Notes: a model not told the origin generated them from the sequence alone. 64,000 nt of DNA from a virus (IMGVR_UViG_3300027704_000008:64001-128000); one strand, 5' to 3'. Shown: positions 1 through 64,000, counted from the first letter of the stretch. Program-made: numbers and translations.

Positions 1-1
1 G

Positions 2-262
2 GCTTCTGATAATAACCATGACGACATTGTGATGAACCTTGTGTTGTTTGGATATATAATTACAACAATGAAATTTGCTGAGATGACTGACATCAATATC
101 AAGGAAGTTATGTATAAGCAGCGTATGGCAGAGATTGAGAATGATGTCCCATCGTGGGGATTCCATAGCGATGGGTTGGAAGACGCTTCCAATCTTGATT
201 TATCGGACTCGTGGTCGGTCAAAGATGCCGAGGATGTGCCCGGAGGTTGGTGGTCTAAATAA
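2..262 (+). CDS. gp17: Terminase large subunit, C-terminal end (partial, starts before window)
   Basis: Open frame from nt 2 reads ASDNNHDDIVMNLVLFGY, the HDD-x-VM nuclease motif at the end of T4-type gp17; lies directly upstream of the tail sheath. Confidence 0.8.
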   Translation, partial: ASDNNHDDIVMNLVLFGYIITTMKFAEMTDINIKEVMYKQRMAEIENDVPSWGFHSDGLEDASNLDLSDSWSVKDAEDVPGGWWSK

Positions 263-269
263 CCTAATT

Positions 270-277
270 TATAAATA
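270..277 (+). promoter_or_regulatory. T4-type late promoter TATAAATA
   Basis: Exact gp55 consensus upstream of the tail sheath gene. Confidence 0.75.
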
Positions 278-348
278 ATGTTATTGAATATCCGTATACG
301 GATATGTCCGTATTATGCGAATCTTATAATTAGAGAAGGAAAATAAAA

Positions 349-2139
349 ATGGCTAAGTCAGCTTCTCCTGCAGTCACCACAACAGAGATAGATCTCACTA
401 GTGTCGTCCCTAGTGTTCAATCCTCTACTGGTGCCATGGTAGGCAATTTTAGATGGGGGCCTGTTGATCAGCCCATATTAGTGGGTAACGCAGAAACTCT
501 CGTAGAGACCTTCGGCAACCCAGCAGATGACACATCAGCAGTTGATTTTTTATCTGCTTCGCAATTTCTGCGATATGCAAGTACGTTATACGTAACAAGA
601 TCAGTAACATCTGCGGCAAAAAACGCGACGGCAAGAACTGATCCTCAAGGCGGGTCGTTTATAATCAAAAACGATGCAGCATATGACCTTTCTTATCCGG
701 GAGCTTTTGGTGCTGACAGTGCAGACCAATATACTGGTATGTTCTTTGCTAAGCATGCTGGTGCGTTGGGAAATAGTATTAAGGTCTCTATCGGTGCTGC
801 TTTGGTCGATGCGAGTACCGCTACTGCAGCGAATAATGCTTGGAATTATGGATCTTTATTTCCTGAGGCGCCAGGTACCAGTAAATTTGCGGCCGATCGG
901 GGTGCATCTCGCGATGAGGTCCACGTCGTAGTTGTAGATGTAGATGGGAAATTTACAGGAACCCTTGGTGCCGTACTAGAGACCTACAGCTTCTTATCTG
1001 TAGCTCCCGGTGCTAAGACCACAGATGGTGGAAATAATTACCTACCTGATGTTATTAATTCAGCTAGTAATTATATCCGATTTGGACATTACGACACAAC
1101 TTTTGCTCCTACAGGAACCTATTGGGGAGTCGAATCCACCGTTGCGGTGCCCCGAAATTACAGTACTGGGTCGGTAGCAGCAGTTTCGACACTCAACGCC
1201 ACTTCATCCCTATCATTTGTTGGTGGAGCCGACAGTGGTGCACTAGAGGATTCAGATCTGGTCGGTGCTAGCGGCTCAAATGCAGTATATACTGATGCCG
1301 AAACAATTACAGTTGATTTTCTAATTGCGCCCGGAATGTCTGCCACAATAGATCATAAAGCAGTTGTGGCCGATTTGTTAGCAATAGCAACCGCTCGTAA
1401 AGACTGTGTTGTTGTAGCATCCCCTAGCCGAGCATCAGTCGTAAATAATTCTGATCCGGTTACTGCTACCATAACAGAGTTTTCAGAGATGTCTTCATCG
1501 TACTTGTTCGTGGAGAATAATTACCTTAAGGTATTTGATGCCCAGAACGATAAATTTATATTCATACCTGCCGCATCTTCCACAGCTGGTATCATGGCCG
1601 CGTCTGATTTGGGTCAGGGTCCATGGTTCTCCCCTGCTGGACAGAAACGGGGCCAGTACCTCAACATAGTTGGTTTGGCTTATAGCGCTACTAAGGTACA
1701 ACGCGACTTGCTTTACAATGCTGGGATTAACCCAGTAGTTAACCTACCTGGCCGTGGGGTTATGTTGTTTGGTGACAAGACTAAAGAAACTCGACCCAGT
1801 GCATTTGACCGCATTAACGTGCGACGATTGTTCTTGGTAGTTGAACGATCAATTAGTCTGGCAGCCCGTAACGTTATGTTTGAATTCAACGACGAGTTTA
1901 CTCGAGCCGAATTCGTAAATATTATAGAACCATTCCTGAGAGAAATCAAAGGACGTCGAGGAATCACTGAGTTTTATGTACAGTGTGATGTGACAAACAA
2001 TACGCCTGCAGTCGTTGACCGCAATGAATTAATCGCCACAGTCTTCATCAAGCCAGCCCGTTCAATTAACTTCATAACACTTAATTTTGTTGCAGTTAGA
2101 ACCGGCGTTGACTTCGAAGAAGTAGTTGGCACAGTATAA
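349..2139 (+). CDS. gp18: Tail sheath protein
   Basis: SPAV..TEIDLT start, FRWGP, PWFSPAG, GDKT, FDRINVRRLF and KPARSINFITLNF motifs. Confidence 0.97.
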   Translation: MAKSASPAVTTTEIDLTSVVPSVQSSTGAMVGNFRWGPVDQPILVGNAETLVETFGNPADDTSAVDFLSASQFLRYASTLYVTRSVTSAAKNATARTDPQGGSFIIKNDAAYDLSYPGAFGADSADQYTGMFFAKHAGALGNSIKVSIGAALVDASTATAANNAWNYGSLFPEAPGTSKFAADRGASRDEVHVVVVDVDGKFTGTLGAVLETYSFLSVAPGAKTTDGGNNYLPDVINSASNYIRFGHYDTTFAPTGTYWGVESTVAVPRNYSTGSVAAVSTLNATSSLSFVGGADSGALEDSDLVGASGSNAVYTDAETITVDFLIAPGMSATIDHKAVVADLLAIATARKDCVVVASPSRASVVNNSDPVTATITEFSEMSSSYLFVENNYLKVFDAQNDKFIFIPAASSTAGIMAASDLGQGPWFSPAGQKRGQYLNIVGLAYSATKVQRDLLYNAGINPVVNLPGRGVMLFGDKTKETRPSAFDRINVRRLFLVVERSISLAARNVMFEFNDEFTRAEFVNIIEPFLREIKGRRGITEFYVQCDVTNNTPAVVDRNELIATVFIKPARSINFITLNFVAVRTGVDFEEVVGTV

Positions 2140-2168
2140 TTAGCGCTGCTAAAAGGAGAATATAACAA

Positions 2169-2696
2169 ATGGCTATTCTAGGCGTAGATGATTTTAAAGC
2201 TAAACTGAAAGGTGGCGGTGCTAGGCCAACGCTTTTCAAATGCACAATCGGTTTCCCGTTGTATGCTAATGGTGATGTTGAACTAACATCATTCATGTGC
2301 AAGGCTGCAAACCTACCCGCATCAAACTCAAGCTTCATCCCAATCGGATTCCGCGGCCGTCAGCTAAAAATTGCTGGCGATCGCACATTCGATCCATGGA
2401 CCATTACGGTTATCAACGATACAGATTTTTCTGTTCGTGATTCAATGGAACGTTGGATGAACGGTATTAATGCTCACCAAGCAAATACCGGTTTGACTAA
2501 TCCTCAAGATTATATGGCCGACATGCAAGTCGATCAGTATGACAAGGATGAGTCAATTATCAAGAGGTATAATATGCGTGGTGCGTTCCCAACCCAAATT
2601 TCTGAAATTGCTCTGAGTTATGACACTACAGACACAATTGAAGAATTCACGGTTGAGTTCCAGCTGCAGTACTGGGACAGCAACACAACCAGTTAA
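2169..2696 (+). CDS. gp19: Tail tube protein
   Basis: GGGARPTLF, GDRTFDPWTITVINDTDF and IEEFTVEF motifs; synteny. Confidence 0.96.
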   Translation: MAILGVDDFKAKLKGGGARPTLFKCTIGFPLYANGDVELTSFMCKAANLPASNSSFIPIGFRGRQLKIAGDRTFDPWTITVINDTDFSVRDSMERWMNGINAHQANTGLTNPQDYMADMQVDQYDKDESIIKRYNMRGAFPTQISEIALSYDTTDTIEEFTVEFQLQYWDSNTTS

Positions 2697-2722
2697 CCTG
2701 GTGGTTATAAGTGATCTAAATA

Positions 2723-2744
2723 GAAGGGTCCTTCGGGACCCTTC
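2723..2744 (+). other. Stable UUCG-tetraloop hairpin between gp19 and gp20 (weak terminator or 5' stabiliser)
   Basis: GAAGGGTCC-TTCG-GGACCCTTC, no long U tract. Confidence 0.55.
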
Positions 2745-2765
2745 GTATTAATAATAGGAACATCC

Positions 2766-4373
2766 ATGGCAGAAGAAGAAAAGAAAGCGCTCAACTTGTT
2801 TGGGTTTGAAATTACTCGTTCTAAGAAGTCTATACAGAATGACGACAACCTACCTTCCATAGTTCCTCCTACCGAAGAAGAAGGATCCGGCTTAGTAACA
2901 GCTGCCGGAGCTCACCTGGGCCACTACATCGATGTTGATGGTGGTGCCGCAAATTCAAAGGATAACCGGGCACTGATCAACAGCTACCGCGGTATATCTC
3001 AACACCCCGAAATAGATACAGCAGTCGAAGAGATTGTCAATGAAGCTATTATTGTGGGTGACAATAAGTCTACTGTCGAAATCAATCTTGAAGATATGCA
3101 GATTTCGGCGTCACTCAAGAAGAAGATAACTCTTGAGTTCGAGCATATTAACAACATGCTAAACTTCAACGCTATGGGCCACGACATTTTCAGATCGTGG
3201 TACGTTGACGGTCGCATATTCCATCACCTAGTACTGGATCCTAAGAAGCCTAAAGAAGGCATTAAGGAAATGCGGTATATTGATTCATGTTGTATCCGCA
3301 AGGTAAAACAAGTGAAGTACGACAAAGATCCTCAGTCTGGTGTAAAGACGGTAAAGGGTGTAGATGAGTTCTTTATTTATGAAGAGAAGACAAAGGGTGT
3401 CGGCGTTGGGTCGGCCAACGACTCCGTCAAGCTGACTCCTGAGAGCGTTAGCTATGTTACATCCGGACTGTTGAGTGATGACCGCAAGCAAGTGGTATCA
3501 TACTTGCATAAGGCTTTAAAACCCGTTAATCAGCTACGTATGATGGAAGACAGTCTGGTAATATACAGACTGGCTCGCGCACCAGAACGCCGTATATTCT
3601 ACATTGACGTCGGTTCGCTGCCTAAAGGTAAAGCTGATGCCTATATGAAAGATATCATGTCGCGCTACCGCAACAAGCTGGTGTATGATGCTAACACCGG
3701 ACATCTAAAAGATGATCGCAAGCATATGTCCATGCTCGAAGATTTCTGGTTGCCACGTCGTGAAGGTGGAAGAGGAACTGAGATTACTACCCTCCCCGGA
3801 GGAGAAAATCTTGGACAGATCGATGATATTCTATACTTTCAAAAGCGGTTGTATCGTTCATTGAACGTGCCCATTGGTCGCTTAGAAACAGAAAATCAGT
3901 TTTCTCTTGGTAGATCGTCAGAGATCTCTCGTGAAGAGTTAAATTTCCAAAAATTCGTTGACCGTTTACGCAATCGCTTTGCCGGCATCTTTATCAAGAC
4001 TCTCAAGAAGCAGCTAATCCTAAAGGGTATTTGCACTGAAGAAGACTGGGAAGATTGGAAGAATCATATCCACATAGATTTTATGAAGGACAACCACTTC
4101 ACCGAACTAGCTGAAGCTGAGATGTGGAGAGACCGCTTGTCCACGCTAGATCAGGCATGGAATTACGCCGGGGAGCTGTTTAGTAAAGAATGGATTATGA
4201 AAGAAGTTCTTAAAATGAGCGAGAACGAATACGCTGATATGCAAAAGCAGATGGCTAAGGAAAAGGATGCTGGAGAGGGTACGGAAGAGGATCCCAATTC
4301 ACAAGACCAAGACGTAGCTTCCAGTGACGGTGCACCTGAGCCGGATCAAGAGTCGCCTCCCAAAGACACCTAA
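2766..4373 (+). CDS. gp20: Portal vertex protein
   Basis: WYVDGR, YRLARAPERRIFYIDVG, EDFWLPRREGGRGTEITTLPGG motifs. Confidence 0.97.
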   Translation: MAEEEKKALNLFGFEITRSKKSIQNDDNLPSIVPPTEEEGSGLVTAAGAHLGHYIDVDGGAANSKDNRALINSYRGISQHPEIDTAVEEIVNEAIIVGDNKSTVEINLEDMQISASLKKKITLEFEHINNMLNFNAMGHDIFRSWYVDGRIFHHLVLDPKKPKEGIKEMRYIDSCCIRKVKQVKYDKDPQSGVKTVKGVDEFFIYEEKTKGVGVGSANDSVKLTPESVSYVTSGLLSDDRKQVVSYLHKALKPVNQLRMMEDSLVIYRLARAPERRIFYIDVGSLPKGKADAYMKDIMSRYRNKLVYDANTGHLKDDRKHMSMLEDFWLPRREGGRGTEITTLPGGENLGQIDDILYFQKRLYRSLNVPIGRLETENQFSLGRSSEISREELNFQKFVDRLRNRFAGIFIKTLKKQLILKGICTEEDWEDWKNHIHIDFMKDNHFTELAEAEMWRDRLSTLDQAWNYAGELFSKEWIMKEVLKMSENEYADMQKQMAKEKDAGEGTEEDPNSQDQDVASSDGAPEPDQESPPKDT

Positions 4374-4572
4374 TTGTTGGGATTAGACCCCGAGCAATAT
4401 CGGGCTCTAATGATAGCACAACTGAAGCTGCAATTGCTTACCAACTTTCCCAACCGACCAAAATCACCACATACAGCACCCATATATAACTCAGGTGAAA
4501 TGATAACGACTCCGAATAGTGATTCGGATGATAATGAAAGTGCCATTCGGGCACCACAATAGGAGATAGATT

Positions 4573-4818
4573 ATGTCAGGAATTGATGACATTATAGTTA
4601 ACACAATTAATAAAGATTTTGCGCAGGCCAACAATGATTTCAATGATATCATGCTGGATAAAATGAACGATCGCCTTGATGCTCAACGTGCATCGATAGC
4701 TCAGCAGATGGCTGGCCAAGTGTCGCCACCCGACGAATTAGATAATGATGCTTATGAAATCACAAACGATGACATAGAAGATCAATCTGAGGAGCCCGAA
4801 GAAGAGTCTGAAGAATAA
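4573..4818 (+). CDS. Prohead core protein (gp67-like), acidic
   Basis: Small acidic ORF with AGGAG RBS in the gp67 position between portal and protease. Confidence 0.55.
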   Translation: MSGIDDIIVNTINKDFAQANNDFNDIMLDKMNDRLDAQRASIAQQMAGQVSPPDELDNDAYEITNDDIEDQSEEPEEESEE

Positions 4819-4841
4819 TGGTCACTCTAAAATATAATCCT

Positions 4842-4849
4842 TATAAATA
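4842..4849 (+). promoter_or_regulatory. T4-type late promoter TATAAATA
   Basis: Exact consensus upstream of head assembly genes. Confidence 0.75.
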
Positions 4850-4863
4850 ATCTTAAAACTATT

Positions 4864-5052
4864 ATGAAATCATTTCAAGAAATTAGGGAAGCCGCTTCTT
4901 ACTCCAAGAGAGTGAAAGGTATAGTAACTACCGTCTCTAAGAAGGGTAATAGGTTTGTTGCTACTATTGACGGCGATAGGTTAGACGACTATAAAACCGA
5001 GAAAGAAGCAATAAAGATGATCGACGCTTTTATGAAAAATTACAAAGGGTAA
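4864..5052 (+). CDS. Small head protein (gp68 position)
   Basis: MKSFQEIREA start resembles a T4 capsid-targeting sequence; synteny. Confidence 0.5.
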   Translation: MKSFQEIREAASYSKRVKGIVTTVSKKGNRFVATIDGDRLDDYKTEKEAIKMIDAFMKNYKG

Positions 5053-5055
5053 ACC

Positions 5056-5718
5056 ATGAAGCTAATTTCAGAATTCAGTGAGACTAATCTAGAAGTTCTA
5101 ACTGAAGCTAAGAAGGACGGTACCAAATCTTACGCTATAGAGGGTGTATTTGCCCAAGCGGAAGCTAAAAACCGTAATGGTAGGATTTACCCTAAAAAAA
5201 TAATGGAATCGGCTGTTCACAAGTATGTAACAGATCAGGTAAAAACAGGACGAGCTGTGGGTGAGTTAAATCATCCAGAAGGACCCACAGTAAATCTTGA
5301 TAAAGTTTCTCACCTTATTACCGACCTTCACTGGGAAGGTAATAATGTAGTAGGAAAGGCATCAATCCTAGGAACTCCTATGGGCGAAATTGTAAAAGGT
5401 TTGCTCGAAGGTGGTGTTAGGTTGGGTGTATCAACTCGTGGTATGGGTAGCCTTGAGCAGCGTGAAAGCGCTATGTATGTAGGAGAAGACTTTGTTCTCA
5501 GTACGATAGATATCGTACAAGATCCATCGGCACATGAAGCATTCGTAAATGGAATTATGGAAGGTGTGGATTGGATTTGGAACAACGGAATCTTACAAGC
5601 TCAAGTCATTGAAAAAATGGAGACTGAAATACGAAACGCTCCTCGCAAAGGCCTTTATGAGGTTCAAACGCGTGAGTTCAAGAATTTCCTCTCGTCGCTT
5701 AAATCTAAAACATTTTAA
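5056..5718 (+). CDS. gp21: Prohead core scaffold protease
   Basis: NRNGRIYP, GELNHP, GVSTRGMGSL, DIVQDPSA motifs. Confidence 0.96.
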   Translation: MKLISEFSETNLEVLTEAKKDGTKSYAIEGVFAQAEAKNRNGRIYPKKIMESAVHKYVTDQVKTGRAVGELNHPEGPTVNLDKVSHLITDLHWEGNNVVGKASILGTPMGEIVKGLLEGGVRLGVSTRGMGSLEQRESAMYVGEDFVLSTIDIVQDPSAHEAFVNGIMEGVDWIWNNGILQAQVIEKMETEIRNAPRKGLYEVQTREFKNFLSSLKSKTF

Positions 5719-5730
5719 CAGGAGTCCTCT

Positions 5731-6777
5731 ATGGATTACGAAAACCAAGAAGAGCTCCACGATGACGAAAACGACATGGTGGAAACAGAAGAAGCATTTG
5801 ACGGCGCTAATGCCGAAGCAGATGCCGTAGCGTCAGTCGCAAAGACTAATAGCACTAAGCAAGCTCCGGCTCGCAAAGGTGACAAGAAGAACGGTGAAGC
5901 ACCCAAAAATGCGGGCGCTAAAATTGGAGCAATGTATGACAAAATGAAGACTCTTTCGAAGGAAGAGTTGGAAGTTGCATACGAATTACTTATGAGAGAA
6001 GATTTCGTTGAAGCTAGCGAAATTGATGAGTCTGAATTTGACGTTGACGTTGATGTTGATTTCACTGAAGACCTTAACGCTCTTGTTGATTCTGAAGCTA
6101 CTCTTTCTGAGGAGTTTAAAGAAAAGACAGCTGTTATCTTTGAAGCTGCTATCAAGTCAAAGGTGAAAGAAGAAATCAATCGCCTTGAAGGAGAATATGA
6201 AACTTTGATTGAAGAAGAGACTCAAGCAATTCGTGAGTCCTTAGTTGATCAGGTAGATGGTTACCTTAATTATGCCGTTGAAACATGGATGCAGGAGAAT
6301 GAATTAGCAATTGCTGGTGGCCTTCGGTCCGAGATCGCAGAAAACTTTATGAAAGGATTCTTTGATCTTTGCCAGGAAAACTACATTGAAGTTCCTGAAT
6401 CTAAAGTCGATCTGGTTGATGAACTTGCAGAGCAAGTTGAAGGACTAGAAAGCCAATTGAGCACTTCAATTGACGAAATGATCGAGATGACTCAAGTTAT
6501 TGAGTCTATGTCCCGAGCAGCTATCGTCAGTGAAGCGTCTTATGACCTTGCCGACACCCAAGCAGAAAAGCTTGCCGGTCTTGTTGAAGAACTGGACTTT
6601 GACGACGCAGAAACTTTCCTTCAGAAAGTTCTCGTATGCAAAGAATCATACTTCGGTAAAAAGATCGTAGAAAGCGATTCTTCAATTGCAGAAGAGATGG
6701 ATTCTGGAGAGCCTGAAAAGGAAGTTTCTCCTTTAATGGATTCATACCTTACTGCAATCCGTAAAACACACAAATAG
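5731..6777 (+). CDS. gp22: Prohead core (scaffold) protein
   Basis: Acidic coiled coil, LSEEFKEK..IFEAA, VDGYLNY..E.WM.EN. Confidence 0.92.
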   Translation: MDYENQEELHDDENDMVETEEAFDGANAEADAVASVAKTNSTKQAPARKGDKKNGEAPKNAGAKIGAMYDKMKTLSKEELEVAYELLMREDFVEASEIDESEFDVDVDVDFTEDLNALVDSEATLSEEFKEKTAVIFEAAIKSKVKEEINRLEGEYETLIEEETQAIRESLVDQVDGYLNYAVETWMQENELAIAGGLRSEIAENFMKGFFDLCQENYIEVPESKVDLVDELAEQVEGLESQLSTSIDEMIEMTQVIESMSRAAIVSEASYDLADTQAEKLAGLVEELDFDDAETFLQKVLVCKESYFGKKIVESDSSIAEEMDSGEPEKEVSPLMDSYLTAIRKTHK

Positions 6778-6800
6778 TAAAACAATAAGGAGTTTCCACA

Positions 6801-8156
6801 ATGGAACAATCATACGATCAATTGATCGAAAAATGGAGCCCAGTGCTCAACGAAGAGTCAGCCGGAACTATCACTGACCGTCACCGTAGGTCGGTCACCG
6901 CTGTCCTTCTCGAAAACCAACAAATGGCAATGCAAGCGCAACGTGCTCAAGAGACTGGTTTCTTAACAGAAACTGCCCCCACAAATACTGGTAGCATCGG
7001 TACTTGGGATCCCGTCTTGATCAGCCTTGTTCGTCGTGCAATGCCTAATCTTATGGCATATGACGTTTGTGGCGTTCAGCCAATGACTGGACCTACTGGT
7101 CTGATCTTTGCGATGAAAGCTCGCTACGGCACATCTGCTTCAGCTAATGACGGTACTAACGAAGCTCTGTACGCAGAAGCTGATACATTCCACAGCTCTG
7201 ATTCAGCTGACGGTGTTGGCCAAGCTCTGGGAACTCTCGGTGCTTCAGGTTTATCCGGTGTAACTGATACAGATGGTGACAGCGACATTGGTGACCAACG
7301 AACTGGTCCCGTTTTTGGTAACGGAATGACTACTCCAACCGCTGAAGGCCTTGGCGCTGGAGCAGGTAACGATTTTGCCGAGATGGGTTTCTCAATCGAG
7401 AAGTCTTCTGTAGAAGCTAAGTCTCGTGCCCTGAAAGCTGAGTACTCACTTGAACTGGCACAAGATTTGAAAGCTATCCACGGTCTTGACGCTGAGACTG
7501 AATTGGCCAACATCTTGTCTACTGAGATCCTCGCGGAAATTAACCGTGAAGTTATCCGTACTATCAACAGCCAAGCTAAGACTGGTGCGAGTACAGCTAA
7601 TGTTGTTACAAATGGTATCTTCGACCTCAGCACTGATGCTGATGGCCGTTGGTCTGCTGAGAAGTTCAAAGGTCTTATGGTCCAATTGGATCGTGAATGT
7701 AACGTAGTTGCTAAAGAAACTCGTCGTGGTAAAGGTAACATCGCAATCGTCTCTTCTGACGTTGCTACTGCCTTGGCTGCTTCTGGTGCATTGGACTATG
7801 CTCCTGCTCTTAGCACTAAGTTAGATGTTGATGATACTGGCAACACTTTTGCTGGTGTTCTTAATGGTCGAATCAAGGTTTACATCGATCCCTATTCAAC
7901 TGCTGACTACGTCACTGTTGGTTATAAAGGTACTAACCCTTATGACGCTGGTGTATTCTACTGCCCTTACGTACCTCTTCAGATGGTTCGTGCTGTTGGC
8001 GAGAATGATTTCCAACCACGTATCGGGTTCAAGACTCGTTACGGTATGGCTTCAAACCCATTTGTTGGAACTACACGTCATGATCAGACTGGCTTGGCTG
8101 CTGCCAAGACTAACCAATATTATCGTATTTTTCGTGTGGACAACATCCTCACATAG
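6801..8156 (+). CDS. gp23: Major capsid protein
   Basis: LVRRAMPNL, GVQPMTGPTGLIFAM, ELAQDLKAIHGLDAE, FYCPYVPLQM, FQPRIGFKTRYG. Confidence 0.98.
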   Translation: MEQSYDQLIEKWSPVLNEESAGTITDRHRRSVTAVLLENQQMAMQAQRAQETGFLTETAPTNTGSIGTWDPVLISLVRRAMPNLMAYDVCGVQPMTGPTGLIFAMKARYGTSASANDGTNEALYAEADTFHSSDSADGVGQALGTLGASGLSGVTDTDGDSDIGDQRTGPVFGNGMTTPTAEGLGAGAGNDFAEMGFSIEKSSVEAKSRALKAEYSLELAQDLKAIHGLDAETELANILSTEILAEINREVIRTINSQAKTGASTANVVTNGIFDLSTDADGRWSAEKFKGLMVQLDRECNVVAKETRRGKGNIAIVSSDVATALAASGALDYAPALSTKLDVDDTGNTFAGVLNGRIKVYIDPYSTADYVTVGYKGTNPYDAGVFYCPYVPLQMVRAVGENDFQPRIGFKTRYGMASNPFVGTTRHDQTGLAAAKTNQYYRIFRVDNILT

Positions 8157-8214
8157 ATCGATACATGGTTGATTAAGAGCAACACATTATAATAATAATA
8201 GTTGCCTTAGGATT

Positions 8215-8238
8215 GCCCTCTTCGGAGGGCTTTTTTTT
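8215..8238 (+). terminator. Rho-independent terminator after gp23
   Basis: GCCCTC-TTCG-GAGGGC followed by T8. Confidence 0.9.
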
Positions 8239-8392
8239 GTTCCGGGCAACGGCAAGAAGGTGCTAGATTTTGATGGATTATTACCCCCAATCCATGGTGT
8301 ATTTTACACCACAACTTTATAAGTATACTTACTGTCTCTGAATGCATGCGAGACAATTCTAACACAACCCATTCCCAAAACAGGAAAACATT

Positions 8393-9100
8393 ATGAAGAA
8401 AACTTTAATCTGTGCATCGGTAGCAGCAGCCTTATTTGCCGGCAACGCATTTGCTTCCGACTTATCCCTTGATGGGTCTATGGCTGTAACATCTGACTAT
8501 CGCTTCCGCGGAATCAGTCAATCTAACGATGACGTTGCAGTGCAAGGTTCTATTAACCTTAACCATGTATCTGGTCTACACGCTGGCGTTTGGGGTTCTT
8601 CTATTGACTTCAATGAAGTTGGTAATGAAGATGCTACTCTTGAACTCGACTACACTGCTGGATATGTTTTTGAAGTATCTACTGTTGCCATCGATCTGGG
8701 TTATATCTACTATACTTATCCTAATGACGGTAGTAATGACAACAACGATTATGGTGAAGTTTATGCCGCTGCTGATTGGAACGGCTTTGATGTGGGTGTC
8801 AACTGGACTGACGATGGATATGGTAAGAGTGGAAAAGCTACATATGTCCATGGCGGATATAGTTATGACTTTGGTGTTGTAACTTTGGGAGCTGAAGTTG
8901 GTGAAACCTTCTTAGATACGGCTACATTCGCTAATGGTGATGACAAGTATTTCAACTTTGAAGTATCGGCTACGGTAACTTTGCTCGAAAAGTTAGATGT
9001 GGAAGTCGCTTATGTTGGTACTGACTTGAGCAAGAATGATATTGGTGGGCTGGACTGGGCACAAAACGCTGCGGTAGCCACTATTACTCTTAATCTGTAA
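8393..9100 (+). CDS. TorF-family / TIGR02001-like outer-membrane beta-barrel protein (putative porin)
   Basis: Sec signal peptide (..AFA/S), SDYRFRGISQS, AVQG, GVWGSSIDF, ELDYTAGY, YYTYP motifs, amphipathic C-terminal strand. Confidence 0.85.
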   Translation: MKKTLICASVAAALFAGNAFASDLSLDGSMAVTSDYRFRGISQSNDDVAVQGSINLNHVSGLHAGVWGSSIDFNEVGNEDATLELDYTAGYVFEVSTVAIDLGYIYYTYPNDGSNDNNDYGEVYAAADWNGFDVGVNWTDDGYGKSGKATYVHGGYSYDFGVVTLGAEVGETFLDTATFANGDDKYFNFEVSATVTLLEKLDVEVAYVGTDLSKNDIGGLDWAQNAAVATITLNL

Positions 9101-9123
9101 CAGCTAATACATCATCTGTATCC

Positions 9124-9147
9124 AAGGCCCGAGAGGGCCTTTTTTTT
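9124..9147 (+). terminator. Rho-independent terminator after the porin gene
   Basis: AAGGCCC-GAGA-GGGCCTT plus T run. Confidence 0.9.
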
Positions 9148-9151
9148 GACT

Positions 9152-9191
9152 TATAAATAGTGTTGACAACATATAGGATTTATAGGATAAT
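9152..9191 (+). promoter_or_regulatory. Late promoter (TATAAATA) plus sigma70-like promoter (TTGACA-N17-GATAAT)
   Basis: TATAAATA 9152-9159; TTGACA 9163-9168; GATAAT 9186-9191. Confidence 0.65.
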
Positions 9192-9196
9192 ACACC

Positions 9197-9697
9197 ATGG
9201 CTTCCACCTTTAACGACATCAGCTTGTTCCAGCCCACAGGCTTCCAGATTAGCATTGAACGGGCAAACTTCTCAGCTATTACTTTTTTTGCGCAGCAAGT
9301 GATGCACCCCAGTATGGCGACCACCTCAGCCGAGTTAAGTTCGCCTCGGTTGCAGAGCATACCAATGCCGGCAGATACGGTTGTTTTTGGTGAGCTTAGT
9401 ATTAATGCAGTACTTGATGAGAACTTCAAAGCATACAAGGAAATATACACATGGATGCTTAAACTGGTCAATAGTAACTTTTTACCGGCTGGTTCTAGGA
9501 CAGCTACAGAACCACCAAGTCATTGTGATATTACAGTTATAGCACTGACTAGCGCCAACAACCCCAACATCACAATTAAATATAGGGACTGTGTACCCAC
9601 AAGTGTGGGCGACATAACTTTCGATTCAACAATGTCGGATGTTACCGTCATATCCTTCCCCACGACGTTTAAATTTTCACACTTCGAAGTCATATAA
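9197..9697 (+). CDS. gp3: Tail completion / tube terminator protein
   Basis: LFQPTGF, DENFKAYKEIYTWM, YRDCVPTSVG motifs typical of T4-like gp3. Confidence 0.8.
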   Translation: MASTFNDISLFQPTGFQISIERANFSAITFFAQQVMHPSMATTSAELSSPRLQSIPMPADTVVFGELSINAVLDENFKAYKEIYTWMLKLVNSNFLPAGSRTATEPPSHCDITVIALTSANNPNITIKYRDCVPTSVGDITFDSTMSDVTVISFPTTFKFSHFEVI

Positions 9698-9716
9698 CTG
9701 AGGAAACGCTTATATC

Positions 9717-10160
9717 ATGGATATTGATGTTATTATGGAACAGTGGAAGAACGATTGTGTAATTGATCCTTACAAACTCGACGACACATCTCGTAACACA
9801 CCGATGCTTCACGCGAAGTATCTCCATCTCCTTTCTAAAGCTAAATTGCGGCACAAAAACTGCCAACTGCAGCAGAAGACTCTATTGCTAAAGAAATGGA
9901 AATATTACAACGGAAAAATGGATGAGGATGAGATTGTATCTACCGGTTGGGAACTGGATCCTTTGAATGGTCTCAAGGTGCTTAAAGGTGATATGGACCT
10001 ATACTATGATAGCGATAAAGAAATTCAAGGGAGTGAAGCTGATATCGCATACTATAAAATGATGATAGATACATTAACGGATATAGTAGATAGCCTCAAA
10101 TGGCGACATCAAACAATTGGCAACATGATTAAATGGAAGCAATTTGAAGCTGGTGGATAA
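9717..10160 (+). CDS. uvsY: Recombination mediator
   Basis: TPMLHAKY, KWKYYNGK, KWRHQTIGNMIKW..F motifs; precedes uvsW. Confidence 0.9.
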   Translation: MDIDVIMEQWKNDCVIDPYKLDDTSRNTPMLHAKYLHLLSKAKLRHKNCQLQQKTLLLKKWKYYNGKMDEDEIVSTGWELDPLNGLKVLKGDMDLYYDSDKEIQGSEADIAYYKMMIDTLTDIVDSLKWRHQTIGNMIKWKQFEAGG

Positions 10161-11628
10161 TCAAATAAAAATTACCATGCTGAACCATAGCACCATGCAT
10201 GTGGACGCTGATCGTGGTATCCAACAGGAGTTATCAGAGCATTTCTCATTCTTTGTGGAGGGGTATAAATTTATGCCAACATACCGCAATAGAGTTTGGG
10301 ATGGCAAGATCCGTCTGTTTAATCTTCTGACCAGTGAGTTGCCAGTTGGTTTATATCTCGACGTAGCTAAATTAGCCCAGACACGTGGATACCCGATTAT
10401 ATTGGTTGATACAGTATATGGTATGCCCCTACGCAGAGACTTCGTAGACGCTGAGACGGTTACCGACTTTACAAGGAGCATAGACCTACCTTACCCTGCC
10501 TATGACTATCAGCTCGCCGCTATACATCATATAGCGATGTTTAAACGCGGTATTCTACTATCACCTACAGGTTCCGGTAAGTCGCTGATGATATATGCCT
10601 TGATGAGATGGTACATGAAACACGAGACCGGGGATATTCTTATAGTCGTTCCCACTACAGGTCTTGTTGAGCAAATGCAGGGTGACTTCGAGGACTATGG
10701 ATTCAGTAGAGATAACATCCATACGATATACTCCGGTAAAGATAAAAATACAGATAAACGAATTATCCTGTCAACATGGCAAAGCATATACAAGCTAAGC
10801 CCCGTTTGGTTCAAAAGGTTTGGGTGTATCTTTGGTGATGAGTGTCACGGATTTGCAGCTAAGTCTCTATCGAGCATAATGAATAAAAGCCACAACGCTC
10901 AATATCGTATCGGTACCACCGGAACGTTGGATGGTACCAAGACTCACGAGATGGTGCTCAAAGCACTATATGGTCCGGTTATGAATGTGACCACAACTAA
11001 GAAACTGCAAGATCAAGGCACCTTGGCGGCTCTAGACATTGATATCATCCAGCTACACTATCCCAAGCATGTGCGGGAGAGTTGGGGCAAAAAGAAGTAT
11101 CAGGATGAGATCAAGTTTATTACTCAATATGACCCCCGCAACAAGTTTATATCTAACTTATCGGTTGGACTAAAAGGAAACACCCTTGTACTGTTTCGAC
11201 TGGTTGATCATGGTAAGGTTTTGTTTGACCTCACTAAGCCCCTAATTGATCCTAACCGCAAAATGTATTACATCCATGGTGGTGTAGGAACAAGCGATAG
11301 AGATGCTGTGCGACACATTGTTGAGAAGCAGGACGACGCGATCATATATGCATCCATGGGCACCTTTAGTACAGGTATAAATATACGCAACATACATAAC
11401 ATTGTCTTTGCTTCTCCATCCAAGGGACAAATTAAGGTACTGCAATCAATTGGGAGGGGACTGAGATTAGCCGATAACGGTACAACCACCAAGTTGTACG
11501 ATATTGTTGACGATGCCCGCCATATGGGGTATAATAACTTTGCAGTTAAGCATAGCGGAGTTAGAATAAAGATTTATGAGAATCAACTGTTCAAATTCAA
11601 ATTACATGGAGTAGATCTGTATGAATAA
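10144..11628 (+). CDS. uvsW: SF2 DNA/RNA helicase
   Basis: WDGKIRLF, SPTGSGKS, GDECH, GTTGT, QSIGRGLR. Confidence 0.95.
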   Translation: MKLVDNQIKITMLNHSTMHVDADRGIQQELSEHFSFFVEGYKFMPTYRNRVWDGKIRLFNLLTSELPVGLYLDVAKLAQTRGYPIILVDTVYGMPLRRDFVDAETVTDFTRSIDLPYPAYDYQLAAIHHIAMFKRGILLSPTGSGKSLMIYALMRWYMKHETGDILIVVPTTGLVEQMQGDFEDYGFSRDNIHTIYSGKDKNTDKRIILSTWQSIYKLSPVWFKRFGCIFGDECHGFAAKSLSSIMNKSHNAQYRIGTTGTLDGTKTHEMVLKALYGPVMNVTTTKKLQDQGTLAALDIDIIQLHYPKHVRESWGKKKYQDEIKFITQYDPRNKFISNLSVGLKGNTLVLFRLVDHGKVLFDLTKPLIDPNRKMYYIHGGVGTSDRDAVRHIVEKQDDAIIYASMGTFSTGINIRNIHNIVFASPSKGQIKVLQSIGRGLRLADNGTTTKLYDIVDDARHMGYNNFAVKHSGVRIKIYENQLFKFKLHGVDLYE

Positions 11629-12082
11629 GCTAAAGCAGTACAAACTATCATCCGGTGATGAGATCATATGTGATGTGGTAGATTTCACGGACGATGGTAT
11701 TGTTGCTAGGAGGGTGATACAGATTGATACAATGATACTGGAGGATGGTGTCAGGGCATATGTCATGCGCCCCTGGATGCTATATCAAGACGGAATTGAT
11801 CAATATACTATTATTAATAACGATTGCGTAGCAGCTAGCGCAGTTCCCACCGGTGGTATAATACATCAATACTATACCACCCTGCTGACCACTCTCGAGA
11901 CCTATCACGATCGCGAGACTCACGGGGATATTACGGATAGTGAGTTGCAGGACCTATTGACTGATATAGAATACAACAATCATCACTATGAGACATATGC
12001 GCCACACGATGAACCCCTCGAGGCAGACTCCGATCAACCGAAACGCGGAAACGTACTGTACCTAGATCCAATTATACATTAA
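11621..12082 (+). CDS. Conserved T4-like hypothetical protein (possible Sm-like fold)
   Basis: KLSSGDEIIC..RPWM pattern in the usual uvsW-gp55 position. Confidence 0.6.
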   Translation: MNKLKQYKLSSGDEIICDVVDFTDDGIVARRVIQIDTMILEDGVRAYVMRPWMLYQDGIDQYTIINNDCVAASAVPTGGIIHQYYTTLLTTLETYHDRETHGDITDSELQDLLTDIEYNNHHYETYAPHDEPLEADSDQPKRGNVLYLDPIIH

Positions 12083-12117
12083 TCATACCTCTACGGAGCT
12101 TCCCAAACTGCAGGTTT

Positions 12118-12145
12118 ATTATACACTATTTTCAAATAATGTCAA
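12118..12145 (-). promoter_or_regulatory. Antisense sigma70-consensus promoter
   Basis: Minus strand reads TTGACA-N16-TATAAT. Confidence 0.55.
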
Positions 12146-12164
12146 CATCAAACAGGAATATATT

Positions 12165-12770
12165 ATGAGCACGCCCAAAGTAAAACCTAAAGACAAGCCA
12201 CACTATGTCAACAATGCACAGTTCAGTGCGGCAGTTGTTGAGTATGTGGCTTCAGCGAATGAGCAGATAGATCAAGATCTCCCAGCTCCTATGATCCCAA
12301 ATTATATCGCTGAATGTTTTCTTAAAATAGCCGAGGGGCTTTCGCATAAGTCTAACTTTGTTCGTTACACATATCGAGAAGAGATGGTGATGGATGCCGT
12401 TGAGAACTGCTTAAAGGCTATCAAGAATTACAACATTGAAGCCGCTACACGAACAGGCAAGCCAAACGCGTTCTCATACTTCACACAGATATCTTGGTTT
12501 GCTTTCCTTCGTCGCATTAAAAAAGAGAAGGATCAGCAAGAAATCAAGCTGAAGTATATGGCTAGCACAGGTTATGAGGAATACATTAGTGATGGAGGTG
12601 AACTTGCCAACGGCCATGTTGCAACCGCCGCATTCGTTGATCAGCTCAAGGATCGTATAGATCAAATCAAGGCTGTTGATATAGGTGTTAAGCACACACC
12701 TCATCCAGCCCCAAGGAAACGCCGAGCAAGAAAAGTAGACAGTGATTTATCTGATTTTATTGTTGACTAA
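12165..12770 (+). CDS. gp55: Late-transcription sigma factor
   Basis: HYVNNA.F, YIAECFLKIAEGLSHK.NF..YTYREEM..DAVENC, NAFSYFTQI. Confidence 0.95.
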   Translation: MSTPKVKPKDKPHYVNNAQFSAAVVEYVASANEQIDQDLPAPMIPNYIAECFLKIAEGLSHKSNFVRYTYREEMVMDAVENCLKAIKNYNIEAATRTGKPNAFSYFTQISWFAFLRRIKKEKDQQEIKLKYMASTGYEEYISDGGELANGHVATAAFVDQLKDRIDQIKAVDIGVKHTPHPAPRKRRARKVDSDLSDFIVD

Positions 12771-12791
12771 ATCCCCATATACAAGTATAAT
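12763..12791 (+). promoter_or_regulatory. sigma70-type early/middle promoter
   Basis: TTGACT-N17-TATAAT. Confidence 0.8.
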
Positions 12792-12863
12792 ATCTTATTA
12801 ATTGAACTACCTGATCACACACTGATCAGGTACTACCCTTTATTATATTGAGAGGATAAGATC

Positions 12864-13940
12864 ATACGTATAGCAATCTTAAACGATACACATGCCGGAG
12901 TAAGAAACTCTTCCGAAATCTTTATCGAGTACCAGCGCCGCTTCTATGAAGAGGTATTCTTCCCATACTGTAACGATAATGGAATCAAGCAGATTATTCA
13001 TCTGGGCGACTATTATGAAAACCGCAAGTTTATAAACTTCAAAGCCTTAAAAGCCAATCGCATGATGTTCCTTGAAAGGTTAAGGGAGTATGGTATCACG
13101 ATGGATATCATTGCGGGAAACCATGACTTATTCTGGAAAAACTCTTCTGAGTTGTGTGCTCTCAATGAGCTGCTTGGGCATTATATGAATGAGGTTAACA
13201 TTATCCATAAACCTACCATAATGGATTACGATGGGATGAAGATGGGTCTTGTTCCATGGATCAACGCCAACAACCAAGAAACTTCTTTTAACTTCTTAGA
13301 TAATTGTAAAGCTGATATCATAGGAGCTCATCTTGAGCTAGCTGGCTTTGATGTTACTCCTGGTAGGCCAATGGCTCATGGTATGGGAATAGAGCACTTT
13401 CAAAGGTTTGAAATGGTACTGTCGGGCCACTATCACACAAAAAGTTCTCAGAATGGTATTTATTATCTCGGAAGCCAGATGGAGTTTTTTTGGAATGATG
13501 CCCATGATCCTAAGTACTTTCATGTATTAGATACTGCTACTCGTAAACTGGAACACGTTCTTAATCCTATAACACTGTTTGAGAAGATATATTACGATGA
13601 TAGTCAACTGGCGCTAGAACCAGCAAAGTATTTCAACTGTCCACTCGATCATCTTGACCAAAAATTCGTAAAGATTATTGTTACCAAGAAAACAAATCCA
13701 TATATGTTCGACCAGTTCATTGATCGCATTCAAAACCGATCTATATATGAGTTGAAAATTGCTGAGGACTTCGCTGAGTTTAGAGGAACGGCTGTAGATG
13801 ACGACGACGTCTTGATAGAAGATACATCCTCACTATTAAATAGCTACATCGATTCAGTTGATACCAAACTGGATAAAGAACACATCAAACAACAAGTGCA
13901 CGAACTAATGATTGAAGCCCAGAGCTTAGAAGTATCATAG
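12864..13940 (+). CDS. gp47: Recombination endonuclease subunit (Mre11/SbcD-like); probable ATA start
   Basis: In-frame extension upstream of ORF 13062 reads (M)RIAILNDTHAGVRNSS..HLGDYY; GNHD and SGHYH motifs; GAGGA RBS 7 nt before ATA; in-frame TGA at 12849. Confidence 0.9.
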   Translation: MRIAILNDTHAGVRNSSEIFIEYQRRFYEEVFFPYCNDNGIKQIIHLGDYYENRKFINFKALKANRMMFLERLREYGITMDIIAGNHDLFWKNSSELCALNELLGHYMNEVNIIHKPTIMDYDGMKMGLVPWINANNQETSFNFLDNCKADIIGAHLELAGFDVTPGRPMAHGMGIEHFQRFEMVLSGHYHTKSSQNGIYYLGSQMEFFWNDAHDPKYFHVLDTATRKLEHVLNPITLFEKIYYDDSQLALEPAKYFNCPLDHLDQKFVKIIVTKKTNPYMFDQFIDRIQNRSIYELKIAEDFAEFRGTAVDDDDVLIEDTSSLLNSYIDSVDTKLDKEHIKQQVHELMIEAQSLEVS

Positions 13941-15656
13941 ATGATAACATTTGAAAAATTAAGATATCGAAATTTCTTGTCGACAGGTGACGCTTGGAAC
14001 GAGATTAATTTTACTGCCCATAAGACCACGCTGGTGGTTGGTCATAATGGGTCTGGCAAGTCTACAATGCTGGACGCTTTATCGTTTGCTTTATTTGGTA
14101 AGGCACACCGCAATATCAAAAAGGCCCAGCTGGTTAATAGTATCAATAAGAAGGGCACTGTAGTAGAAGTCGAGTTTAAAGTGCATGGGTCTCACTTTCG
14201 AATTCATAGGTCTATTAAACCTAATGCATTTGAGATTTGGAAAGATGATACAATGATCAATCAGGATTCACACGCAAAAGAATATCAAAAAATTCTTGAG
14301 CAAAATATTATTAAGCTCAACCACAAGAGCTTCCACCAGATCGTTGTATTGGGGTCATCCTCATTTGTTCCATTCATGCAGCTAAACAGCTCTAACCGGA
14401 GCGAGGTGATACAAGAGCTGTTGGACATTGGTGTGTTTAGTTCAATGTACCTTATCTTGCGGGAAAAGACCGGCCTTCTAAAAGAAAAGATAAGACAAAA
14501 TGATTATAACATTGATATACTTGAAACAAAGATCGACGCGGCAGTGGATAACATTAGTAAGATCAAACTGATTGGACAAGAGCAGAAGCAATCTAAACAA
14601 GTTCAGATAGATGATTGGAAAGTTAAGATCGATGACCTGCAAGTAGAAAACAATTCATTGCAGGTGGCTGTTGCCTCTGTGCAGGGAGCTGCAACAATGA
14701 GCCAAATTAAGTTTCAGGATCAAATGGCTGGTTATAAGAAGTTCCAGCAACAGTTCTCGCTGGAGATTGCAACTCTCGAAAAGAGCTCTCTATTTTATGA
14801 AGAACATGATGAGTGTCCGACGTGCTCTCAATCAATTGGACCGAAGCTTAAAGAAAAGAAACAACTAGCGGCTTTGGAACGCGATGCTGATCTAAATCGG
14901 GGTATAGTAGAGTTGGATGAAGCTATGAATGTGGCCGGCGCATCACTCATAGAGGCCCAATTATTACTCAAGACGGTTACTGATAACCTGGGAACTATAC
15001 AGCAGAATAACGCAAGTATAGGTCATCTAAACACCAATGTTGCTTCAGCTATGACAGAAATATCTAACATCGGTAAGGGAGCCGGAGATCTCACTGCTGC
15101 CAATAATAATAGGAACGCGCTAACAGAAGAGTTATCTACACTAGAGACAGCCCGCGGGGAGATGAGCTATCAGGCTTTATATAATCGTGTTATAGCCGAG
15201 TTACTAAAGGACACTGGTATCCGCACCAAGATAATTAAGCAATATCTTCCGGTCATTAATCAAGTTGTTAATCAGTACCTACAGACTCTCGACTTCTTCG
15301 TTAGCTTCAACCTTGACGAGAATTTCCAAGAAACTATTCGATCTCGCCACAGGGATGATTTCACATATGACTCGTTTTCAGAAGGGGAGAAGCAACGAAT
15401 CGATTTGGCGTTGTTGTTCACATGGAGGATGATTGCCAAGATGAAGAACAGTGTTAGCACAAACCTTTTGTTATTGGACGAGACATTCGATTCATCTTTA
15501 GACGACGATGGTGTTGACAATCTAATGAAGATACTGTATACTTTTGACACAGATACGAATGTGTTCGTCATAAGTCATAAGGGCGAACTACTTGATGGCA
15601 AGTTCGATAGCAAGATAGAGTTCCATAAACACAAAAACTTTAGTAAAATGAAATAG
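13941..15656 (+). CDS. gp46: Recombination ATPase subunit (Rad50/SbcC-like)
   Basis: GHNGSGKS Walker A, CPTC zinc hook, FSEGEKQRID signature, LLLLDE Walker B. Confidence 0.96.
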   Translation: MITFEKLRYRNFLSTGDAWNEINFTAHKTTLVVGHNGSGKSTMLDALSFALFGKAHRNIKKAQLVNSINKKGTVVEVEFKVHGSHFRIHRSIKPNAFEIWKDDTMINQDSHAKEYQKILEQNIIKLNHKSFHQIVVLGSSSFVPFMQLNSSNRSEVIQELLDIGVFSSMYLILREKTGLLKEKIRQNDYNIDILETKIDAAVDNISKIKLIGQEQKQSKQVQIDDWKVKIDDLQVENNSLQVAVASVQGAATMSQIKFQDQMAGYKKFQQQFSLEIATLEKSSLFYEEHDECPTCSQSIGPKLKEKKQLAALERDADLNRGIVELDEAMNVAGASLIEAQLLLKTVTDNLGTIQQNNASIGHLNTNVASAMTEISNIGKGAGDLTAANNNRNALTEELSTLETARGEMSYQALYNRVIAELLKDTGIRTKIIKQYLPVINQVVNQYLQTLDFFVSFNLDENFQETIRSRHRDDFTYDSFSEGEKQRIDLALLFTWRMIAKMKNSVSTNLLLLDETFDSSLDDDGVDNLMKILYTFDTDTNVFVISHKGELLDGKFDSKIEFHKHKNFSKMK

Positions 15657-15663
15657 GTATATT

Positions 15664-16338
15664 ATGCAATTATCATCTGAAACAATTACAGTGCTAAAAA
15701 ACATGGCCAATATTAATCCTAATATTGTTATTCAACCTGGATCTAAACTAACCACAATAGGTGAGTCTCGAACAGTGTTCGCTACCGCCACCGTTCAGGA
15801 AGCATTTCCCATTCAAATGGGCATCTACGATCTCGATGAATTTCTTCGGGCAGTTGCTTTGGTTGATAAGGCAGATCTAACATTTAATGATAAGTATGTT
15901 CAGATAAGTGACCAGAGTAACAGAGCCTCTATTAAGTATTTCTATAGCAGTCCTGATATTTTAACTAGTCCAAAGAAAGACATTGTTATGCCACATGCGG
16001 AAGTTACATTCACTGTCGATAACGACACCATGAATAATGTAATCAAAGCTGCCGGAGTATTTGGACATGATATGTTCACTGTCACTGCAAATAATGGTAC
16101 GTTGAGTCTAGGCGTTGTCGATCCTGAAGACAGCACCTCAAATGCATACTCCATCGACATCGATGGAGAATTCGAAACAGAGGACTTTAAGTTCATTATA
16201 CGTATATCAAACCTTAAAATGTTGCCAGGCACATATGAGGTCAAGTTGTCATCCAAGGAAATATCTCAGTTCACCAACGTTGAAAAAGATATTACTTACT
16301 GGGTGGCTTTAGAAAAGAATTCACAGTATGGTGGATAA
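15664..16338 (+). CDS. gp45: Sliding clamp
   Basis: MQLS.ET..VLKN.A.IN.NI, GIYDLDEFL, NLKMLPGTYEV, YWVALE. Confidence 0.93.
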   Translation: MQLSSETITVLKNMANINPNIVIQPGSKLTTIGESRTVFATATVQEAFPIQMGIYDLDEFLRAVALVDKADLTFNDKYVQISDQSNRASIKYFYSSPDILTSPKKDIVMPHAEVTFTVDNDTMNNVIKAAGVFGHDMFTVTANNGTLSLGVVDPEDSTSNAYSIDIDGEFETEDFKFIIRISNLKMLPGTYEVKLSSKEISQFTNVEKDITYWVALEKNSQYGG

Positions 16339-16367
16339 ATTAACCAACAATATTATGGAGGCATATT

Positions 16368-16589
16368 ATGTCTAAAGAAGAAGCATTGCAAAAACAAGAA
16401 GCCAACGACACAACTCACGATGCGGTATATGAGTTGTCTAATCGTTCTGGACGCAGCATGATTGCTGTAATTGATACTATCACAGCCCGTGGCGGATTCC
16501 GTGGAGAAGAGTTATCAACCATCGGTCAGTTACGTGACCAGGCATCACAGTTGGTGCAGATGTCTGAGGAATACCATAGCAAAGGTTGA
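16368..16589 (+). CDS. Hypothetical protein
   Basis: GGAGG RBS, ORF between gp45 and gp44. Confidence 0.65.
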   Translation: MSKEEALQKQEANDTTHDAVYELSNRSGRSMIAVIDTITARGGFRGEELSTIGQLRDQASQLVQMSEEYHSKG

Positions 16590-16618
16590 TTGAGAATACA
16601 TATATTATGGAGAAGTGA

Positions 16619-17554
16619 ATGTCAAAAGACTTTTTATGGACGGAAAAATTTAGACCGCACACAATTGAGGATACGATACTTCCGGATAATCTTAAACAGG
16701 TTTTTCAGAAGATAGTTGACTCAGGGGAAATTCCTAACATGCTGTTATCCGGAACAGCTGGGCTAGGTAAGACAACCGTTGCTAGGGCTCTATGTGATCA
16801 ACTCGACTTAGACTACATCGTGGTCAACGGATCAGAGGAGGGAAACATAGAGACCTTGCGGGGCAAGATCAAGCAGTTTGCATCGTCAGTTAGCTTGCAT
16901 GGGGGGTACAAGGTTGTTATTCTCGATGAGGCCGACTATCTTAATCCTCAATCGACTCAACCAGCACTCCGTGGGTTCATAGAGCAGTTCAGCGACAACT
17001 GTAGATTTATCTTAACTTGCAACCTCAAAAACAGAATCATTGAACCTCTACACTCCCGGTGTGGGGTATATGAGTTTAATACTCCCCGTAAGGACATGGG
17101 ACAGTTGTGCGCTCAGTTTATGAGACGGTTAGAGTGGATCCTGGGGGAAGAAGGAGTTTCCTACGACCGATCTGTTGTTGCTAATATGATCCAGACACAT
17201 GCCCCCGACTGGAGGCGAATTGTGGTTGAGTGTCAACGTCATAGTACTGTTGGTCTTAGTGACGATAGGGTTGTTATAAGCAACAATACAACCTATGACG
17301 TTTTGTTTGATCACCTTAAAGATAAGCAGTTCGCTAAGATGAGACAGTGGGTGGTTAATAACATCGATGTCGATACATCCACCATCTTTCGTGGCATATA
17401 TGACCGAATGATGGATAGCGTTGAGCCGAATAGCGTTCCTCAGGTAGTTCTTATTCTAGCAGACTACCAATACAAGGCTGCATTCGTGGCTGATGCTGAA
17501 CTCAATACCGTTGCTTGTTTAACTGAGCTGATGGTTAATGTGGAGTTCAAATGA
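16619..17554 (+). CDS. gp44: Clamp loader large subunit
   Basis: LWTEKFRP, GTAGLGKTT, ILDEADYL, SRC motif. Confidence 0.96.
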   Translation: MSKDFLWTEKFRPHTIEDTILPDNLKQVFQKIVDSGEIPNMLLSGTAGLGKTTVARALCDQLDLDYIVVNGSEEGNIETLRGKIKQFASSVSLHGGYKVVILDEADYLNPQSTQPALRGFIEQFSDNCRFILTCNLKNRIIEPLHSRCGVYEFNTPRKDMGQLCAQFMRRLEWILGEEGVSYDRSVVANMIQTHAPDWRRIVVECQRHSTVGLSDDRVVISNNTTYDVLFDHLKDKQFAKMRQWVVNNIDVDTSTIFRGIYDRMMDSVEPNSVPQVVLILADYQYKAAFVADAELNTVACLTELMVNVEFK

Positions 17555-17940
17555 CCGGTAAATTATCTCCGTTTGCCTTCCTCAATGAGATTAACACTGG
17601 CAAGAAGGATATAATGGTCGACGATATTGCAGAGGGACAGTATGTTCCCTTTGTGGTTAATCGAACCTTATCGTACTTCAAAGAGTGTGTTCTAATCGCA
17701 AATGAGATGAACATTCACCACCACCTAGATCACAAACTCCAGTTTGGCTTTTTGATAAATATAACTCGTAAACGCAAGCGTTTTACGAAGTGGTCCAAGC
17801 CCGAAGTGGATAGTGATTTGAGTGTAGTAAAAGAGTATTATGGATACAGCAATACAGATGCTAGTCAAGCTCTTTCTCTATTATCACCTGACCAAATAAA
17901 AACATTAAAAGATAAGGTGAATAAAGGTGGCAGAAGATAA
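17551..17940 (+). CDS. gp62: Clamp loader small subunit
   Basis: YVPFVVNRTLS, ANEMN, VKEYYGYS motifs. Confidence 0.92.
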   Translation: MTGKLSPFAFLNEINTGKKDIMVDDIAEGQYVPFVVNRTLSYFKECVLIANEMNIHHHLDHKLQFGFLINITRKRKRFTKWSKPEVDSDLSVVKEYYGYSNTDASQALSLLSPDQIKTLKDKVNKGGRR

Positions 17941-18337
17941 TCTTGTACAGTGGACTCCGGCACTCATGCTGGAAATTATACTAAGTGAACCAGACGATTT
18001 CCTCAAGGTGAAGGAGACCCTAACTAGGATAGGAGTAGCTTCCCGCAAGGACAATAAGCTGTTCCAGTCGTGTCATATCCTACACAAACAGGGTAGATAC
18101 TTTATTGTTCACTTTAAAGAGCTATTCATCCTTGACGGGAAGAAGGCTAATCTGGAGCAGTCTGATTTAGACAGACGCAATACAATAGCGCAGTTGTTGG
18201 CCGATTGGGGCCTCGTGGACATATCTGCACCATCCCAGCTAGAAACATTTGCGCCGCTCCGACAGATTAAAATTATTTCCTTTAAGGAGAAGGATCAGTG
18301 GGAGCTGTGTCCTAAATATAATATTGGAAATAAATGA
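17927..18337 (+). CDS. regA: Translational repressor
   Basis: DDFLKVKETLTRIGVAS, QSCHILHKQGRYFIVHFKELF. Confidence 0.97.
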   Translation: MAEDNLVQWTPALMLEIILSEPDDFLKVKETLTRIGVASRKDNKLFQSCHILHKQGRYFIVHFKELFILDGKKANLEQSDLDRRNTIAQLLADWGLVDISAPSQLETFAPLRQIKIISFKEKDQWELCPKYNIGNK

Positions 18338-18489
18338 CCCCAGAAGAACACTATAACAGAATGATGGAGATGTTTGGAGAAGGTATTCCTAACCCCGAAC
18401 ACCACCCAACGAAATTTCAGTACTATGTTAGATTGTATAAACATCTATACCATGGTACTGAAATTCAGGATGCGGATAACCGGTCCTGA
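18334..18489 (+). CDS. Small hypothetical protein (51 aa, MTPEEHYNRMME..PNPEHHP..F.YYV.LY)
   Basis: ATGA overlap with regA stop; translated by eye. Confidence 0.5.
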   Translation: MTPEEHYNRMMEMFGEGIPNPEHHPTKFQYYVRLYKHLYHGTEIQDADNRS

Positions 18490-18522
18490 TAACCTTGCTT
18501 TTAATTAAGGAGGTAGATAATG
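18465..18522 (+). promoter_or_regulatory. ROSE-like RNA thermometer in the hsp20 leader
   Basis: ACCTTGCTT-TTAATT-AAGGAGGT: U(U/C)GCU motif pairing with the SD with a bulged G; upstream hairpin TCAGGA..CGG-ATAA-CCG..TCCTGA. Confidence 0.7.
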
Positions 18523-18930
18523 TCTACAGCAAAAGCAATACCACAATTCCCACACCTTGTGGGTTTCGAGCAACTGTTCGAGCAAATAACTCGCCCGTCG
18601 AGGAAAGTGTGTTATCCACCACACAACATTGTTAAGGTCAACGATACCCAATATGCTATAGAACTAGCTGTGGCTGGTTTTGTTATGAAAGACCTAAACA
18701 TTGAACTACACGATCACGTATTAATTATTACGGGAACTCCTAACGTAGAAAAATCTGTTGAATATATCTACAAGGGATTATCAACTCGCGCGTTCGTTAA
18801 GAAATTTGATATGGCCGACAACGTTGAAGTTGAAGGAGCTACCATTGCACACGGCATCTTAACCATAAACCTGAACGTGGTTAGTCCAAATACTAAATCG
18901 GTACAAATTAATATCAAGGAGGAGATATGA
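18520..18930 (+). CDS. hsp20: Small heat-shock protein (IbpA/Hsp20)
   Basis: YPPHNIVK, IELAVAGF, YKGLSTRAF, A....GIL.I.L alpha-crystallin motifs. Confidence 0.93.
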   Translation: MSTAKAIPQFPHLVGFEQLFEQITRPSRKVCYPPHNIVKVNDTQYAIELAVAGFVMKDLNIELHDHVLIITGTPNVEKSVEYIYKGLSTRAFVKKFDMADNVEVEGATIAHGILTINLNVVSPNTKSVQINIKEEI

Positions 18931-19068
18931 TTAGGTATATTAAAAACGCTAGAAAACGTGACCTAGGATGGGACATCTTTTCCATAGCAATATTCGTAAG
19001 TATTCCATTCGCTATATCATATAGTCTTGGAGTCGGTATATACTGAGGTGGTAAATATCGAACACAAT

Positions 19069-19090
19069 AAGGGGCCAATGAGCCCCTTTT
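19069..19090 (+). terminator. Rho-independent terminator
   Basis: AAGGGGC-CAATGA-GCCCCTTTT. Confidence 0.75.
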
Positions 19091-19094
19091 CTTG

Positions 19095-19123
19095 TTGACA
19101 TATCCTTAATAGACGCGTATAAT
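19095..19123 (+). promoter_or_regulatory. sigma70-type promoter for DNA polymerase
   Basis: TTGACA-N17-TATAAT. Confidence 0.85.
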
Positions 19124-19160
19124 ATATTATTCACCCGTGAACTAAATTAATAGGCTCAAA

Positions 19161-21653
19161 TTGGATTTTTACACTAGCGTTTCTCGTTACGGCAACAACT
19201 TACTATACAGAGGATATAAAGGAGGTCGGAAGGTATCCAAGCGGATAGCGTTCGAGCCTACTCTGTGGGTCAAGAATACAGAAGGTCGATTTAAAAATAG
19301 TGGTTGGACAACACTGGACAACGAGCCAGTGTCTCCCATGAAGTTTGACTCAATGCGAGAAGCTGGAGACTTCACTAAGACTTACAAGGATGTTGGAGGC
19401 TTCAAGATATATGGTACAACCAACTTCGTTGACCAATACATAGCTAATCGTTTCCCAATAGACCTGAAGTTCGATAGGAATCTGATCAACGTGTCCACCA
19501 TCGATATTGAGGTTTACTCTGACGAAGGTTTCCCACACCCCGAGCAGGCAGCTCATCCTGTAACGGCGATCTGTTTACATAACAATGTAGACAATCGATA
19601 CTATGTGTGGGCTTTTGGAGAATATACAGTACACGATGATGATGTTAAGTTTTTCAAGCACGATACGGAGCTTGAAATGCTATTAGACTTCTTACGCTTC
19701 TGGAATGTGCCCGAGCATACGCCAGACGTCATAACAGGGTGGAACAGTAAAATATTTGATATGCCATACCTGATCAATAGAATGGTTAACCTGATGGGTG
19801 GCGACACTTTCAAGAGATTCTCTCCGTGGTTATCGGTTCAGCCTCGCTCGATTAAAATGATGATGAAAGAAGTGCAAGTGTATGAGATAGGCGGTATTGA
19901 GCAATTAGACTATCTTGATCTATTTAAGAAATTTGGTCTATCGTATGGCCAACAAGAGTCCTATCGACTAGATCATATAGCTCATGTGGTGCTCGGAGAG
20001 AATAAACTGTCATATGAAGAACAGGGAACTCTTCAAAATCTGTATAAAAATGATCACCAAAAATACATTGACTATAATATCCAGGACGTTAGGTTGGTCC
20101 AGCGCTTAGAAGAGAAGATGGGACTGATTACATTAGCCATGACCATGGCTTACCGCGGTGGTGTAAACTACTCACAAACATTTGGCACAACAGCTATATG
20201 GGATGCCATCATTCATAGACAACTACAAGAACGCAACATAGTTGTACCTCCTAGGAAGGAATCCATCAAGGTAAAATATCCTGGAGCATATGTAAAGGAT
20301 CCACAGATTGGTATGCATAATTGGGTAGCATCGTTTGACCTAGCTTCCTTGTATCCCAACCTCATTATTCAATACAATATGAGTCCCGAAACACTACACG
20401 ACGTGTTACCTGGAGTGAATGTTGATACGTTCTTGAATAATAGAGTAATTCCACCTGAGCTGTATAGAGAGGATTTGACTTTATCGGCTTCTGGGTTACG
20501 GTTTACCAACTCTAAGCAGGGAGTTATTCCAGCAATCGTCGAACAGTATTTTAATGAGCGAAAAGAAATTAAAGGAAGGATGATCAAGTGTAAGCAGGAT
20601 TATGAAGAAGCGCCTTCTAAACGACTTGAGAACGAAATCAACTCTCTTGAGAACCAACAGATGTCTTTGAAGATTCTGATGAACAGTTTATACGGTGCTA
20701 TGGGTAATGCTTATTTTAGATACTTTGATAGTAGAGTAGCGGAAGCTATTACTACATCTGGACAGCTATCTATTCGTTACGCTGAGAAAGCTATCAATAA
20801 AGAAATGAATAAGATCCTTCAGAGCGACAAAGACTATGTCATAGCTATCGACACCGATTCATTATACATTGACTTCAGTGGTTTGGTTAAACACATAAAG
20901 CCTCCAGATCCCGTTAAGTTTCTTGATAAGATCTGCCGCGAGCACTTTGAGGGAATACTCAAGAGCAATTATACTCACCTAGCGAAAGTTACTAGCTCTA
21001 GGACTAATCGTATGGAAATGGAACGAGAGGTTATAGCAGATAAGGCTATATGGGTCGCTAAAAAGCGATACATTCTTAATGTTCATAATAATGAGGGTGT
21101 CCAGTATGACGAGCCTAAGCTAAAGATTATGGGCATTGAGGCTATTAAGTCATCCACTCCGCAAGTGTGCCGCAGCAAGTTTAAGGAAGTGTTCAAGGTT
21201 ATAATGAGCGGAAGCGAAAAGGAAACGCAGACATTTATTGCAGGTTTTAAGGCTGAACATAAACACCTGTCGGCCGAAGAAGTTTCGTTCCCTCGAGGTG
21301 TATCAGATGTGTCTAAGTGGTCGAATCAAGTTACCATATACAGTAAGGGTTGCCCAATCCATGTCAGAGGCGCATTGATATATAATCATGCTATCAAAGA
21401 GGCAAAGCTAGATAATCAATATGAGATTATTCATAATGGAGAGAAGATCAAGTTTGTTTATTTGAAGACGCCAAATCCAACTAAAGAGAATGTAATATCT
21501 TATCCGTTGAATCTCCCGAAAGAGCTTGACCTATGCAAATTTATAGACTATAATAAGATGTTTGCTAAGACCTTTGGTGATCCATTGGACAACATACTTA
21601 ATGCTATCGGTTGGACATCTGAGCCGGTATCGAATCTGGACGCTTTCATGTAA
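19161..21653 (+). CDS. gp43: Family B DNA polymerase
   Basis: DIEV exo I, GWNS..FD, YNIQDV, SFDLASLYP, KILMNSLYG, IDTDS, KKRY. Confidence 0.97.
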   Translation: MDFYTSVSRYGNNLLYRGYKGGRKVSKRIAFEPTLWVKNTEGRFKNSGWTTLDNEPVSPMKFDSMREAGDFTKTYKDVGGFKIYGTTNFVDQYIANRFPIDLKFDRNLINVSTIDIEVYSDEGFPHPEQAAHPVTAICLHNNVDNRYYVWAFGEYTVHDDDVKFFKHDTELEMLLDFLRFWNVPEHTPDVITGWNSKIFDMPYLINRMVNLMGGDTFKRFSPWLSVQPRSIKMMMKEVQVYEIGGIEQLDYLDLFKKFGLSYGQQESYRLDHIAHVVLGENKLSYEEQGTLQNLYKNDHQKYIDYNIQDVRLVQRLEEKMGLITLAMTMAYRGGVNYSQTFGTTAIWDAIIHRQLQERNIVVPPRKESIKVKYPGAYVKDPQIGMHNWVASFDLASLYPNLIIQYNMSPETLHDVLPGVNVDTFLNNRVIPPELYREDLTLSASGLRFTNSKQGVIPAIVEQYFNERKEIKGRMIKCKQDYEEAPSKRLENEINSLENQQMSLKILMNSLYGAMGNAYFRYFDSRVAEAITTSGQLSIRYAEKAINKEMNKILQSDKDYVIAIDTDSLYIDFSGLVKHIKPPDPVKFLDKICREHFEGILKSNYTHLAKVTSSRTNRMEMEREVIADKAIWVAKKRYILNVHNNEGVQYDEPKLKIMGIEAIKSSTPQVCRSKFKEVFKVIMSGSEKETQTFIAGFKAEHKHLSAEEVSFPRGVSDVSKWSNQVTIYSKGCPIHVRGALIYNHAIKEAKLDNQYEIIHNGEKIKFVYLKTPNPTKENVISYPLNLPKELDLCKFIDYNKMFAKTFGDPLDNILNAIGWTSEPVSNLDAFM

Positions 21654-22606
21654 TGTATACACTGACTATATTTAAAAACCAATACGACAATCAAACTCAT
21701 AGACAAATGGAACTTGAGTCATGGTCTCAGTTCGAGAAGATGTTATGTGGTCTGTCTCAAGAGCCTGGTCAGAAGGGTGGCAAGAACTCTTCACCTCTAA
21801 TCAGCCCAGCTGCATATAATAGAGGTGATACTAGAGGCAATCGTTTTGTTACTAAATGGGGCGGGTGGGCAGCGATCGACGTTGACGAGTTCGTGTTTCA
21901 TAATCCTTCCGGAGGGATTGCTATTGGAGATGATTTACAGAATGCTATTATCGATAAGGTGGGTGACCATTACTTCGTATGTTACAGCACAGCAAGTAGC
22001 ACAATAGAGCATCCAAAGTTCCGCCTTGTGTTTCCTCTCCAGTGCGATGTAGATAAAGACGACATCCAACACTTATGGTTTGCTATGAATAGTGAGATAG
22101 AGGGGTTAGCTGACAAGCAGACTAAAGATTTGGCGAGGATGTTTTATGTGCCCGCGCAATACCCTGATGCTTATAACTTTTTCTTTAACCACATAGCCCC
22201 CGTTATTGATCCCGATGAGTTGATGCAGAAGTGGCCACACTCTGTTCAAACGGGAAACACTTTCATGGACCGACTGCCCGAATCTGTCCGCGGTCAAATG
22301 ATTGAGTACCGCAAGGCTCAGATGCAGAATACAAACATATCGTGGACAACTTATAGTGACTGTCCGTTCTGGCCTCGCGCCTTAGCTAATCAATATAAGA
22401 CCATCAGTGGGACTGGATGGTATCATGCTATGTACAAGATCATGGTGGCCATATCGTTCAATGCAATAGAACGCAATTACCCTATAACCGCTCGTGAGGT
22501 GGCCGAGATGTGTAAACAATTCGATCAAGACACAGGTAGGTGGTATCAAGATCGTCCCCTCGACTTAGAGGCAGACAGAGCAATAGAGTACGCTTACAAA
22601 AACTAA
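21653..22606 (+). CDS. Putative AEP-superfamily primase/polymerase with PriCT-like C-terminus
   Basis: AAIDVD (DxD), YSTAS....PKFRLVFP, D..TKDLARMFYVP motif spacing; helical C-terminal domain. Confidence 0.55.
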   Translation: MYTLTIFKNQYDNQTHRQMELESWSQFEKMLCGLSQEPGQKGGKNSSPLISPAAYNRGDTRGNRFVTKWGGWAAIDVDEFVFHNPSGGIAIGDDLQNAIIDKVGDHYFVCYSTASSTIEHPKFRLVFPLQCDVDKDDIQHLWFAMNSEIEGLADKQTKDLARMFYVPAQYPDAYNFFFNHIAPVIDPDELMQKWPHSVQTGNTFMDRLPESVRGQMIEYRKAQMQNTNISWTTYSDCPFWPRALANQYKTISGTGWYHAMYKIMVAISFNAIERNYPITAREVAEMCKQFDQDTGRWYQDRPLDLEADRAIEYAYKN

Positions 22607-22627
22607 TCCTAAACATAATGGAGTATA

Positions 22628-23113
22628 TTGATGGGTGCAAAGGCTAGTATTATGACACTACAAAAAAGAGATAGTTGGGATCTAAGGTATATGGATCTGG
22701 CTACACATATAGCCGGCTGGTCTAAGGACCCTCGCAAGAAGGTCGGCGCTGTTGTCATTGGAGAATATGGACAAATACTGGCGCAAGGATATAATGGCTT
22801 CCCTCGAGGAATGTTTGATGACCCCAACCTTATGACCCCAGAAACTAAGCTGCTATATACTGTCCATGCCGAAGCCAACTGCATTTTTAATGCCTCCCTG
22901 TCAGGAGTATCTCTGGCGGGGGCTACGATGTATGTTAGTGGATTCCCTCCGTGTTCGTCATGCGCTGGTGGCATTATTCAATCAGGTATAAAGGTGGTAT
23001 ATTGTAATAGTAAAGATAAAAAGGAAATGGAACAGAACGGGGATTGGGCCGAAAGTCTAAAGGCTACGGAACGGATGTTCCTTAGCACAGGGGTACGATT
23101 GAGAACCATATGA
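22628..23113 (+). CDS. cd: dCMP deaminase
   Basis: SKDP..KVGAV, GYNGFPRG, HAEAN, PPCSSC. Confidence 0.93.
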   Translation: MMGAKASIMTLQKRDSWDLRYMDLATHIAGWSKDPRKKVGAVVIGEYGQILAQGYNGFPRGMFDDPNLMTPETKLLYTVHAEANCIFNASLSGVSLAGATMYVSGFPPCSSCAGGIIQSGIKVVYCNSKDKKEMEQNGDWAESLKATERMFLSTGVRLRTI

Positions 23114-23115
23114 GG

Positions 23116-23144
23116 TTGACTATACTTGTTTTATACTGTATAAT
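23116..23144 (+). promoter_or_regulatory. sigma70-type promoter
   Basis: TTGACT-N17-TATAAT upstream of uvsX. Confidence 0.8.
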
Positions 23145-23180
23145 AGCAGGTCAAATGATGGACAAACACTGAGACAAAAT

Positions 23181-24233
23181 ATGAGCATAATGGATAAACT
23201 AAAACAGAACTCGCGGAGTAAGCATACCGCTATTCTAAATGAATCGCAACTGTTATCGGGGGACACTACGACGACATCTGTCCCCATGATTAATGTTGCG
23301 CTTTCAGGACGGCTAGATGGAGGATTGATTGGAGGTTTAGGAGTTTTAGCTGGACCATCGAAACACTTCAAGACGTCATTCGCGTTATTAATGGTGGGGG
23401 AATATCTCAGATCTAATAAAGATGCTGTGGTCTTATTCTACGACAGCGAGTTTGGTTCACCTCAAGCATACTTCGAAACTTTTGGCGTCGATACTTCTCG
23501 TGTATTGCATACACCGGTAACCAACATTGAAGAGCTCAAGTTTGATATATCCAATCAGCTAGAGAATATGGATCGTAAGGATAAAGTTATTATTCTGATC
23601 GACTCTATAGGTAATCTGGCATCAAAGAAAGAAGTCGAGGATGCTAAGGACGAGAAGAGCGTTGCTGATATGAGCCGCGCTAAGTCTCTCAAGAGCTTAT
23701 TTCGTATGGTAACTCCCCACCTATCAATGAAAGATATACCGCTACTCGCTATCAACCACACCTATAAGGAAATAGGACTATACCCTAAAGATATAGTTGG
23801 CGGTGGAACGGGAATATATTATAGCGCTGACTGGATTTGGATTATTGGCCGCCGCCAAAATAAGAAAGGTACGGAGGTTACTGGTTATGATTTTATCATT
23901 AAAGAAGAAAAATCTAGATTCGTTAAAGAGCAGTCTAAAATCCCTATTACAGTTTCTTGGGACGGTGGTGTTGAGCGCTTTTCTGGCCTGCTTGATGTTG
24001 CTCTTGCTGGCGGGTTTGTTGTTAAGCCGAGTAATGGTTGGTATCAACGAGTTGATCTGGAAACAGGGGAGCTAATTGATCCCAAACAACGTGAAGCTGA
24101 TACGTTGAAAGCTCCCTTTTGGATAGATCTATTAGCATCCAAGAAGTTCCAGGATTTTGTCACGAGTATGTATTGCATAGGTGAGATGGGAGAAGTTAGC
24201 CCCGAATCATTTCTTGAAGGAGAATTAGAATGA
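23181..24233 (+). CDS. uvsX: RecA-like recombinase
   Basis: AGPSKHFKT, YDSEFG, DSIGNLAS, ADMSRAK, GGGTG. Confidence 0.96.
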   Translation: MSIMDKLKQNSRSKHTAILNESQLLSGDTTTTSVPMINVALSGRLDGGLIGGLGVLAGPSKHFKTSFALLMVGEYLRSNKDAVVLFYDSEFGSPQAYFETFGVDTSRVLHTPVTNIEELKFDISNQLENMDRKDKVIILIDSIGNLASKKEVEDAKDEKSVADMSRAKSLKSLFRMVTPHLSMKDIPLLAINHTYKEIGLYPKDIVGGGTGIYYSADWIWIIGRRQNKKGTEVTGYDFIIKEEKSRFVKEQSKIPITVSWDGGVERFSGLLDVALAGGFVVKPSNGWYQRVDLETGELIDPKQREADTLKAPFWIDLLASKKFQDFVTSMYCIGEMGEVSPESFLEGELE

Positions 24234-24547
24234 CCATGGTAGAAAATACAGATTACGCATTAGTGCCAACCGATGAGACTCAAGAGGAGTCTCATTGGAA
24301 TGTGAGATTTATTACAGGACAGTTCTCAGAAACAGTAATAACTTATGGTGCAGTATCTATAAGCGAGGACACGGAATCATTAAATTTTAACTTCTCCATA
24401 ATTTATTCACCAACATCTGACCTATCCGTTGATGATGTAGACCTACAGTTGGCGGCCGGAGATATGTTGTCATCAATTTTAACGGATGCTGTTAGTGCCA
24501 AAGCTCCTGTTTTGAAAGGATCGCGGAAGTCGGAACAAACAAATTGA
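24230..24547 (+). CDS. gp40-like protein (head vertex assembly chaperone position)
   Basis: Synteny between uvsX and gp41; W..RF..G.F..T.I.YG pattern. Confidence 0.5.
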   Translation: MTMVENTDYALVPTDETQEESHWNVRFITGQFSETVITYGAVSISEDTESLNFNFSIIYSPTSDLSVDDVDLQLAAGDMLSSILTDAVSAKAPVLKGSRKSEQTN

Positions 24548-25929
24548 ATACGGATGATCAAATGCAGGTAGTAATCCTCCGCAGCATTATTAATAATGAT
24601 GACTATATGCGCAAGGTTATACCGTTTGTGGATCCTTCTTACTTTGAAGGAGTGTATCGACCATTATATCTAACTCTGGTTAAATATGTTGCGAAGTACA
24701 ACAAGATTCCAACTCAAGAAACTTTTGGTATATACCTTCCTGAAGCCGGAACCTTTGTTGGCGACATATCGGAAGGTGTATCCGTGATGCCTTCATTGTT
24801 CGAAAACACAATAGTTGACGATGATTGGTTACTGGATGCTACAGAGAAGTGGTGTCAGGACAGGGCACTATTCAACGCTATCATGCAATCAATCCAGATC
24901 ATAGATGGCAAAGATTCTGAGCTAACTAAAAATGCCCTACCAGATATTTTACAGAAAGCTCTATCCGTAACATTCGATACCAACGTTGGTCACGATTATT
25001 TAGAAAACGCTGAACAACGGTATGAGTTTTATCACGAGCAGCAAGAGCGGATACCTTTCGACCTTGACATGTTCAACAAAATAACTAAAGGTGGATTGAT
25101 TCGTAAGACACTCAACATTATCCTTGCTGGAACGGGTGTCGGTAAATCTCTAGCTATGTGCCATATGGCAGCTGGCCATCTAGCGTCAGGTAATAATGTA
25201 TTATACATCACGGCGGAGATGGCCGAGGAGCGGATAGCCGAGAGGATTGATGCTAATATGCTAAATGTTCCAATAGATGAACTGGAGGCGTTATCTAAGA
25301 AAATGTTTAAGGACCGGGTGGGTGATGTTGCCACCCGAACTAACGGCAAGTTGATTATCAAGGAATATCCTACTGGGCAGGCGAACTCTGGACACTTTAG
25401 AGCATTGATACAAGAGCTAAAACTCAAGAAGAATTTTACCCCAGATGTCATCTATATTGACTACCTAAATATATGTTCGAGTAGTCGCATGAAAGCTATG
25501 GGCGGATCTATTAACTCATACACTTATATCAAAGCTATCGCTGAGGAGCTTAGAGGATTAGCTGTAGAGTTTAACGTTCCTATTGTGTCGGCCACTCAGA
25601 CAACTCGTTCGGGATTCACTAACAGTGACCCAGGTTTAGATGATACGTCAGAGTCATTCGGACTCCCCGCTACAGCTGATCTGATGTTTGCCTTGGTCGT
25701 TAATGATGAGCTCGAACAGATGGGACGTATTATGGTTAAGCAGCTAAAGAACAGATATGCTGATCCAAATAAATACAAAAGATTCACTGTTGGCGTTGAC
25801 CGATCGCGCATGAAGCTGTATGATGTAGATCAAGATCAAGAAGAATTGGTCGATGACAGCATTCCGGTATTTGACCGCACTGATGCGTCCCGAGGGCAAG
25901 AAACAGCACACTTGAGATTCGAGGAGTAA
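24544..25929 (+). CDS. gp41: Replicative DnaB-like helicase
   Basis: AGTGVGKS, EMAEERIAERID, IDYLNIC, SATQTTR, SESFGLPATAD, KQLKNRY. Confidence 0.97.
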   Translation: MNTDDQMQVVILRSIINNDDYMRKVIPFVDPSYFEGVYRPLYLTLVKYVAKYNKIPTQETFGIYLPEAGTFVGDISEGVSVMPSLFENTIVDDDWLLDATEKWCQDRALFNAIMQSIQIIDGKDSELTKNALPDILQKALSVTFDTNVGHDYLENAEQRYEFYHEQQERIPFDLDMFNKITKGGLIRKTLNIILAGTGVGKSLAMCHMAAGHLASGNNVLYITAEMAEERIAERIDANMLNVPIDELEALSKKMFKDRVGDVATRTNGKLIIKEYPTGQANSGHFRALIQELKLKKNFTPDVIYIDYLNICSSSRMKAMGGSINSYTYIKAIAEELRGLAVEFNVPIVSATQTTRSGFTNSDPGLDDTSESFGLPATADLMFALVVNDELEQMGRIMVKQLKNRYADPNKYKRFTVGVDRSRMKLYDVDQDQEELVDDSIPVFDRTDASRGQETAHLRFEE

Positions 25930-25930
25930 T

Positions 25931-26125
25931 ATGGATCCAATACTTCATACATTTGCAACTCTGGCTATCATGTATGTAACATGGAAAGCCGGGTACTGGT
26001 ACGGTTCATACGTAGAACGAATATATGCATTACAGAGTTTCTTCGATATGTTTAACCGATCTCTGCTGGACCAGGTGGGAGAAGAGAAACGAAAACGAAA
26101 AGATGAGGAGGTAGATGATGTCTAG
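25931..26125 (+). CDS. Small membrane protein, hypothetical
   Basis: GAGGAG RBS, N-terminal hydrophobic segment. Confidence 0.55.
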   Translation: MDPILHTFATLAIMYVTWKAGYWYGSYVERIYALQSFFDMFNRSLLDQVGEEKRKRKDEEVDDV

Positions 26126-26315
26126 TGTGAATATTGGCACATACTATAGAAACACCGGAAGCTTATGCGAACTAACTTACATAGGTTCAGGAGTATATAA
26201 TTTTACATTCATTGATAAAGATGATATGGTATACGAGCAATGGAACCTACACGACTTCACCCAACAACGGTGTGAAGATTGGTGTGATGATTGGGCTTTA
26301 GAGGAAGAGATATAA
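26115..26315 (+). CDS. Hypothetical protein
   Basis: GGAGG RBS, tight packing with neighbours. Confidence 0.55.
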   Translation: MMSSVNIGTYYRNTGSLCELTYIGSGVYNFTFIDKDDMVYEQWNLHDFTQQRCEDWCDDWALEEEI

Positions 26316-26791
26316 TGAGTAAGAAGAAATATACATCAACCAAAACATACACGAACATCGCTCCTTGTGCATATCGCCAATGGCGAGCTGAGTCCCACTG
26401 TAACGATATACATGGATATGCTTTTTCGTTCCACTTCGAGTTCGAGTCCGATAGTTTGGATGTGCGCAATTGGGTTATGGATTATGGTGGTTTGCGACCC
26501 CTCAAAGAGCAACTAGAAGATTGGTTCGATCACACTCTTCTGCTGGCAGTCGATGACCCACAATATGATGAAATTAAACGCCTTGGAGATATTGGATTAG
26601 CTAAGATTACAGAAGTCGAGGCCACGGGATGCGAAGCTTTGGCGGCGTTCCTGTATGAGTGGGTGAACACAATATTTATTCCAAACTATGGTGAAGCTGA
26701 TCGCGTGTGGTGCTCGAGGGTAGAAGTTAGAGAGACTCCCAGTAACATGGCTTACGTATCTGGTCATAAAGAAGATGGGGAGTTCGAGTGA
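26315..26791 (+). CDS. queD: 6-carboxy-5,6,7,8-tetrahydropterin synthase
   Basis: C..IHGY, WVMDYGGL, FDHTLL, T.E.LA, VEVRET motifs. Confidence 0.9.
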   Translation: MSKKKYTSTKTYTNIAPCAYRQWRAESHCNDIHGYAFSFHFEFESDSLDVRNWVMDYGGLRPLKEQLEDWFDHTLLLAVDDPQYDEIKRLGDIGLAKITEVEATGCEALAAFLYEWVNTIFIPNYGEADRVWCSRVEVRETPSNMAYVSGHKEDGEFE

Positions 26792-26982
26792 TAGTAGCTA
26801 TTTTTATATGCTTGCTATTACTGCCTGCAGGGTGGGTAGCAATAATCGATATACTTCGAAGAGTTGAAATGACAACGCAAGTGGGTCCTAAAATGATGGC
26901 TCTATATTGTACAACGTTTGGGACCGCGTGGGCGTTATTAATATTGATCGCTATAGAAGTTTTATTAGAAATTAACATATGA
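26788..26982 (+). CDS. Small two-TM membrane protein
   Basis: Two hydrophobic stretches, GTGA overlap. Confidence 0.5.
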   Translation: MIVAIFICLLLLPAGWVAIIDILRRVEMTTQVGPKMMALYCTTFGTAWALLILIAIEVLLEINI

Positions 26983-26984
26983 TG

Positions 26985-27013
26985 TTGACTATATTGGTAT
27001 ATGCCTGTATAAT
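26985..27013 (+). promoter_or_regulatory. sigma70-type promoter
   Basis: TTGACT-N17-TATAAT upstream of the queE operon. Confidence 0.8.
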
Positions 27014-27049
27014 AGCACCATATCAAACAATTCAAGCCAGGAGTTCATT

Positions 27050-27199
27050 ATGTTTACAATAAGTGAGGAAGTATTAAATCAGGTGCTGAGTATATTAGTT
27101 CAGCTTCCTTATAACCAATCACACGACGCTATCGAAGCACTACAACGAGATGTCAAGAGGATAGAAACCGAAACCCCGCAAAAGGTTGACCCTCAGTAA
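27050..27199 (+). CDS. Small hypothetical protein (49 aa, MFTISEEVLNQVLSILVQLPY..)
   Basis: AGGAG RBS; translated by eye. Confidence 0.55.
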   Translation: MFTISEEVLNQVLSILVQLPYNQSHDAIEALQRDVKRIETETPQKVDPQ

Positions 27200-27213
27200 T
27201 TTGGATAATTGCA

Positions 27214-28116
27214 ATGATGAAAACTTTTAAGTATAGCGAAACATTCTTTTCAGCTCAAGGGGAGGGTCAGTTTACTGGCCGGCCATCTCTGTGGATTAGG
27301 TTCTATCTATGCAACTTACAGTGTGATGGGTTTGGTCAGGACGATCCGACTAACCCCGACAGCTGGGAATTGCCTTATAACGACCTCGACCTCAAGGATA
27401 TTACGACTGTCGAGGAGTTGCCTGTATTTTCTAAAGGCTGCGATAGCTCATATACCTGGTCAAAGAAGTACCGGCATCTAATGAAAGATAAGACGGCATC
27501 AGACATTGTGGATGAGCTAGAAGCTCTTCTTCCCCATGGACTGTTTGTCAATCCCGATACCAAGCAAGATGTTCATATGGTATTCACGGGTGGCGAGCCA
27601 ATGATGAAACATAATCAGGAAGCTATGTGCGCCATTATCAAGGAGTTTGCCAAGCGCAAGAATCTACCCAGCAACGTGACGGTTGAGACCAATGGAACGC
27701 AGAACATTGAAGTGTCGGGTAAACTAGCTGTATCGTGTGTTCAAAGAAATCTTAAGAATGGTAGTTGGGGAAAATGGTTCTGGAGTGTGTCACCTAAGTT
27801 GTGGAGCACTGCCGGAGAAAAGGTGGCGCGCGCTATTAAGCCTGGAGTAGTAGCAGGGTATGCGGCCGAGTCAAAATTAGGTCAACTAAAGTATGTTGTG
27901 AACGGATCGTCTGCTAGTTGGGACGAGGTGAAGGAACACACAGCTTTGTACAGGTTAAATGGAGTTGGATGGGATGTGTGGATAATGGGCGTTGGTGGTA
28001 CGGTTGAAGGTCTCAAATTAACCGAAGCTGATATAGCGGACGAGTCCATTCAACTAGGATATAGTTATACAACACGAGCTCACTGTCACATATATGGGAA
28101 TGCTATAGGAAAATGA
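27214..28116 (+). CDS. queE: 7-carboxy-7-deazaguanine synthase (radical SAM)
   Basis: F.SAQGEG..TG, CNLQC..(insert)..GCDS, TGGEP, ETNGT, VSPKL, RAH..IYGN. Confidence 0.93.
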   Translation: MMKTFKYSETFFSAQGEGQFTGRPSLWIRFYLCNLQCDGFGQDDPTNPDSWELPYNDLDLKDITTVEELPVFSKGCDSSYTWSKKYRHLMKDKTASDIVDELEALLPHGLFVNPDTKQDVHMVFTGGEPMMKHNQEAMCAIIKEFAKRKNLPSNVTVETNGTQNIEVSGKLAVSCVQRNLKNGSWGKWFWSVSPKLWSTAGEKVARAIKPGVVAGYAAESKLGQLKYVVNGSSASWDEVKEHTALYRLNGVGWDVWIMGVGGTVEGLKLTEADIADESIQLGYSYTTRAHCHIYGNAIGK

Positions 28117-28589
28117 TATTCACTAAAGATAAAATAACTTTGTCCTGGGATTGCGTTGATTCATTATGCTTAACCTTGACTGATAATCTAGTGACGTGTC
28201 CTGATACTGGTCTGCCCAGAGACGATGTTCATATTGTTGGAATCGCCCGCGGTGGATTGATTCCAGCAACTATATTGAGCCATCTAACTGGATTCCGCAT
28301 GACTCCAGTGCACCATAGTAATCGGGATGATGACATCTCTGGCGTGTTTCCTAAGGAGCTGGAAGAGATGTTGCTTCATGGCGATACAACCATTGTATTT
28401 GTTGATGATATATGTGATACTGGTAAGACAAATTTAGAAGTGATTGACCTTGTTACTAAGTTTCGACCCTCATTAGAGAGCGTTGAGTTTGTATGTTTGG
28501 TTGAGAAGTATCTGTCACATTTCACTTGCAATGCTGCAGGATTGACGGTATGTGATAATAGATGGGTTGTGTTCCCATGGGAGGTTTAA
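28113..28589 (+). CDS. Type I purine phosphoribosyltransferase (Gpt-like)
   Basis: GIARGGLIPA, VFVDDICDTGKT PRPP-binding loop, WVVFPWE. Confidence 0.9.
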   Translation: MIFTKDKITLSWDCVDSLCLTLTDNLVTCPDTGLPRDDVHIVGIARGGLIPATILSHLTGFRMTPVHHSNRDDDISGVFPKELEEMLLHGDTTIVFVDDICDTGKTNLEVIDLVTKFRPSLESVEFVCLVEKYLSHFTCNAAGLTVCDNRWVVFPWEV

Positions 28590-29284
28590 TGAAGAAAAAA
28601 AATATGACTAAAGTGAGAGAGATAACCGAACGTCTTGAGGATCGTGGGGTTAGGTATTGGGCTGGCGATAATATCAGCTCTGTGTTAGAAGATGGAGACA
28701 TCGACGATCTTATTAGTGAAACGGCTATAGCTTTCGAGGATGTCCTCAAGAGCCTGCTGATTGATACAAATAACGATCCCAATAGCATGGACACTGCCAA
28801 GCGATTGGCTAAGATGTACTACAACGAGATCATGGTGGGGCGTTATACTCCAGCGCCCCGAGTAGCAGCGTTCCCAAATGTAGACAAGAAGACTGCTTAT
28901 CATGGTATGATTACTGTTCGAGCAGAGCTCAAGTCTGTCTGTTCACATCACCACCAGCCAGTAACAGGTGTAGCGTATATTGGTCTGATTCCAAAGGCAG
29001 AAGTGATTGGCTTGAGCAAGTATGCCCGCATTGCTCAACATTGCGCTCGGCGAGGAACATTACAAGAAGAGCTATGTCGCCAGATTGCTGAAGAGATTAT
29101 GGAGGCAACTGGATCAGAGGACGTTGGCGTTTATATTCAAGCAACTCATGGATGTATGGAAAACAGAGGGGTTTGTGCGCACAGCTCATTAACTCAGACC
29201 ACGGTCCTCCATGGACAGTTTTACTCGGCTGCTATTAAGGAGGAGTTCTACAACAACATAAAGTTACAGACCATGGGATCCTAA
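28589..29284 (+). CDS. folE: GTP cyclohydrolase I
   Basis: T.KRLAKMY, SVCSHHH, IGLSKYAR, LQEEL, A.HGCM..RGV. Confidence 0.96.
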   Translation: MKKKNMTKVREITERLEDRGVRYWAGDNISSVLEDGDIDDLISETAIAFEDVLKSLLIDTNNDPNSMDTAKRLAKMYYNEIMVGRYTPAPRVAAFPNVDKKTAYHGMITVRAELKSVCSHHHQPVTGVAYIGLIPKAEVIGLSKYARIAQHCARRGTLQEELCRQIAEEIMEATGSEDVGVYIQATHGCMENRGVCAHSSLTQTTVLHGQFYSAAIKEEFYNNIKLQTMGS

Positions 29285-29323
29285 TGAATATGTTCACCTT
29301 GATATGGCGTACCCCACTCCTAT

Positions 29324-29347
29324 CCCGCTGATTTTAGCGGGTTTTTT
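29324..29347 (+). terminator. Rho-independent terminator
   Basis: CCCGCT-GATTTT-AGCGGG followed by T6. Confidence 0.8.
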
Positions 29348-29354
29348 ATAGCTG

Positions 29355-29383
29355 TTGACTTCATCTCGTAATAGCTCTATAAT
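29355..29383 (+). promoter_or_regulatory. sigma70-type early promoter with CATTGAAT leader
   Basis: TTGACT-N17-TATAAT. Confidence 0.8.
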
Positions 29384-29417
29384 GTCTCCATTGAATGAAG
29401 AAACAGAGGAGAACCGT

Positions 29418-29594
29418 ATGATGATATCTGCTTATGGTGGAATGACAGAGTGGGAGGTGTTTGCCGCGGGGTCACAGTACTTGGAATATGATCCACCCAA
29501 CTGGGATGGTTTGATAAAATATCTACGAGAAGTGGGTTGTACATCAAGTGAAATATTTGAGATATGTACAAAGTTTCGCAATGGCGAGCTATGA
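29418..29594 (+). CDS. Hypothetical protein
   Basis: GAGGAG RBS after promoter. Confidence 0.55.
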   Translation: MMISAYGGMTEWEVFAAGSQYLEYDPPNWDGLIKYLREVGCTSSEIFEICTKFRNGEL

Positions 29595-30145
29595 AAAAGA
29601 TTAATTACATACGTGAGCACGAGCTTGGATTTTTCAATATATATAATCCTGACTACGAATGTTTAGGTATGATGACAGATGGCCTCGCGGTGTTTGTGTA
29701 TAAGGAGGAGGATAGCTATCAGCAGTTCGAAGTTATAGATGTCGCCCGCCCGTTTAAAAATGACCTCACTCAAATGCGCAGAGTATTCGAGCTTGAGGTA
29801 ACACTGTCTGAGTGCAACGCTTGGATTGTAACGATGTCTCGCATCGATAGGGAATATAGAGGCCACGGACTGGCTCCTCACATATATAGATGGTTGCTGC
29901 AGAAGACTGATATGATATTGCAGGCAGGAGATGAGCAGTCAGCTGGAGGGCGTTCTATATGGCACGGGCTAGCCGGAATGGATGACGTGTTGGTATACGG
30001 CAAGACTCATGCTATCGAACTAACTCGTTGTGAGCAAGACGATATTGAAAAAGAAATAGTTGCATGTGATGGGACCGATGTATACAATGGTGTAGATTAC
30101 TTTACAGCTTTTGCGTGTTACAGTCCTCAGAGGAAGCGAGCATGA
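29591..30145 (+). CDS. GNAT-fold acetyltransferase-like protein
   Basis: IDREYRGHGLA acetyl-CoA motif A; QSAGGRSIW. Confidence 0.65.
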   Translation: MKKINYIREHELGFFNIYNPDYECLGMMTDGLAVFVYKEEDSYQQFEVIDVARPFKNDLTQMRRVFELEVTLSECNAWIVTMSRIDREYRGHGLAPHIYRWLLQKTDMILQAGDEQSAGGRSIWHGLAGMDDVLVYGKTHAIELTRCEQDDIEKEIVACDGTDVYNGVDYFTAFACYSPQRKRA

Positions 30146-30318
30146 AGACAAAAGAGTATCAACCAGGATCCAGGGTTCAGATTAAGATCAATGATGAGTG
30201 GGTAACAGGAATAGTTGACGATAACTTATCAATACAATATTTTATTACCCTCGATAACTCTCGTGGATCGGCATATATATTTAAACATCAAACCGATATT
30301 ATTAGGGAAGTTCAATAA
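30142..30318 (+). CDS. Hypothetical SH3/KOW-like small protein
   Basis: ATGA overlap; GSRVQI..W..G.V pattern. Confidence 0.5.
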   Translation: MKTKEYQPGSRVQIKINDEWVTGIVDDNLSIQYFITLDNSRGSAYIFKHQTDIIREVQ

Positions 30319-30503
30319 TGAAAGGTCTACTGATAACAAGTTGTGGCGACAGCATGCGTTGGTATGCTGACAAAGTCGGCGAAGTGGTTCCGTTGCTAGG
30401 TGTAGAGCGCACAGAATACAAGTCTCGTGAAGATGCCGGATACATTAACTTTGTGCAAGTGACCGATGCTGAGATAGTTGAAATCCCTCCCCCCGAGCAT
30501 TAA
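30318..30503 (+). CDS. Hypothetical protein
   Basis: TAATG coupling; WYADKVGE. Confidence 0.55.
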   Translation: MKGLLITSCGDSMRWYADKVGEVVPLLGVERTEYKSREDAGYINFVQVTDAEIVEIPPPEH

Positions 30504-30509
30504 AAAGTT

Positions 30510-30806
30510 GTGAAAAGAGAAATACATACAATGGAAGATTGGGACAACCTTATTATGGAAAAGGCTGATGAACGTATAATGATAGCTAAAAAATTAATTG
30601 AAGAAATATTAGATCAGTCATTATTGGATGATGGAATTGATAGTTTCGACGAAATGGATTCATTATCTAGGTTGACAACTATTATGGACCTGGAGGATGC
30701 CCTCGACATTAGTATCCCAATCAATGACGTTGATACCATAACATGCCGGGACGAGTTTGTTTCCAAAGTAATTGTGATGTCTGGTTTGTCTGGATCCGCG
30801 GCATGA
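30510..30806 (+). CDS. Acyl carrier protein-like
   Basis: MDSLSRLTTIMDLEDALDISIP matches the ACP DSL..(V/I)M.LE..F.I.IP motif; acidic. Confidence 0.65.
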   Translation: MKREIHTMEDWDNLIMEKADERIMIAKKLIEEILDQSLLDDGIDSFDEMDSLSRLTTIMDLEDALDISIPINDVDTITCRDEFVSKVIVMSGLSGSAA

Positions 30807-30953
30807 CACTGGAGGACGCTATTCGTGTCGTACTGGAGCAAGGTATATATGGTGCCAATACCATCTTCCCCCGAACACAGAGAGATGATAATTTATCACT
30901 TGAACAAATGCGGCTGATTGAAGCAATCGGTGTATTGAAGGAGCATGTAAATA

Positions 30954-31742
30954 ATGAAAACGATGACCGCAGGGATGATGATGTCCGCGGGGGAGCCTAT
31001 CGCGGCACCGTCGTTCTTGGTGCTGAGCGACATCCACAATGAGCACAAGCAGTTTGCTGCAGCGCACTCATACGCATCAGCCAACAACCTACATATTATT
31101 AGCGTGGGCGATGTGGTTGACTACGGCACAAATGCTGCCTCTACCATTACCCTCTCCAACATGCTACTACAACGTAGGGAAGCAACGTTCATAGAAGGTA
31201 ACCACGACAATAAAATATACAGATATCTTAAAGGGAACGATATTAAAGTGTCGTATGGTATGGCCCCTACAGTTGAGGCGCTTCGTGATGACACTATCAA
31301 GAATTCCTTTATCAACTTATACGACCATATGATGACTCATGTTGTTATAGGAAATACCCATATAACTCATGGAGCTTTCACGTCCTCATACTGGACAGAT
31401 GGTCCTGTTGGTAAAAAGTTTAACAGGTCGAGGTTATATGGAGAAGTGGATCCTGATAAGCCCACCATCCAATATAATGGTTTCAACTATCCGGCAAGGA
31501 CATACGATTGGGTTAACGATATACCTAAAGGTAAGACGGTTATTGTCGGACACGACATGAGTCCATTCAGTAGCGGCCACGACAACATAGATGGTGTGTT
31601 AACCACAGTGAACGCTCAAGGCGGCACGTCCATATTCACAGACACTGGGAGCGGTAAAGGTGGTTTTATCAGTGGTGTTGTAATCAATCGGAATGGGGAC
31701 GTGTTGGAAACTGTTAAGTTTAAAGATTGGAGCGATGGTTGA
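30954..31742 (+). CDS. Calcineurin-like metallophosphoesterase (PPP/Pnkp-phosphatase-like)
   Basis: SDIH, GDVVDYG, GNHD, THG, VGHD, DTG motifs. Confidence 0.88.
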   Translation: MKTMTAGMMMSAGEPIAAPSFLVLSDIHNEHKQFAAAHSYASANNLHIISVGDVVDYGTNAASTITLSNMLLQRREATFIEGNHDNKIYRYLKGNDIKVSYGMAPTVEALRDDTIKNSFINLYDHMMTHVVIGNTHITHGAFTSSYWTDGPVGKKFNRSRLYGEVDPDKPTIQYNGFNYPARTYDWVNDIPKGKTVIVGHDMSPFSSGHDNIDGVLTTVNAQGGTSIFTDTGSGKGGFISGVVINRNGDVLETVKFKDWSDG

Positions 31743-31991
31743 ATGGATAGATTTATGATTACCTTTGGGGTTGGCCATAAAAGTAATTCTGGGGAAAACT
31801 TACAGCACGCCTATGTGATAATAGAGGCTAAGGATGACGAAGGTGCCCGCAGGCAAGCGTTCAATCTTAGGGGAGACCGTTGGTCAAACATCTACGCACT
31901 TCACTCATTGCAGTTTCTGGCTAAGAAGTGGAACCTAACTCAACTACAGCTGGACCAGGTGCAGCTAAGCGATAAGGAGCTGCAACGATGA
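31743..31991 (+). CDS. Hypothetical protein
   Basis: ITFGVGH..W..IY pattern; abuts previous gene. Confidence 0.55.
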   Translation: MDRFMITFGVGHKSNSGENLQHAYVIIEAKDDEGARRQAFNLRGDRWSNIYALHSLQFLAKKWNLTQLQLDQVQLSDKELQR

Positions 31992-32205
31992 GCGGTTGGT
32001 TGGTAGCTTTGACCGGAGTGATATATTTTTACATATGTGCTGAGCAAGTGTACAAGGATAATGTTCCCATGGCAATATGTTACGCGGGATATGCTTTTGC
32101 TAATATAGGTTTATATCTTGCGGTCAGTAAATGATATGTTGTCTTATTGCTATACTAGTGTATAATACATAGTATAGATTTAATAAAATGTGCAAGTGAG
32201 TAATT

Positions 32206-32910
32206 ATGACATTTAATCACGTCCAGAAAGTTGAACTGAAACCTCTCGAGCGGGTTGAGGTTCATGGCGTTCGCCACTACTTGTCGGAAGGAACAGATCT
32301 CCAGCTGGCTGTTCCTTCCGTCACCACTGTTCTATCGTCACTGAATACTAGGTGGCTAGAACAATGGAAGAGTCGAGTCGGACATAAAGAAGCCGAACGA
32401 GTATCTCATCACGCGAGTACGCAAGGTACTTTGGTACACGAGGCCATAGAAGCTCATTGTGGTAATCAACCGCTACCTTCCATGATGCCTCTTGTGCAAC
32501 TTATGTTTAAGTCATTGCGGCAAATAGCAGACTCACATATTAATAATATTCACATGATCGAGGGGCAGATGTTGTCCCGCCATCTGAGGGTAGCCGGAAC
32601 AGTTGACATGATTGCCGAGTGGGATGGGATCTTGTCTGTAATCGATTGGAAGACCTCGGGCAAACCGAAGAAAGAAGAATGGGTGCACGATTACTTCAAG
32701 CAAGAAGCCGCCTACGCTGTTATGTATGAAGAAAATGGTGGACCTCCTGTTAGCCAATTAGTCACCGCTATAACTTGTAGTGACGGCAGCTCTCAGGTGT
32801 TCATCCAAAAGAGAGATGATTGGATTGGCGGTTTCATCGAAGCTAGAGACGCGTTTGAACAGCACATCTCGAATACAAATTTAAACACTGAAGCGGGTAT
32901 TATACTATGA
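32206..32910 (+). CDS. PD-(D/E)xK exonuclease (RecB/Cas4-like)
   Basis: PSVTTVLS, GT.VH..IE, AGTVD, IDWKTS, Q..AYA.M. Confidence 0.88.
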   Translation: MTFNHVQKVELKPLERVEVHGVRHYLSEGTDLQLAVPSVTTVLSSLNTRWLEQWKSRVGHKEAERVSHHASTQGTLVHEAIEAHCGNQPLPSMMPLVQLMFKSLRQIADSHINNIHMIEGQMLSRHLRVAGTVDMIAEWDGILSVIDWKTSGKPKKEEWVHDYFKQEAAYAVMYEENGGPPVSQLVTAITCSDGSSQVFIQKRDDWIGGFIEARDAFEQHISNTNLNTEAGIIL

Positions 32911-33176
32911 GTAGAACATTTATCAAGAACGGATATGTATTTGTATATAGAAGCGATGATTATAGAGTCGAGGCTCTTGCCTCCGCAAGAAGTGGTAGTG
33001 GGTTTGAACTGGTTACAATGGCTGACACTGTTATTGATTTACAGACAGGCAACGTTATCAAAGATATCACTGGCGCCACCGCAGATGATTATCCAGAATC
33101 ATGGATAGATGATATGGAAAAGATACGATATGACGTTGTATCTGCCGCTATACAACAAAGGTTAAGCTCCCTCTGA
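32907..33176 (+). CDS. Hypothetical protein
   Basis: ATGA overlap. Confidence 0.55.
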   Translation: MSRTFIKNGYVFVYRSDDYRVEALASARSGSGFELVTMADTVIDLQTGNVIKDITGATADDYPESWIDDMEKIRYDVVSAAIQQRLSSL

Positions 33177-33199
33177 ACAAGCCACCTCTGATCGACGAT

Positions 33200-33262
33200 G
33201 TAATCCATTGATTCTATTGGAATATATCAACTGTTGACTCCCCCAAGGAATTCCTCTATAAT
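33200..33262 (+). promoter_or_regulatory. IHF-like box plus sigma70 promoter
   Basis: TAATCCATTGATT (reverse of WATCAANNNNTTR) at ~33201; TTGACT-N17-TATAAT 33234-33262. Confidence 0.7.
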
Positions 33263-33294
33263 AGCCCTATTGAATCAATATATGGAGGTGCATT

Positions 33295-33642
33295 ATGGAA
33301 GTCATTCGTGAGATTACAAAGTGGGAAACGGACCAACCGAATCACACTTACCTGGTTGATGGTAATAAGATGTTAGGTTATATCAAGGTTGATACGACCG
33401 AGCCCATAATGATGAAAGCTCCTATCATGTTCGATAAAGCACGTCGTAAGTTCGAGGTCCTAATCACAGCAAAGGGATGTCGTAACAGTATGGCACCGTT
33501 CCCTATGATTAAACAAGAACCGGTGTCAGCCTCTATCAAAGAAGTAATAGGATCAAAGGGTCACACTTATTATGTCGACACTGTGAAAGGAACCTGTACC
33601 TGCCTAGGTAATAAGTTCAAAGGAACATGCAAGCATGTTTGA
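33295..33642 (+). CDS. SWIM zinc-finger protein
   Basis: GSKG..Y.V...CTC.G.....CKHV. Confidence 0.75.
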   Translation: MEVIREITKWETDQPNHTYLVDGNKMLGYIKVDTTEPIMMKAPIMFDKARRKFEVLITAKGCRNSMAPFPMIKQEPVSASIKEVIGSKGHTYYVDTVKGTCTCLGNKFKGTCKHV

Positions 33643-33650
33643 GGAGTAAT

Positions 33651-34328
33651 ATGATAGTAAGTTTAGTAAGCTATTCCCAGCCACCAAAGTCAACCGCCAC
33701 TCACAATATAGATCATAAGTCTCTCAAAGAGATGATCATATATTGTGCTAGAGTGAGCAATCCATCTAACCAGTCCTCCGCAGATACGGATGATCGTCTG
33801 TTAAAATATCTGGCAAATAATTCCCACTGGAGTCCATTCGAAATGGTCAATGTGTGCCTATACATTGAAACCACCAGGGACATAGCTCGACAGGTATTGC
33901 GGCATAGATCATTCTCATTTCAAGAGTTTTCTCAGCGTTACGCCAATCCCGTTTCCGAGTTTAAGTTTACATATAGGGACGCTAGGTTCCAGGACAAGAC
34001 CAATAGACAGAATAGCATCGAGATGGATCCTTCAGACCCTATTCAAAGAGCGTTGAACGAAACTTTCCGTATGAAACAAGCTGAGCATATTCGTAATGCC
34101 AAAGACATATACAAATGGGCATTGGACAATGGCATAGCTAAGGAACAGGCTCGAGTTGTGCTACCTGAAGGTAATACGACTAGTAGAATGTATATGAATG
34201 GAACATTGCGAAGTTGGCTTCATTACATTGAGCTACGGGAAGGTAATGGTACTCAATTAGAGCACATGATGATAGCGAAACAGTGCGCCAAGGTAATCCA
34301 TGATGTATTTCCGGTTGACTTTATATAA
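33651..34328 (+). CDS. thyX: FAD-dependent thymidylate synthase
   Basis: HWSPFEM, RHRSFSFQEFSQRY, KEQARVVLP, LRSWLHYIELR, TQLEH. Confidence 0.97.
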   Translation: MIVSLVSYSQPPKSTATHNIDHKSLKEMIIYCARVSNPSNQSSADTDDRLLKYLANNSHWSPFEMVNVCLYIETTRDIARQVLRHRSFSFQEFSQRYANPVSEFKFTYRDARFQDKTNRQNSIEMDPSDPIQRALNETFRMKQAEHIRNAKDIYKWALDNGIAKEQARVVLPEGNTTSRMYMNGTLRSWLHYIELREGNGTQLEHMMIAKQCAKVIHDVFPVDFI

Positions 34329-34370
34329 TAGCTCATGTATAATATACCATTATTAAGGGATAATTTAGTT

Positions 34371-34742
34371 ATGGAAAAGTCTATTTGGGTTACCTTTCAA
34401 AAAGAAGGCATACATTGCTATCCGGATGCTCCCACTGGAGTGGAGTTCTTGAAGCACCCACACCGTCATATGTTTCACTTCCGTGTTGAAGTTGAGGTAT
34501 TCCATGACGATAGAGATATTGAGTTCATCTTATTCAAGAGAGAACTTGAACAGCAATTCGATGGAGGACAGATGGATCATAAAAGCTGTGAGATGTTGGC
34601 AGTGGATGTGATCAATTATGTCAACCGCGAATATCCATACCGATGGATCACCGCAACGGTATCCGAGGATGGGGAAAATGGAGGAACAGTACGATTCGTT
34701 CCAAAATCACATTATGTAGAAACGAAAGGAAACATTGAATGA
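34371..34742 (+). CDS. dpdL: QueD-like T-fold protein, putative CDG decarboxylase (DpdL-like)
   Basis: EGIHCYP, LKHPHRHMF (LxxxHRHxF), DRDIEFI, SCEMLA, VSEDGENG; adjacent to the DpdA-like gene. Confidence 0.7.
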   Translation: MEKSIWVTFQKEGIHCYPDAPTGVEFLKHPHRHMFHFRVEVEVFHDDRDIEFILFKRELEQQFDGGQMDHKSCEMLAVDVINYVNREYPYRWITATVSEDGENGGTVRFVPKSHYVETKGNIE

Positions 34743-34936
34743 ATATGAAAGATAATATACTCAGCATGCTGAGTCGAGGTACCCTGCGTACAAACTATGA
34801 TATGGCAATCGAGCTGGGAACAACTGAAGCAACCATCCGCGCTCGGATCAGTGATCTTCGTTTAGAAGGCGAGCCGCTACAAGCTGCGAAGATTCGCGAC
34901 GTCACATATCGCAAAGCTTGGATGCTGGCTGCATGA
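34739..34936 (+). CDS. Small winged-HTH protein
   Basis: MAIELGTTEATIRARISDLR. Confidence 0.7.
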   Translation: MNMKDNILSMLSRGTLRTNYDMAIELGTTEATIRARISDLRLEGEPLQAAKIRDVTYRKAWMLAA

Positions 34937-35757
34937 CAGCTTTTTGTCATATTAGCCCAACGGAATTCCTTCCTCTGTTTAGCAGAGGGAGGAAGTCTCA
35001 TCTAATATTAGCGCATCTGGTTGAGCAGGATGATGCATATGCCACTTTCTTTAAAAATGAGACGGGGCTAAAGATTTTAGATAACAGCGCATTTGAAATG
35101 TATAAGCAGGGTCGAGAGATGTACGATCCTTCCAAGCTATTGGAAATGGCTAAACGTGTTGAAGCCAACTACATTGTGATGACGGACTATCCTGGCAAGC
35201 CTTCATCAAAGGGTATCAAGATAGCTCAACAGCAAGCCAGTATCTTCAAGGATGCGGGATTTGGGACATTCTTTGTTCCACAATCGAAGGTCGGTGACCT
35301 CGACGACTTGATATCAGCTTATATGTGGGCAGCTCAAGCACCAGAAGTAGGATACATAGGGTTTAGTATCCTGGGTATCCCTAATGCCTATGGCGTCGAA
35401 AAGAAGAACAAACTACAAAGATTCAATGCCCGCTGGAAGTTCTTGCAAGAGTTGGACAAGACGGAATTCTGGAGATTGGCTAAGGGTAAGAAAATGCATC
35501 TGTTGGGAATGGTAGACGGCCCCAACGAGATTGCTCTATTGCGCCCATGGTTATCCAAATTCCTGACATGGGATAGTAGCGCAGCAATTTGGGCTGGATT
35601 GAACGGTGTATCGTTTGACGAATCCCCAACAGGATTAATCAACGGAAAGTTTGAGACTGAAGTTGACTTCGGGTATAATGTGTGGGATAGTAACATCTCA
35701 ACAGCAATGGATAATGTTAAGGTCATAGATAAATTATGTCGAGAGAACACCGAATAA
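34933..35757 (+). CDS. dpdA: DNA-guanine transglycosylase (DpdA-like, TGT TIM barrel)
   Basis: ILDNSAFE, MTDYP, FVPQ, MHLLG, WDSS motifs of the TGT/DpdA fold; genomic context with folE/queD/queE/dpdL. Confidence 0.7.
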   Translation: MTAFCHISPTEFLPLFSRGRKSHLILAHLVEQDDAYATFFKNETGLKILDNSAFEMYKQGREMYDPSKLLEMAKRVEANYIVMTDYPGKPSSKGIKIAQQQASIFKDAGFGTFFVPQSKVGDLDDLISAYMWAAQAPEVGYIGFSILGIPNAYGVEKKNKLQRFNARWKFLQELDKTEFWRLAKGKKMHLLGMVDGPNEIALLRPWLSKFLTWDSSAAIWAGLNGVSFDESPTGLINGKFETEVDFGYNVWDSNISTAMDNVKVIDKLCRENTE

Positions 35758-36098
35758 GCAAAGAGCACTTTCTTCAGGGTCCCGATAGTACCATGAAACA
35801 AAAGTCCTACAGAGTGACCACTAAGATGAAGTACAAGTATAATGAGGATAAGTATATAGCTGAAGCTCTCGAGTACATATCGTCTACGTATGGGGAGCAT
35901 TATGTCGGAGAGGATCAGAGTAAAACTCAGGTCGTCGATCTGTGGGAGTCTCTAGGAAGTCTTGACACCACAGCACGAGATACTGGAATCAAATACTTAG
36001 CTCGTTACGGGCGCAAGGGTGGCCATAACAAAAAGGACTTAATGAAGGCAATCCATTACACAATATTATTGTGGCATGCAACCGCGGACAAAGAATGA
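35736..36098 (+). CDS. DUF3310-like protein (true start possibly 35826)
   Basis: YNED..I....EYI..TY..HY, IKYLARYGRK...KDL.KA.HY. Confidence 0.7.
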   Translation: MSREHRISKEHFLQGPDSTMKQKSYRVTTKMKYKYNEDKYIAEALEYISSTYGEHYVGEDQSKTQVVDLWESLGSLDTTARDTGIKYLARYGRKGGHNKKDLMKAIHYTILLWHATADKE

Positions 36099-36140
36099 GT
36101 ATAAAATCCAACCCGAAAGGGTTCATAAAGGAATGAAGTA

Positions 36141-36434
36141 ATGAAAAAAGGTGATGTGGTAACATTAGTGACAATGGCGGGCGAGATTATAGGACGAGTA
36201 GCCGAGTCTGATTACGAGACAATTACTCTGACGAGCCCACGTCTATTCGTGCAAAAAGCAGAGGGTTCAGGTTTTGCAGCAGGCATTTGCATGACCGGTG
36301 TTGGCTATCCGGCAGAGTTGGTCTTTCGCCAGAACCAAATATTGTCTGTAGTACCTACGGATGATGTCCTGATCGAAGATTGGGCGGCGGCGACATCTGA
36401 TGCGGGGCCAGCGATATCAGAGATTGCACTATAA
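36141..36434 (+). CDS. Hypothetical Sm-like protein
   Basis: GDVVTLV..AGEIIGR, L..PR.F. Confidence 0.55.
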   Translation: MKKGDVVTLVTMAGEIIGRVAESDYETITLTSPRLFVQKAEGSGFAAGICMTGVGYPAELVFRQNQILSVVPTDDVLIEDWAAATSDAGPAISEIAL

Positions 36435-36952
36435 TGAGCATGAAACATATAATGGGACCAAACTCAGAATCGTCCTTGACGAATGTTCAAGACGGGGACA
36501 TTCAACCTAACGCATGCGACCTAAGGATTGCTGATGTGTTCAAGATTAATCATCAGGTAACTTTTGTGCTTGATGAAGATGGCAAGCAGCATAGAGGGTC
36601 AGAGAGGGTGTTGGCTGACGACGAAGGATACTATGTGTTCGAGGCCGGACAGTCTTACGAAGTGATTATGGAAAATGTTATCTATGTTGCTCAGGGCGAA
36701 GCCGGATGGGTTATTACTCGAAGCACTCTGAACCGCAATGGTTTATTCTTGACGAGCGGCCTATACGATTCTGGTTATAATGGAATGATGGCTGGCGTGT
36801 TGCACAACACAAGCGGTAAGGCTCGTATCAAGAAGGGAACCCGCATTGGTCAGTATCTGTCGTTTGATGCCGAAGCGTTGCACAACTATGACGGAGATTA
36901 TGGTTTAGCCAAGGACCACGATACCAAATACAAATCAGGGGGTACAATATAG
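36434..36952 (+). CDS. Trimeric dUTPase / dCTP deaminase
   Basis: QPNACDLR, RSTLNRNG, YDSGYNG, G.RIGQ, YDG.YG. Confidence 0.85.
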   Translation: MSMKHIMGPNSESSLTNVQDGDIQPNACDLRIADVFKINHQVTFVLDEDGKQHRGSERVLADDEGYYVFEAGQSYEVIMENVIYVAQGEAGWVITRSTLNRNGLFLTSGLYDSGYNGMMAGVLHNTSGKARIKKGTRIGQYLSFDAEALHNYDGDYGLAKDHDTKYKSGGTI

Positions 36953-36969
36953 TGTGAGATGAAATAACG

Positions 36970-36998
36970 TTGACTCCCAACTTGATGTATGTGATAAT
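36970..36998 (+). promoter_or_regulatory. sigma70-type promoter
   Basis: TTGACT-N17-GATAAT. Confidence 0.7.
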
Positions 36999-37018
36999 GG
37001 TATCTGAAATTAATAGGA

Positions 37019-37318
37019 GTGTTCATAGTGATATATACCAGCCAATCTCACGACTTCCATGGCCGCAAGCGTAAAAAACCTAAAGTAAAAGGTACATTAT
37101 ACAAGCGGATGGCAACCCCAAGTTTTAATCCGATGACGAAGCCCCTATATAATTATCGTAACGACGACAAACAGTTTCCTTCTGCTCCGGATGGGATTGG
37201 AGCTGTTGCTTCTGCTCCCGAGGCTAAACGGGTGGAAGGATATACCGTTGCTATTGGATATAATAAAGGAGGTTATCAGGTTATCCCTGATAACGAAATA
37301 AAATACATCGGAAAATAG
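37019..37318 (+). CDS. Conserved basic hypothetical protein
   Basis: HDFHGRKRK..YTVAIGYNKGGYQVIP..IG pattern. Confidence 0.6.
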   Translation: MFIVIYTSQSHDFHGRKRKKPKVKGTLYKRMATPSFNPMTKPLYNYRNDDKQFPSAPDGIGAVASAPEAKRVEGYTVAIGYNKGGYQVIPDNEIKYIGK

Positions 37319-37497
37319 ATAGGCGTATGGAGACGCCGGCAAAATGGAAACACCATTCAGGGAAGAATCGATTGATGGCGGCAGTGATTCAGATTGTATG
37401 TTACTACTGTATTCTGTGGTTAGACAAATAACCGATGAATTATTAGACAAGTGCAACACAAGTGTTACTGACGAGCTTGCTAGAGATAAGGAGCGTC

Positions 37498-38079
37498 ATG
37501 AAAATTAGTGTTGTGGGGAACGCCGCGAGTCTATTTGATAAATTTAACGGTCATATCATTGACTCAGCTGACATGGTAGTTAGATTTAATGGAGGTGTTA
37601 TTGATCATCCCCAGTGTCAGGGATCCAAAACCACCCACCTGGCGTTTTCTATGGAGATGTTTCGGAATAAAGCGAATTTCGGTAAGGTGGTTTACTGGAA
37701 TACAAACGATCCAGACCTAGGCTTCCATGATGTGCGGGAAAAGCTACGTGATAAACTTAAAGCAGACCCATCCATTGGTATACTGGTATTGGAAAGAATC
37801 AAAGATGTATATCCCGATGCCATCGTACAACTTTTTGGTTTTGATTGGAAGCAAACTCACAGCTGGTATCCCCACGCCATAAAGATTGAAGAGCGAGGAC
37901 AGCTTCGTATCAGCCAACATACACGGAAGCCAATTCACCGCGACCGGTACGGTAAGGCAATTCCTGGACCATTGGAAAACGATTCCGCCTCTGAGAGGCA
38001 CAGAGGTCACAACTTTATAAGTGAAAAGCGATATTGTTTGGAACTTATCGACACTCATGGGTGGGTGATATATAAATGA
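37498..38079 (+). CDS. GT29 (sialyltransferase-like) glycosyltransferase
   Basis: VVGNA.SL......G..IDSAD.VVRFN (sialylmotif L-like), GSKT, PS.G, LFGFD, H....EK. Confidence 0.65.
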   Translation: MKISVVGNAASLFDKFNGHIIDSADMVVRFNGGVIDHPQCQGSKTTHLAFSMEMFRNKANFGKVVYWNTNDPDLGFHDVREKLRDKLKADPSIGILVLERIKDVYPDAIVQLFGFDWKQTHSWYPHAIKIEERGQLRISQHTRKPIHRDRYGKAIPGPLENDSASERHRGHNFISEKRYCLELIDTHGWVIYK

Positions 38080-38097
38080 CAAGATAATTCCCTGTAA

Positions 38098-38144
38098 AAT
38101 CAATAAGTTACTCTGTTGACTTCATCCCGCAATTATAGTATAAT
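38098..38144 (+). promoter_or_regulatory. IHF-consensus box plus sigma70 promoter
   Basis: AATCAATAAGTTA 38098-38110; TTGACT-N17-TATAAT 38116-38144. Confidence 0.75.
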
Positions 38145-38170
38145 ATACATTCAAATGACGGGAGGTTACA

Positions 38171-38746
38171 GTGAAGATTGGTTATTTACATGGGTATGCT
38201 AGTTACTATGATAGTGAAAACATCAAGGTCAAGTCCCTTTCTAAGTTAGGTGAAGTCGTAGGATTAAACATTAATTATAATGCCGGTAATAATGTTATCG
38301 ACATGGTTTGTAAGTGGTCGATCGAACAACGCCTTGATCTAATAGTCGGATGCTCGATGGGAGGTTGGTTAGCTTCTCATGTTGGTGCCGCTTTGGGTGT
38401 TCCGAGCGTCATGCTCAACCCAGCTTTGTCTCCAAGCGCATGTTTGAGAAAATACCTCGATATTCCTGATGGTCAATTTGACTACGGTGGATATCCCATG
38501 GAATCGATTGATCCTAACGGACTCAGTTCCTACCTGGATATTAATAAAAGTGGTTTCGGACTTGTATTGCTTGAAACTGGTGATCAAGTGTTTTGGTATG
38601 AGGACTCTAAATCAGAACTAGATAAATACTATGAAGTAATTGTGATACCTGGAGGATCTCATAGGTTTGAGAGCCTTGACGATCAACTGGATCACATAAG
38701 CAAACACGTAGAATTATCGGAGCTTATATACGGTGTTGACCCTTAA
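38171..38746 (+). CDS. YqiA/YcfP-family alpha/beta esterase
   Basis: YLHGYAS, GCSMGG, LNPA, GD.V, GGSHRF. Confidence 0.88.
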   Translation: MKIGYLHGYASYYDSENIKVKSLSKLGEVVGLNINYNAGNNVIDMVCKWSIEQRLDLIVGCSMGGWLASHVGAALGVPSVMLNPALSPSACLRKYLDIPDGQFDYGGYPMESIDPNGLSSYLDINKSGFGLVLLETGDQVFWYEDSKSELDKYYEVIVIPGGSHRFESLDDQLDHISKHVELSELIYGVDP

Positions 38747-39356
38747 AGGATTTATCAGTGAACAACGCCTCGACGAGCGATATGTTAATGCCATTGGTGA
38801 TAGAGACATTGATCTCAAGAATCAATACAAACAGCAGGTGTGGGATCTATTGCAATCATCTTATGCTAAGAACGGTGGGTTGATCGGAAACGGTTTCCAG
38901 TCTATGGAAACCATGGTACAGAAGATTCCCATGTGGAAGATGGTCATCAATAATGGCAAAGTTGAAGCGGTGGTGTTATATAAGGATAAGGGCGGTCGCA
39001 AGTCAGTAGCAATGGGCAGCACTCAAACGCCTTATGCTAGAAAAGCCATATCGAATTTATTCCCAGCAGAACTCCAACGGTCATATGGCGAGAAGTCCAA
39101 GAGTGCGCTTGGAGCGTTAATGAAGATAGTGCCTTGGAGCGTCTTAGAACCATATGTACAGACTCCAGCGCAGGTGAAGAAAGTGTCCAAGGATAGTATT
39201 ACCTCGTTAAAAGATTTTAAAGGAACGTTGCCCGATGATGCCAAGGCAACGATATCTAAGTTTCCAGTACTCCTCCCTTATGGATATTTTAGGGAGATTG
39301 GTGGCAAGCTATCGTTTAAAGTAATGATCGGTACACCAGGCAAGACAATTAAATAA
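38733..39356 (+). CDS. Hypothetical protein, possible capsid-internal protein
   Basis: MLTLKGFISE N-terminus resembles the T4 capsid-targeting sequence. Confidence 0.55.
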   Translation: MLTLKGFISEQRLDERYVNAIGDRDIDLKNQYKQQVWDLLQSSYAKNGGLIGNGFQSMETMVQKIPMWKMVINNGKVEAVVLYKDKGGRKSVAMGSTQTPYARKAISNLFPAELQRSYGEKSKSALGALMKIVPWSVLEPYVQTPAQVKKVSKDSITSLKDFKGTLPDDAKATISKFPVLLPYGYFREIGGKLSFKVMIGTPGKTIK

Positions 39357-39370
39357 TGGGAGAATGTGTG

Positions 39371-39526
39371 ATGAGTGATATTTTTACAATAATAGTGTTG
39401 GCTATATGGATATCCGGCATTGTAATAGCGCAAGGATTCCTAAGTACGTTCTTTGCTGTTATAATTCCATTCTGGGCGTGGTACCTAGTTGCCGAGAGGG
39501 TACTAACCACATACGGGTTGATATAA
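39371..39526 (+). CDS. Small membrane protein (MSDIFTIIVLAIWISGIVIAQGF..PFWAWYLV)
   Basis: Hydrophobic 51-aa ORF translated by eye, coupled to denV. Confidence 0.55.
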   Translation: MSDIFTIIVLAIWISGIVIAQGFLSTFFAVIIPFWAWYLVAERVLTTYGLI

Positions 39527-39939
39527 TGACTAGAATCAATATAATACCAACCCAAGAGTTAGCTGACCAACACCTCGTGGCGGAGTATAGAGAGATGTTT
39601 ATGGTTGGGTCATCTCTGCAACGATCTTTGAAGTCTCCTAATTGGGAAAAGAATAAGAAGACGTGGCCAGAAATGTTTACCCTAAATAGAGGGCACGTTA
39701 AGTTCTTCTATAATAAGGGAATGTATCTACACAAGAGATATGAACAACTTATTACAGAAATGAAGAGCAGGGGAATGAACCCAGACCCCACCAGAGTGTT
39801 TAAAAGACACCAGTGGCCAGACGACTTATATAATGATTGGACGCCCACCGCACCAGAGCAAGATATTGTGCGAGAAAGAATAAGGGAACGAATAGCCATC
39901 AAGCCCACGTGGTATAGATGGACATCTCCTGTCACGTAA
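39526..39939 (+). CDS. denV: Pyrimidine-dimer DNA glycosylase / endonuclease V
   Basis: MTRIN....LADQHLVAEYRE, F.L..GHVKFFYNK, RI..KP.WYR. Confidence 0.95.
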   Translation: MTRINIIPTQELADQHLVAEYREMFMVGSSLQRSLKSPNWEKNKKTWPEMFTLNRGHVKFFYNKGMYLHKRYEQLITEMKSRGMNPDPTRVFKRHQWPDDLYNDWTPTAPEQDIVRERIRERIAIKPTWYRWTSPVT

Positions 39940-39962
39940 CAGATAATTAAAGGAATACCAAA

Positions 39963-40943
39963 ATGGCCTGGCTGTTAATACCAAACAACCGCGGTTGGCA
40001 GTATGATAATGCTCCTGCTGATCCTGGTGCAAACAGTCCATACCGACCACTGTGGGAAAAACAAACTGCGGGAGTGCGAACTAACAGTGACGGAACTCAA
40101 GTTTACACTAAAGTCCGCAAGTACGGAAGCACCGTCGATACTGCAGGCGAGATAGCTAGGACATTCTGGAATGTTAAGGGAAACGACCAAAAGTTTCAGA
40201 TGGAGGTGTTGATACCATCTGGCGGAGCAACCTTCACAATACCTTGTCAGGATGTCGGGGTATTTGATGCCACAATTGATTGGGGTGATGGCACAACAAC
40301 AACCACTACTACCTATAACGGGGCTGGACTAGCTCATGCCTATGCTGCTGGCACTTATAAGATAATGATCAGTGGCATTTTCCCGAATATACATTTTAAT
40401 AACGCTGGTGATAAACTCCGTGTAACAAAGGTGCTGAACTTAGGTCATGTTGGTTGGACAAGTTTTTTATCTGCCTTTTATGGATGCGTCAATTTAACTC
40501 AATTTTCAGCTGGTTCTTCAGATACATCAAATGTTACAACATTCGCAGCTGCCTTAGCCGGGTGTACTGGATTTACCACAGGTCATGATGTGGGATTCGA
40601 TACATCATCAGCACAAAGGTTTGATAATTTCTTTTTGTCAAGCACATTTACCGATCTCGATGGAATACAGAATTGGGACATTACTAGTCTAACTACGAGT
40701 CCAGCAAATAATCTGAAAGCATTTATGACCAACGGTGCCAAACTGTCGACATCAACATACGATGAGCTGCTAGTCAATTGGGAAGGGCAAGACCCCACAA
40801 ATACAAACAACATGGGTAATGTTAAGTTTGGTTTGAGTACGTTTACTTCAGGTAGCGCAGCAGAAACTGCTAAAGGTGTTCTTACCACCTCAGTCGCAGA
40901 GGGCGGATATGGTTGGGTTATCACCGATGGGGGTGCAGTATGA
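39963..40943 (+). CDS. PKD + BspA/DUF285-like repeat protein, copy 1
   Basis: IDWGDG, H.Y..GTY, AFYGC.NL, DTSNVT, NWD, C-terminal GW.ITDGG. Confidence 0.7.
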   Translation: MAWLLIPNNRGWQYDNAPADPGANSPYRPLWEKQTAGVRTNSDGTQVYTKVRKYGSTVDTAGEIARTFWNVKGNDQKFQMEVLIPSGGATFTIPCQDVGVFDATIDWGDGTTTTTTTYNGAGLAHAYAAGTYKIMISGIFPNIHFNNAGDKLRVTKVLNLGHVGWTSFLSAFYGCVNLTQFSAGSSDTSNVTTFAAALAGCTGFTTGHDVGFDTSSAQRFDNFFLSSTFTDLDGIQNWDITSLTTSPANNLKAFMTNGAKLSTSTYDELLVNWEGQDPTNTNNMGNVKFGLSTFTSGSAAETAKGVLTTSVAEGGYGWVITDGGAV

Positions 40944-41134
40944 TAACAAGAACTTCAGGATTTGGAATTATAGGAAAATGGGCATATTTTGCAGATAGTG
41001 ATACTCCTGCGGGTATGTGCGTTTCCTATGCTGACGATACATATGTCCAAGAGTTTGCTAGTAAAGAACTTTTGATGGATGCTCACAAAGAGCAGTTTCC
41101 AGACGAACACAGAGAACAGTTTCCAGAAGAGTAG
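40940..41134 (+). CDS. Small partner protein, copy 1
   Basis: ATGA overlap; VQEFAS.EL...AHKEQFPDEHR. Confidence 0.65.
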   Translation: MITRTSGFGIIGKWAYFADSDTPAGMCVSYADDTYVQEFASKELLMDAHKEQFPDEHREQFPEE

Positions 41135-41248
41135 ACTGATTAAAGGAATATATAATTTTTAAAATAGCTACAGCAGAACTTATAGGAAAGCATCTATCTC
41201 AGGTTGAATCTTGGTTAGATAGTATTTCCCCCGAAGATTACACAGGAT
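41048..41248 (+). repeat. ~200-bp degenerate direct repeat (second copy ~42400-42600)
   Basis: CAAGAGTTTGC..GCTCACAAAGAGCAGTTTCCAGACGAACACAGA..CTACAGCAGAACT.ATAGGAA.GCATCT.TCTCAGGTTGAATCTTGGTT.GATAGTATTTCCCC present twice. Confidence 0.85.
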
Positions 41249-41257
41249 ATAAATCAA

Positions 41258-42304
41258 ATGGCATGGAAAGGTATTCCTAACAATCCCCATTGGCAGTACG
41301 ATGATGCTCCAGCAGACCCTGGAGCAAACAGTCCATATAGACCTCTGTGGTTAAAACAAACTGAGGGAATTCGAACGAACAGTGGCGGAAACGAAGTTTA
41401 CACGAAAGTTCGCAAGGTTGGAATCACCGTCGATACTATGGGTGAGCTGAGTAAAACATTCTGGGACGCTCAAGGTGATGAGGTGTTAGGCACAGACGCA
41501 TTTGAACTGCTAATAGAAACCAATGCTGGTAACAAGTCCATGGTGCTGGGCGGCCGCAGTGGATACACTTACAACGCAGTAGTTGATTGGGGCGATGGTA
41601 CCAGTACAACATCTGTAACTCACCATGCTGATGCCGTTCACACTTATGTTACCGCAGGTGAGTATACTATTTCTGTCACAGGTACTTTCCCTGCTATTAA
41701 AATGTACAATGAACCATCAGCAGCATACATCAGGAAAGTATCGAATCTTGGAAAGGTTGGATGGAAAAGTTTTAGGAACGGTTTCTATGCGTGTACTGGT
41801 ATGACCGAATTTACCATGGGAAATACTGATACATCTGGTGTTACAGAAACACAAAATATGTTTCGTGGGTGCTCGGGACTCGTAGGCACCCTCGACCTGA
41901 CCAGTATGATAGGTTCGAATTGTGTCAACACTACCGCTATGATTAGAGAGTGTTCTTCTGTAACGTCCGTGGTTTTTACTGGATGGGACACATCTTCACT
42001 TCCGAGATTTAAAGATATGATGCACAACTGTACTGCGCTAGTGAACGTAACAGGAATAGAAGATTGGAATATTACGGGGGTGAACGTGGCAGATGCCTTT
42101 AGTCAGATACTCACAAACGGTAGAATGACAACAGCACAGTACGATGCCCTGTTGGTTAATTGGGATGCCCAGAGTCCCCTTCCGCAAACCGGAGGGACAT
42201 CGCGATTCGGAAACTCAACATATACATCCGGTAGTGCAGCAGAGACTTCTAGGACCAATCTAATAAATGAGGGTTGGACAATCTCGGATGGGGGTAGTGT
42301 ATGA
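41258..42304 (+). CDS. PKD + BspA/DUF285-like repeat protein, copy 2
   Basis: Paralog of 39963; VDWGDG, MFRGCS, WDTSS, GW.ISDGG. Confidence 0.7.
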   Translation: MAWKGIPNNPHWQYDDAPADPGANSPYRPLWLKQTEGIRTNSGGNEVYTKVRKVGITVDTMGELSKTFWDAQGDEVLGTDAFELLIETNAGNKSMVLGGRSGYTYNAVVDWGDGTSTTSVTHHADAVHTYVTAGEYTISVTGTFPAIKMYNEPSAAYIRKVSNLGKVGWKSFRNGFYACTGMTEFTMGNTDTSGVTETQNMFRGCSGLVGTLDLTSMIGSNCVNTTAMIRECSSVTSVVFTGWDTSSLPRFKDMMHNCTALVNVTGIEDWNITGVNVADAFSQILTNGRMTTAQYDALLVNWDAQSPLPQTGGTSRFGNSTYTSGSAAETSRTNLINEGWTISDGGSV

Positions 42305-42495
42305 TAATCACACAGGAGAACGGGTACTGGATTATAAACAGCGGAACAATTGCGTTAGACGAAAATATAGTTGTTTCCTACCGTGACGATGCTATTGTGC
42401 AAGAGTTTGCCAGTGAGGAACTTATGCTGGCTGCTCACAAAGAGCAGTTTCCAGACGAACACAGAAAACAGTTTCCCGAAGAGTACACCGATTAA
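42301..42495 (+). CDS. Small partner protein, copy 2
   Basis: Paralog of 40940; ATGA overlap. Confidence 0.65.
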   Translation: MIITQENGYWIINSGTIALDENIVVSYRDDAIVQEFASEELMLAAHKEQFPDEHRKQFPEEYTD

Positions 42496-42567
42496 AAGGA
42501 AGATAGGATTTTTATAATACCTACAGCAGAACTCATAGGAAGGCATCTCTCTCAGGTTGAATCTTGG

Positions 42568-42900
42568 TTGGATAGTATTTCCCCAGAATATTATACAGGA
42601 TTAGAAATAGCATTACATCTGAAATCTAAAAAAGTTGAAATGTATTTTGTATATTCAGACTCAGACAATAGTCTGATGGGAATAGTAATAGTCTCCAATG
42701 AATATGATAATACTCTAGTCGTCGTAGGTGCTGCCGGAAATGTTGATAATGAATGGGAAATGTTAGATAAAGACTACACACAACTAGCGAAGTCGAAAGG
42801 ATGTACATCTTACGAGTTTCGAGCACGTAGAGGATTTTTGCGAACATTTAAAAAATATGGAATAGTTGAGAAGTACACGGTCATGCGTAAAACATTTTGA
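42568..42900 (+). CDS. GNAT-like protein (frame open back to ~42496)
   Basis: LVVVGAAG, AKSKGC..YEF.ARRGF pattern of phage acetyltransferase-like proteins. Confidence 0.5.
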   Translation: MDSISPEYYTGLEIALHLKSKKVEMYFVYSDSDNSLMGIVIVSNEYDNTLVVVGAAGNVDNEWEMLDKDYTQLAKSKGCTSYEFRARRGFLRTFKKYGIVEKYTVMRKTF

Positions 42901-43250
42901 CGCGCAACCAACATCTCACCAAATTGGTGCGAGCACGTATACAAACAGTAATAACGGCGGTATCACATATGGAGGCACCGCATAAAGAATTCGTTGACGT
43001 AACATTGAGGCTAGGCAAACACTGGGGTTCGAAACCCCACGCTTCCACCTATAATCATTCCTAGAGTGTTTATAGGGGGAGCGATTTGGATTCGACTTGC
43101 TAGTAATAGGTGTTGCTAGAATAGGTGATGTAAGCTACCTTAAACGCGAACAAACAATATAAATGCAAATGATGCGTTTTATGGTGAGCAAGCTATAGCA
43201 GCTTAACCCACCTGAGGTTGTGGCCCTTCCTTATAATCCAATAGGGCTCC
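42901..43250 (+). ncRNA. ssrA: Circularly permuted (two-piece) tmRNA
   Basis: T-arm TGGGG-TTCGAAA-CCCCA plus 3' acceptor strand CGCTTCC-ACC (43023-43049) precedes the 5' strand GGGAGCG and GGATTCGAC (43077-43096); G3.U70 pair; tag frame 43165-43206 = ANDAFYGEQAIAA*; outer ends approximate. Confidence 0.9.
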
Positions 43251-43273
43251 TGTCAAATTAAACCCAGGAGCAT

Positions 43274-43726
43274 ATGATGAAAGTTAAAATAGGCAACTAT
43301 CCTAAGCATAGATTTTACCACAATTGGTTATATGCACTTGGCTGGACTAATGATGCTAAGGTCAGTGTCCGTATTGACCCTTGGGATACATGGTCAATGG
43401 ACTCCACCCTGGCGTACATCGTTGTGCCTATGCTACAACAACTTCGAGATACTACGCACGGAGCGCCTGTAGTATCTGACGATGACCGCCCCGAACATTT
43501 GATTGGTACTGTAGTGGATGCCAGCAAGGGAGATATTGATGAGTTTCACTTTGAAGCGTGGGACTGGGTACTAACCGAAATGTTGTTTGCTTTTGAGAGT
43601 AAGCACAGTGGTTGGGAAGGCGAGGACTGGGAAAGCGATGATTGGAGAAGAAGTGAAGCGTGGCAGCCGCGTATCACCAATGGCTTTCGTTTGTTTGGAA
43701 AGTATTACGAGAATTTATGGGATTAA
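43274..43726 (+). CDS. Conserved T4-like hypothetical protein
   Basis: IDPWDTWSMD.TLA.I..PML.QL...HG.P, WDWVL.EM.FAF, GF.LFGKYY.NLWD. Confidence 0.75.
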   Translation: MMKVKIGNYPKHRFYHNWLYALGWTNDAKVSVRIDPWDTWSMDSTLAYIVVPMLQQLRDTTHGAPVVSDDDRPEHLIGTVVDASKGDIDEFHFEAWDWVLTEMLFAFESKHSGWEGEDWESDDWRRSEAWQPRITNGFRLFGKYYENLWD

Positions 43727-43731
43727 ATATT

Positions 43732-44946
43732 ATGAATATCAGCAATGCAATGCTGGTTAGTATTATAGTTTTGTTAGGACTGTTAACAGGTTGCGGCGGT
43801 GGAGGAGGTGGTTCTGAGTCACCTCCATTAGAGGTAATACAACCTCCATTGGAGGTAATACAACCTCCTGTAGTTGTAGAACCTCCAGTGATCGTAGAGC
43901 CTCCAGTAGTTGTAGAACCTCCTGTAGTTGTAGAGCCTCCAGTGATAGAGATATCGCAGATGAGCAAACCTGAAGATTGTTTGACTGAAGCAACTGACAC
44001 AGGCAATGACATTTACGAGTACATGACGTGTGATGGCATCCTTGTGCGATCAGACATCGACTTTCCGTATGATCAATTCAATACCGAAATAGCTTTGATT
44101 GATATACTCGCAGTGGTAGACACTAAACTAGATGAAGAGCTCGATGGTGGAACTTACGAACAGTTCGCCCAGAGAGAAGTAGACCTTGCCAATAAGCTAT
44201 TTGAGGACTCGCAAGTATACATAATGCTTCGCTTGGTACACGTGCAGCTTGTCGAGGTCGCCGAGGGAGACCTGTATAAACAGATAAACAATTTTACTCA
44301 AAGCAAACGTGAATTCTCCGACCTAGATCAATGGCAGAAAGACGCAGGCGCAGATATAGCATTCTTGTTCAAGAAGATAGAACAAGAACCAATTGCATGT
44401 GGTGTAGCAATATACAACGATCTCACTCAACAATATAGGTATCGTAGAGGAGTGTCACAGTGTCACATCAACACAGTCTTTCAGCAAACTACGGTCACTC
44501 GATATTACGAACGTGCCCATGAAACATTTACTCACGAAATCGGTCACATCCTTGGCATGGACCACAACATCGAAGCAGCGGGTGCACCAAGCACATTATT
44601 TCCGTTCTCATATGGATACCTGATTCCTGGGTATGACCGAGACCTGAGCGATGAGTATAACGGATATGGTACAGTTATGAGTTATTCTGATTTAGCGACA
44701 GGACGATTCTCTGACCGCTCTGAACGATTTATCATACCAGAGACGGGAACATCTCAACGATTAGGAACAGATCGACAAAACTCTAACTATGTTGGGGGTG
44801 ATGCGATTCCAGCAACAGATGCAGTTGATCATCTCAATCGTGTGCGATACTACATGAGTCAACTACATGAGAACTTCAATGAACAGCAAGACGCCGCGGT
44901 TATGTTCAATGGCCTCCCACATACCTCCGCGCGCTGCTACTTCTAG
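43732..44946 (+). CDS. Lipoprotein zinc metallopeptidase (metzincin, M12/reprolysin-like) with Pro-rich linker
   Basis: Lipobox LTGC, Gly run, (V/I)VEPP repeats, HEIGHILGMDH, Met-turn TVMSY. Confidence 0.85.
   Translation: MNISNAMLVSIIVLLGLLTGCGGGGGGSESPPLEVIQPPLEVIQPPVVVEPPVIVEPPVVVEPPVVVEPPVIEISQMSKPEDCLTEATDTGNDIYEYMTCDGILVRSDIDFPYDQFNTEIALIDILAVVDTKLDEELDGGTYEQFAQREVDLANKLFEDSQVYIMLRLVHVQLVEVAEGDLYKQINNFTQSKREFSDLDQWQKDAGADIAFLFKKIEQEPIACGVAIYNDLTQQYRYRRGVSQCHINTVFQQTTVTRYYERAHETFTHEIGHILGMDHNIEAAGAPSTLFPFSYGYLIPGYDRDLSDEYNGYGTVMSYSDLATGRFSDRSERFIIPETGTSQRLGTDRQNSNYVGGDAIPATDAVDHLNRVRYYMSQLHENFNEQQDAAVMFNGLPHTSARCYF
43821..43945 (+). repeat. Tandem 18-21 bp coding repeats (PPLEVIQ x2, PPVVVE-type x4)
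   Basis: CCTCCATTxGAGGTAATACAA twice; CCTCCxGTAGTTGTAGAx repeated. Confidence 0.85.
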
Positions 44947-45009
44947 CCGCACGACGTCTATAAACACAGATAGTACAATCCCTCATAAAAAAGTAATTCC
45001 GGCTCTCCA

Positions 45010-45786
45010 TTGGTTGAACCGCAATATTGCATATATAATGGTATACTTTATCGGAATCACATTAGTATGCAACCCAAACTATGTCTATCAGCAACAGAAC
45101 CATTGCGCGCCGTTAAAGATGTCGCAAACCTGGCAACCAGAGCAAACCATCTATTAAATCAGCCAAACGGAAAAGGTGGAGTAATGGTGCTACCAGGTTT
45201 CTGTGGTGACGATCATTATAATATTCTATTCAGAGAGTATCTAATACATCTCGGGTATGATGTTATAGGATGGGGACAAGGACGTAACAGAGGCCACACA
45301 CATCTTAATCGCGAAGCACTATACGAACGAGTCACCGACCACTGCCACAAGACGGGATCCAGTATTACGTTAGTGGGACATTCCCTGGGAGGAATCTTTG
45401 CCAGGCACATCGCTCACATAATGCCAGACACTGTTAACCAGGTTATCACATTGGGATCTCCTTTTATGGTTCCAGTACATGATGATGGATTCAGTCCAGC
45501 TTCTCCAGTACGTGATGTATACCTCAAGCTCAATCCTGTAGCCGATGACGAAGAGATGTTATCCCTGGTTAGAGTACCACCACCTTGTCCTACGACAGCC
45601 ATCTATAGTAAGGGAGATGGAGTAGTGCGTTGGGACTTGACACTACAGCCAGGTGATGATCATAACGTACACAACATAGAGGTTGATGGAAGCCATATGG
45701 CGATGACACTCAATGCTGAGGTATGGCAACTGTGTGCGTCTAAGCTGCGTCAACATATGCCTCAGGCTTCCGTACAGGCGATCTAA
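45010..45786 (+). CDS. Alpha/beta hydrolase (lipase/esterase); true start possibly 45067
   Basis: LPGF, GHSLGG nucleophile elbow, ITLGSP, YSKGDGVV, SH. Confidence 0.85.
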   Translation: MVEPQYCIYNGILYRNHISMQPKLCLSATEPLRAVKDVANLATRANHLLNQPNGKGGVMVLPGFCGDDHYNILFREYLIHLGYDVIGWGQGRNRGHTHLNREALYERVTDHCHKTGSSITLVGHSLGGIFARHIAHIMPDTVNQVITLGSPFMVPVHDDGFSPASPVRDVYLKLNPVADDEEMLSLVRVPPPCPTTAIYSKGDGVVRWDLTLQPGDDHNVHNIEVDGSHMAMTLNAEVWQLCASKLRQHMPQASVQAI

Positions 45787-45857
45787 CGCCGGTAACTGCA
45801 CTACCCCTCATCCTTACCCCCCCAACCGTATTCCGCGTAGTAAATGCGCCGTATACG

Positions 45858-45989
45858 GTAACCCATTGATTTATAACGCAAACTGAGATAGTTACCGAAC
45901 TATGCGGGCTCCGTATAATGACCTGTTGTCTTCAGCCTGACAATCGTGGATAATGGCTACATTGAATGAAGAAATGGGGAAAGATTATG
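45858..45989 (+). repeat. Early promoter cassette family 1, copy A
   Basis: GTAACCCATTGATTT..GTTACCGAACTATGCGGG..CCGTATAATGACCTGTTGTCTTCAGCCTGACAATCGTGGATAATGGCTACATTGAAT. Confidence 0.9.
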
Positions 45990-46133
45990 AGTGATAACTG
46001 GTTAGTGAAGCAACAGCATGAGGATATCAAACTACTCACGGCTGAGAACAAGAGACTCGAAGCGAAAGTCAAACGGATGGAGAACTTCGTCAACGAGCTG
46101 ATCGAGATGATTGGAAAGCAATCGCAGAGATGA
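45987..46133 (+). CDS. Small coiled-coil protein (48 aa)
   Basis: First ORF after cassette A; translated by eye. Confidence 0.55.
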   Translation: MSDNWLVKQQHEDIKLLTAENKRLEAKVKRMENFVNELIEMIGKQSQR

Positions 46134-46176
46134 ATTCAGATATCATTGACAATCTCCGTAAAGAAACCAAAGGAAT

Positions 46177-46371
46177 ATGATTATGACAAACGAACAGATA
46201 GTGATAGAGCTCAAAGCAGTATGCGCCCTGATAACGCACGGTAAGGCAACCGGCCAGGATAAGGGCCGCTGGATGGAGAACCTTGTCAAAGAGCGACTCG
46301 CATTGCTTGATGCGTATAACCTCGAAGACACCGCTGCTGTTGATGCCTGGTGTGCAGAGCTGCTGAAGTAA
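46177..46371 (+). CDS. Hypothetical protein
   Basis: AAGGA RBS. Confidence 0.55.
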   Translation: MIMTNEQIVIELKAVCALITHGKATGQDKGRWMENLVKERLALLDAYNLEDTAAVDAWCAELLK

Positions 46372-46472
46372 TAACGCAACTATGCGGGATCCGTATAATG
46401 ACCTGTTGTCTTCAGCCTGACAATCATGGATAATGGGTACATTGAATAGGGAAAGCGGGGAAGAAAGTTATG
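46371..46472 (+). repeat. Early promoter cassette family 1, copy B (5'-truncated)
   Basis: AACTATGCGGGATCCGTATAATGACCTGTTGTCTTCAGCCTGACAATCATGGATAATGGGTACATTGAAT, nearly identical to copy A. Confidence 0.9.
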
Positions 46473-46616
46473 AAATGGTTTGAATGTTCTGGCGAGAAGG
46501 TTGAGATGATTTACCAACCCATTAAAGCAAAGAACGCTGAGTCTGCTGAGAAAAAGTTTCGCAAGATGTACTCCGGTGTTCTCAATGTAAGAGTCAAAGA
46601 ATTCGACAAAAGTTAA
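46470..46616 (+). CDS. Small basic protein (48 aa, MKWFECSGEK..)
   Basis: First ORF after cassette B; translated by eye. Confidence 0.55.
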   Translation: MKWFECSGEKVEMIYQPIKAKNAESAEKKFRKMYSGVLNVRVKEFDKS

Positions 46617-46637
46617 AATAGAAACCACCGTGGATAG

Positions 46638-46841
46638 ATGATTATGAATTTATTTGAATTGTATGCACTGATCAGAGAGTTTGCTTCTGACGATGAGAAT
46701 CAGCGACCCGAGGACGATTCAGTTATCTGGGACTTTGTTGCCGCTGACGTCCATATGGATGAGAGGTTCAAGGCGTCACAGTTTAATGCGAAAGATGTTG
46801 ACCTTGCTATGGATGACATATCTTCCAGATGGGGATACTAG
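46638..46841 (+). CDS. Hypothetical protein (WDFVAAD family)
   Basis: Paralog of the next ORF. Confidence 0.6.
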   Translation: MIMNLFELYALIREFASDDENQRPEDDSVIWDFVAADVHMDERFKASQFNAKDVDLAMDDISSRWGY

Positions 46842-46845
46842 TAAC

Positions 46846-47049
46846 ATGAATACAGAACAGTTATTAGACTTAGCATTAGACTTCGCCAAAGATCCAGTGA
46901 ACATCGAGAATGGTCTCGTGAACTGGGACTTCGTCGGTGCAGACATCTTCCTGTACACTCAAAGCAAAACAGACCCAGAGATGGTGGAGATAGCACTCGC
47001 TGCTGCTGCGTCACTCGTTGAACCCACACGTGGAATGGTGCAAATATAA
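46846..47049 (+). CDS. Hypothetical protein (WDFVGAD family)
   Basis: Paralog of the previous ORF; start refined to MNTEQ. Confidence 0.6.
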   Translation: MNTEQLLDLALDFAKDPVNIENGLVNWDFVGADIFLYTQSKTDPEMVEIALAAAASLVEPTRGMVQI

Positions 47050-47318
47050 TGTGGGTAACATTACCCTGTGGAGACATCCTCGAGATGGGCATCTCCAAAA
47101 CACCTCCCCGTAGCAATCAGATAGTCTATGTGACTGTTCGAAAGGGTGGACACATCCAGAAAATCAGCAACACTGCATGTGCTTCGAAGGTGCTTGCCCA
47201 TGAGTTGCTGAACGATGTTGCTGAGGAACTTCGTGCTGGTCTCTGGGTCATCGGTACATCGAATGGACAACCTATCCTGGTGTCTAAGTGGGGAGAGATC
47301 ATTGACAATGAAGACTAA
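47049..47318 (+). CDS. Hypothetical protein
   Basis: TAATG coupling. Confidence 0.5.
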   Translation: MWVTLPCGDILEMGISKTPPRSNQIVYVTVRKGGHIQKISNTACASKVLAHELLNDVAEELRAGLWVIGTSNGQPILVSKWGEIIDNED

Positions 47319-47523
47319 TCCCCAAGTGACTTCCGAAGAGAAATGGCAGGAACTCGATCTGTTGTGGTACAGGTATCGTGAAAGATTGGAGAAGAGACAG
47401 ATGGAACTTATGGAGGCAACGAGGCAGTTTGATCGCGAGTTAGCACGAGGTGCGAAGATCGAAGAGGAGATGCGAGTACTGAACAACATCGATGTCTATG
47501 GGTCCATAGACCTGTCCTTGTAA
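47308..47523 (+). CDS. Hypothetical coiled-coil protein
   Basis: Start refined to MKTNPQ; stop overlaps the IHF box. Confidence 0.5.
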   Translation: MKTNPQVTSEEKWQELDLLWYRYRERLEKRQMELMEATRQFDRELARGAKIEEEMRVLNNIDVYGSIDLSL

Positions 47524-47580
47524 CTTATTGATTTGTATAGAGTTTCAGGGGTTGTATTTGACCCAATTGTACGCTATAAT
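47520..47580 (+). promoter_or_regulatory. IHF box plus sigma70 promoter (short cassette variant)
   Basis: GTAACTTATTGATTT; TTGTAT-N17-TATAAT. Confidence 0.75.
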
Positions 47581-47611
47581 AGTTGTAAGAATTAAGTAAA
47601 GGAAGAAAGTT

Positions 47612-47863
47612 ATGTCAAACGAAGAATTCGAAATTTTAGCAGCAAAAGCGGTCAAAGCAGACCAAGCAGCGATGGCAAAGATCGAAATGCACGAGTCTAA
47701 TATCGACTCACTGTACAACAGTCTGGTTGCCAACCAAACAATTCAAGCAGTGAGCATCGACCTGAAAGCAGAGATGGCAAAGATCAAAATGCACGAGTCT
47801 AATATCGACTCACTGTACAACAGTCTGGTCGCAGAACTGTCACCACTAATCAAGGGAGAATGA
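47612..47863 (+). CDS. Hypothetical protein with internal duplication
   Basis: MAKI(E/K)MHESNIDSLYNSLVA occurs twice. Confidence 0.6.
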   Translation: MSNEEFEILAAKAVKADQAAMAKIEMHESNIDSLYNSLVANQTIQAVSIDLKAEMAKIKMHESNIDSLYNSLVAELSPLIKGE

Positions 47864-47969
47864 CATGCCAATGAGAAACGAAGTAACCACATACGGTGGC
47901 AGCTATCAGATCCCGCAGGATCTGCGGATAGAGGCAGACTACTTAAACGTGGAGATAAAGATGCTATCT

Positions 47970-48112
47970 GTAACTGCTTGATTTACCTGGAGAACTCAGA
48001 AAGTTACGTAACTATGCGGGATGGGGTTAAACTAGTTGTTGTCTTCACTCCGACAATCCTGGATAATGGCTACATTGAATAGGGAAACAGAGAAGGCGAG
48101 GAGAAGCATATG
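47970..48112 (+). repeat. Early promoter cassette family 1, copy D
   Basis: GTAACTGCTTGATTT..GTTACGTAACTATGCGGG..TTGTCTTCACTCCGACAATCCTGGATAATGGCTACATTGAAT. Confidence 0.88.
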
Positions 48113-48214
48113 AAGAAGATTAAAGAACTGTGGTGGGACTTGAAATACCACGTGGTTATCGCTGTTGTGTTAGCACCAGTCCTTCTCCTCCTGTGGGCAG
48201 GGTATGTAAGTTAA
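48110..48214 (+). CDS. Small single-TM peptide (34 aa), paralog 1
   Basis: MKKIKELWWDLKYHVVIAVVLAPVLLLLWAGYVS; GAGGAG RBS. Confidence 0.7.
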   Translation: MKKIKELWWDLKYHVVIAVVLAPVLLLLWAGYVS

Positions 48215-48223
48215 GGGAGCGTA

Positions 48224-48409
48224 ATGAAAGTATATATTGTACATGGTGTGTGGGACTACGACGGATCTGAGATCGTTGGAGCGTTTACCACTCGCGAGAA
48301 GGCAGACGCAGGTATCGCTGATGACCAGTTGACTAGTGGACAGGAGATCCAAGGTGAGTGGTATCCTCGGTTCGATTCATATAGTGTTATAATGGAAGAG
48401 GTACAGTAA
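48224..48409 (+). CDS. Hypothetical protein (MKVYIV..G.F.T.EKA family)
   Basis: Common small early-phage protein pattern; RBS. Confidence 0.6.
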   Translation: MKVYIVHGVWDYDGSEIVGAFTTREKADAGIADDQLTSGQEIQGEWYPRFDSYSVIMEEVQ

Positions 48410-48562
48410 GATGCATCCTTTAAAGTATAAAGTTGTGTTCCAAGATTTTTGTAGCGTCCTCCATTTTGTAAACATTTCTGCTTGGGGACAAGAGGATGCA
48501 GAGAATAGTGTATACCGGAAGTTCGATGAGTGTGCTATTGTCCTGAGTGTTAGGAGTGTTGC

Positions 48563-48757
48563 ATGACTTTTAAGGAAAGTGAAGTATTAAGAAAACGAGA
48601 GAAGCATGCCGGCGCTGACTCGTTGGAAGCAATGCGAATTGAAGCCATTGAACGTCTCGCGGCTGCCAACTTGGCAGAAGCAGACAGGCATGCCCGAGTG
48701 ATTCATACCATTGTCCTTGTGTGCGTGCTGGTATTCATCGCAGCGGTTGTTTCGTAA
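48563..48757 (+). CDS. Hypothetical protein with C-terminal TM
   Basis: AGGAG RBS; hydrophobic tail. Confidence 0.55.
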   Translation: MTFKESEVLRKREKHAGADSLEAMRIEAIERLAAANLAEADRHARVIHTIVLVCVLVFIAAVVS

Positions 48758-48948
48758 TGGCATCGCCACGCGTAGGACAAGAGAAGGCATCGTATCTGAT
48801 GGACGAGGGTATAGTGTCGGCAGAGCAGATGGTGTCGATGGCTTTGAAATATATGAGCAACCAAGATATCCTGGATATGCTTGAACACAATGAGTTAGTT
48901 GATCTTGTATGGGTTAGTTGTGATTGGGAGTATGTTGATCGATGTTGA
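48757..48948 (+). CDS. Hypothetical protein
   Basis: Start refined to MASPR; ALKYMS..DI.DML..NEL. Confidence 0.55.
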   Translation: MASPRVGQEKASYLMDEGIVSAEQMVSMALKYMSNQDILDMLEHNELVDLVWVSCDWEYVDRC

Positions 48949-49286
48949 AAGTTGAAGATGTAATGAAGTCGTACACCGGTGGGTTAGGATGTATGTGTGG
49001 ATGTCAAGGATCGTATCGCGTTGCGGCAGATCATTTCCAGGCTGCATGCCGAGAGCGAGGATACGATTACGATCCGGAAGACGTTAGTGATCGATCAGTG
49101 AAGATGGCTGTCAACAAACTCAATAAGATGATCGATTGGGATGATGCCGAGTGCGTTGAGAAGCATGTCCGTGATGACTACGCATACTATGAGACGGACA
49201 CCCGCCAGACCGTGGTGTACTTCGTCAAGTCGCCCCAGATTGACTTGTTCAGCCACACGAATCGTGTGGATTCTGTAACCCCTTGA
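48942..49286 (+). CDS. Hypothetical protein with GCMCGC motif
   Basis: SYTG..GCMCGC.G.Y. Confidence 0.6.
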   Translation: MLKVEDVMKSYTGGLGCMCGCQGSYRVAADHFQAACRERGYDYDPEDVSDRSVKMAVNKLNKMIDWDDAECVEKHVRDDYAYYETDTRQTVVYFVKSPQIDLFSHTNRVDSVTP

Positions 49287-49410
49287 TTTATAACGGGAAG
49301 TGAGAAAGTTACGTAACTATGCGGGAACCGTATAATGACCTGTTGTCTTTAGGACAACAAAGCCGTATAATATCTTCATTGAATCGAGAAACCAAAGAGA
49401 GAGTGATATG
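49275..49410 (+). repeat. Early promoter cassette family 1, copy E
   Basis: GTAACCCCTTGATTT..GTTACGTAACTATGCGGG..GTTGTCTTTAGGACAACAAAGCCGTATAATATCTTCATTGAATCG. Confidence 0.9.
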
Positions 49411-49536
49411 AACATAGTAAGAATTATCAAAGATGCAGACGCTGCCCCTTTCGAGAAGTTGATGTTGATCGTGATTAGCGTAAACGCTGTTGCCCTTGTC
49501 GCCTGTGTTGCCCTTATGCTCTCGTGGGTGATATAA
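49408..49536 (+). CDS. Small TM peptide (42 aa)
   Basis: First ORF after cassette E; hydrophobic C-terminal half. Confidence 0.5.
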   Translation: MNIVRIIKDADAAPFEKLMLIVISVNAVALVACVALMLSWVI

Positions 49537-49748
49537 TGGAAAAGCAAAAAGTATCTAAAGTCTACATTGTCATGGGTCGCGATGAATATGGTTCATACCA
49601 GTCTTCTGTTGGGGAGTGGAGTATCGTTGAAGTCGCTGACAACGAAGTAGCAGGAATGCTGTTGGTTAAAAAATTGAAGGAAGACGATGAATACAGTAGT
49701 TATAAACTGGTCGAGAAGGTCGTCGCAATTGTATTGGGAGCATCATAA
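49536..49748 (+). CDS. Hypothetical protein (KVYIV family)
   Basis: TAATG coupling. Confidence 0.55.
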   Translation: MEKQKVSKVYIVMGRDEYGSYQSSVGEWSIVEVADNEVAGMLLVKKLKEDDEYSSYKLVEKVVAIVLGAS

Positions 49749-50002
49749 TGGACACAATCGAGAAGTGCTTTGTAGGCGCGTTTGCCTGTATCTTCGCCCT
49801 GATCATCGCTGTGGTATGTAATGCCCTGATGGATGGTCCAGACCCCTCTCTTCCTCCAGCGGACGTCCTCGAGTCGGTAGTCGTCGAGGGAAGTAGTGGA
49901 GCAGGGGATGTCACGGTCCAGTTAGTCGAGATGTCTGATGGCACGACCTGTGCTGTCCTGATCGGATACAAGAAGTCTGGCATCGACTGTAACTTTCGAT
50001 AG
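49748..50002 (+). CDS. Membrane-anchored hypothetical protein
   Basis: N-terminal TM; DGTTCAV...GIDCNF. Confidence 0.55.
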   Translation: MDTIEKCFVGAFACIFALIIAVVCNALMDGPDPSLPPADVLESVVVEGSSGAGDVTVQLVEMSDGTTCAVLIGYKKSGIDCNFR

Positions 50003-50015
50003 GGGAATAGGGAAT

Positions 50016-50234
50016 ATGGGAAACCGATACGGCAGCAAGAAGAGCACCATGATACTGGTTCCGTTACATAGCGCAGGATGCTTTGTTGACATCTTGACCA
50101 ACATCACCTATCCTATGATGGGAAACGGCAAACCTGACCTCTGCTATCACGCGAGCTTACACGTTGATGACTGTTGCTCAGAGTGGGTTGAAGATCTTGA
50201 AGATGGTGAGAAAATGACCATCGGAATATACTAA
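50016..50234 (+). CDS. Hypothetical protein
   Basis: L.S.GC.VD...TYP...G.PD pattern. Confidence 0.55.
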   Translation: MGNRYGSKKSTMILVPLHSAGCFVDILTNITYPMMGNGKPDLCYHASLHVDDCCSEWVEDLEDGEKMTIGIY

Positions 50235-50273
50235 GAACAACTGTCCCACTAATCAATGTGAGGGAAAGGATAG

Positions 50274-50465
50274 ATGATTATGGAAAGCGATATGACACAA
50301 CAAGACGAAGCCAACAAGCTGTTTGACACCCTGCGGGAGAATGGGGAGCATAATATGTTTGGCGTTGCACCGATAGCCGAACAAGTGTTTGGTGTATCAG
50401 CCCGCCAGGCAAGAGGATTGCTTGCTGAATGGATGGAGACCTTTGAAGCTAGGAATAGCGCATGA
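50274..50465 (+). CDS. Hypothetical protein, paralog of 63443
   Basis: LFD.LRE.GEHNMFGVAP..EQ..GVS..AR.LL..WMETFE. Confidence 0.7.
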   Translation: MIMESDMTQQDEANKLFDTLRENGEHNMFGVAPIAEQVFGVSARQARGLLAEWMETFEARNSA

Positions 50466-50662
50466 ACCAGAGAATAGAGGATCTCACGTTGGGTGTGGAG
50501 TTGTCGAAGGAACGTCTCTCGAAGAGGAATGAGGAACTTATCTTGGCACAGAAAGAGGTCGATCTCGAGATGGAACGACTCGAGGCAATCGAAGAGTCCT
50601 TGAAGTGGATGGAGAATAAGCGATGGCATCACCCAGCGAGAATGGAATTCTCGCCTCGATGA
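50462..50662 (+). CDS. Hypothetical coiled-coil protein
   Basis: ATGA overlap. Confidence 0.5.
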   Translation: MNQRIEDLTLGVELSKERLSKRNEELILAQKEVDLEMERLEAIEESLKWMENKRWHHPARMEFSPR

Positions 50663-50700
50663 TGTACCTGATCCCAAATGAGCAATGAGAAACAGAAGGA

Positions 50701-50925
50701 GTGTGTATAATGGACGGATTATCTGATCAGATGTTTCGAAACATGCGTATGGCATCTCTGGTGGACTCCATAGAGAAGTCACTCAGTGAGGAAGTAGATC
50801 TCTTGGAAGAGATCGAGGCACTGGAGAAGAAGAACTACTCTGTGATGGAACTCGAGCGTGGGAAGAGAGAAGCGTTCAAGGAAGAGTTGAGTCGCTTGGC
50901 ATGGGAGAGTGATAAGGGGTGTTGA
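50701..50925 (+). CDS. Hypothetical protein
   Basis: AAGGAG RBS. Confidence 0.5.
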   Translation: MCIMDGLSDQMFRNMRMASLVDSIEKSLSEEVDLLEEIEALEKKNYSVMELERGKREAFKEELSRLAWESDKGC

Positions 50926-50950
50926 CTTTACTTGAACCAGGCTGTATAAT
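50922..50950 (+). promoter_or_regulatory. sigma70-type early promoter with CATTGAAT leader
   Basis: TTGACT-N17-TATAAT. Confidence 0.8.
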
Positions 50951-50976
50951 ATCCCCATTGAATTGAGGAGAAAGAT

Positions 50977-51084
50977 ATGAAGAAGATTAAAGAACTGTGG
51001 TTTGACTTGAAATACCACGTGTTTACCGCTGCTATGTTAGCACTATTCCTTCTGTTCCTGTGGGCAGGGTATGTGAGTTATTGA
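50977..51084 (+). CDS. Small single-TM peptide (35 aa), paralog 2
   Basis: MKKIKELWFDLKYHVFTAAMLALFLLFLWAGYVSY; GAGGAG RBS. Confidence 0.7.
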   Translation: MKKIKELWFDLKYHVFTAAMLALFLLFLWAGYVSY

Positions 51085-51094
51085 GGAGAAATAT

Positions 51095-51316
51095 ATGAAA
51101 GTATCCAACGTCAGATCTATTAAAGAACTGCAAGCAATGAAGGCGAATGCTCTTGCTGCATATCATGCATATGCTGGCCAGTGCGATGAACGTATCGAAG
51201 AAATTCGAAATGATCGAGGACAGGAACTCAAAGCACCCGAATACAGTCCGTATTATGAACAGGGTCGAACCCGCGCACGTAGCAACCCCTACACACTCGA
51301 AGGAGATATGCAGTAA
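51095..51316 (+). CDS. Hypothetical protein
   Basis: GAGGAG RBS; stop inside the next cassette. Confidence 0.6.
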   Translation: MKVSNVRSIKELQAMKANALAAYHAYAGQCDERIEEIRNDRGQELKAPEYSPYYEQGRTRARSNPYTLEGDMQ

Positions 51317-51449
51317 CCCATTGATTCTACAGGGGAAGTGAGATAGTTACGTAACTATGCGGGTGCCTGGAAATGACCTGTTGTCTTTAGGACAACAAAG
51401 CCGTATAATATCTTCATTGAATCGATAAACCAAGAGAGAAGATATTATG
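51313..51449 (+). repeat. Early promoter cassette family 1, copy G
   Basis: GTAACCCATTGATTC..GTTACGTAACTATGCGGG..GTTGTCTTTAGGACAACAAAGCCGTATAATATCTTCATTGAATCG. Confidence 0.9.
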
Positions 51450-51593
51450 AAAGAGTCAACCGCAGACAAGATGAGCCGAGCATACCGGCTGGGCGCTGAC
51501 GACGCTAACGCCGTATCCGCAAAAGAGATTGCAGCCCTGAAACAACAGGTCAAAGACCTGGAACAGATGGTCAAGCGCGGAGGTAAGTTATAA
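51447..51593 (+). CDS. Small coiled-coil protein (48 aa)
   Basis: First ORF after cassette G; translated by eye. Confidence 0.5.
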   Translation: MKESTADKMSRAYRLGADDANAVSAKEIAALKQQVKDLEQMVKRGGKL

Positions 51594-51922
51594 TGGACAT
51601 GCTACAAAAGACCAAGTATGATATCGGAGATGAGTTGTACCTCATCGAGTATGATACGTATGCATTTGTCACTGACATTGCTCTTGCCCGTAACAAAAAC
51701 GAAAAGGCAGAGTATGCTGTTATGCAGAGTCGTAAACAGAAAGTGTTGAACGATGATGTTAACCGTCCGAAAAGTGCATGGTACTCAGAGAGTGAAGTGC
51801 AGCCTGTATCAAAGCAACGTCTATTGGATAATCATTTCGCTCGGATGTATGATGCTGAGTTGAAAACGGAATTTGGTTACTACTCCCGCAACCGGCCTCA
51901 GGAAAAGATAGGAGAAGTATAA
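51593..51922 (+). CDS. Hypothetical protein
   Basis: TKYDIGD start pattern. Confidence 0.55.
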   Translation: MDMLQKTKYDIGDELYLIEYDTYAFVTDIALARNKNEKAEYAVMQSRKQKVLNDDVNRPKSAWYSESEVQPVSKQRLLDNHFARMYDAELKTEFGYYSRNRPQEKIGEV

Positions 51923-52191
51923 TGGCTGAACAATTATATAAACTGCTTGAAGGAGAATCCAACGGAGACTATGGTTCGCGATGCGAATTCTCTGTAGTTG
52001 GATATGTCAATGTCAAGGACTTTGATGCTGAAGATTGGAAGAAGAATGTTCCAAACGGATTCGTGGAACGCAAGTATAGCATGGTGGAGAAAGTTGCCGT
52101 TGAAGGTATCCCCGGTGCTTGGAACTATGAAGAGGAACTCATTGAAAGCGCGAGCTTCCTTGAGTTGTTCGAAGAGAATCCCTTCAGATGA
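51922..52191 (+). CDS. Hypothetical protein
   Basis: AGGAG RBS. Confidence 0.55.
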   Translation: MAEQLYKLLEGESNGDYGSRCEFSVVGYVNVKDFDAEDWKKNVPNGFVERKYSMVEKVAVEGIPGAWNYEEELIESASFLELFEENPFR

Positions 52192-52215
52192 GTATTTCTT
52201 CGAGGAGGAATTATA

Positions 52216-52629
52216 ATGGAATGGAATGACATTGAAGACATCAAACCACCAGAAGGACAGAAGGTGGTGTTCTATTACAAAGAGAGCGAATATTCTCGCA
52301 ATTGGATCTCTTTCCATGGTGTGTATGAAGGAAATAGATGGAAGCGCGAGATCCAACACCACGATGGTTGTTTGTGGGCAATGCCCCCAGTCTTTGAGAA
52401 GATGTCTGATGAGGGTGCAGCAGATCAAAAGCGAAGACTTGCGAAAGAGATTAACGCGCAAGAGAACGAAGTCAAGCAGCAGCGTCAGGAACTCGAAGAA
52501 CTGAAGCAAGAGAATGAAGAGCTTCAATCCCTTTTACTGCAATCGCGGGAAATGCAGCATGCATACAAAAACATTGCTGCGATAAACGCCGAAGTAATTG
52601 ACTCCCTAACAAGTAATCCTCGGAGGTAA
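52216..52629 (+). CDS. DUF551-like N-terminus plus coiled coil
   Basis: MEW..IED..PP.G..V...W..PP pattern. Confidence 0.5.
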   Translation: MEWNDIEDIKPPEGQKVVFYYKESEYSRNWISFHGVYEGNRWKREIQHHDGCLWAMPPVFEKMSDEGAADQKRRLAKEINAQENEVKQQRQELEELKQENEELQSLLLQSREMQHAYKNIAAINAEVIDSLTSNPRR

Positions 52630-52745
52630 TGATGATGGATCAAGTTGCGATTAACGTCACCATTATACTCGGCGCAATCTGTTTGTGGATGTTGGTATTA
52701 CCAACGTTGCATACGTGGGGATTATAGTGATGATGCGCCGCGCGC

Positions 52746-52883
52746 GTAACCTGTTGATATCTAAGGGAAACTGAGAAAGTTACGTAACTATGCGGGATCG
52801 GGTGAAATCAGTCGTTGTCATATATACAAACATAGTGGATAATGTCCCTATCAAATCGAGAAATGAGAAGGAAGTACATAATG
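52746..52883 (+). repeat. Early promoter cassette family 1, copy H
   Basis: GTAACCTGTTGATAT..GTTACGTAACTATGCGGG..TTGTCA-N17-GATAAT. Confidence 0.85.
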
Positions 52884-53228
52884 GAACGTGAATATAAAAT
52901 GATCAACACTATCGATGACGGCGCTGCTGTTGTAGCGAAAGACTTCATCAGCAAGTATCGCTCTAGCAAGAAGCCTGCATTGTCTGATGATGCGATTGCT
53001 GAGATTGGTACTCAGATCGTTAAGAGGGCCAGGATCCAAAAGCCTGCTGTTGCCAAGAAGAGTCCTACTGCTTCTAAGAAGTCACAGGCTCGTGCGTTGT
53101 TCGTTGCTAAGCATACTGCTGCTGAGGTTGCTAGCATCCTTGAGATTACTTACGCTAATGCTCATTATCACTTACGAGCTTTTCGTAAGGCTGGTGGTGA
53201 TATTGGCTTTCCGATTGGAGGAATATAA
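52881..53228 (+). CDS. Basic protein with C-terminal HTH-like motif
   Basis: AAEVASILEITYANAHYHLR; start refined to MEREY. Confidence 0.65.
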   Translation: MEREYKMINTIDDGAAVVAKDFISKYRSSKKPALSDDAIAEIGTQIVKRARIQKPAVAKKSPTASKKSQARALFVAKHTAAEVASILEITYANAHYHLRAFRKAGGDIGFPIGGI

Positions 53229-53671
53229 TGATTGAATATTTTGTGTGTGAGAATCGCGTACGTGGTGGCAAGGTGGTTCAAGTGTGTGTGCCTGAGGCTA
53301 AGTATAACTCTACCATGGATGTGTTTCGAAACTGCGTGACAATGGATGAATCGGCGTGGGTGCGCAAGCAGATCGAGGAACATAAGATTGATGCTCAGAC
53401 AGCAGCTGATAGTGTTATCTATATGGAGAAGCCGTTTCCTGTAAAGACGGTTGGTGATGTTATCGAGGCTAAAGTAAAAGCTAAGTCATCCAAGGCTGCT
53501 AAGAAGAAAGCGAAGTCTTCTCTCAAGAAAGATGTGTTAGCGTACTTGGACAAGTTGGATTATCTCGCTGTTAATAATAACGCGGCGATGGTTAATATGG
53601 TATCGGATGAGTTCAGCATTACTAAGGCTAATGCACGTTACTATATTACGAGGGTGTGGAAAGGAGTATAG
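53228..53671 (+). CDS. Basic protein with C-terminal HTH-like motif
   Basis: MVSDEFSITKANARYYITRVW. Confidence 0.6.
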   Translation: MIEYFVCENRVRGGKVVQVCVPEAKYNSTMDVFRNCVTMDESAWVRKQIEEHKIDAQTAADSVIYMEKPFPVKTVGDVIEAKVKAKSSKAAKKKAKSSLKKDVLAYLDKLDYLAVNNNAAMVNMVSDEFSITKANARYYITRVWKGV

Positions 53672-53673
53672 AG

Positions 53674-53844
53674 ATGAATATGGAAGAAGCGATTGCGTTG
53701 GGTGTAGATCTGGACTGTGTCAAGACTCCAACAGAAGAAGAGAATGCGTTACGTGAATTCCTTCAGCTACGTAAGAAGTATGGTGCGTTTGAGGATGACC
53801 GCAGAGTGGTTAACCGTATCGCTGAAATCGTAGACAGGTTGTAA
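53674..53844 (+). CDS. Hypothetical protein
   Basis: AAGGAG RBS. Confidence 0.5.
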   Translation: MNMEEAIALGVDLDCVKTPTEEENALREFLQLRKKYGAFEDDRRVVNRIAEIVDRL

Positions 53845-53855
53845 CGTACCAGAGA

Positions 53856-54341
53856 ATGGAGGTTGCTATGGAAACATTTAAAATTGGTATAACAGGAACG
53901 CGGAATGGTATGAATGTCGATCAACTCGAATCATTCCAAGAACGTATGAAGACCATATACGACATCAGCAGCGAGCGACATCCAGGCGTACGCCGCCGAC
54001 CAATAGAATTACATCATGGTGATTGTGTTGGTGTTGACGTAGAGACAGCACAGATAGCAACAGGGTTGGGCATCAAAACGGTATGTCATCCTCCAGTTGA
54101 CCAGAGACTCCGCGCACACCACAAGAGTGATGTTATACTGGAACAGAAAACCCACTTTGCCCGTAACAGGGACATCGTAGACAGTGTTGATATTCTTTTT
54201 GTTTTGCCTTTGCAAGACAAGTGGCAGAGTCGTGGCGGCACATGGTACACGCATGACTACGCCAAGAAGAAAGGTGTGCCATTCGAAATATTCTTCCCAA
54301 TGTCGAGCATTATAGAACAATTAATGAAGCAAGGTAGATAA
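53856..54341 (+). CDS. SLOG-superfamily (YspA/DprA-like) protein
   Basis: IGITGTR, HHGDCVGVD, ARN..IVD, RGGTW.T..YA. Confidence 0.75.
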   Translation: MEVAMETFKIGITGTRNGMNVDQLESFQERMKTIYDISSERHPGVRRRPIELHHGDCVGVDVETAQIATGLGIKTVCHPPVDQRLRAHHKSDVILEQKTHFARNRDIVDSVDILFVLPLQDKWQSRGGTWYTHDYAKKKGVPFEIFFPMSSIIEQLMKQGR

Positions 54342-54620
54342 ATGATCAAGAAGCAGTTTGTGCGAGTGTTCGGCGGAATCAATGGAGATGTTGATGCTGA
54401 AGGTCATCTGGTTGATAATGGCGCACACGATACATGGGTGTTTTGGTCATACGCCGGGGTTGCTGTATACACGTTTGTGGAAGCAGTGCCTAACACCAAC
54501 GGCAAGTACACATCATTCTTCTTTGATCTGGACTTGTTGCAGTTTGAAGCATTGGACAATGCACCATCCGCGCCCCATGGATACAGGCGACCCAGGCAAT
54601 TTGAATCCACTACGTTGTAG
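54342..54620 (+). CDS. Hypothetical protein
   Basis: Abuts previous gene. Confidence 0.45.
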   Translation: MIKKQFVRVFGGINGDVDAEGHLVDNGAHDTWVFWSYAGVAVYTFVEAVPNTNGKYTSFFFDLDLLQFEALDNAPSAPHGYRRPRQFESTTL

Positions 54621-54829
54621 TTGTAATAAATAGACCGGAGTATTATAATTATGTCTGCTACTTTGCTATGCGCTATGTTAATTAATCAAGTGCTGTTCGG
54701 ACCATTGCAACATATACCAATGGATTCAATATCTACTTGCTCTAGTACCCAATGCGTAATATACTGGGTGGAAAAGGATGAGTGTGAGACTGTAGCGGTC
54801 AATAAACAAACTAGAATTAGGAGAGATTA

Positions 54830-55900
54830 ATGAGTATATTTGACAGCGGAGGCTTGAAATATGAAACGGTTAACGGACAAGAAGTAACTGCATTGGGATT
54901 GGCTACAGGCAGTAGTGCCACTACCGTATCCATGCCTGCCACAGCGCCGCGGGATGGAACGACATATAGCGTCACACGCATTGCTGATGGCGCTTTCCGT
55001 TATAAAGGAATCACTAGTGTGAATATCGGCAGCCGAGTTACCACCATTGGCAATTCAGCTTTTGCTTATAACGCCATCACTAGCGTTACAATTGACAATA
55101 GCGTTACTACGATTGGAGATGAGGCTTTTAGACATAACGCCATCACCAGCTTGACTATAGGAACTGGTGTGAAAACTATCGGGGGTAATGCTTTCGGTAA
55201 CAACCTCCTTACCAACGTAACCATTCCAGGCAACGTTACAACCATTGGAGCAGTTGCTTTTCGATACAACTTACTGACCGCCGCGACTATACAAAACGGT
55301 GTTACAACTATTGGTGTGGGTGCTTTTCAAAACAATCTGCTGACCAGCGTTAGTATTCCAAGTAGCGTTACCAGTATTGGGGGTGAGGCTTTCCGCTCCA
55401 ACCGCCTCACCAGTGTGTCTATTCCAAGTAGCGTGACAGACATTGGAGTGGGTGCTTTTCGAAGCAACCTGCTCACTAGTGTTTCTATTCCAAACAGCGT
55501 GACGACCATTGGAGGGTCTGCTTTTGCTGACAACATCACCGACAGTGACATCAACACCCTCATCAGTGTAACTATTGGAAACGGCGTGACAACCATTGGG
55601 TCTGGTGCCTTTGCGCGCAACGCGATCACCGGCGTGACAATTCCAAACAGCGTTACTGCGATTGAGTTTGGTGCTTTCAGTAATAACCGCCTGTCTAGTG
55701 TGACCATTGGAAATAGCGTCACAACAATTGGTGGGGGTGCTTTCCGACGTAACTTACTGACCGGCGTGACTATTCCTACCAGCGTCACTAGTATTGGAGA
55801 GGGTGCTTTCCGAGACAATCAGATCGGTGGCACCGGCGTTAATATTCCAAGTAGCGTTACGTCTCTTGGTGAGTATGCTTTTGCTGATAGCGACGAGTAG
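54830..55900 (+). CDS. BspA-type (TpLRR / LRR_5) leucine-rich repeat protein
   Basis: About 13 22-aa repeats LTSVTIPNSVTTIGxxAFxxN; AGGAG RBS. Confidence 0.92.
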   Translation: MSIFDSGGLKYETVNGQEVTALGLATGSSATTVSMPATAPRDGTTYSVTRIADGAFRYKGITSVNIGSRVTTIGNSAFAYNAITSVTIDNSVTTIGDEAFRHNAITSLTIGTGVKTIGGNAFGNNLLTNVTIPGNVTTIGAVAFRYNLLTAATIQNGVTTIGVGAFQNNLLTSVSIPSSVTSIGGEAFRSNRLTSVSIPSSVTDIGVGAFRSNLLTSVSIPNSVTTIGGSAFADNITDSDINTLISVTIGNGVTTIGSGAFARNAITGVTIPNSVTAIEFGAFSNNRLSSVTIGNSVTTIGGGAFRRNLLTGVTIPTSVTSIGEGAFRDNQIGGTGVNIPSSVTSLGEYAFADSDE

Positions 55901-56072
55901 GTTTTGTACCTATGATGTTTTGGAAAATGTGGGCAAAAGCCCTTGGCGAAAAGGTTGGCGGATCTGATCACGAGGCAGATAAGATAGCGTGGATCAGAAC
56001 CTTCTTAATCACCCAGGCTATAGTAACCAATATGTTTATCATAGCTAACTGCATACGTCATTGGGGGTATAT

Positions 56073-56279
56073 ATGAAGCTGGTTTTGAACTTGAACTTAC
56101 AGCAGATAAACGACTTGTCTGAGTGCTTGCTAGCACATGAATTTATGATAGCCGATGACCGTGACACATACGGTGCATTGTATCCTATATTTGTGGCGTT
56201 ACACGATCGTGACCCGATGCTGTTTTCTGAAGATGATTTGGCCAGGAACATGGTGCCGGCAGAAATATGGAAAAAATAA
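56073..56279 (+). CDS. Hypothetical protein
   Basis: ORF track; start refined to MKLVL. Confidence 0.45.
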   Translation: MKLVLNLNLQQINDLSECLLAHEFMIADDRDTYGALYPIFVALHDRDPMLFSEDDLARNMVPAEIWKK

Positions 56280-56309
56280 TGAAGTATAATTTTGAGGGGG
56301 AGAATATAG

Positions 56310-56561
56310 ATGAATGATTTAAACAATGGAATATGGATTCTTCAAGAGCGATTTCAATCGCTGAGTGCCTGGGAGACATATGGAGTGATGGATGGAAAGG
56401 ATATATCCGAAGGCGGCGCTTCACATTGGATAGACGAACGACCCAATGCCCGTAGGATAGCGTGGGTTCCATTAATACAGAGCCCAGCGTGTCCTCGGCA
56501 TACACAGGCTTCTAGAGACCGCGGAATGTTATCAGCATCACAATATTACGCTAACTTATAA
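56310..56561 (+). CDS. Hypothetical protein
   Basis: GAGGGGG RBS. Confidence 0.5.
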   Translation: MNDLNNGIWILQERFQSLSAWETYGVMDGKDISEGGASHWIDERPNARRIAWVPLIQSPACPRHTQASRDRGMLSASQYYANL

Positions 56562-56624
56562 GGGGAAATATAATGGTATTATTGAGCGTTGGATTGCTTA
56601 TTATTGCTGTGATCATCATAGCGG

Positions 56625-57011
56625 TTGCTGTATCATTCAGGAACGTTAATACCCACCATGATCGGTGTTGAGCCGATGAAGTATCCTACCAACAATGCCC
56701 AGAGGCTTGAGGCAATGATGAGTGAGTCCCCTGAACCGGCCCCACAAATAATTGTTGAGGTCAAGGTTACCTCAATACGGAAACACAAGCTGCACACCGA
56801 TGAGGAATGTATTACATTCGATGGTCAATGGGCAGCACACAACGCTCATAGCTGGTTGGACAATAAAAAGTGTGTATGGGGCCACGAGATTGTGGCGTAT
56901 GAAATATTCACCCAATCCCAAGCAGGGCACTTGAACCAGATCAATTACTTTGAATTGTGCTGGGAGATGCGATACGCCAAAGAGGCGCAATTGAGGCGTA
57001 TCGGCACCTGA
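56625..57011 (+). CDS. Hypothetical protein (start uncertain)
   Basis: ORF track. Confidence 0.45.
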   Translation: MLYHSGTLIPTMIGVEPMKYPTNNAQRLEAMMSESPEPAPQIIVEVKVTSIRKHKLHTDEECITFDGQWAAHNAHSWLDNKKCVWGHEIVAYEIFTQSQAGHLNQINYFELCWEMRYAKEAQLRRIGT

Positions 57012-57103
57012 TCAAGGTGTATCAAAAAAAGTTATAAGAATCCCATGTCTTATGCCAAAATACTCTAAGAAAGATCAATTATTTCACCATATTGCCCCTT
57101 GCA

Positions 57104-57174
57104 AATCAAGGGGTTACAAACCCGCGCGTCCCGTGGTCTTCAAGCTAGCACATTTCCAGGATCTGGTGTATAAT
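57104..57174 (+). repeat. Early promoter cassette family 2, copy I
   Basis: ATCAAGGGGTTACAAACCCGCGCGTCCCGTGGTCTTCAAGCTAGCACATTTCCAGGATCTGGTGTATAAT; near-identical copy at 62222. Confidence 0.9.
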
Positions 57175-57208
57175 ACCCTCATTGAATAGAGAAACCAAGA
57201 GAGATCGG

Positions 57209-57493
57209 ATGAAGAATGTGATTGAGTTGAAGAGAGAGTTTGAAGCATGTGTGGTCAAGCAGCAGGCAGATATGCAAGTACAAGTTGATGCAATTGACCA
57301 GTGGTGGCTGTTACAAGAGTCGCAACAAGACATGCTAGCTGACGCTATGTTACGTAAGCAGGTTAAACTCGATCAGCTGATCGATATGTCACAGCAGATG
57401 GTCGATGAAGGGATCTCGGCCTTCCCAGAGTTCGAGAAGGAGATCGCGGAGTTGGAGATTGAGATTGAAATGATAGGAAACCGAATTATATGA
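57209..57493 (+). CDS. Hypothetical coiled-coil protein
   Basis: First ORF after cassette I. Confidence 0.55.
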   Translation: MKNVIELKREFEACVVKQQADMQVQVDAIDQWWLLQESQQDMLADAMLRKQVKLDQLIDMSQQMVDEGISAFPEFEKEIAELEIEIEMIGNRII

Positions 57494-57632
57494 TGTATTT
57501 TTGCCAAGAGTGTGATACTCGCAAGAACAGCGATTTTGATGTCGCTACTTTCACCCCAGACGATAAGCCGGTGTGTTCCGAATGCTGGTACGAGAATCTG
57601 GAGTCTGAACAGGAACAGGAGCAGTCTGCTTA

Positions 57633-58214
57633 ATGGAACAGTTTACACAACAAGTGGCTTTAATGCCCAACAATGATAGACGATACTGTGTTCCAGTGGC
57701 CCTCGCCATCGTGTCTGACAAGTCGGCAGCCGACATCAGCGCTGATATGATTGGCAAGGGTATCCGTAAACCTCGCCAGGGAGTGTATGAAAGCAATTGG
57801 GCCGCATACGCCAAACAGACATTGGGTCTGACCCTCAATCCTGTCACACAGGAAGTTAGACGAGCTGGTGGCAAGACTGTCCGCTCAGTCGAGAGGGTGC
57901 TCAACCCCAGTTACAAATACTTGATCGTTGTCCGTGGACACGTTTTGGCATATAGCGATGGCAAGATACAAGATTGGAGTGCCATGCGTAAGAATAGGCT
58001 ACAGACAGTTTACCAGGTTATGTGTGGATCCGAAGTAGACTCGAGTGAACCGATAATTCCCAAGGTAAAAAATGTGCGGGGCACCCTCAAGCAAGATTGC
58101 TTTATTCGGTTCTCATCAAACACATCTGTAGCCGATGTAGCAAAACGAGTTGGTATCACATACGCTAATGCACATTATTATTACCGGTGCTGGAAAAAGG
58201 AGAACGATCAATGA
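57633..58214 (+). CDS. Papain-like (C..A/H..A..DG...DW) domain fused to an HTH-like motif
   Basis: D..YCVP.ALAI, GH.LA..DGKI.DW, C-terminal VAKRVGITYANAHYYYR. Confidence 0.55.
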   Translation: MEQFTQQVALMPNNDRRYCVPVALAIVSDKSAADISADMIGKGIRKPRQGVYESNWAAYAKQTLGLTLNPVTQEVRRAGGKTVRSVERVLNPSYKYLIVVRGHVLAYSDGKIQDWSAMRKNRLQTVYQVMCGSEVDSSEPIIPKVKNVRGTLKQDCFIRFSSNTSVADVAKRVGITYANAHYYYRCWKKENDQ

Positions 58215-58429
58215 GCAGCAATGAAGATGTGTCCAAGCGAGTGGGATACGGCCTGAGAGAAGTAGACCCAAAGAATACTCCCGACATGCTGAAATGGTTA
58301 GAGAAGGCAGCCGGTACTATGATGAGTGTTGGGCAGGGGCCCGAGGCATCAATACTTCTGGCGTGTTATAAACATATCGAACGGCAGCAGAAAGAAATCG
58401 ACGAATTAACGAGGGGAAATAATGATTAG
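58211..58429 (+). CDS. Hypothetical protein
   Basis: AAGGAG RBS; start refined to MSSNE. Confidence 0.55.
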   Translation: MSSNEDVSKRVGYGLREVDPKNTPDMLKWLEKAAGTMMSVGQGPEASILLACYKHIERQQKEIDELTRGNND

Positions 58430-58691
58430 GTGTACATTTATATTGATGGGGTACACCATACTTGCATATGTATCATGCGATCCATTTGCACCGATACAGA
58501 TGATTGCGAATAATATATCTGATCCTGCGGCGCTGTTTGTTATGTTACTCATTATTGTAGCATATTTAATAATCCCGTTGATCGTAGCATACGGTTTGGT
58601 GGCTTTGTTCCTAGGAAGGTTCACACCGCATTTCTGGTTGATCTTCTCAGCGGCCACGTTGGTATATACCGCTGCAGGACAGTGTGGATGA
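58422..58691 (+). CDS. Membrane protein
   Basis: Three hydrophobic segments. Confidence 0.5.
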   Translation: MIRCTFILMGYTILAYVSCDPFAPIQMIANNISDPAALFVMLLIIVAYLIIPLIVAYGLVALFLGRFTPHFWLIFSAATLVYTAAGQCG

Positions 58692-58709
58692 AAATAACGA
58701 AATGGTTTG

Positions 58710-58738
58710 TTGCCTTCTACATCGAATGTAGGGATAAT
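58710..58738 (+). promoter_or_regulatory. sigma70-type promoter with inverted repeat in the spacer
   Basis: TTGCCT-N17-GATAAT; spacer contains CTACAT-CGA-ATGTAG. Confidence 0.65.
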
Positions 58739-58804
58739 GGGCCCATAAGTGAGCGAAGAAGTGTTCACTTCAACATTAACTAAAACTGAAAGAGTATTTT
58801 GATT

Positions 58805-59755
58805 ATGGCACATGAAGTAGAAACAATGGCTTACGCAGGACAGGTCCCTTGGCATGGTTTGGGAGTATCTGTTGCTAACGATCTTTCCCCAGCTCAGATG
58901 ATGGATAAGGCTGGCTTAGATTGGTCTGTCGATGAAGTAGAATCATTTATTGACTACAAGGGCGAAGTTATTCCAACAGGCCAGAAGTCGCTGGTCCGTT
59001 CTTCGGATAACAAGATCCTCACCAATGTGGGTGAAGGTTGGAATCCTGTACAGAACCATGAAGCGTTCGAGTTCTTCCATGAGTACTGCCTCGCTGGTGA
59101 CATGGAAATGCATACAGCTGGTTCTCTGGACGGTGGTAGGCGTGTATGGGCTCTTGCCAAGGTCAACGAGTCGTTTGACATCCTGGATGGCGATCAGGTG
59201 GACAGCTATCTATTGTTCTCCAATCCTCACAAGTATGGCTGCGCCATTGACGTTCGGTTCACTCCGATCCGAGTTGTGTGTAACAACACCTTGACCTTAT
59301 CTTTGGCATCTAACAGCAAGAACCAGGTCAAGTTGAATCACCGCACTAAGTTCGATGCGGATACGGTCAAGACTACGTTGGGTATTGCTCACGACAAGTT
59401 TGCCCAGTATAAAGACATGGCCGACTTCCTTGGTGGCAAGCGATTCACTCAGGATACATTGGTTGAGTATTACAACACTGTATTTCCTCATACTTACCGC
59501 AAGGACGTCGAGGTTAAGTCTGCTGACGATTTGACCAAGAATGGTAAGGCCGCAATGGCTGTCCTAAACACTCAGCCTGGCGCCCACTTCGGCGAAGGTT
59601 CATGGTGGCAGGCGCTTAACAGCATCACCTACCTCACGGATCACCAGATGGGTCGTTCTCAAGACTCTCGCCTCAACAGCGCCTGGTTCGGACAGAACCA
59701 AGCTCGTAAGGTGAAAGCAATCAACAGCGCCGTTGTATTCGCTAACGCCGCTTAA
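58805..59755 (+). CDS. DUF932/DUF945-family phage/plasmid protein (TIGR03299-like)
   Basis: MAY....PWHGLG, VQN.EAF.FF, TAGSL.GG..VW.LA, TPIRVVCNNTL, W.A.N..T...DH. Confidence 0.9.
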   Translation: MAHEVETMAYAGQVPWHGLGVSVANDLSPAQMMDKAGLDWSVDEVESFIDYKGEVIPTGQKSLVRSSDNKILTNVGEGWNPVQNHEAFEFFHEYCLAGDMEMHTAGSLDGGRRVWALAKVNESFDILDGDQVDSYLLFSNPHKYGCAIDVRFTPIRVVCNNTLTLSLASNSKNQVKLNHRTKFDADTVKTTLGIAHDKFAQYKDMADFLGGKRFTQDTLVEYYNTVFPHTYRKDVEVKSADDLTKNGKAAMAVLNTQPGAHFGEGSWWQALNSITYLTDHQMGRSQDSRLNSAWFGQNQARKVKAINSAVVFANAA

Positions 59756-59770
59756 TAATACATCCAGGTT

Positions 59771-59792
59771 GCCCCTACGGGGGCTTTTTTTT
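59771..59792 (+). terminator. Rho-independent terminator
   Basis: GCCCC-TACG-GGGGC followed by T8. Confidence 0.9.
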
Positions 59793-59949
59793 GGTGAGAT
59801 TGGAGAATGAAGATATATGATGTATGATGATTTTTGGAGCCTGACATACCTGGCTTCTTTACACTCAGGTAAGCCTGTATCGGAAGCACGTAAGATTGCT
59901 GATGCTGCTTTGCGGGATTTCAAGAAGAGGGTAGCAGCTGGAGATTTCA

Positions 59950-61113
59950 ATGAACAGGTTTGAGACGCTATACAAATATGATAGTAAGCAGCGCCAACGT
60001 GAGTGGGGGGTGTTTACTGAGGGTCCAAGAGTTACGGTTATACATGGTTTGGTCCTTGGCAAGAAAACTGTTAAGCGTACTATCAGCAAAGCTAAGAACA
60101 CAGGTAAGGCAAACGCTACCACAGCTGAAGAGCAGGCCATTAAGGATGCTCAGTCAAAGTGGAACGCTCAGGTTCTTCGCGACGATTATAACGTTGACAT
60201 AGAGAAGTCAGGCCGCCAGATGCGCCCAATGCTTGCTCTCGATTATAAGAATGTTCCCCATCGAGTTGAATGGAGCATGCCGACATTGCTTCAGGCAAAG
60301 CTGGACGGTTTGCGTTTGACTACCGGACAACGTGATGTGGGTGATAGAGAATATGATCCATCGCAGCCTATCGAGATGTTGAGCCGCAAGGGTGAGACAT
60401 ATGAGTTACCTCATCTAACAAAGCACTGTGGTGAGCTGCTTGCACACATCAACGATAAGTATGCCAACTGTCTTGCCCTGGATGGTGAGGTTTATATCCA
60501 CGGCATGCCACTTGGACAGATAGTATCCAGGGCCCGTAAGTATCAACAAGGGGTGACAGAGGAGCTGGAGTATTACATATTTGACTTGGTGATACCTGGT
60601 ATGGGATTTGGTGAACGATCAGAGATACTTTTGAAGGCAATGCAGGATTTGAATTCTCAGTACCCATTCACTCTTGTTACCACTTGCCCTTGCACCTCCG
60701 AACAGGACATGAAGGAATACCACGCCCAATATATTGGGGAGGGTTACGAAGGTGTTATGATCCGGCCGGCCGATGGTCCATATACGATAGGCAATCGAAG
60801 CGATTATCTGTTTAAGTATAAAGAGTTCTTTGACAAGGAATGTAAGATTGTTGGCATGCAAGAGGACGCTAACGGTAACGCAGTGCTGACGTGCTTGTGG
60901 AATTCAACGGATCCAACTTCTGAGTTCCGCTGCACACCCAAGCGTACTCATAGTGAACGAGCGGCGATGTTACTGGACTCTACCTTGGTCGGAAAGTGGA
61001 TCACAGTCAAGTACCAAGATGTATCATACGCAACTCACTCTGGTGGTCTTCCGACTTTTAACACTGGCCTGGATATCAGGGAATGTGATGATAACGGAGA
61101 GCCTATTGTATGA
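59950..61113 (+). CDS. ATP-dependent DNA ligase
   Basis: PMLA, KLDGLR (motif I), SRKG, LDGEVY, Y.FD, EGVMIR, LFKYK. Confidence 0.93.
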   Translation: MNRFETLYKYDSKQRQREWGVFTEGPRVTVIHGLVLGKKTVKRTISKAKNTGKANATTAEEQAIKDAQSKWNAQVLRDDYNVDIEKSGRQMRPMLALDYKNVPHRVEWSMPTLLQAKLDGLRLTTGQRDVGDREYDPSQPIEMLSRKGETYELPHLTKHCGELLAHINDKYANCLALDGEVYIHGMPLGQIVSRARKYQQGVTEELEYYIFDLVIPGMGFGERSEILLKAMQDLNSQYPFTLVTTCPCTSEQDMKEYHAQYIGEGYEGVMIRPADGPYTIGNRSDYLFKYKEFFDKECKIVGMQEDANGNAVLTCLWNSTDPTSEFRCTPKRTHSERAAMLLDSTLVGKWITVKYQDVSYATHSGGLPTFNTGLDIRECDDNGEPIV

Positions 61114-61448
61114 GCCCCAAGGAACATTATGTGAATCACTTATATGGTGTGCTGCAAGAGGAATGCGCTGAGTTGATTATGGCAATCAGTAAGCGCAAAC
61201 GGTTTGGAGGCAACGATGAAAATATTAACCACGAGATAAACGACATCATGGCGGTGGTCGAGATGCTGACCCAGGAAGGAGAGAAAGTGTACGACGACTT
61301 TAGCTTGCAGATAGCTAAAGTCGACAAGGTAAACAAATACTACATTGATACTTTTAACAAGGATTTTCCTATTCCCCCTGACAGGCCATTACGATACTTG
61401 CCCAGCAAAATGGGATACGAATTTAACCCGGAGGAAGATGAACAATGA
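61110..61448 (+). CDS. MazG-like NTP pyrophosphohydrolase
   Basis: LQEECAELI.AISK..RFG, EINDI. Confidence 0.7.
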   Translation: MSPKEHYVNHLYGVLQEECAELIMAISKRKRFGGNDENINHEINDIMAVVEMLTQEGEKVYDDFSLQIAKVDKVNKYYIDTFNKDFPIPPDRPLRYLPSKMGYEFNPEEDEQ

Positions 61449-61639
61449 ATTTATGGATACTGTTAATACTGCTGGACGGCGGCCATGGCCGAGCAGTGGC
61501 TATTGAAACAATAGAATTCTATAGCGAATCGAGTTGCTCAATGGCCCGCACGCAGATTGCATATATGGAGAAGACCAATACCCCTGGATCAAGCATGCGG
61601 ACAAGCTCCGTGTGTATACGTAAAGGACAAAAGCATTGA
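61445..61639 (+). CDS. Small secreted/membrane hypothetical protein
   Basis: Hydrophobic N-terminus; F.S..SC..A...C pattern. Confidence 0.5.
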   Translation: MNLWILLILLDGGHGRAVAIETIEFYSESSCSMARTQIAYMEKTNTPGSSMRTSSVCIRKGQKH

Positions 61640-62061
61640 AACTTATTGATGGTTTGTTAGACTATCAGACAGCTTGGAGCTTGCCTGATGTGAAATTGTT
61701 CACGGGCAACAAAACAATAACCAAGGACGGTAGGTTGGTCATGGGCCGCGGTGCAGCAAAAGCTGTCCGCGATTTCTATCCTGGGATTGATAAGAGGATA
61801 GATACAGGCTGTCCAGTCTCATTCACTCAAATTACCGGCAATCAGTTTGTAGGATACTTTTGTGTTAAGGATCACTTTGCTGAATCAGCTGATTTGTCGT
61901 TAATCGCCGAGTCCGTTGCTGAGTTATCAATCGTAGCAAGAGATGTGCAAGCAGTAACCTTTCACCTCAATTATCCTGGAATCGGTGCGGGCGGGTTAGA
62001 TGTGGAGTCTGTATCCCACATTATTAGCGCTCTGCCAGACAACGTGTGGGTATACCAGTGA
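61636..62061 (+). CDS. Macrodomain (ADP-ribose binding/hydrolase-like)
   Basis: T.N.....G.LVMG.G.A......YP, F.VK.H, PGIG.GGL. Confidence 0.75.
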   Translation: MKLIDGLLDYQTAWSLPDVKLFTGNKTITKDGRLVMGRGAAKAVRDFYPGIDKRIDTGCPVSFTQITGNQFVGYFCVKDHFAESADLSLIAESVAELSIVARDVQAVTFHLNYPGIGAGGLDVESVSHIISALPDNVWVYQ

Positions 62062-62071
62062 ATCAGAGCGT

Positions 62072-62155
62072 GTAGAATCGCTTCTAAGGCATTTTACACG
62101 TCAGGCGGCACCTGGACATCAAATGGGGCAGCAATTGCCTTAGAAGCGATTCTAC
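62072..62155. repeat. Perfect 20-bp inverted repeat with 44-nt loop
   Basis: GTAGAATCGCTTCTAAGGCA (62072-62091) / TGCCTTAGAAGCGATTCTAC (62136-62155). Confidence 0.9.
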
Positions 62156-62221
62156 TTATGCCTTTTTGGCATAAGAAATGTCATTTATATAACAAATCAA
62201 TCTAAGAATAACCCTTTATGG

Positions 62222-62291
62222 ATCAAGGGGTTACAAACCCGCGCGTCCCGTGGTCTTCAAGCTAGCATATTTCCAGGATCTGCTGTATAAT
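62222..62291 (+). repeat. Early promoter cassette family 2, copy J
   Basis: Two mismatches versus 57105-57174. Confidence 0.9.
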
Positions 62292-62325
62292 GACCCCATC
62301 AACTAGAGAAATGGACGGACATAAT

Positions 62326-62733
62326 ATGTACAAGACCTCTGACGAAGCACTAGACGCCTACCGCGAAGAGCTGTACAGCTACTATAGCGACATCTCTAAG
62401 GAAGCGTATGGCTTTCGCTGTCGTCTCGACTTGAGTGGCATGAGCTGCCACGACATTGATCTCGCTATCGAGCAGATGGAGTTCATGGCAAACGTTGCTC
62501 GCGAAGAACAGGAGCAGTATCACGATGTTTGTGATGAACGGTTCGAGCGTAACATCGAGAGCATAATTAATCTTGGTGCTAAAGATCGGGCCACCGCGAT
62601 CCGATGGATCGTTGACGCTAATGACCTGGGTGAGGAATGGGATGCTGGATACATCGAGTATTCCTTTGGTCTCACTTATGGTAAGTACAACGAAGAGCTG
62701 ACACGTTCCATGTTGGAGGTGGCACATCCGTAA
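62326..62733 (+). CDS. Conserved hypothetical early protein
   Basis: Y.D..KEAYGFR, GA.DR.TAIRW, Y..GL.YG. Confidence 0.65.
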   Translation: MYKTSDEALDAYREELYSYYSDISKEAYGFRCRLDLSGMSCHDIDLAIEQMEFMANVAREEQEQYHDVCDERFERNIESIINLGAKDRATAIRWIVDANDLGEEWDAGYIEYSFGLTYGKYNEELTRSMLEVAHP

Positions 62734-62782
62734 TAATGAACTTAGTGGAGATGTTAATATTATAACAGATACTGATTATCGT

Positions 62783-63154
62783 ATGGTACGCAATGCAATG
62801 AGAACACCAGACGGCACATTATTGCAAAGCCGACACCGACATGATTATGTTACCCACACTGATGCCAATGGCAAGCAATATGTGCTTGATGGTGGATTAA
62901 GTTATGTTCGTTCCAGTGTTAATGGCGACGAAGAATGGTTAACTGTTACACTTGCAGATTCCCATGAACAAATTAGAGAAGCATGTGATTGGGGAACATA
63001 TGGCATTGCCGGCGATCAACCGCTGTCATATATTACCTTGTGTGATATGACCACTGACCACATTGAAGTAGTCTTAAAGAATGGGCTGTCAATCAATCCA
63101 GCAATTAAAATTGCTATGGAACATGAATTGGTGTATCGAAATGGCGAAGAATAA
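62783..63154 (+). CDS. Conserved hypothetical protein
   Basis: TPDGT.L.SRHRHDYV, DGGL.Y.R, WGTYG..GDQPL, M.T.HI. Confidence 0.7.
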   Translation: MVRNAMRTPDGTLLQSRHRHDYVTHTDANGKQYVLDGGLSYVRSSVNGDEEWLTVTLADSHEQIREACDWGTYGIAGDQPLSYITLCDMTTDHIEVVLKNGLSINPAIKIAMEHELVYRNGEE

Positions 63155-63167
63155 ACCGTTGAGTCCC

Positions 63168-63196
63168 TTGACTTATTGGCATTCAGGATGTATAAT
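63168..63196 (+). promoter_or_regulatory. sigma70-type promoter
   Basis: TTGACT-N17-TATAAT. Confidence 0.75.
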
Positions 63197-63243
63197 AAAC
63201 CCGGAGTTTGGGAAGCCCCGTAGGGACATTAAAGGAGAAGTGT

Positions 63244-63450
63244 ATGAGCAATCGCGATAGTGTGATATGTCCTGTGAACTCAATTCAGAGTGAGAACGAA
63301 ATGGCAGCGCACATAGAGAAACTAATAACGGCAGGACAGACGATTGTCCAGTATTGGTGTGACCATGAGTATCTGGTTCCGTCTAAGGTAATCGAAGCTC
63401 AAAAATTATTTGGATACGAAACTTTTAATGAGGAGAACATCGATGAGTAA
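63244..63450 (+). CDS. Hypothetical protein
   Basis: AAGGAG RBS. Confidence 0.55.
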   Translation: MSNRDSVICPVNSIQSENEMAAHIEKLITAGQTIVQYWCDHEYLVPSKVIEAQKLFGYETFNEENIDE

Positions 63451-63613
63451 TCAAAAGCACGCAAACATTTTATTTGACCGCCTCCGCGAACAAGGTGAAC
63501 ACAACATGTTTGGGGTTGCACCATTCGCCGAGCAGTTGTTGGGTGTGAGTAAAAGGGAAGCTCGCGAGTTACTGATGAACTGGATGGAGACGTTCGAAGA
63601 GCGTCATGCATGA
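63443..63613 (+). CDS. Hypothetical protein, paralog of 50274
   Basis: GAGGAG RBS; GEHNMFGVAP motif. Confidence 0.7.
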   Translation: MSNQKHANILFDRLREQGEHNMFGVAPFAEQLLGVSKREARELLMNWMETFEERHA

Positions 63614-64000
63614 GTGGTCGATTTGTAGCTGGGGTGGCACTGATGTGTTTCGGATCCTTATCCTATGCGGATGCGACATATAATCAGGAAGTCAATTGCC
63701 TGGCTGAGAACATATACCACGAATCGCGAGGTCAAGGGTCAGACGGTAAGAGGGCTGTGGCTGATGTTACCATTAACAGAGTAATCAGCTCACGGTTTCC
63801 TAATACAGTGTGCGGAGTGGTAAGACAGGCACATATGAAGCCATCATGGAAGACGGGCAAACCAACCCCTATCAAAAACAAGTGCCAATTCTCATGGTAC
63901 TGTGATGGTAAAGATGACACTATGAAAAATGTTACTGCCTGGAAGGATAGTCTCAATGTAGCTCATCGAGCTTACTTCTTCCGAATGGAGGCTGATGTTC
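63610..64000 (+). CDS. SleB-like cell wall hydrolase (Hydrolase_2), partial
   Basis: Translated by eye: signal-like N-terminus, CLAENIYHESRGQ, AVA.V.INRV...FPNTVCGVV.Q, CQFSWYCDGK. Confidence 0.9.
   Translation, partial: MSGRFVAGVALMCFGSLSYADATYNQEVNCLAENIYHESRGQGSDGKRAVADVTINRVISSRFPNTVCGVVRQAHMKPSWKTGKPTPIKNKCQFSWYCDGKDDTMKNVTAWKDSLNVAHRAYFFRMEADV

Follow-up and report, generated by a model that had tools for sequence, protein, structure and literature searches.

A circularly permuted two-piece tmRNA gene with its own tag frame in a T4-like marine myophage

Two-piece tmRNA genes have been described in several phages. The Methylophilales (OM43) phage Melnitz carries a two-piece ssrA gene (Buchholz et al. 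2022, PMC9004378), and the same paper reports permuted ssrA genes also in pelagimyophages and in 17 of 47 related contigs. It also describes a survey of 18,146 phage genomes, 402 of which had a tmRNA gene; 53 of these genes were of the two-piece type, and 50 of the 53 were marine or aquatic (PMC9004378). The statement of a preliminary description of the present locus that phage tmRNAs are uncommon holds for phages overall, as these numbers show, but it does not hold for the nearest isolates. Four of the five isolates tested contain a permuted tmRNA above the Rfam cut-off, i.e., DLP_6, Melnitz, Mosig and HTVC008M, but not C48C1. The published cases and these four isolates together show that a permuted tmRNA of a phage is already a known kind of gene.

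The DNA that was analyzed here, the window, is a stretch of 64,000 nucleotides and comprises bases 64001-128000 of a virus record of 138,622 bp. The record has direct terminal repeats of 127 bp, is rated 100% complete, and the G+C content of the genome is 43.5%. PHROGs assignments revealed T4-like structural genes (tail sheath, portal, scaffold and major head protein) and a replication set with family-B DNA polymerase, clamp loader, UvsX, DnaB-like helicase, primase, SbcCD-like nuclease and ligase. The capsid protein shares 66% identity with its counterpart in Phage C48C1, and 57-59% with those of DLP_6, Melnitz, HTVC008M and Mosig. At least half of the sampled words were found in five sequencing runs, all of which are labelled marine metagenome, and four of which may have given rise to the record. 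At 27214-28116, a gene for a QueE-like radical SAM protein is located (phrog_2076, E 2.7e-47), which hints at 7-deazaguanine metabolism. The gene that is the subject of this study is very probably a working, circularly permuted two-piece ssrA gene of a lytic T4-like marine myophage, descended from the betaproteobacterial-type permuted lineage.

Detection and anatomy of the gene

ARAGORN called 'tmRNA*, permuted' on the plus strand at 42955-43297, with the tag ANDAFYGEQAIAA. The Rfam model RF04321 (tmRNA_permuted) matched 42988-43206 over the full model (1-213), with 87.2 bits versus a cut-off of 47 and an E-value of 2.4e-15, and this was the sole Rfam family match across the 64-kb window. Also the unconstrained minimum-energy fold of 42949-43275 recovered the T-arm, the acceptor stem and the intervening hairpin. 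The tmRNA signal is far beyond chance. Taken together with the complete T4-like record, the ARAGORN and RF04321 results confirm the main claim of the preliminary description, i.e., that the phage has a circularly permuted tmRNA gene with a tag frame of its own. The Rfam models had been proposed there as a further check: the score was above the cut-off for RF04321, and below the respective cut-offs for the beta, alpha and cyano models.

Table 1. Features of the two-piece tmRNA gene in window coordinates.
Feature	Position	Strand	Basis or remark
Two-piece tmRNA (ssrA) gene, whole	42984..43262	+	limits are those of the block conserved in relatives
Acceptor piece	42984..43049	+	sequence and covariance-model alignment; 5' end placed solely by the onset of conservation
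P2 helices, 5' strands	42999-43005 and 43014-43019	+	within the acceptor piece
T-arm	43023-43039	+	stem TGGGG 43023-43027, loop TTCGAAA 43028-43034, CCCCA 43035-43039
Acceptor 3' strand CGCTTCC	43040-43046	+	read from the sequence
Discriminator A, then CC	43047, 43048-43049	+	read from the sequence
Intervening segment, 27 nt	43050..43076	+	hairpin closed by the acceptor stem, predicted to be removed on maturation; fold, covariation
Coding piece	43077..43262	+	3' end placed by the conservation limit, 43247 to 43262
Acceptor 5' strand GGGAGCG	43077-43083	+	putative RNase P site 5' of G43077
GGATTCGAC	43088-43096	+	read from the sequence
P2 helices, 3' strands	43096-43101 and 43110-43116	+	within the coding piece
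Hairpin upstream of the tag frame	43123-43140	+	candidate pseudoknot element
Tag reading frame GCA...GCT TAA	43165..43206	+	encodes ANDAFYGEQAIAA and stop; resume GCA 43165, stop TAA 43204-43206; ARAGORN
Post-tag pseudoknot candidate	43213..43248	+	TGAGG 43213-43217 / CCTTA 43229-43233, pairing inside hairpin GGCCC 43222-43226 / GGGCT 43244-43248

The features are compiled in Table 1. The T-arm, the 3' acceptor strand and ACC (43023-43049) precede the 5' acceptor strand and the tag frame (43077-43206), which is the permuted order. Reading of the sequence revealed the T-arm, the discriminator A, the excised hairpin and an acceptor stem of seven pairs, with G43079.U43044 as the G3.U70 pair, all at the positions that had been claimed before. 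The same was true for the resume codon and the tag frame, which were returned by ARAGORN. The base following CC is a T, and the gene, thus, does not encode the terminal A of CCA. The extent had been given as 42901..43250; the gene is indeed located there, but these limits need a small correction, because the conserved block starts about 80 nt later and ends about 12 nt further.

Two P2 pairings had been noted. The GTAACAT/GTGTTGC helix (42999-43005 with 43110-43116) is supported by one-sided, pair-preserving changes in two relatives (L175 and L216), and in the window lineage G-C is changed to G-U and U-G to U-A. The inner P2 helix is also present, but the covariance model and RNAalifold use a different register (43014-43019 with 43096-43101), with a single A.C mismatch and without the bulged G of the earlier version. 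Both registers are possible. A further hairpin, CTCCTG...CAGGAG at 43247-43270, encloses the AGGAG ribosome-binding site of the downstream ORF 43274. It overlaps the final pairs of the post-tag hairpin of the tmRNA and is not conserved; the relatives diverge after 43247-43262.

Covariation and conservation

The covariation set consisted of 16 sequences of the short size class, i.e., the window gene and 15 of 83 unique relatives, which are all those of at most 285 nt. The helices scored were P2, the T-stem, the acceptor stem, the intervening hairpin and the post-tag pairing. Of 516 cells, 95.9% were paired, versus 51-56% when the partners were slid, and compensatory changes on both sides were found in 18 of the 33 pairs; the structure was derived by RNAalifold from these same 16, related sequences, which favours the structure somewhat. 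None of 500 shuffles reached any of the five measures. The acceptor stem was 100% paired with three covarying pairs, and the G3.U70 pair was invariant in all 16 sequences. Also the T-stem was paired in 100% of the cells, with compensatory changes in three of five pairs. Such changes were seen in all six pairs of P2 and in five of the ten pairs of the intervening hairpin (91.9% of the cells paired). The post-tag pairing TGAGG/CCTTA (95% of the cells paired) hardly varied; a G-U pair is changed to A-U in the window type. The stems of the post-tag hairpin differ, yet they pair in each lineage (GGGAGTG/CACTCCC and GGTCC/GGGCC). This hairpin was left out of the formal count, because the alignment register was off by one column. 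The preliminary description had named conservation of the acceptor stem and the tag frame in homologous loci as a check, and both were indeed retained in the relatives.

Changes in the lineage of the window gene are located in loops or are one-sided and keep the pair, and in the post-tag hairpin G.U is changed to G-C and C-G to U-G. L175 and L216 match 42984-43262 at 91% and have unrelated flanks, and a third relative, L223, matches 42458-43262. Three contigs from metagenome runs (X6, X10 and X20) were found by overall similarity; they stem from relatives and not from this phage. In X10, 19 of 265 positions differ in the tmRNA block 42983-43247 and 27 of 194 in the upstream ORF, and the 84 nt between the two are replaced. 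Among the differences listed, those in tag codons 2 and 6 (43170 T>C and 43182 T>C) are synonymous in all three contigs, and those in codons 8 and 9 (43188-43190) change EQ to DT in X6 and X10. X20 is from an RNA library and covers 43103-43468 with 55 differences; it comes from a relative, possibly represents DNA carry-over, and is not proof of transcription.

These results bear on the alternative that the gene is a decoy or a relic, i.e., an RNA that does not tag proteins and instead titrates host SmpB, competes with the host tmRNA, or is a decaying passenger. A decoy role has been proposed for the tRNA-like-domain-only gene of mycobacteriophage DS6A (PMC4131195), and three features of the present case would fit: the phage encodes no SmpB, the terminal A of CCA is missing, and the fit to the beta model is, together with those of L175 and L187, the weakest among the relatives examined. 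Against this alternative, a full tag frame with synonymous changes and an in-frame stop is retained in relatives that have diverged by about 9%. In addition, pairing is kept in every helix of the tRNA-like domain, of P2 and of the post-tag region, and conservation is higher in the block than in the protein gene next to it. This alternative has a very small probability. The two-piece tmRNA of the phage is real and probably functional.

Tag group, subtype and genomic surroundings

The exact tag ANDAFYGEQAIAA was found in no other IMG/VR record in a scan with the full-tag back-translation, and a scan of IMG/VR with the exact T-arm and acceptor pattern also gave no match. The back-translated prefix ANDAFYG(D/E) matched 71 IMG/VR loci and at least 119 metagenome loci, i.e., at least 190 loci. 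ARAGORN predicted a permuted tmRNA in 145 of the 190 matches listed (65 of 71 from IMG/VR and 80 of 119 from metagenomes). About half of the remaining 45 are short loci in which a tag of 13 residues can still be read, and the others were chance matches in protein genes. Among the matches listed, 139 of the 145 permuted tmRNAs have 13-residue tags, 137 end with LAA and seven with IAA, and the tags are mostly ANDAFYGEDRLAA (59) and ANDAFYGEERLAA (31). The search itself fixed the prefix, the conservation of which is therefore no evidence; no constraint was set on the length, the in-frame stop or the ending.

Among the matches listed, 112 genes were cut out in one register, and 83 of them were unique. 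The nearest of these matches are L175, L223 and L255 (91.6%) and L216 (91.2%) over 274 nt, with the tag ANDAFYGDTAIAA, and all other unique members listed are at most 70% identical to the window gene. The full CCA is encoded in 81 of the 83 unique members among the matches listed, but not in the window gene. All five large IMG/VR contigs with a prefix gene (133-183 kb) encode a T4-type capsid protein; three of these proteins are 59-61% and two are 34% identical to that of the phage studied here. A nucleotide search of 50,697 isolate phage records with the window gene gave no match at E<=1e-5, and with a typical family member as query only partial matches to the tRNA-like domain were obtained, the best with 33% coverage. 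The string 'ANDAFYG' was not found in a search of published full texts, nor in the supplements of PMC9004378 and PMC11915505, the text of which is possibly incomplete, and no published description of the prefix group was found.

For the assignment to a subtype, the scores of the Rfam models were compared. The beta_tmRNA model (RF01850) was aligned over its whole length (1-331) with 59.8 bits, which is below its cut-off of 84, and the window gene lacks some of the 5' helices, and the terminal hairpin, that the model has. The alpha_tmRNA model (RF01849) gave 26.4 bits (cut-off 50) for the tRNA-like core only (model 90-166), and the cyano_tmRNA model (RF01851) gave 23.8 bits (cut-off 70), again only for the core (model 60-117). 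The beta alignment includes the discarded segment, where CAUUCC...GAGUGU..UAG of the window is aligned with CAUUcc..GAgaGUgUUuaG of the consensus (written out, CAUUCC-UAGAGUGUUUAUAG for the window and CAUUccacgGAgaGUgUUuaGa for the consensus). For 12 chosen representatives of the prefix group, the beta model was the best-scoring tmRNA subtype model each time, and nine of the 12 passed the cut-off, with 92.6-161.1 bits. As judged by these models, the window gene is of beta architecture, but a divergent member. The full-length beta alignment and the nine prefix-sharing genes that pass indicate that it works like, and most likely descends from, the beta type.

The preliminary description had raised the possibility of an independent permutation, i.e., that the rearranged order arose within the phage lineage from a one-piece tmRNA, independent of the bacterial permuted lineage. 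The standard one-piece model gave just 9.4 bits for the window gene and no one-piece relative was found, and both results speak against this origin. Its proponents could point to the beta score below the cut-off, to the tag of 13 residues versus 10 residues in the bacterial beta-type genes sampled, and to the phylogeny, which does not show descent. In a tree of 27 tmRNA genes, which are hand-picked representatives and not all 83 unique members, the window gene was grouped with L175 and L216 (support 100/99) and next joined with L187 and L295 (100/98), but the backbone is not resolved and is silent on the relation to the bacterial beta type. The alignment of the whole beta model includes the intervening segment, which is not constrained by trans-translation itself, and a fresh permutation is therefore disfavoured. 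As the beta model was also the best subtype model for all 12 prefix-sharing loci, an independent permutation was judged to be quite improbable, and descent from the beta-type lineage is preferred.

The tmRNA gene is flanked by a 110-aa ORF on one side and a phrog_11543 ORF on the other, at a break of synteny. The downstream ORF 43274-43726 has 551 IMG/VR relatives, and in four of the best 80 of these loci a tmRNA is present within 2.5 kb; the four tmRNAs are of one type and have a 30-residue tag. In the nearest loci the nucleotide likeness begins exactly at 43271-43277, and none of the eight upstream ORFs tested had a homologue in the best 80 of the 551 loci. Synteny was therefore no usable basis for a comparison. 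One contig holds both a homologue of this ORF (L015, 81% identical) and a tmRNA gene (L175, 91%), about 8 kb apart. Directly upstream of the block, L175 and L216 have sequence that corresponds to window positions 42361-42520, showing that the 110-aa ORF is missing there. The gene thus occupies a variable position and behaves as a small mobile block, for which no mechanism of movement was observed. Simple scans revealed no convincing sigma-70-like promoter upstream of the tmRNA and no convincing intrinsic terminator.

Several additional features of the region and of related loci were observed. Two paralogous DUF285/PKD-like genes (39963-40943 and 41258-42304) encode proteins that are 41% identical, and each gene is followed by a repeat of about 330 bp (40911-41248 and 42272-42601, 78-89% identical). 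The region 39963-42601 directly precedes the tmRNA and constitutes a tandem duplication of a module. The 110-aa ORF was considered as a further DUF285 paralogue, which was rejected on comparison. Immediately downstream of the tmRNA and of ORF 43274, genes are located for a zinc metallopeptidase of the reprolysin type (43660-44946, Pfam Reprolysin_3, E 1.8e-11) and for an alpha/beta hydrolase (45010-45786), and peptidase homologues follow the ORF 43274 homologue also in L016 and L018. The viral permuted tmRNAs with the 30-residue tag ANDKALDNVSFVNFGEQKDVRLSEDFALAA are located at about 991-1387 of four IMG/VR contigs (L074, L075, L079 and L081), 1.1 kb upstream of the homologue of ORF 43274, and the alpha and beta scores are about equal (74.4 and 68.2 bits for L074). 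Another IMG/VR contig of 97,240 bp (L094) has a beta-like permuted tmRNA at 333-771, with 70.7 bits for the beta model and none for the alpha model; ARAGORN gives the tag as VKQTLAKVIEFVVPVRSRELAMAA, and the resume point is possibly miscalled.

Tentatively, the tmRNAs with ANDAFYG tags could be a phage-only lineage, in which a beta-type ssrA gene was captured once, the tag was lengthened to 13 residues, and the gene then spread, as a cassette of about 280 bp that inserts at various genome positions, between T4-like phages of aquatic habitats with different hosts. This idea would fit the sharp block ends at 42984 and 43262 with unrelated flanks in the relatives, the nearest relative, in which the gene is about 8 kb away from the ORF 43274 homologue, and the prefix pattern, which was not found in the 807 bacterial genomes searched (0 of 5, 0 of 401 and 0 of 401). 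Beta-type tmRNAs occurred in three of 121 genomes sampled from the relevant order, and with such small samples the absence of the prefix in bacteria carries little weight. If the idea is true, the tag would be tuned to the needs of the phage and not copied from the current host. The ANDAFYG prefix is a simple handle for detection in viromes and yields a defined peptide for metaproteomes.

Proposed function and comparison with known systems

ARAGORN detected no tRNA gene in the whole phage genome, and the tmRNA is its only translation RNA. Genes for SmpB, ClpP, a CCA-adding enzyme or a tyrosine integrase were also not found in the whole genome. The tmRNA must therefore rely on partners of the host. 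The relatives Melnitz and DLP_6 do carry tRNAs, unlike the phage studied here.

The missing integrase is also of importance for a further alternative, i.e., that the locus is the remnant of an integration site, a fragment of a host ssrA gene that serves as an attP-type sequence in a temperate phage. The ssrA gene is a frequent integration target of temperate phages and islands, and these elements carry the 3' portion of the gene (PMC9004378). In the present case both halves and the whole tag frame are present, and the complete genome has a T4-like lytic gene set and no tyrosine integrase, so that an integration remnant is hardly conceivable.

For a working two-piece tmRNA, a series of steps can be proposed with general knowledge of trans-translation and with the two-piece tmRNA of Caulobacter, reportedly described by Keiler et al. 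in 2000, as the paradigm. One precursor would be transcribed rightwards together with the neighbouring genes. Host RNase P would cut 5' of G43077, 3'-end enzymes of the host would trim after ACC43049, the missing A would be added by the host CCA-adding enzyme, and the 27-nt hairpin between the halves would be discarded. The acceptor piece of about 67 nt and the coding piece of about 170-186 nt would then be held together by the acceptor stem and the P2 helices. Charging by host AlaRS would occur via G3.U70 and A73, and host SmpB and EF-Tu would deliver the RNA to ribosomes stalled on broken mRNA; the compatibility with host SmpB and AlaRS is assumed. Translation would resume at GCA43165 and append ANDAFYGEQAIAA, and the ...AIAA end should direct the product to ClpXP-type proteases of the host. 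Bacterial beta-type tags also have the ...AIAA end, and the protease signal is thus probably an ordinary one.

The most probable benefit for the phage would be that ribosomes are kept free while host mRNA is destroyed or nuclease defences cut mRNA. Published ideas are the upkeep of the hijacked translation machinery, or the tagging of proteins for recycling (PMC9004378). The countering of mRNA- or tRNA-cutting defences, which the preliminary description had suggested, would fit equally well; a retuning of tag proteolysis was proposed there as another possible role. A tmRNA in a genome without tRNA genes suggests that ribosome rescue itself is selected, rather than codon supply.

The closest bacterial counterparts are the genes of the beta_tmRNA family (RF01850). 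A search of bacteria with the pattern 'T-arm, acceptor, six bases, CATTCC' gave 60 loci, 14 of which are permuted tmRNAs. They belong to Azonexus, Dechloromonas, Rhodocyclaceae and unnamed Betaproteobacteria, and the tag is ANDEQFAIAA in 11 of the 14. The other 46 loci are chance matches to tRNAs or one-piece tmRNAs. The window gene and the bacterial genes are alike in gene order, T-arm, acceptor, the resume context UAAAUGC and the ...AIAA ending. They also share the CATTCC motif six nt after ACC in the intervening segment, and the CATTCC...GAGTG motif is common to the consensus. In contrast to the window gene, the bacterial tags sampled have 10 residues (ANDEQFAIAA, ANDERFALAA and ANDENFALAA), and the bacterial copies score 169-332 bits versus 59.8.

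By its tag prefix, the window gene is a member of the large ANDAFYG group, and it resembles the other members in the tag length of 13 residues, the beta-type architecture and the post-tag loop CCTTAT.A.CCAAT. The others differ in that most of their tags end with ...RLAA, the CCA is complete in nearly all unique members listed, and the beta_tmRNA scores are 92-161 bits for those that pass the cut-off.

A beta-type permuted tmRNA is also present in a T4-like isolate, the Stenotrophomonas phage vB_SmaS-DLP_6 (KU682439.2, 102838-103059), the capsid protein of which is 59% identical. Its tag ANDDSFAPMAIAA also has 13 residues and ends with AIAA. The differences are that DLP_6 is a soil phage, that its gene is at the head of a tRNA cluster, and that it reaches 103.7 bits with the beta model (54.2 with the alpha model); no nucleotide match between the two genes was found at E<=1e-5. 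The DLP_6 tmRNA is not annotated in the public record and has 136.8 bits with RF04321.

Melnitz, HTVC008M and Mosig are aquatic T4-like myophages of 141-147 kb, which also have a permuted two-piece tmRNA with a tag, recognized by the same tools as the window gene, and major capsid proteins that are 57-58% identical to that of the phage studied here. Unlike the window gene, their genes are of the alpha type (RF01849), with alpha scores of 106.7 bits for Melnitz (beta 25), 83.8 bits for HTVC008M (beta 56) and 67.6 bits for Mosig. Melnitz has a glutamine riboswitch (RF01739) just 3' of ssrA, which was detected with 52.8 bits as a positive control; no RF01739 match was obtained for the window with the gathering threshold, or for 41000-45000 with E<=1. 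The Melnitz ssrA gene precedes a gene for a late-transcription coactivator, in contrast to the flanks of the window gene. The beta type and the absence of the riboswitch, thus, also set the window gene apart from the Melnitz-type genes.

From the type of the tmRNA, a transition of the host from SAR11 to OM43 has been argued for Melnitz in the literature. The occurrence of a second type in relatives is a warning that the tmRNA type is a weak host marker, and a beta-type tmRNA in the Stenotrophomonas phage DLP_6 means that the type says little about the host or about a match to the host's own tmRNA. The gene described here is a further, well-documented example of the published finding that T4-like phages of aquatic habitats encode a ribosome-rescue RNA of their own, and both beta-type and alpha-type two-piece genes occur in this phage group.
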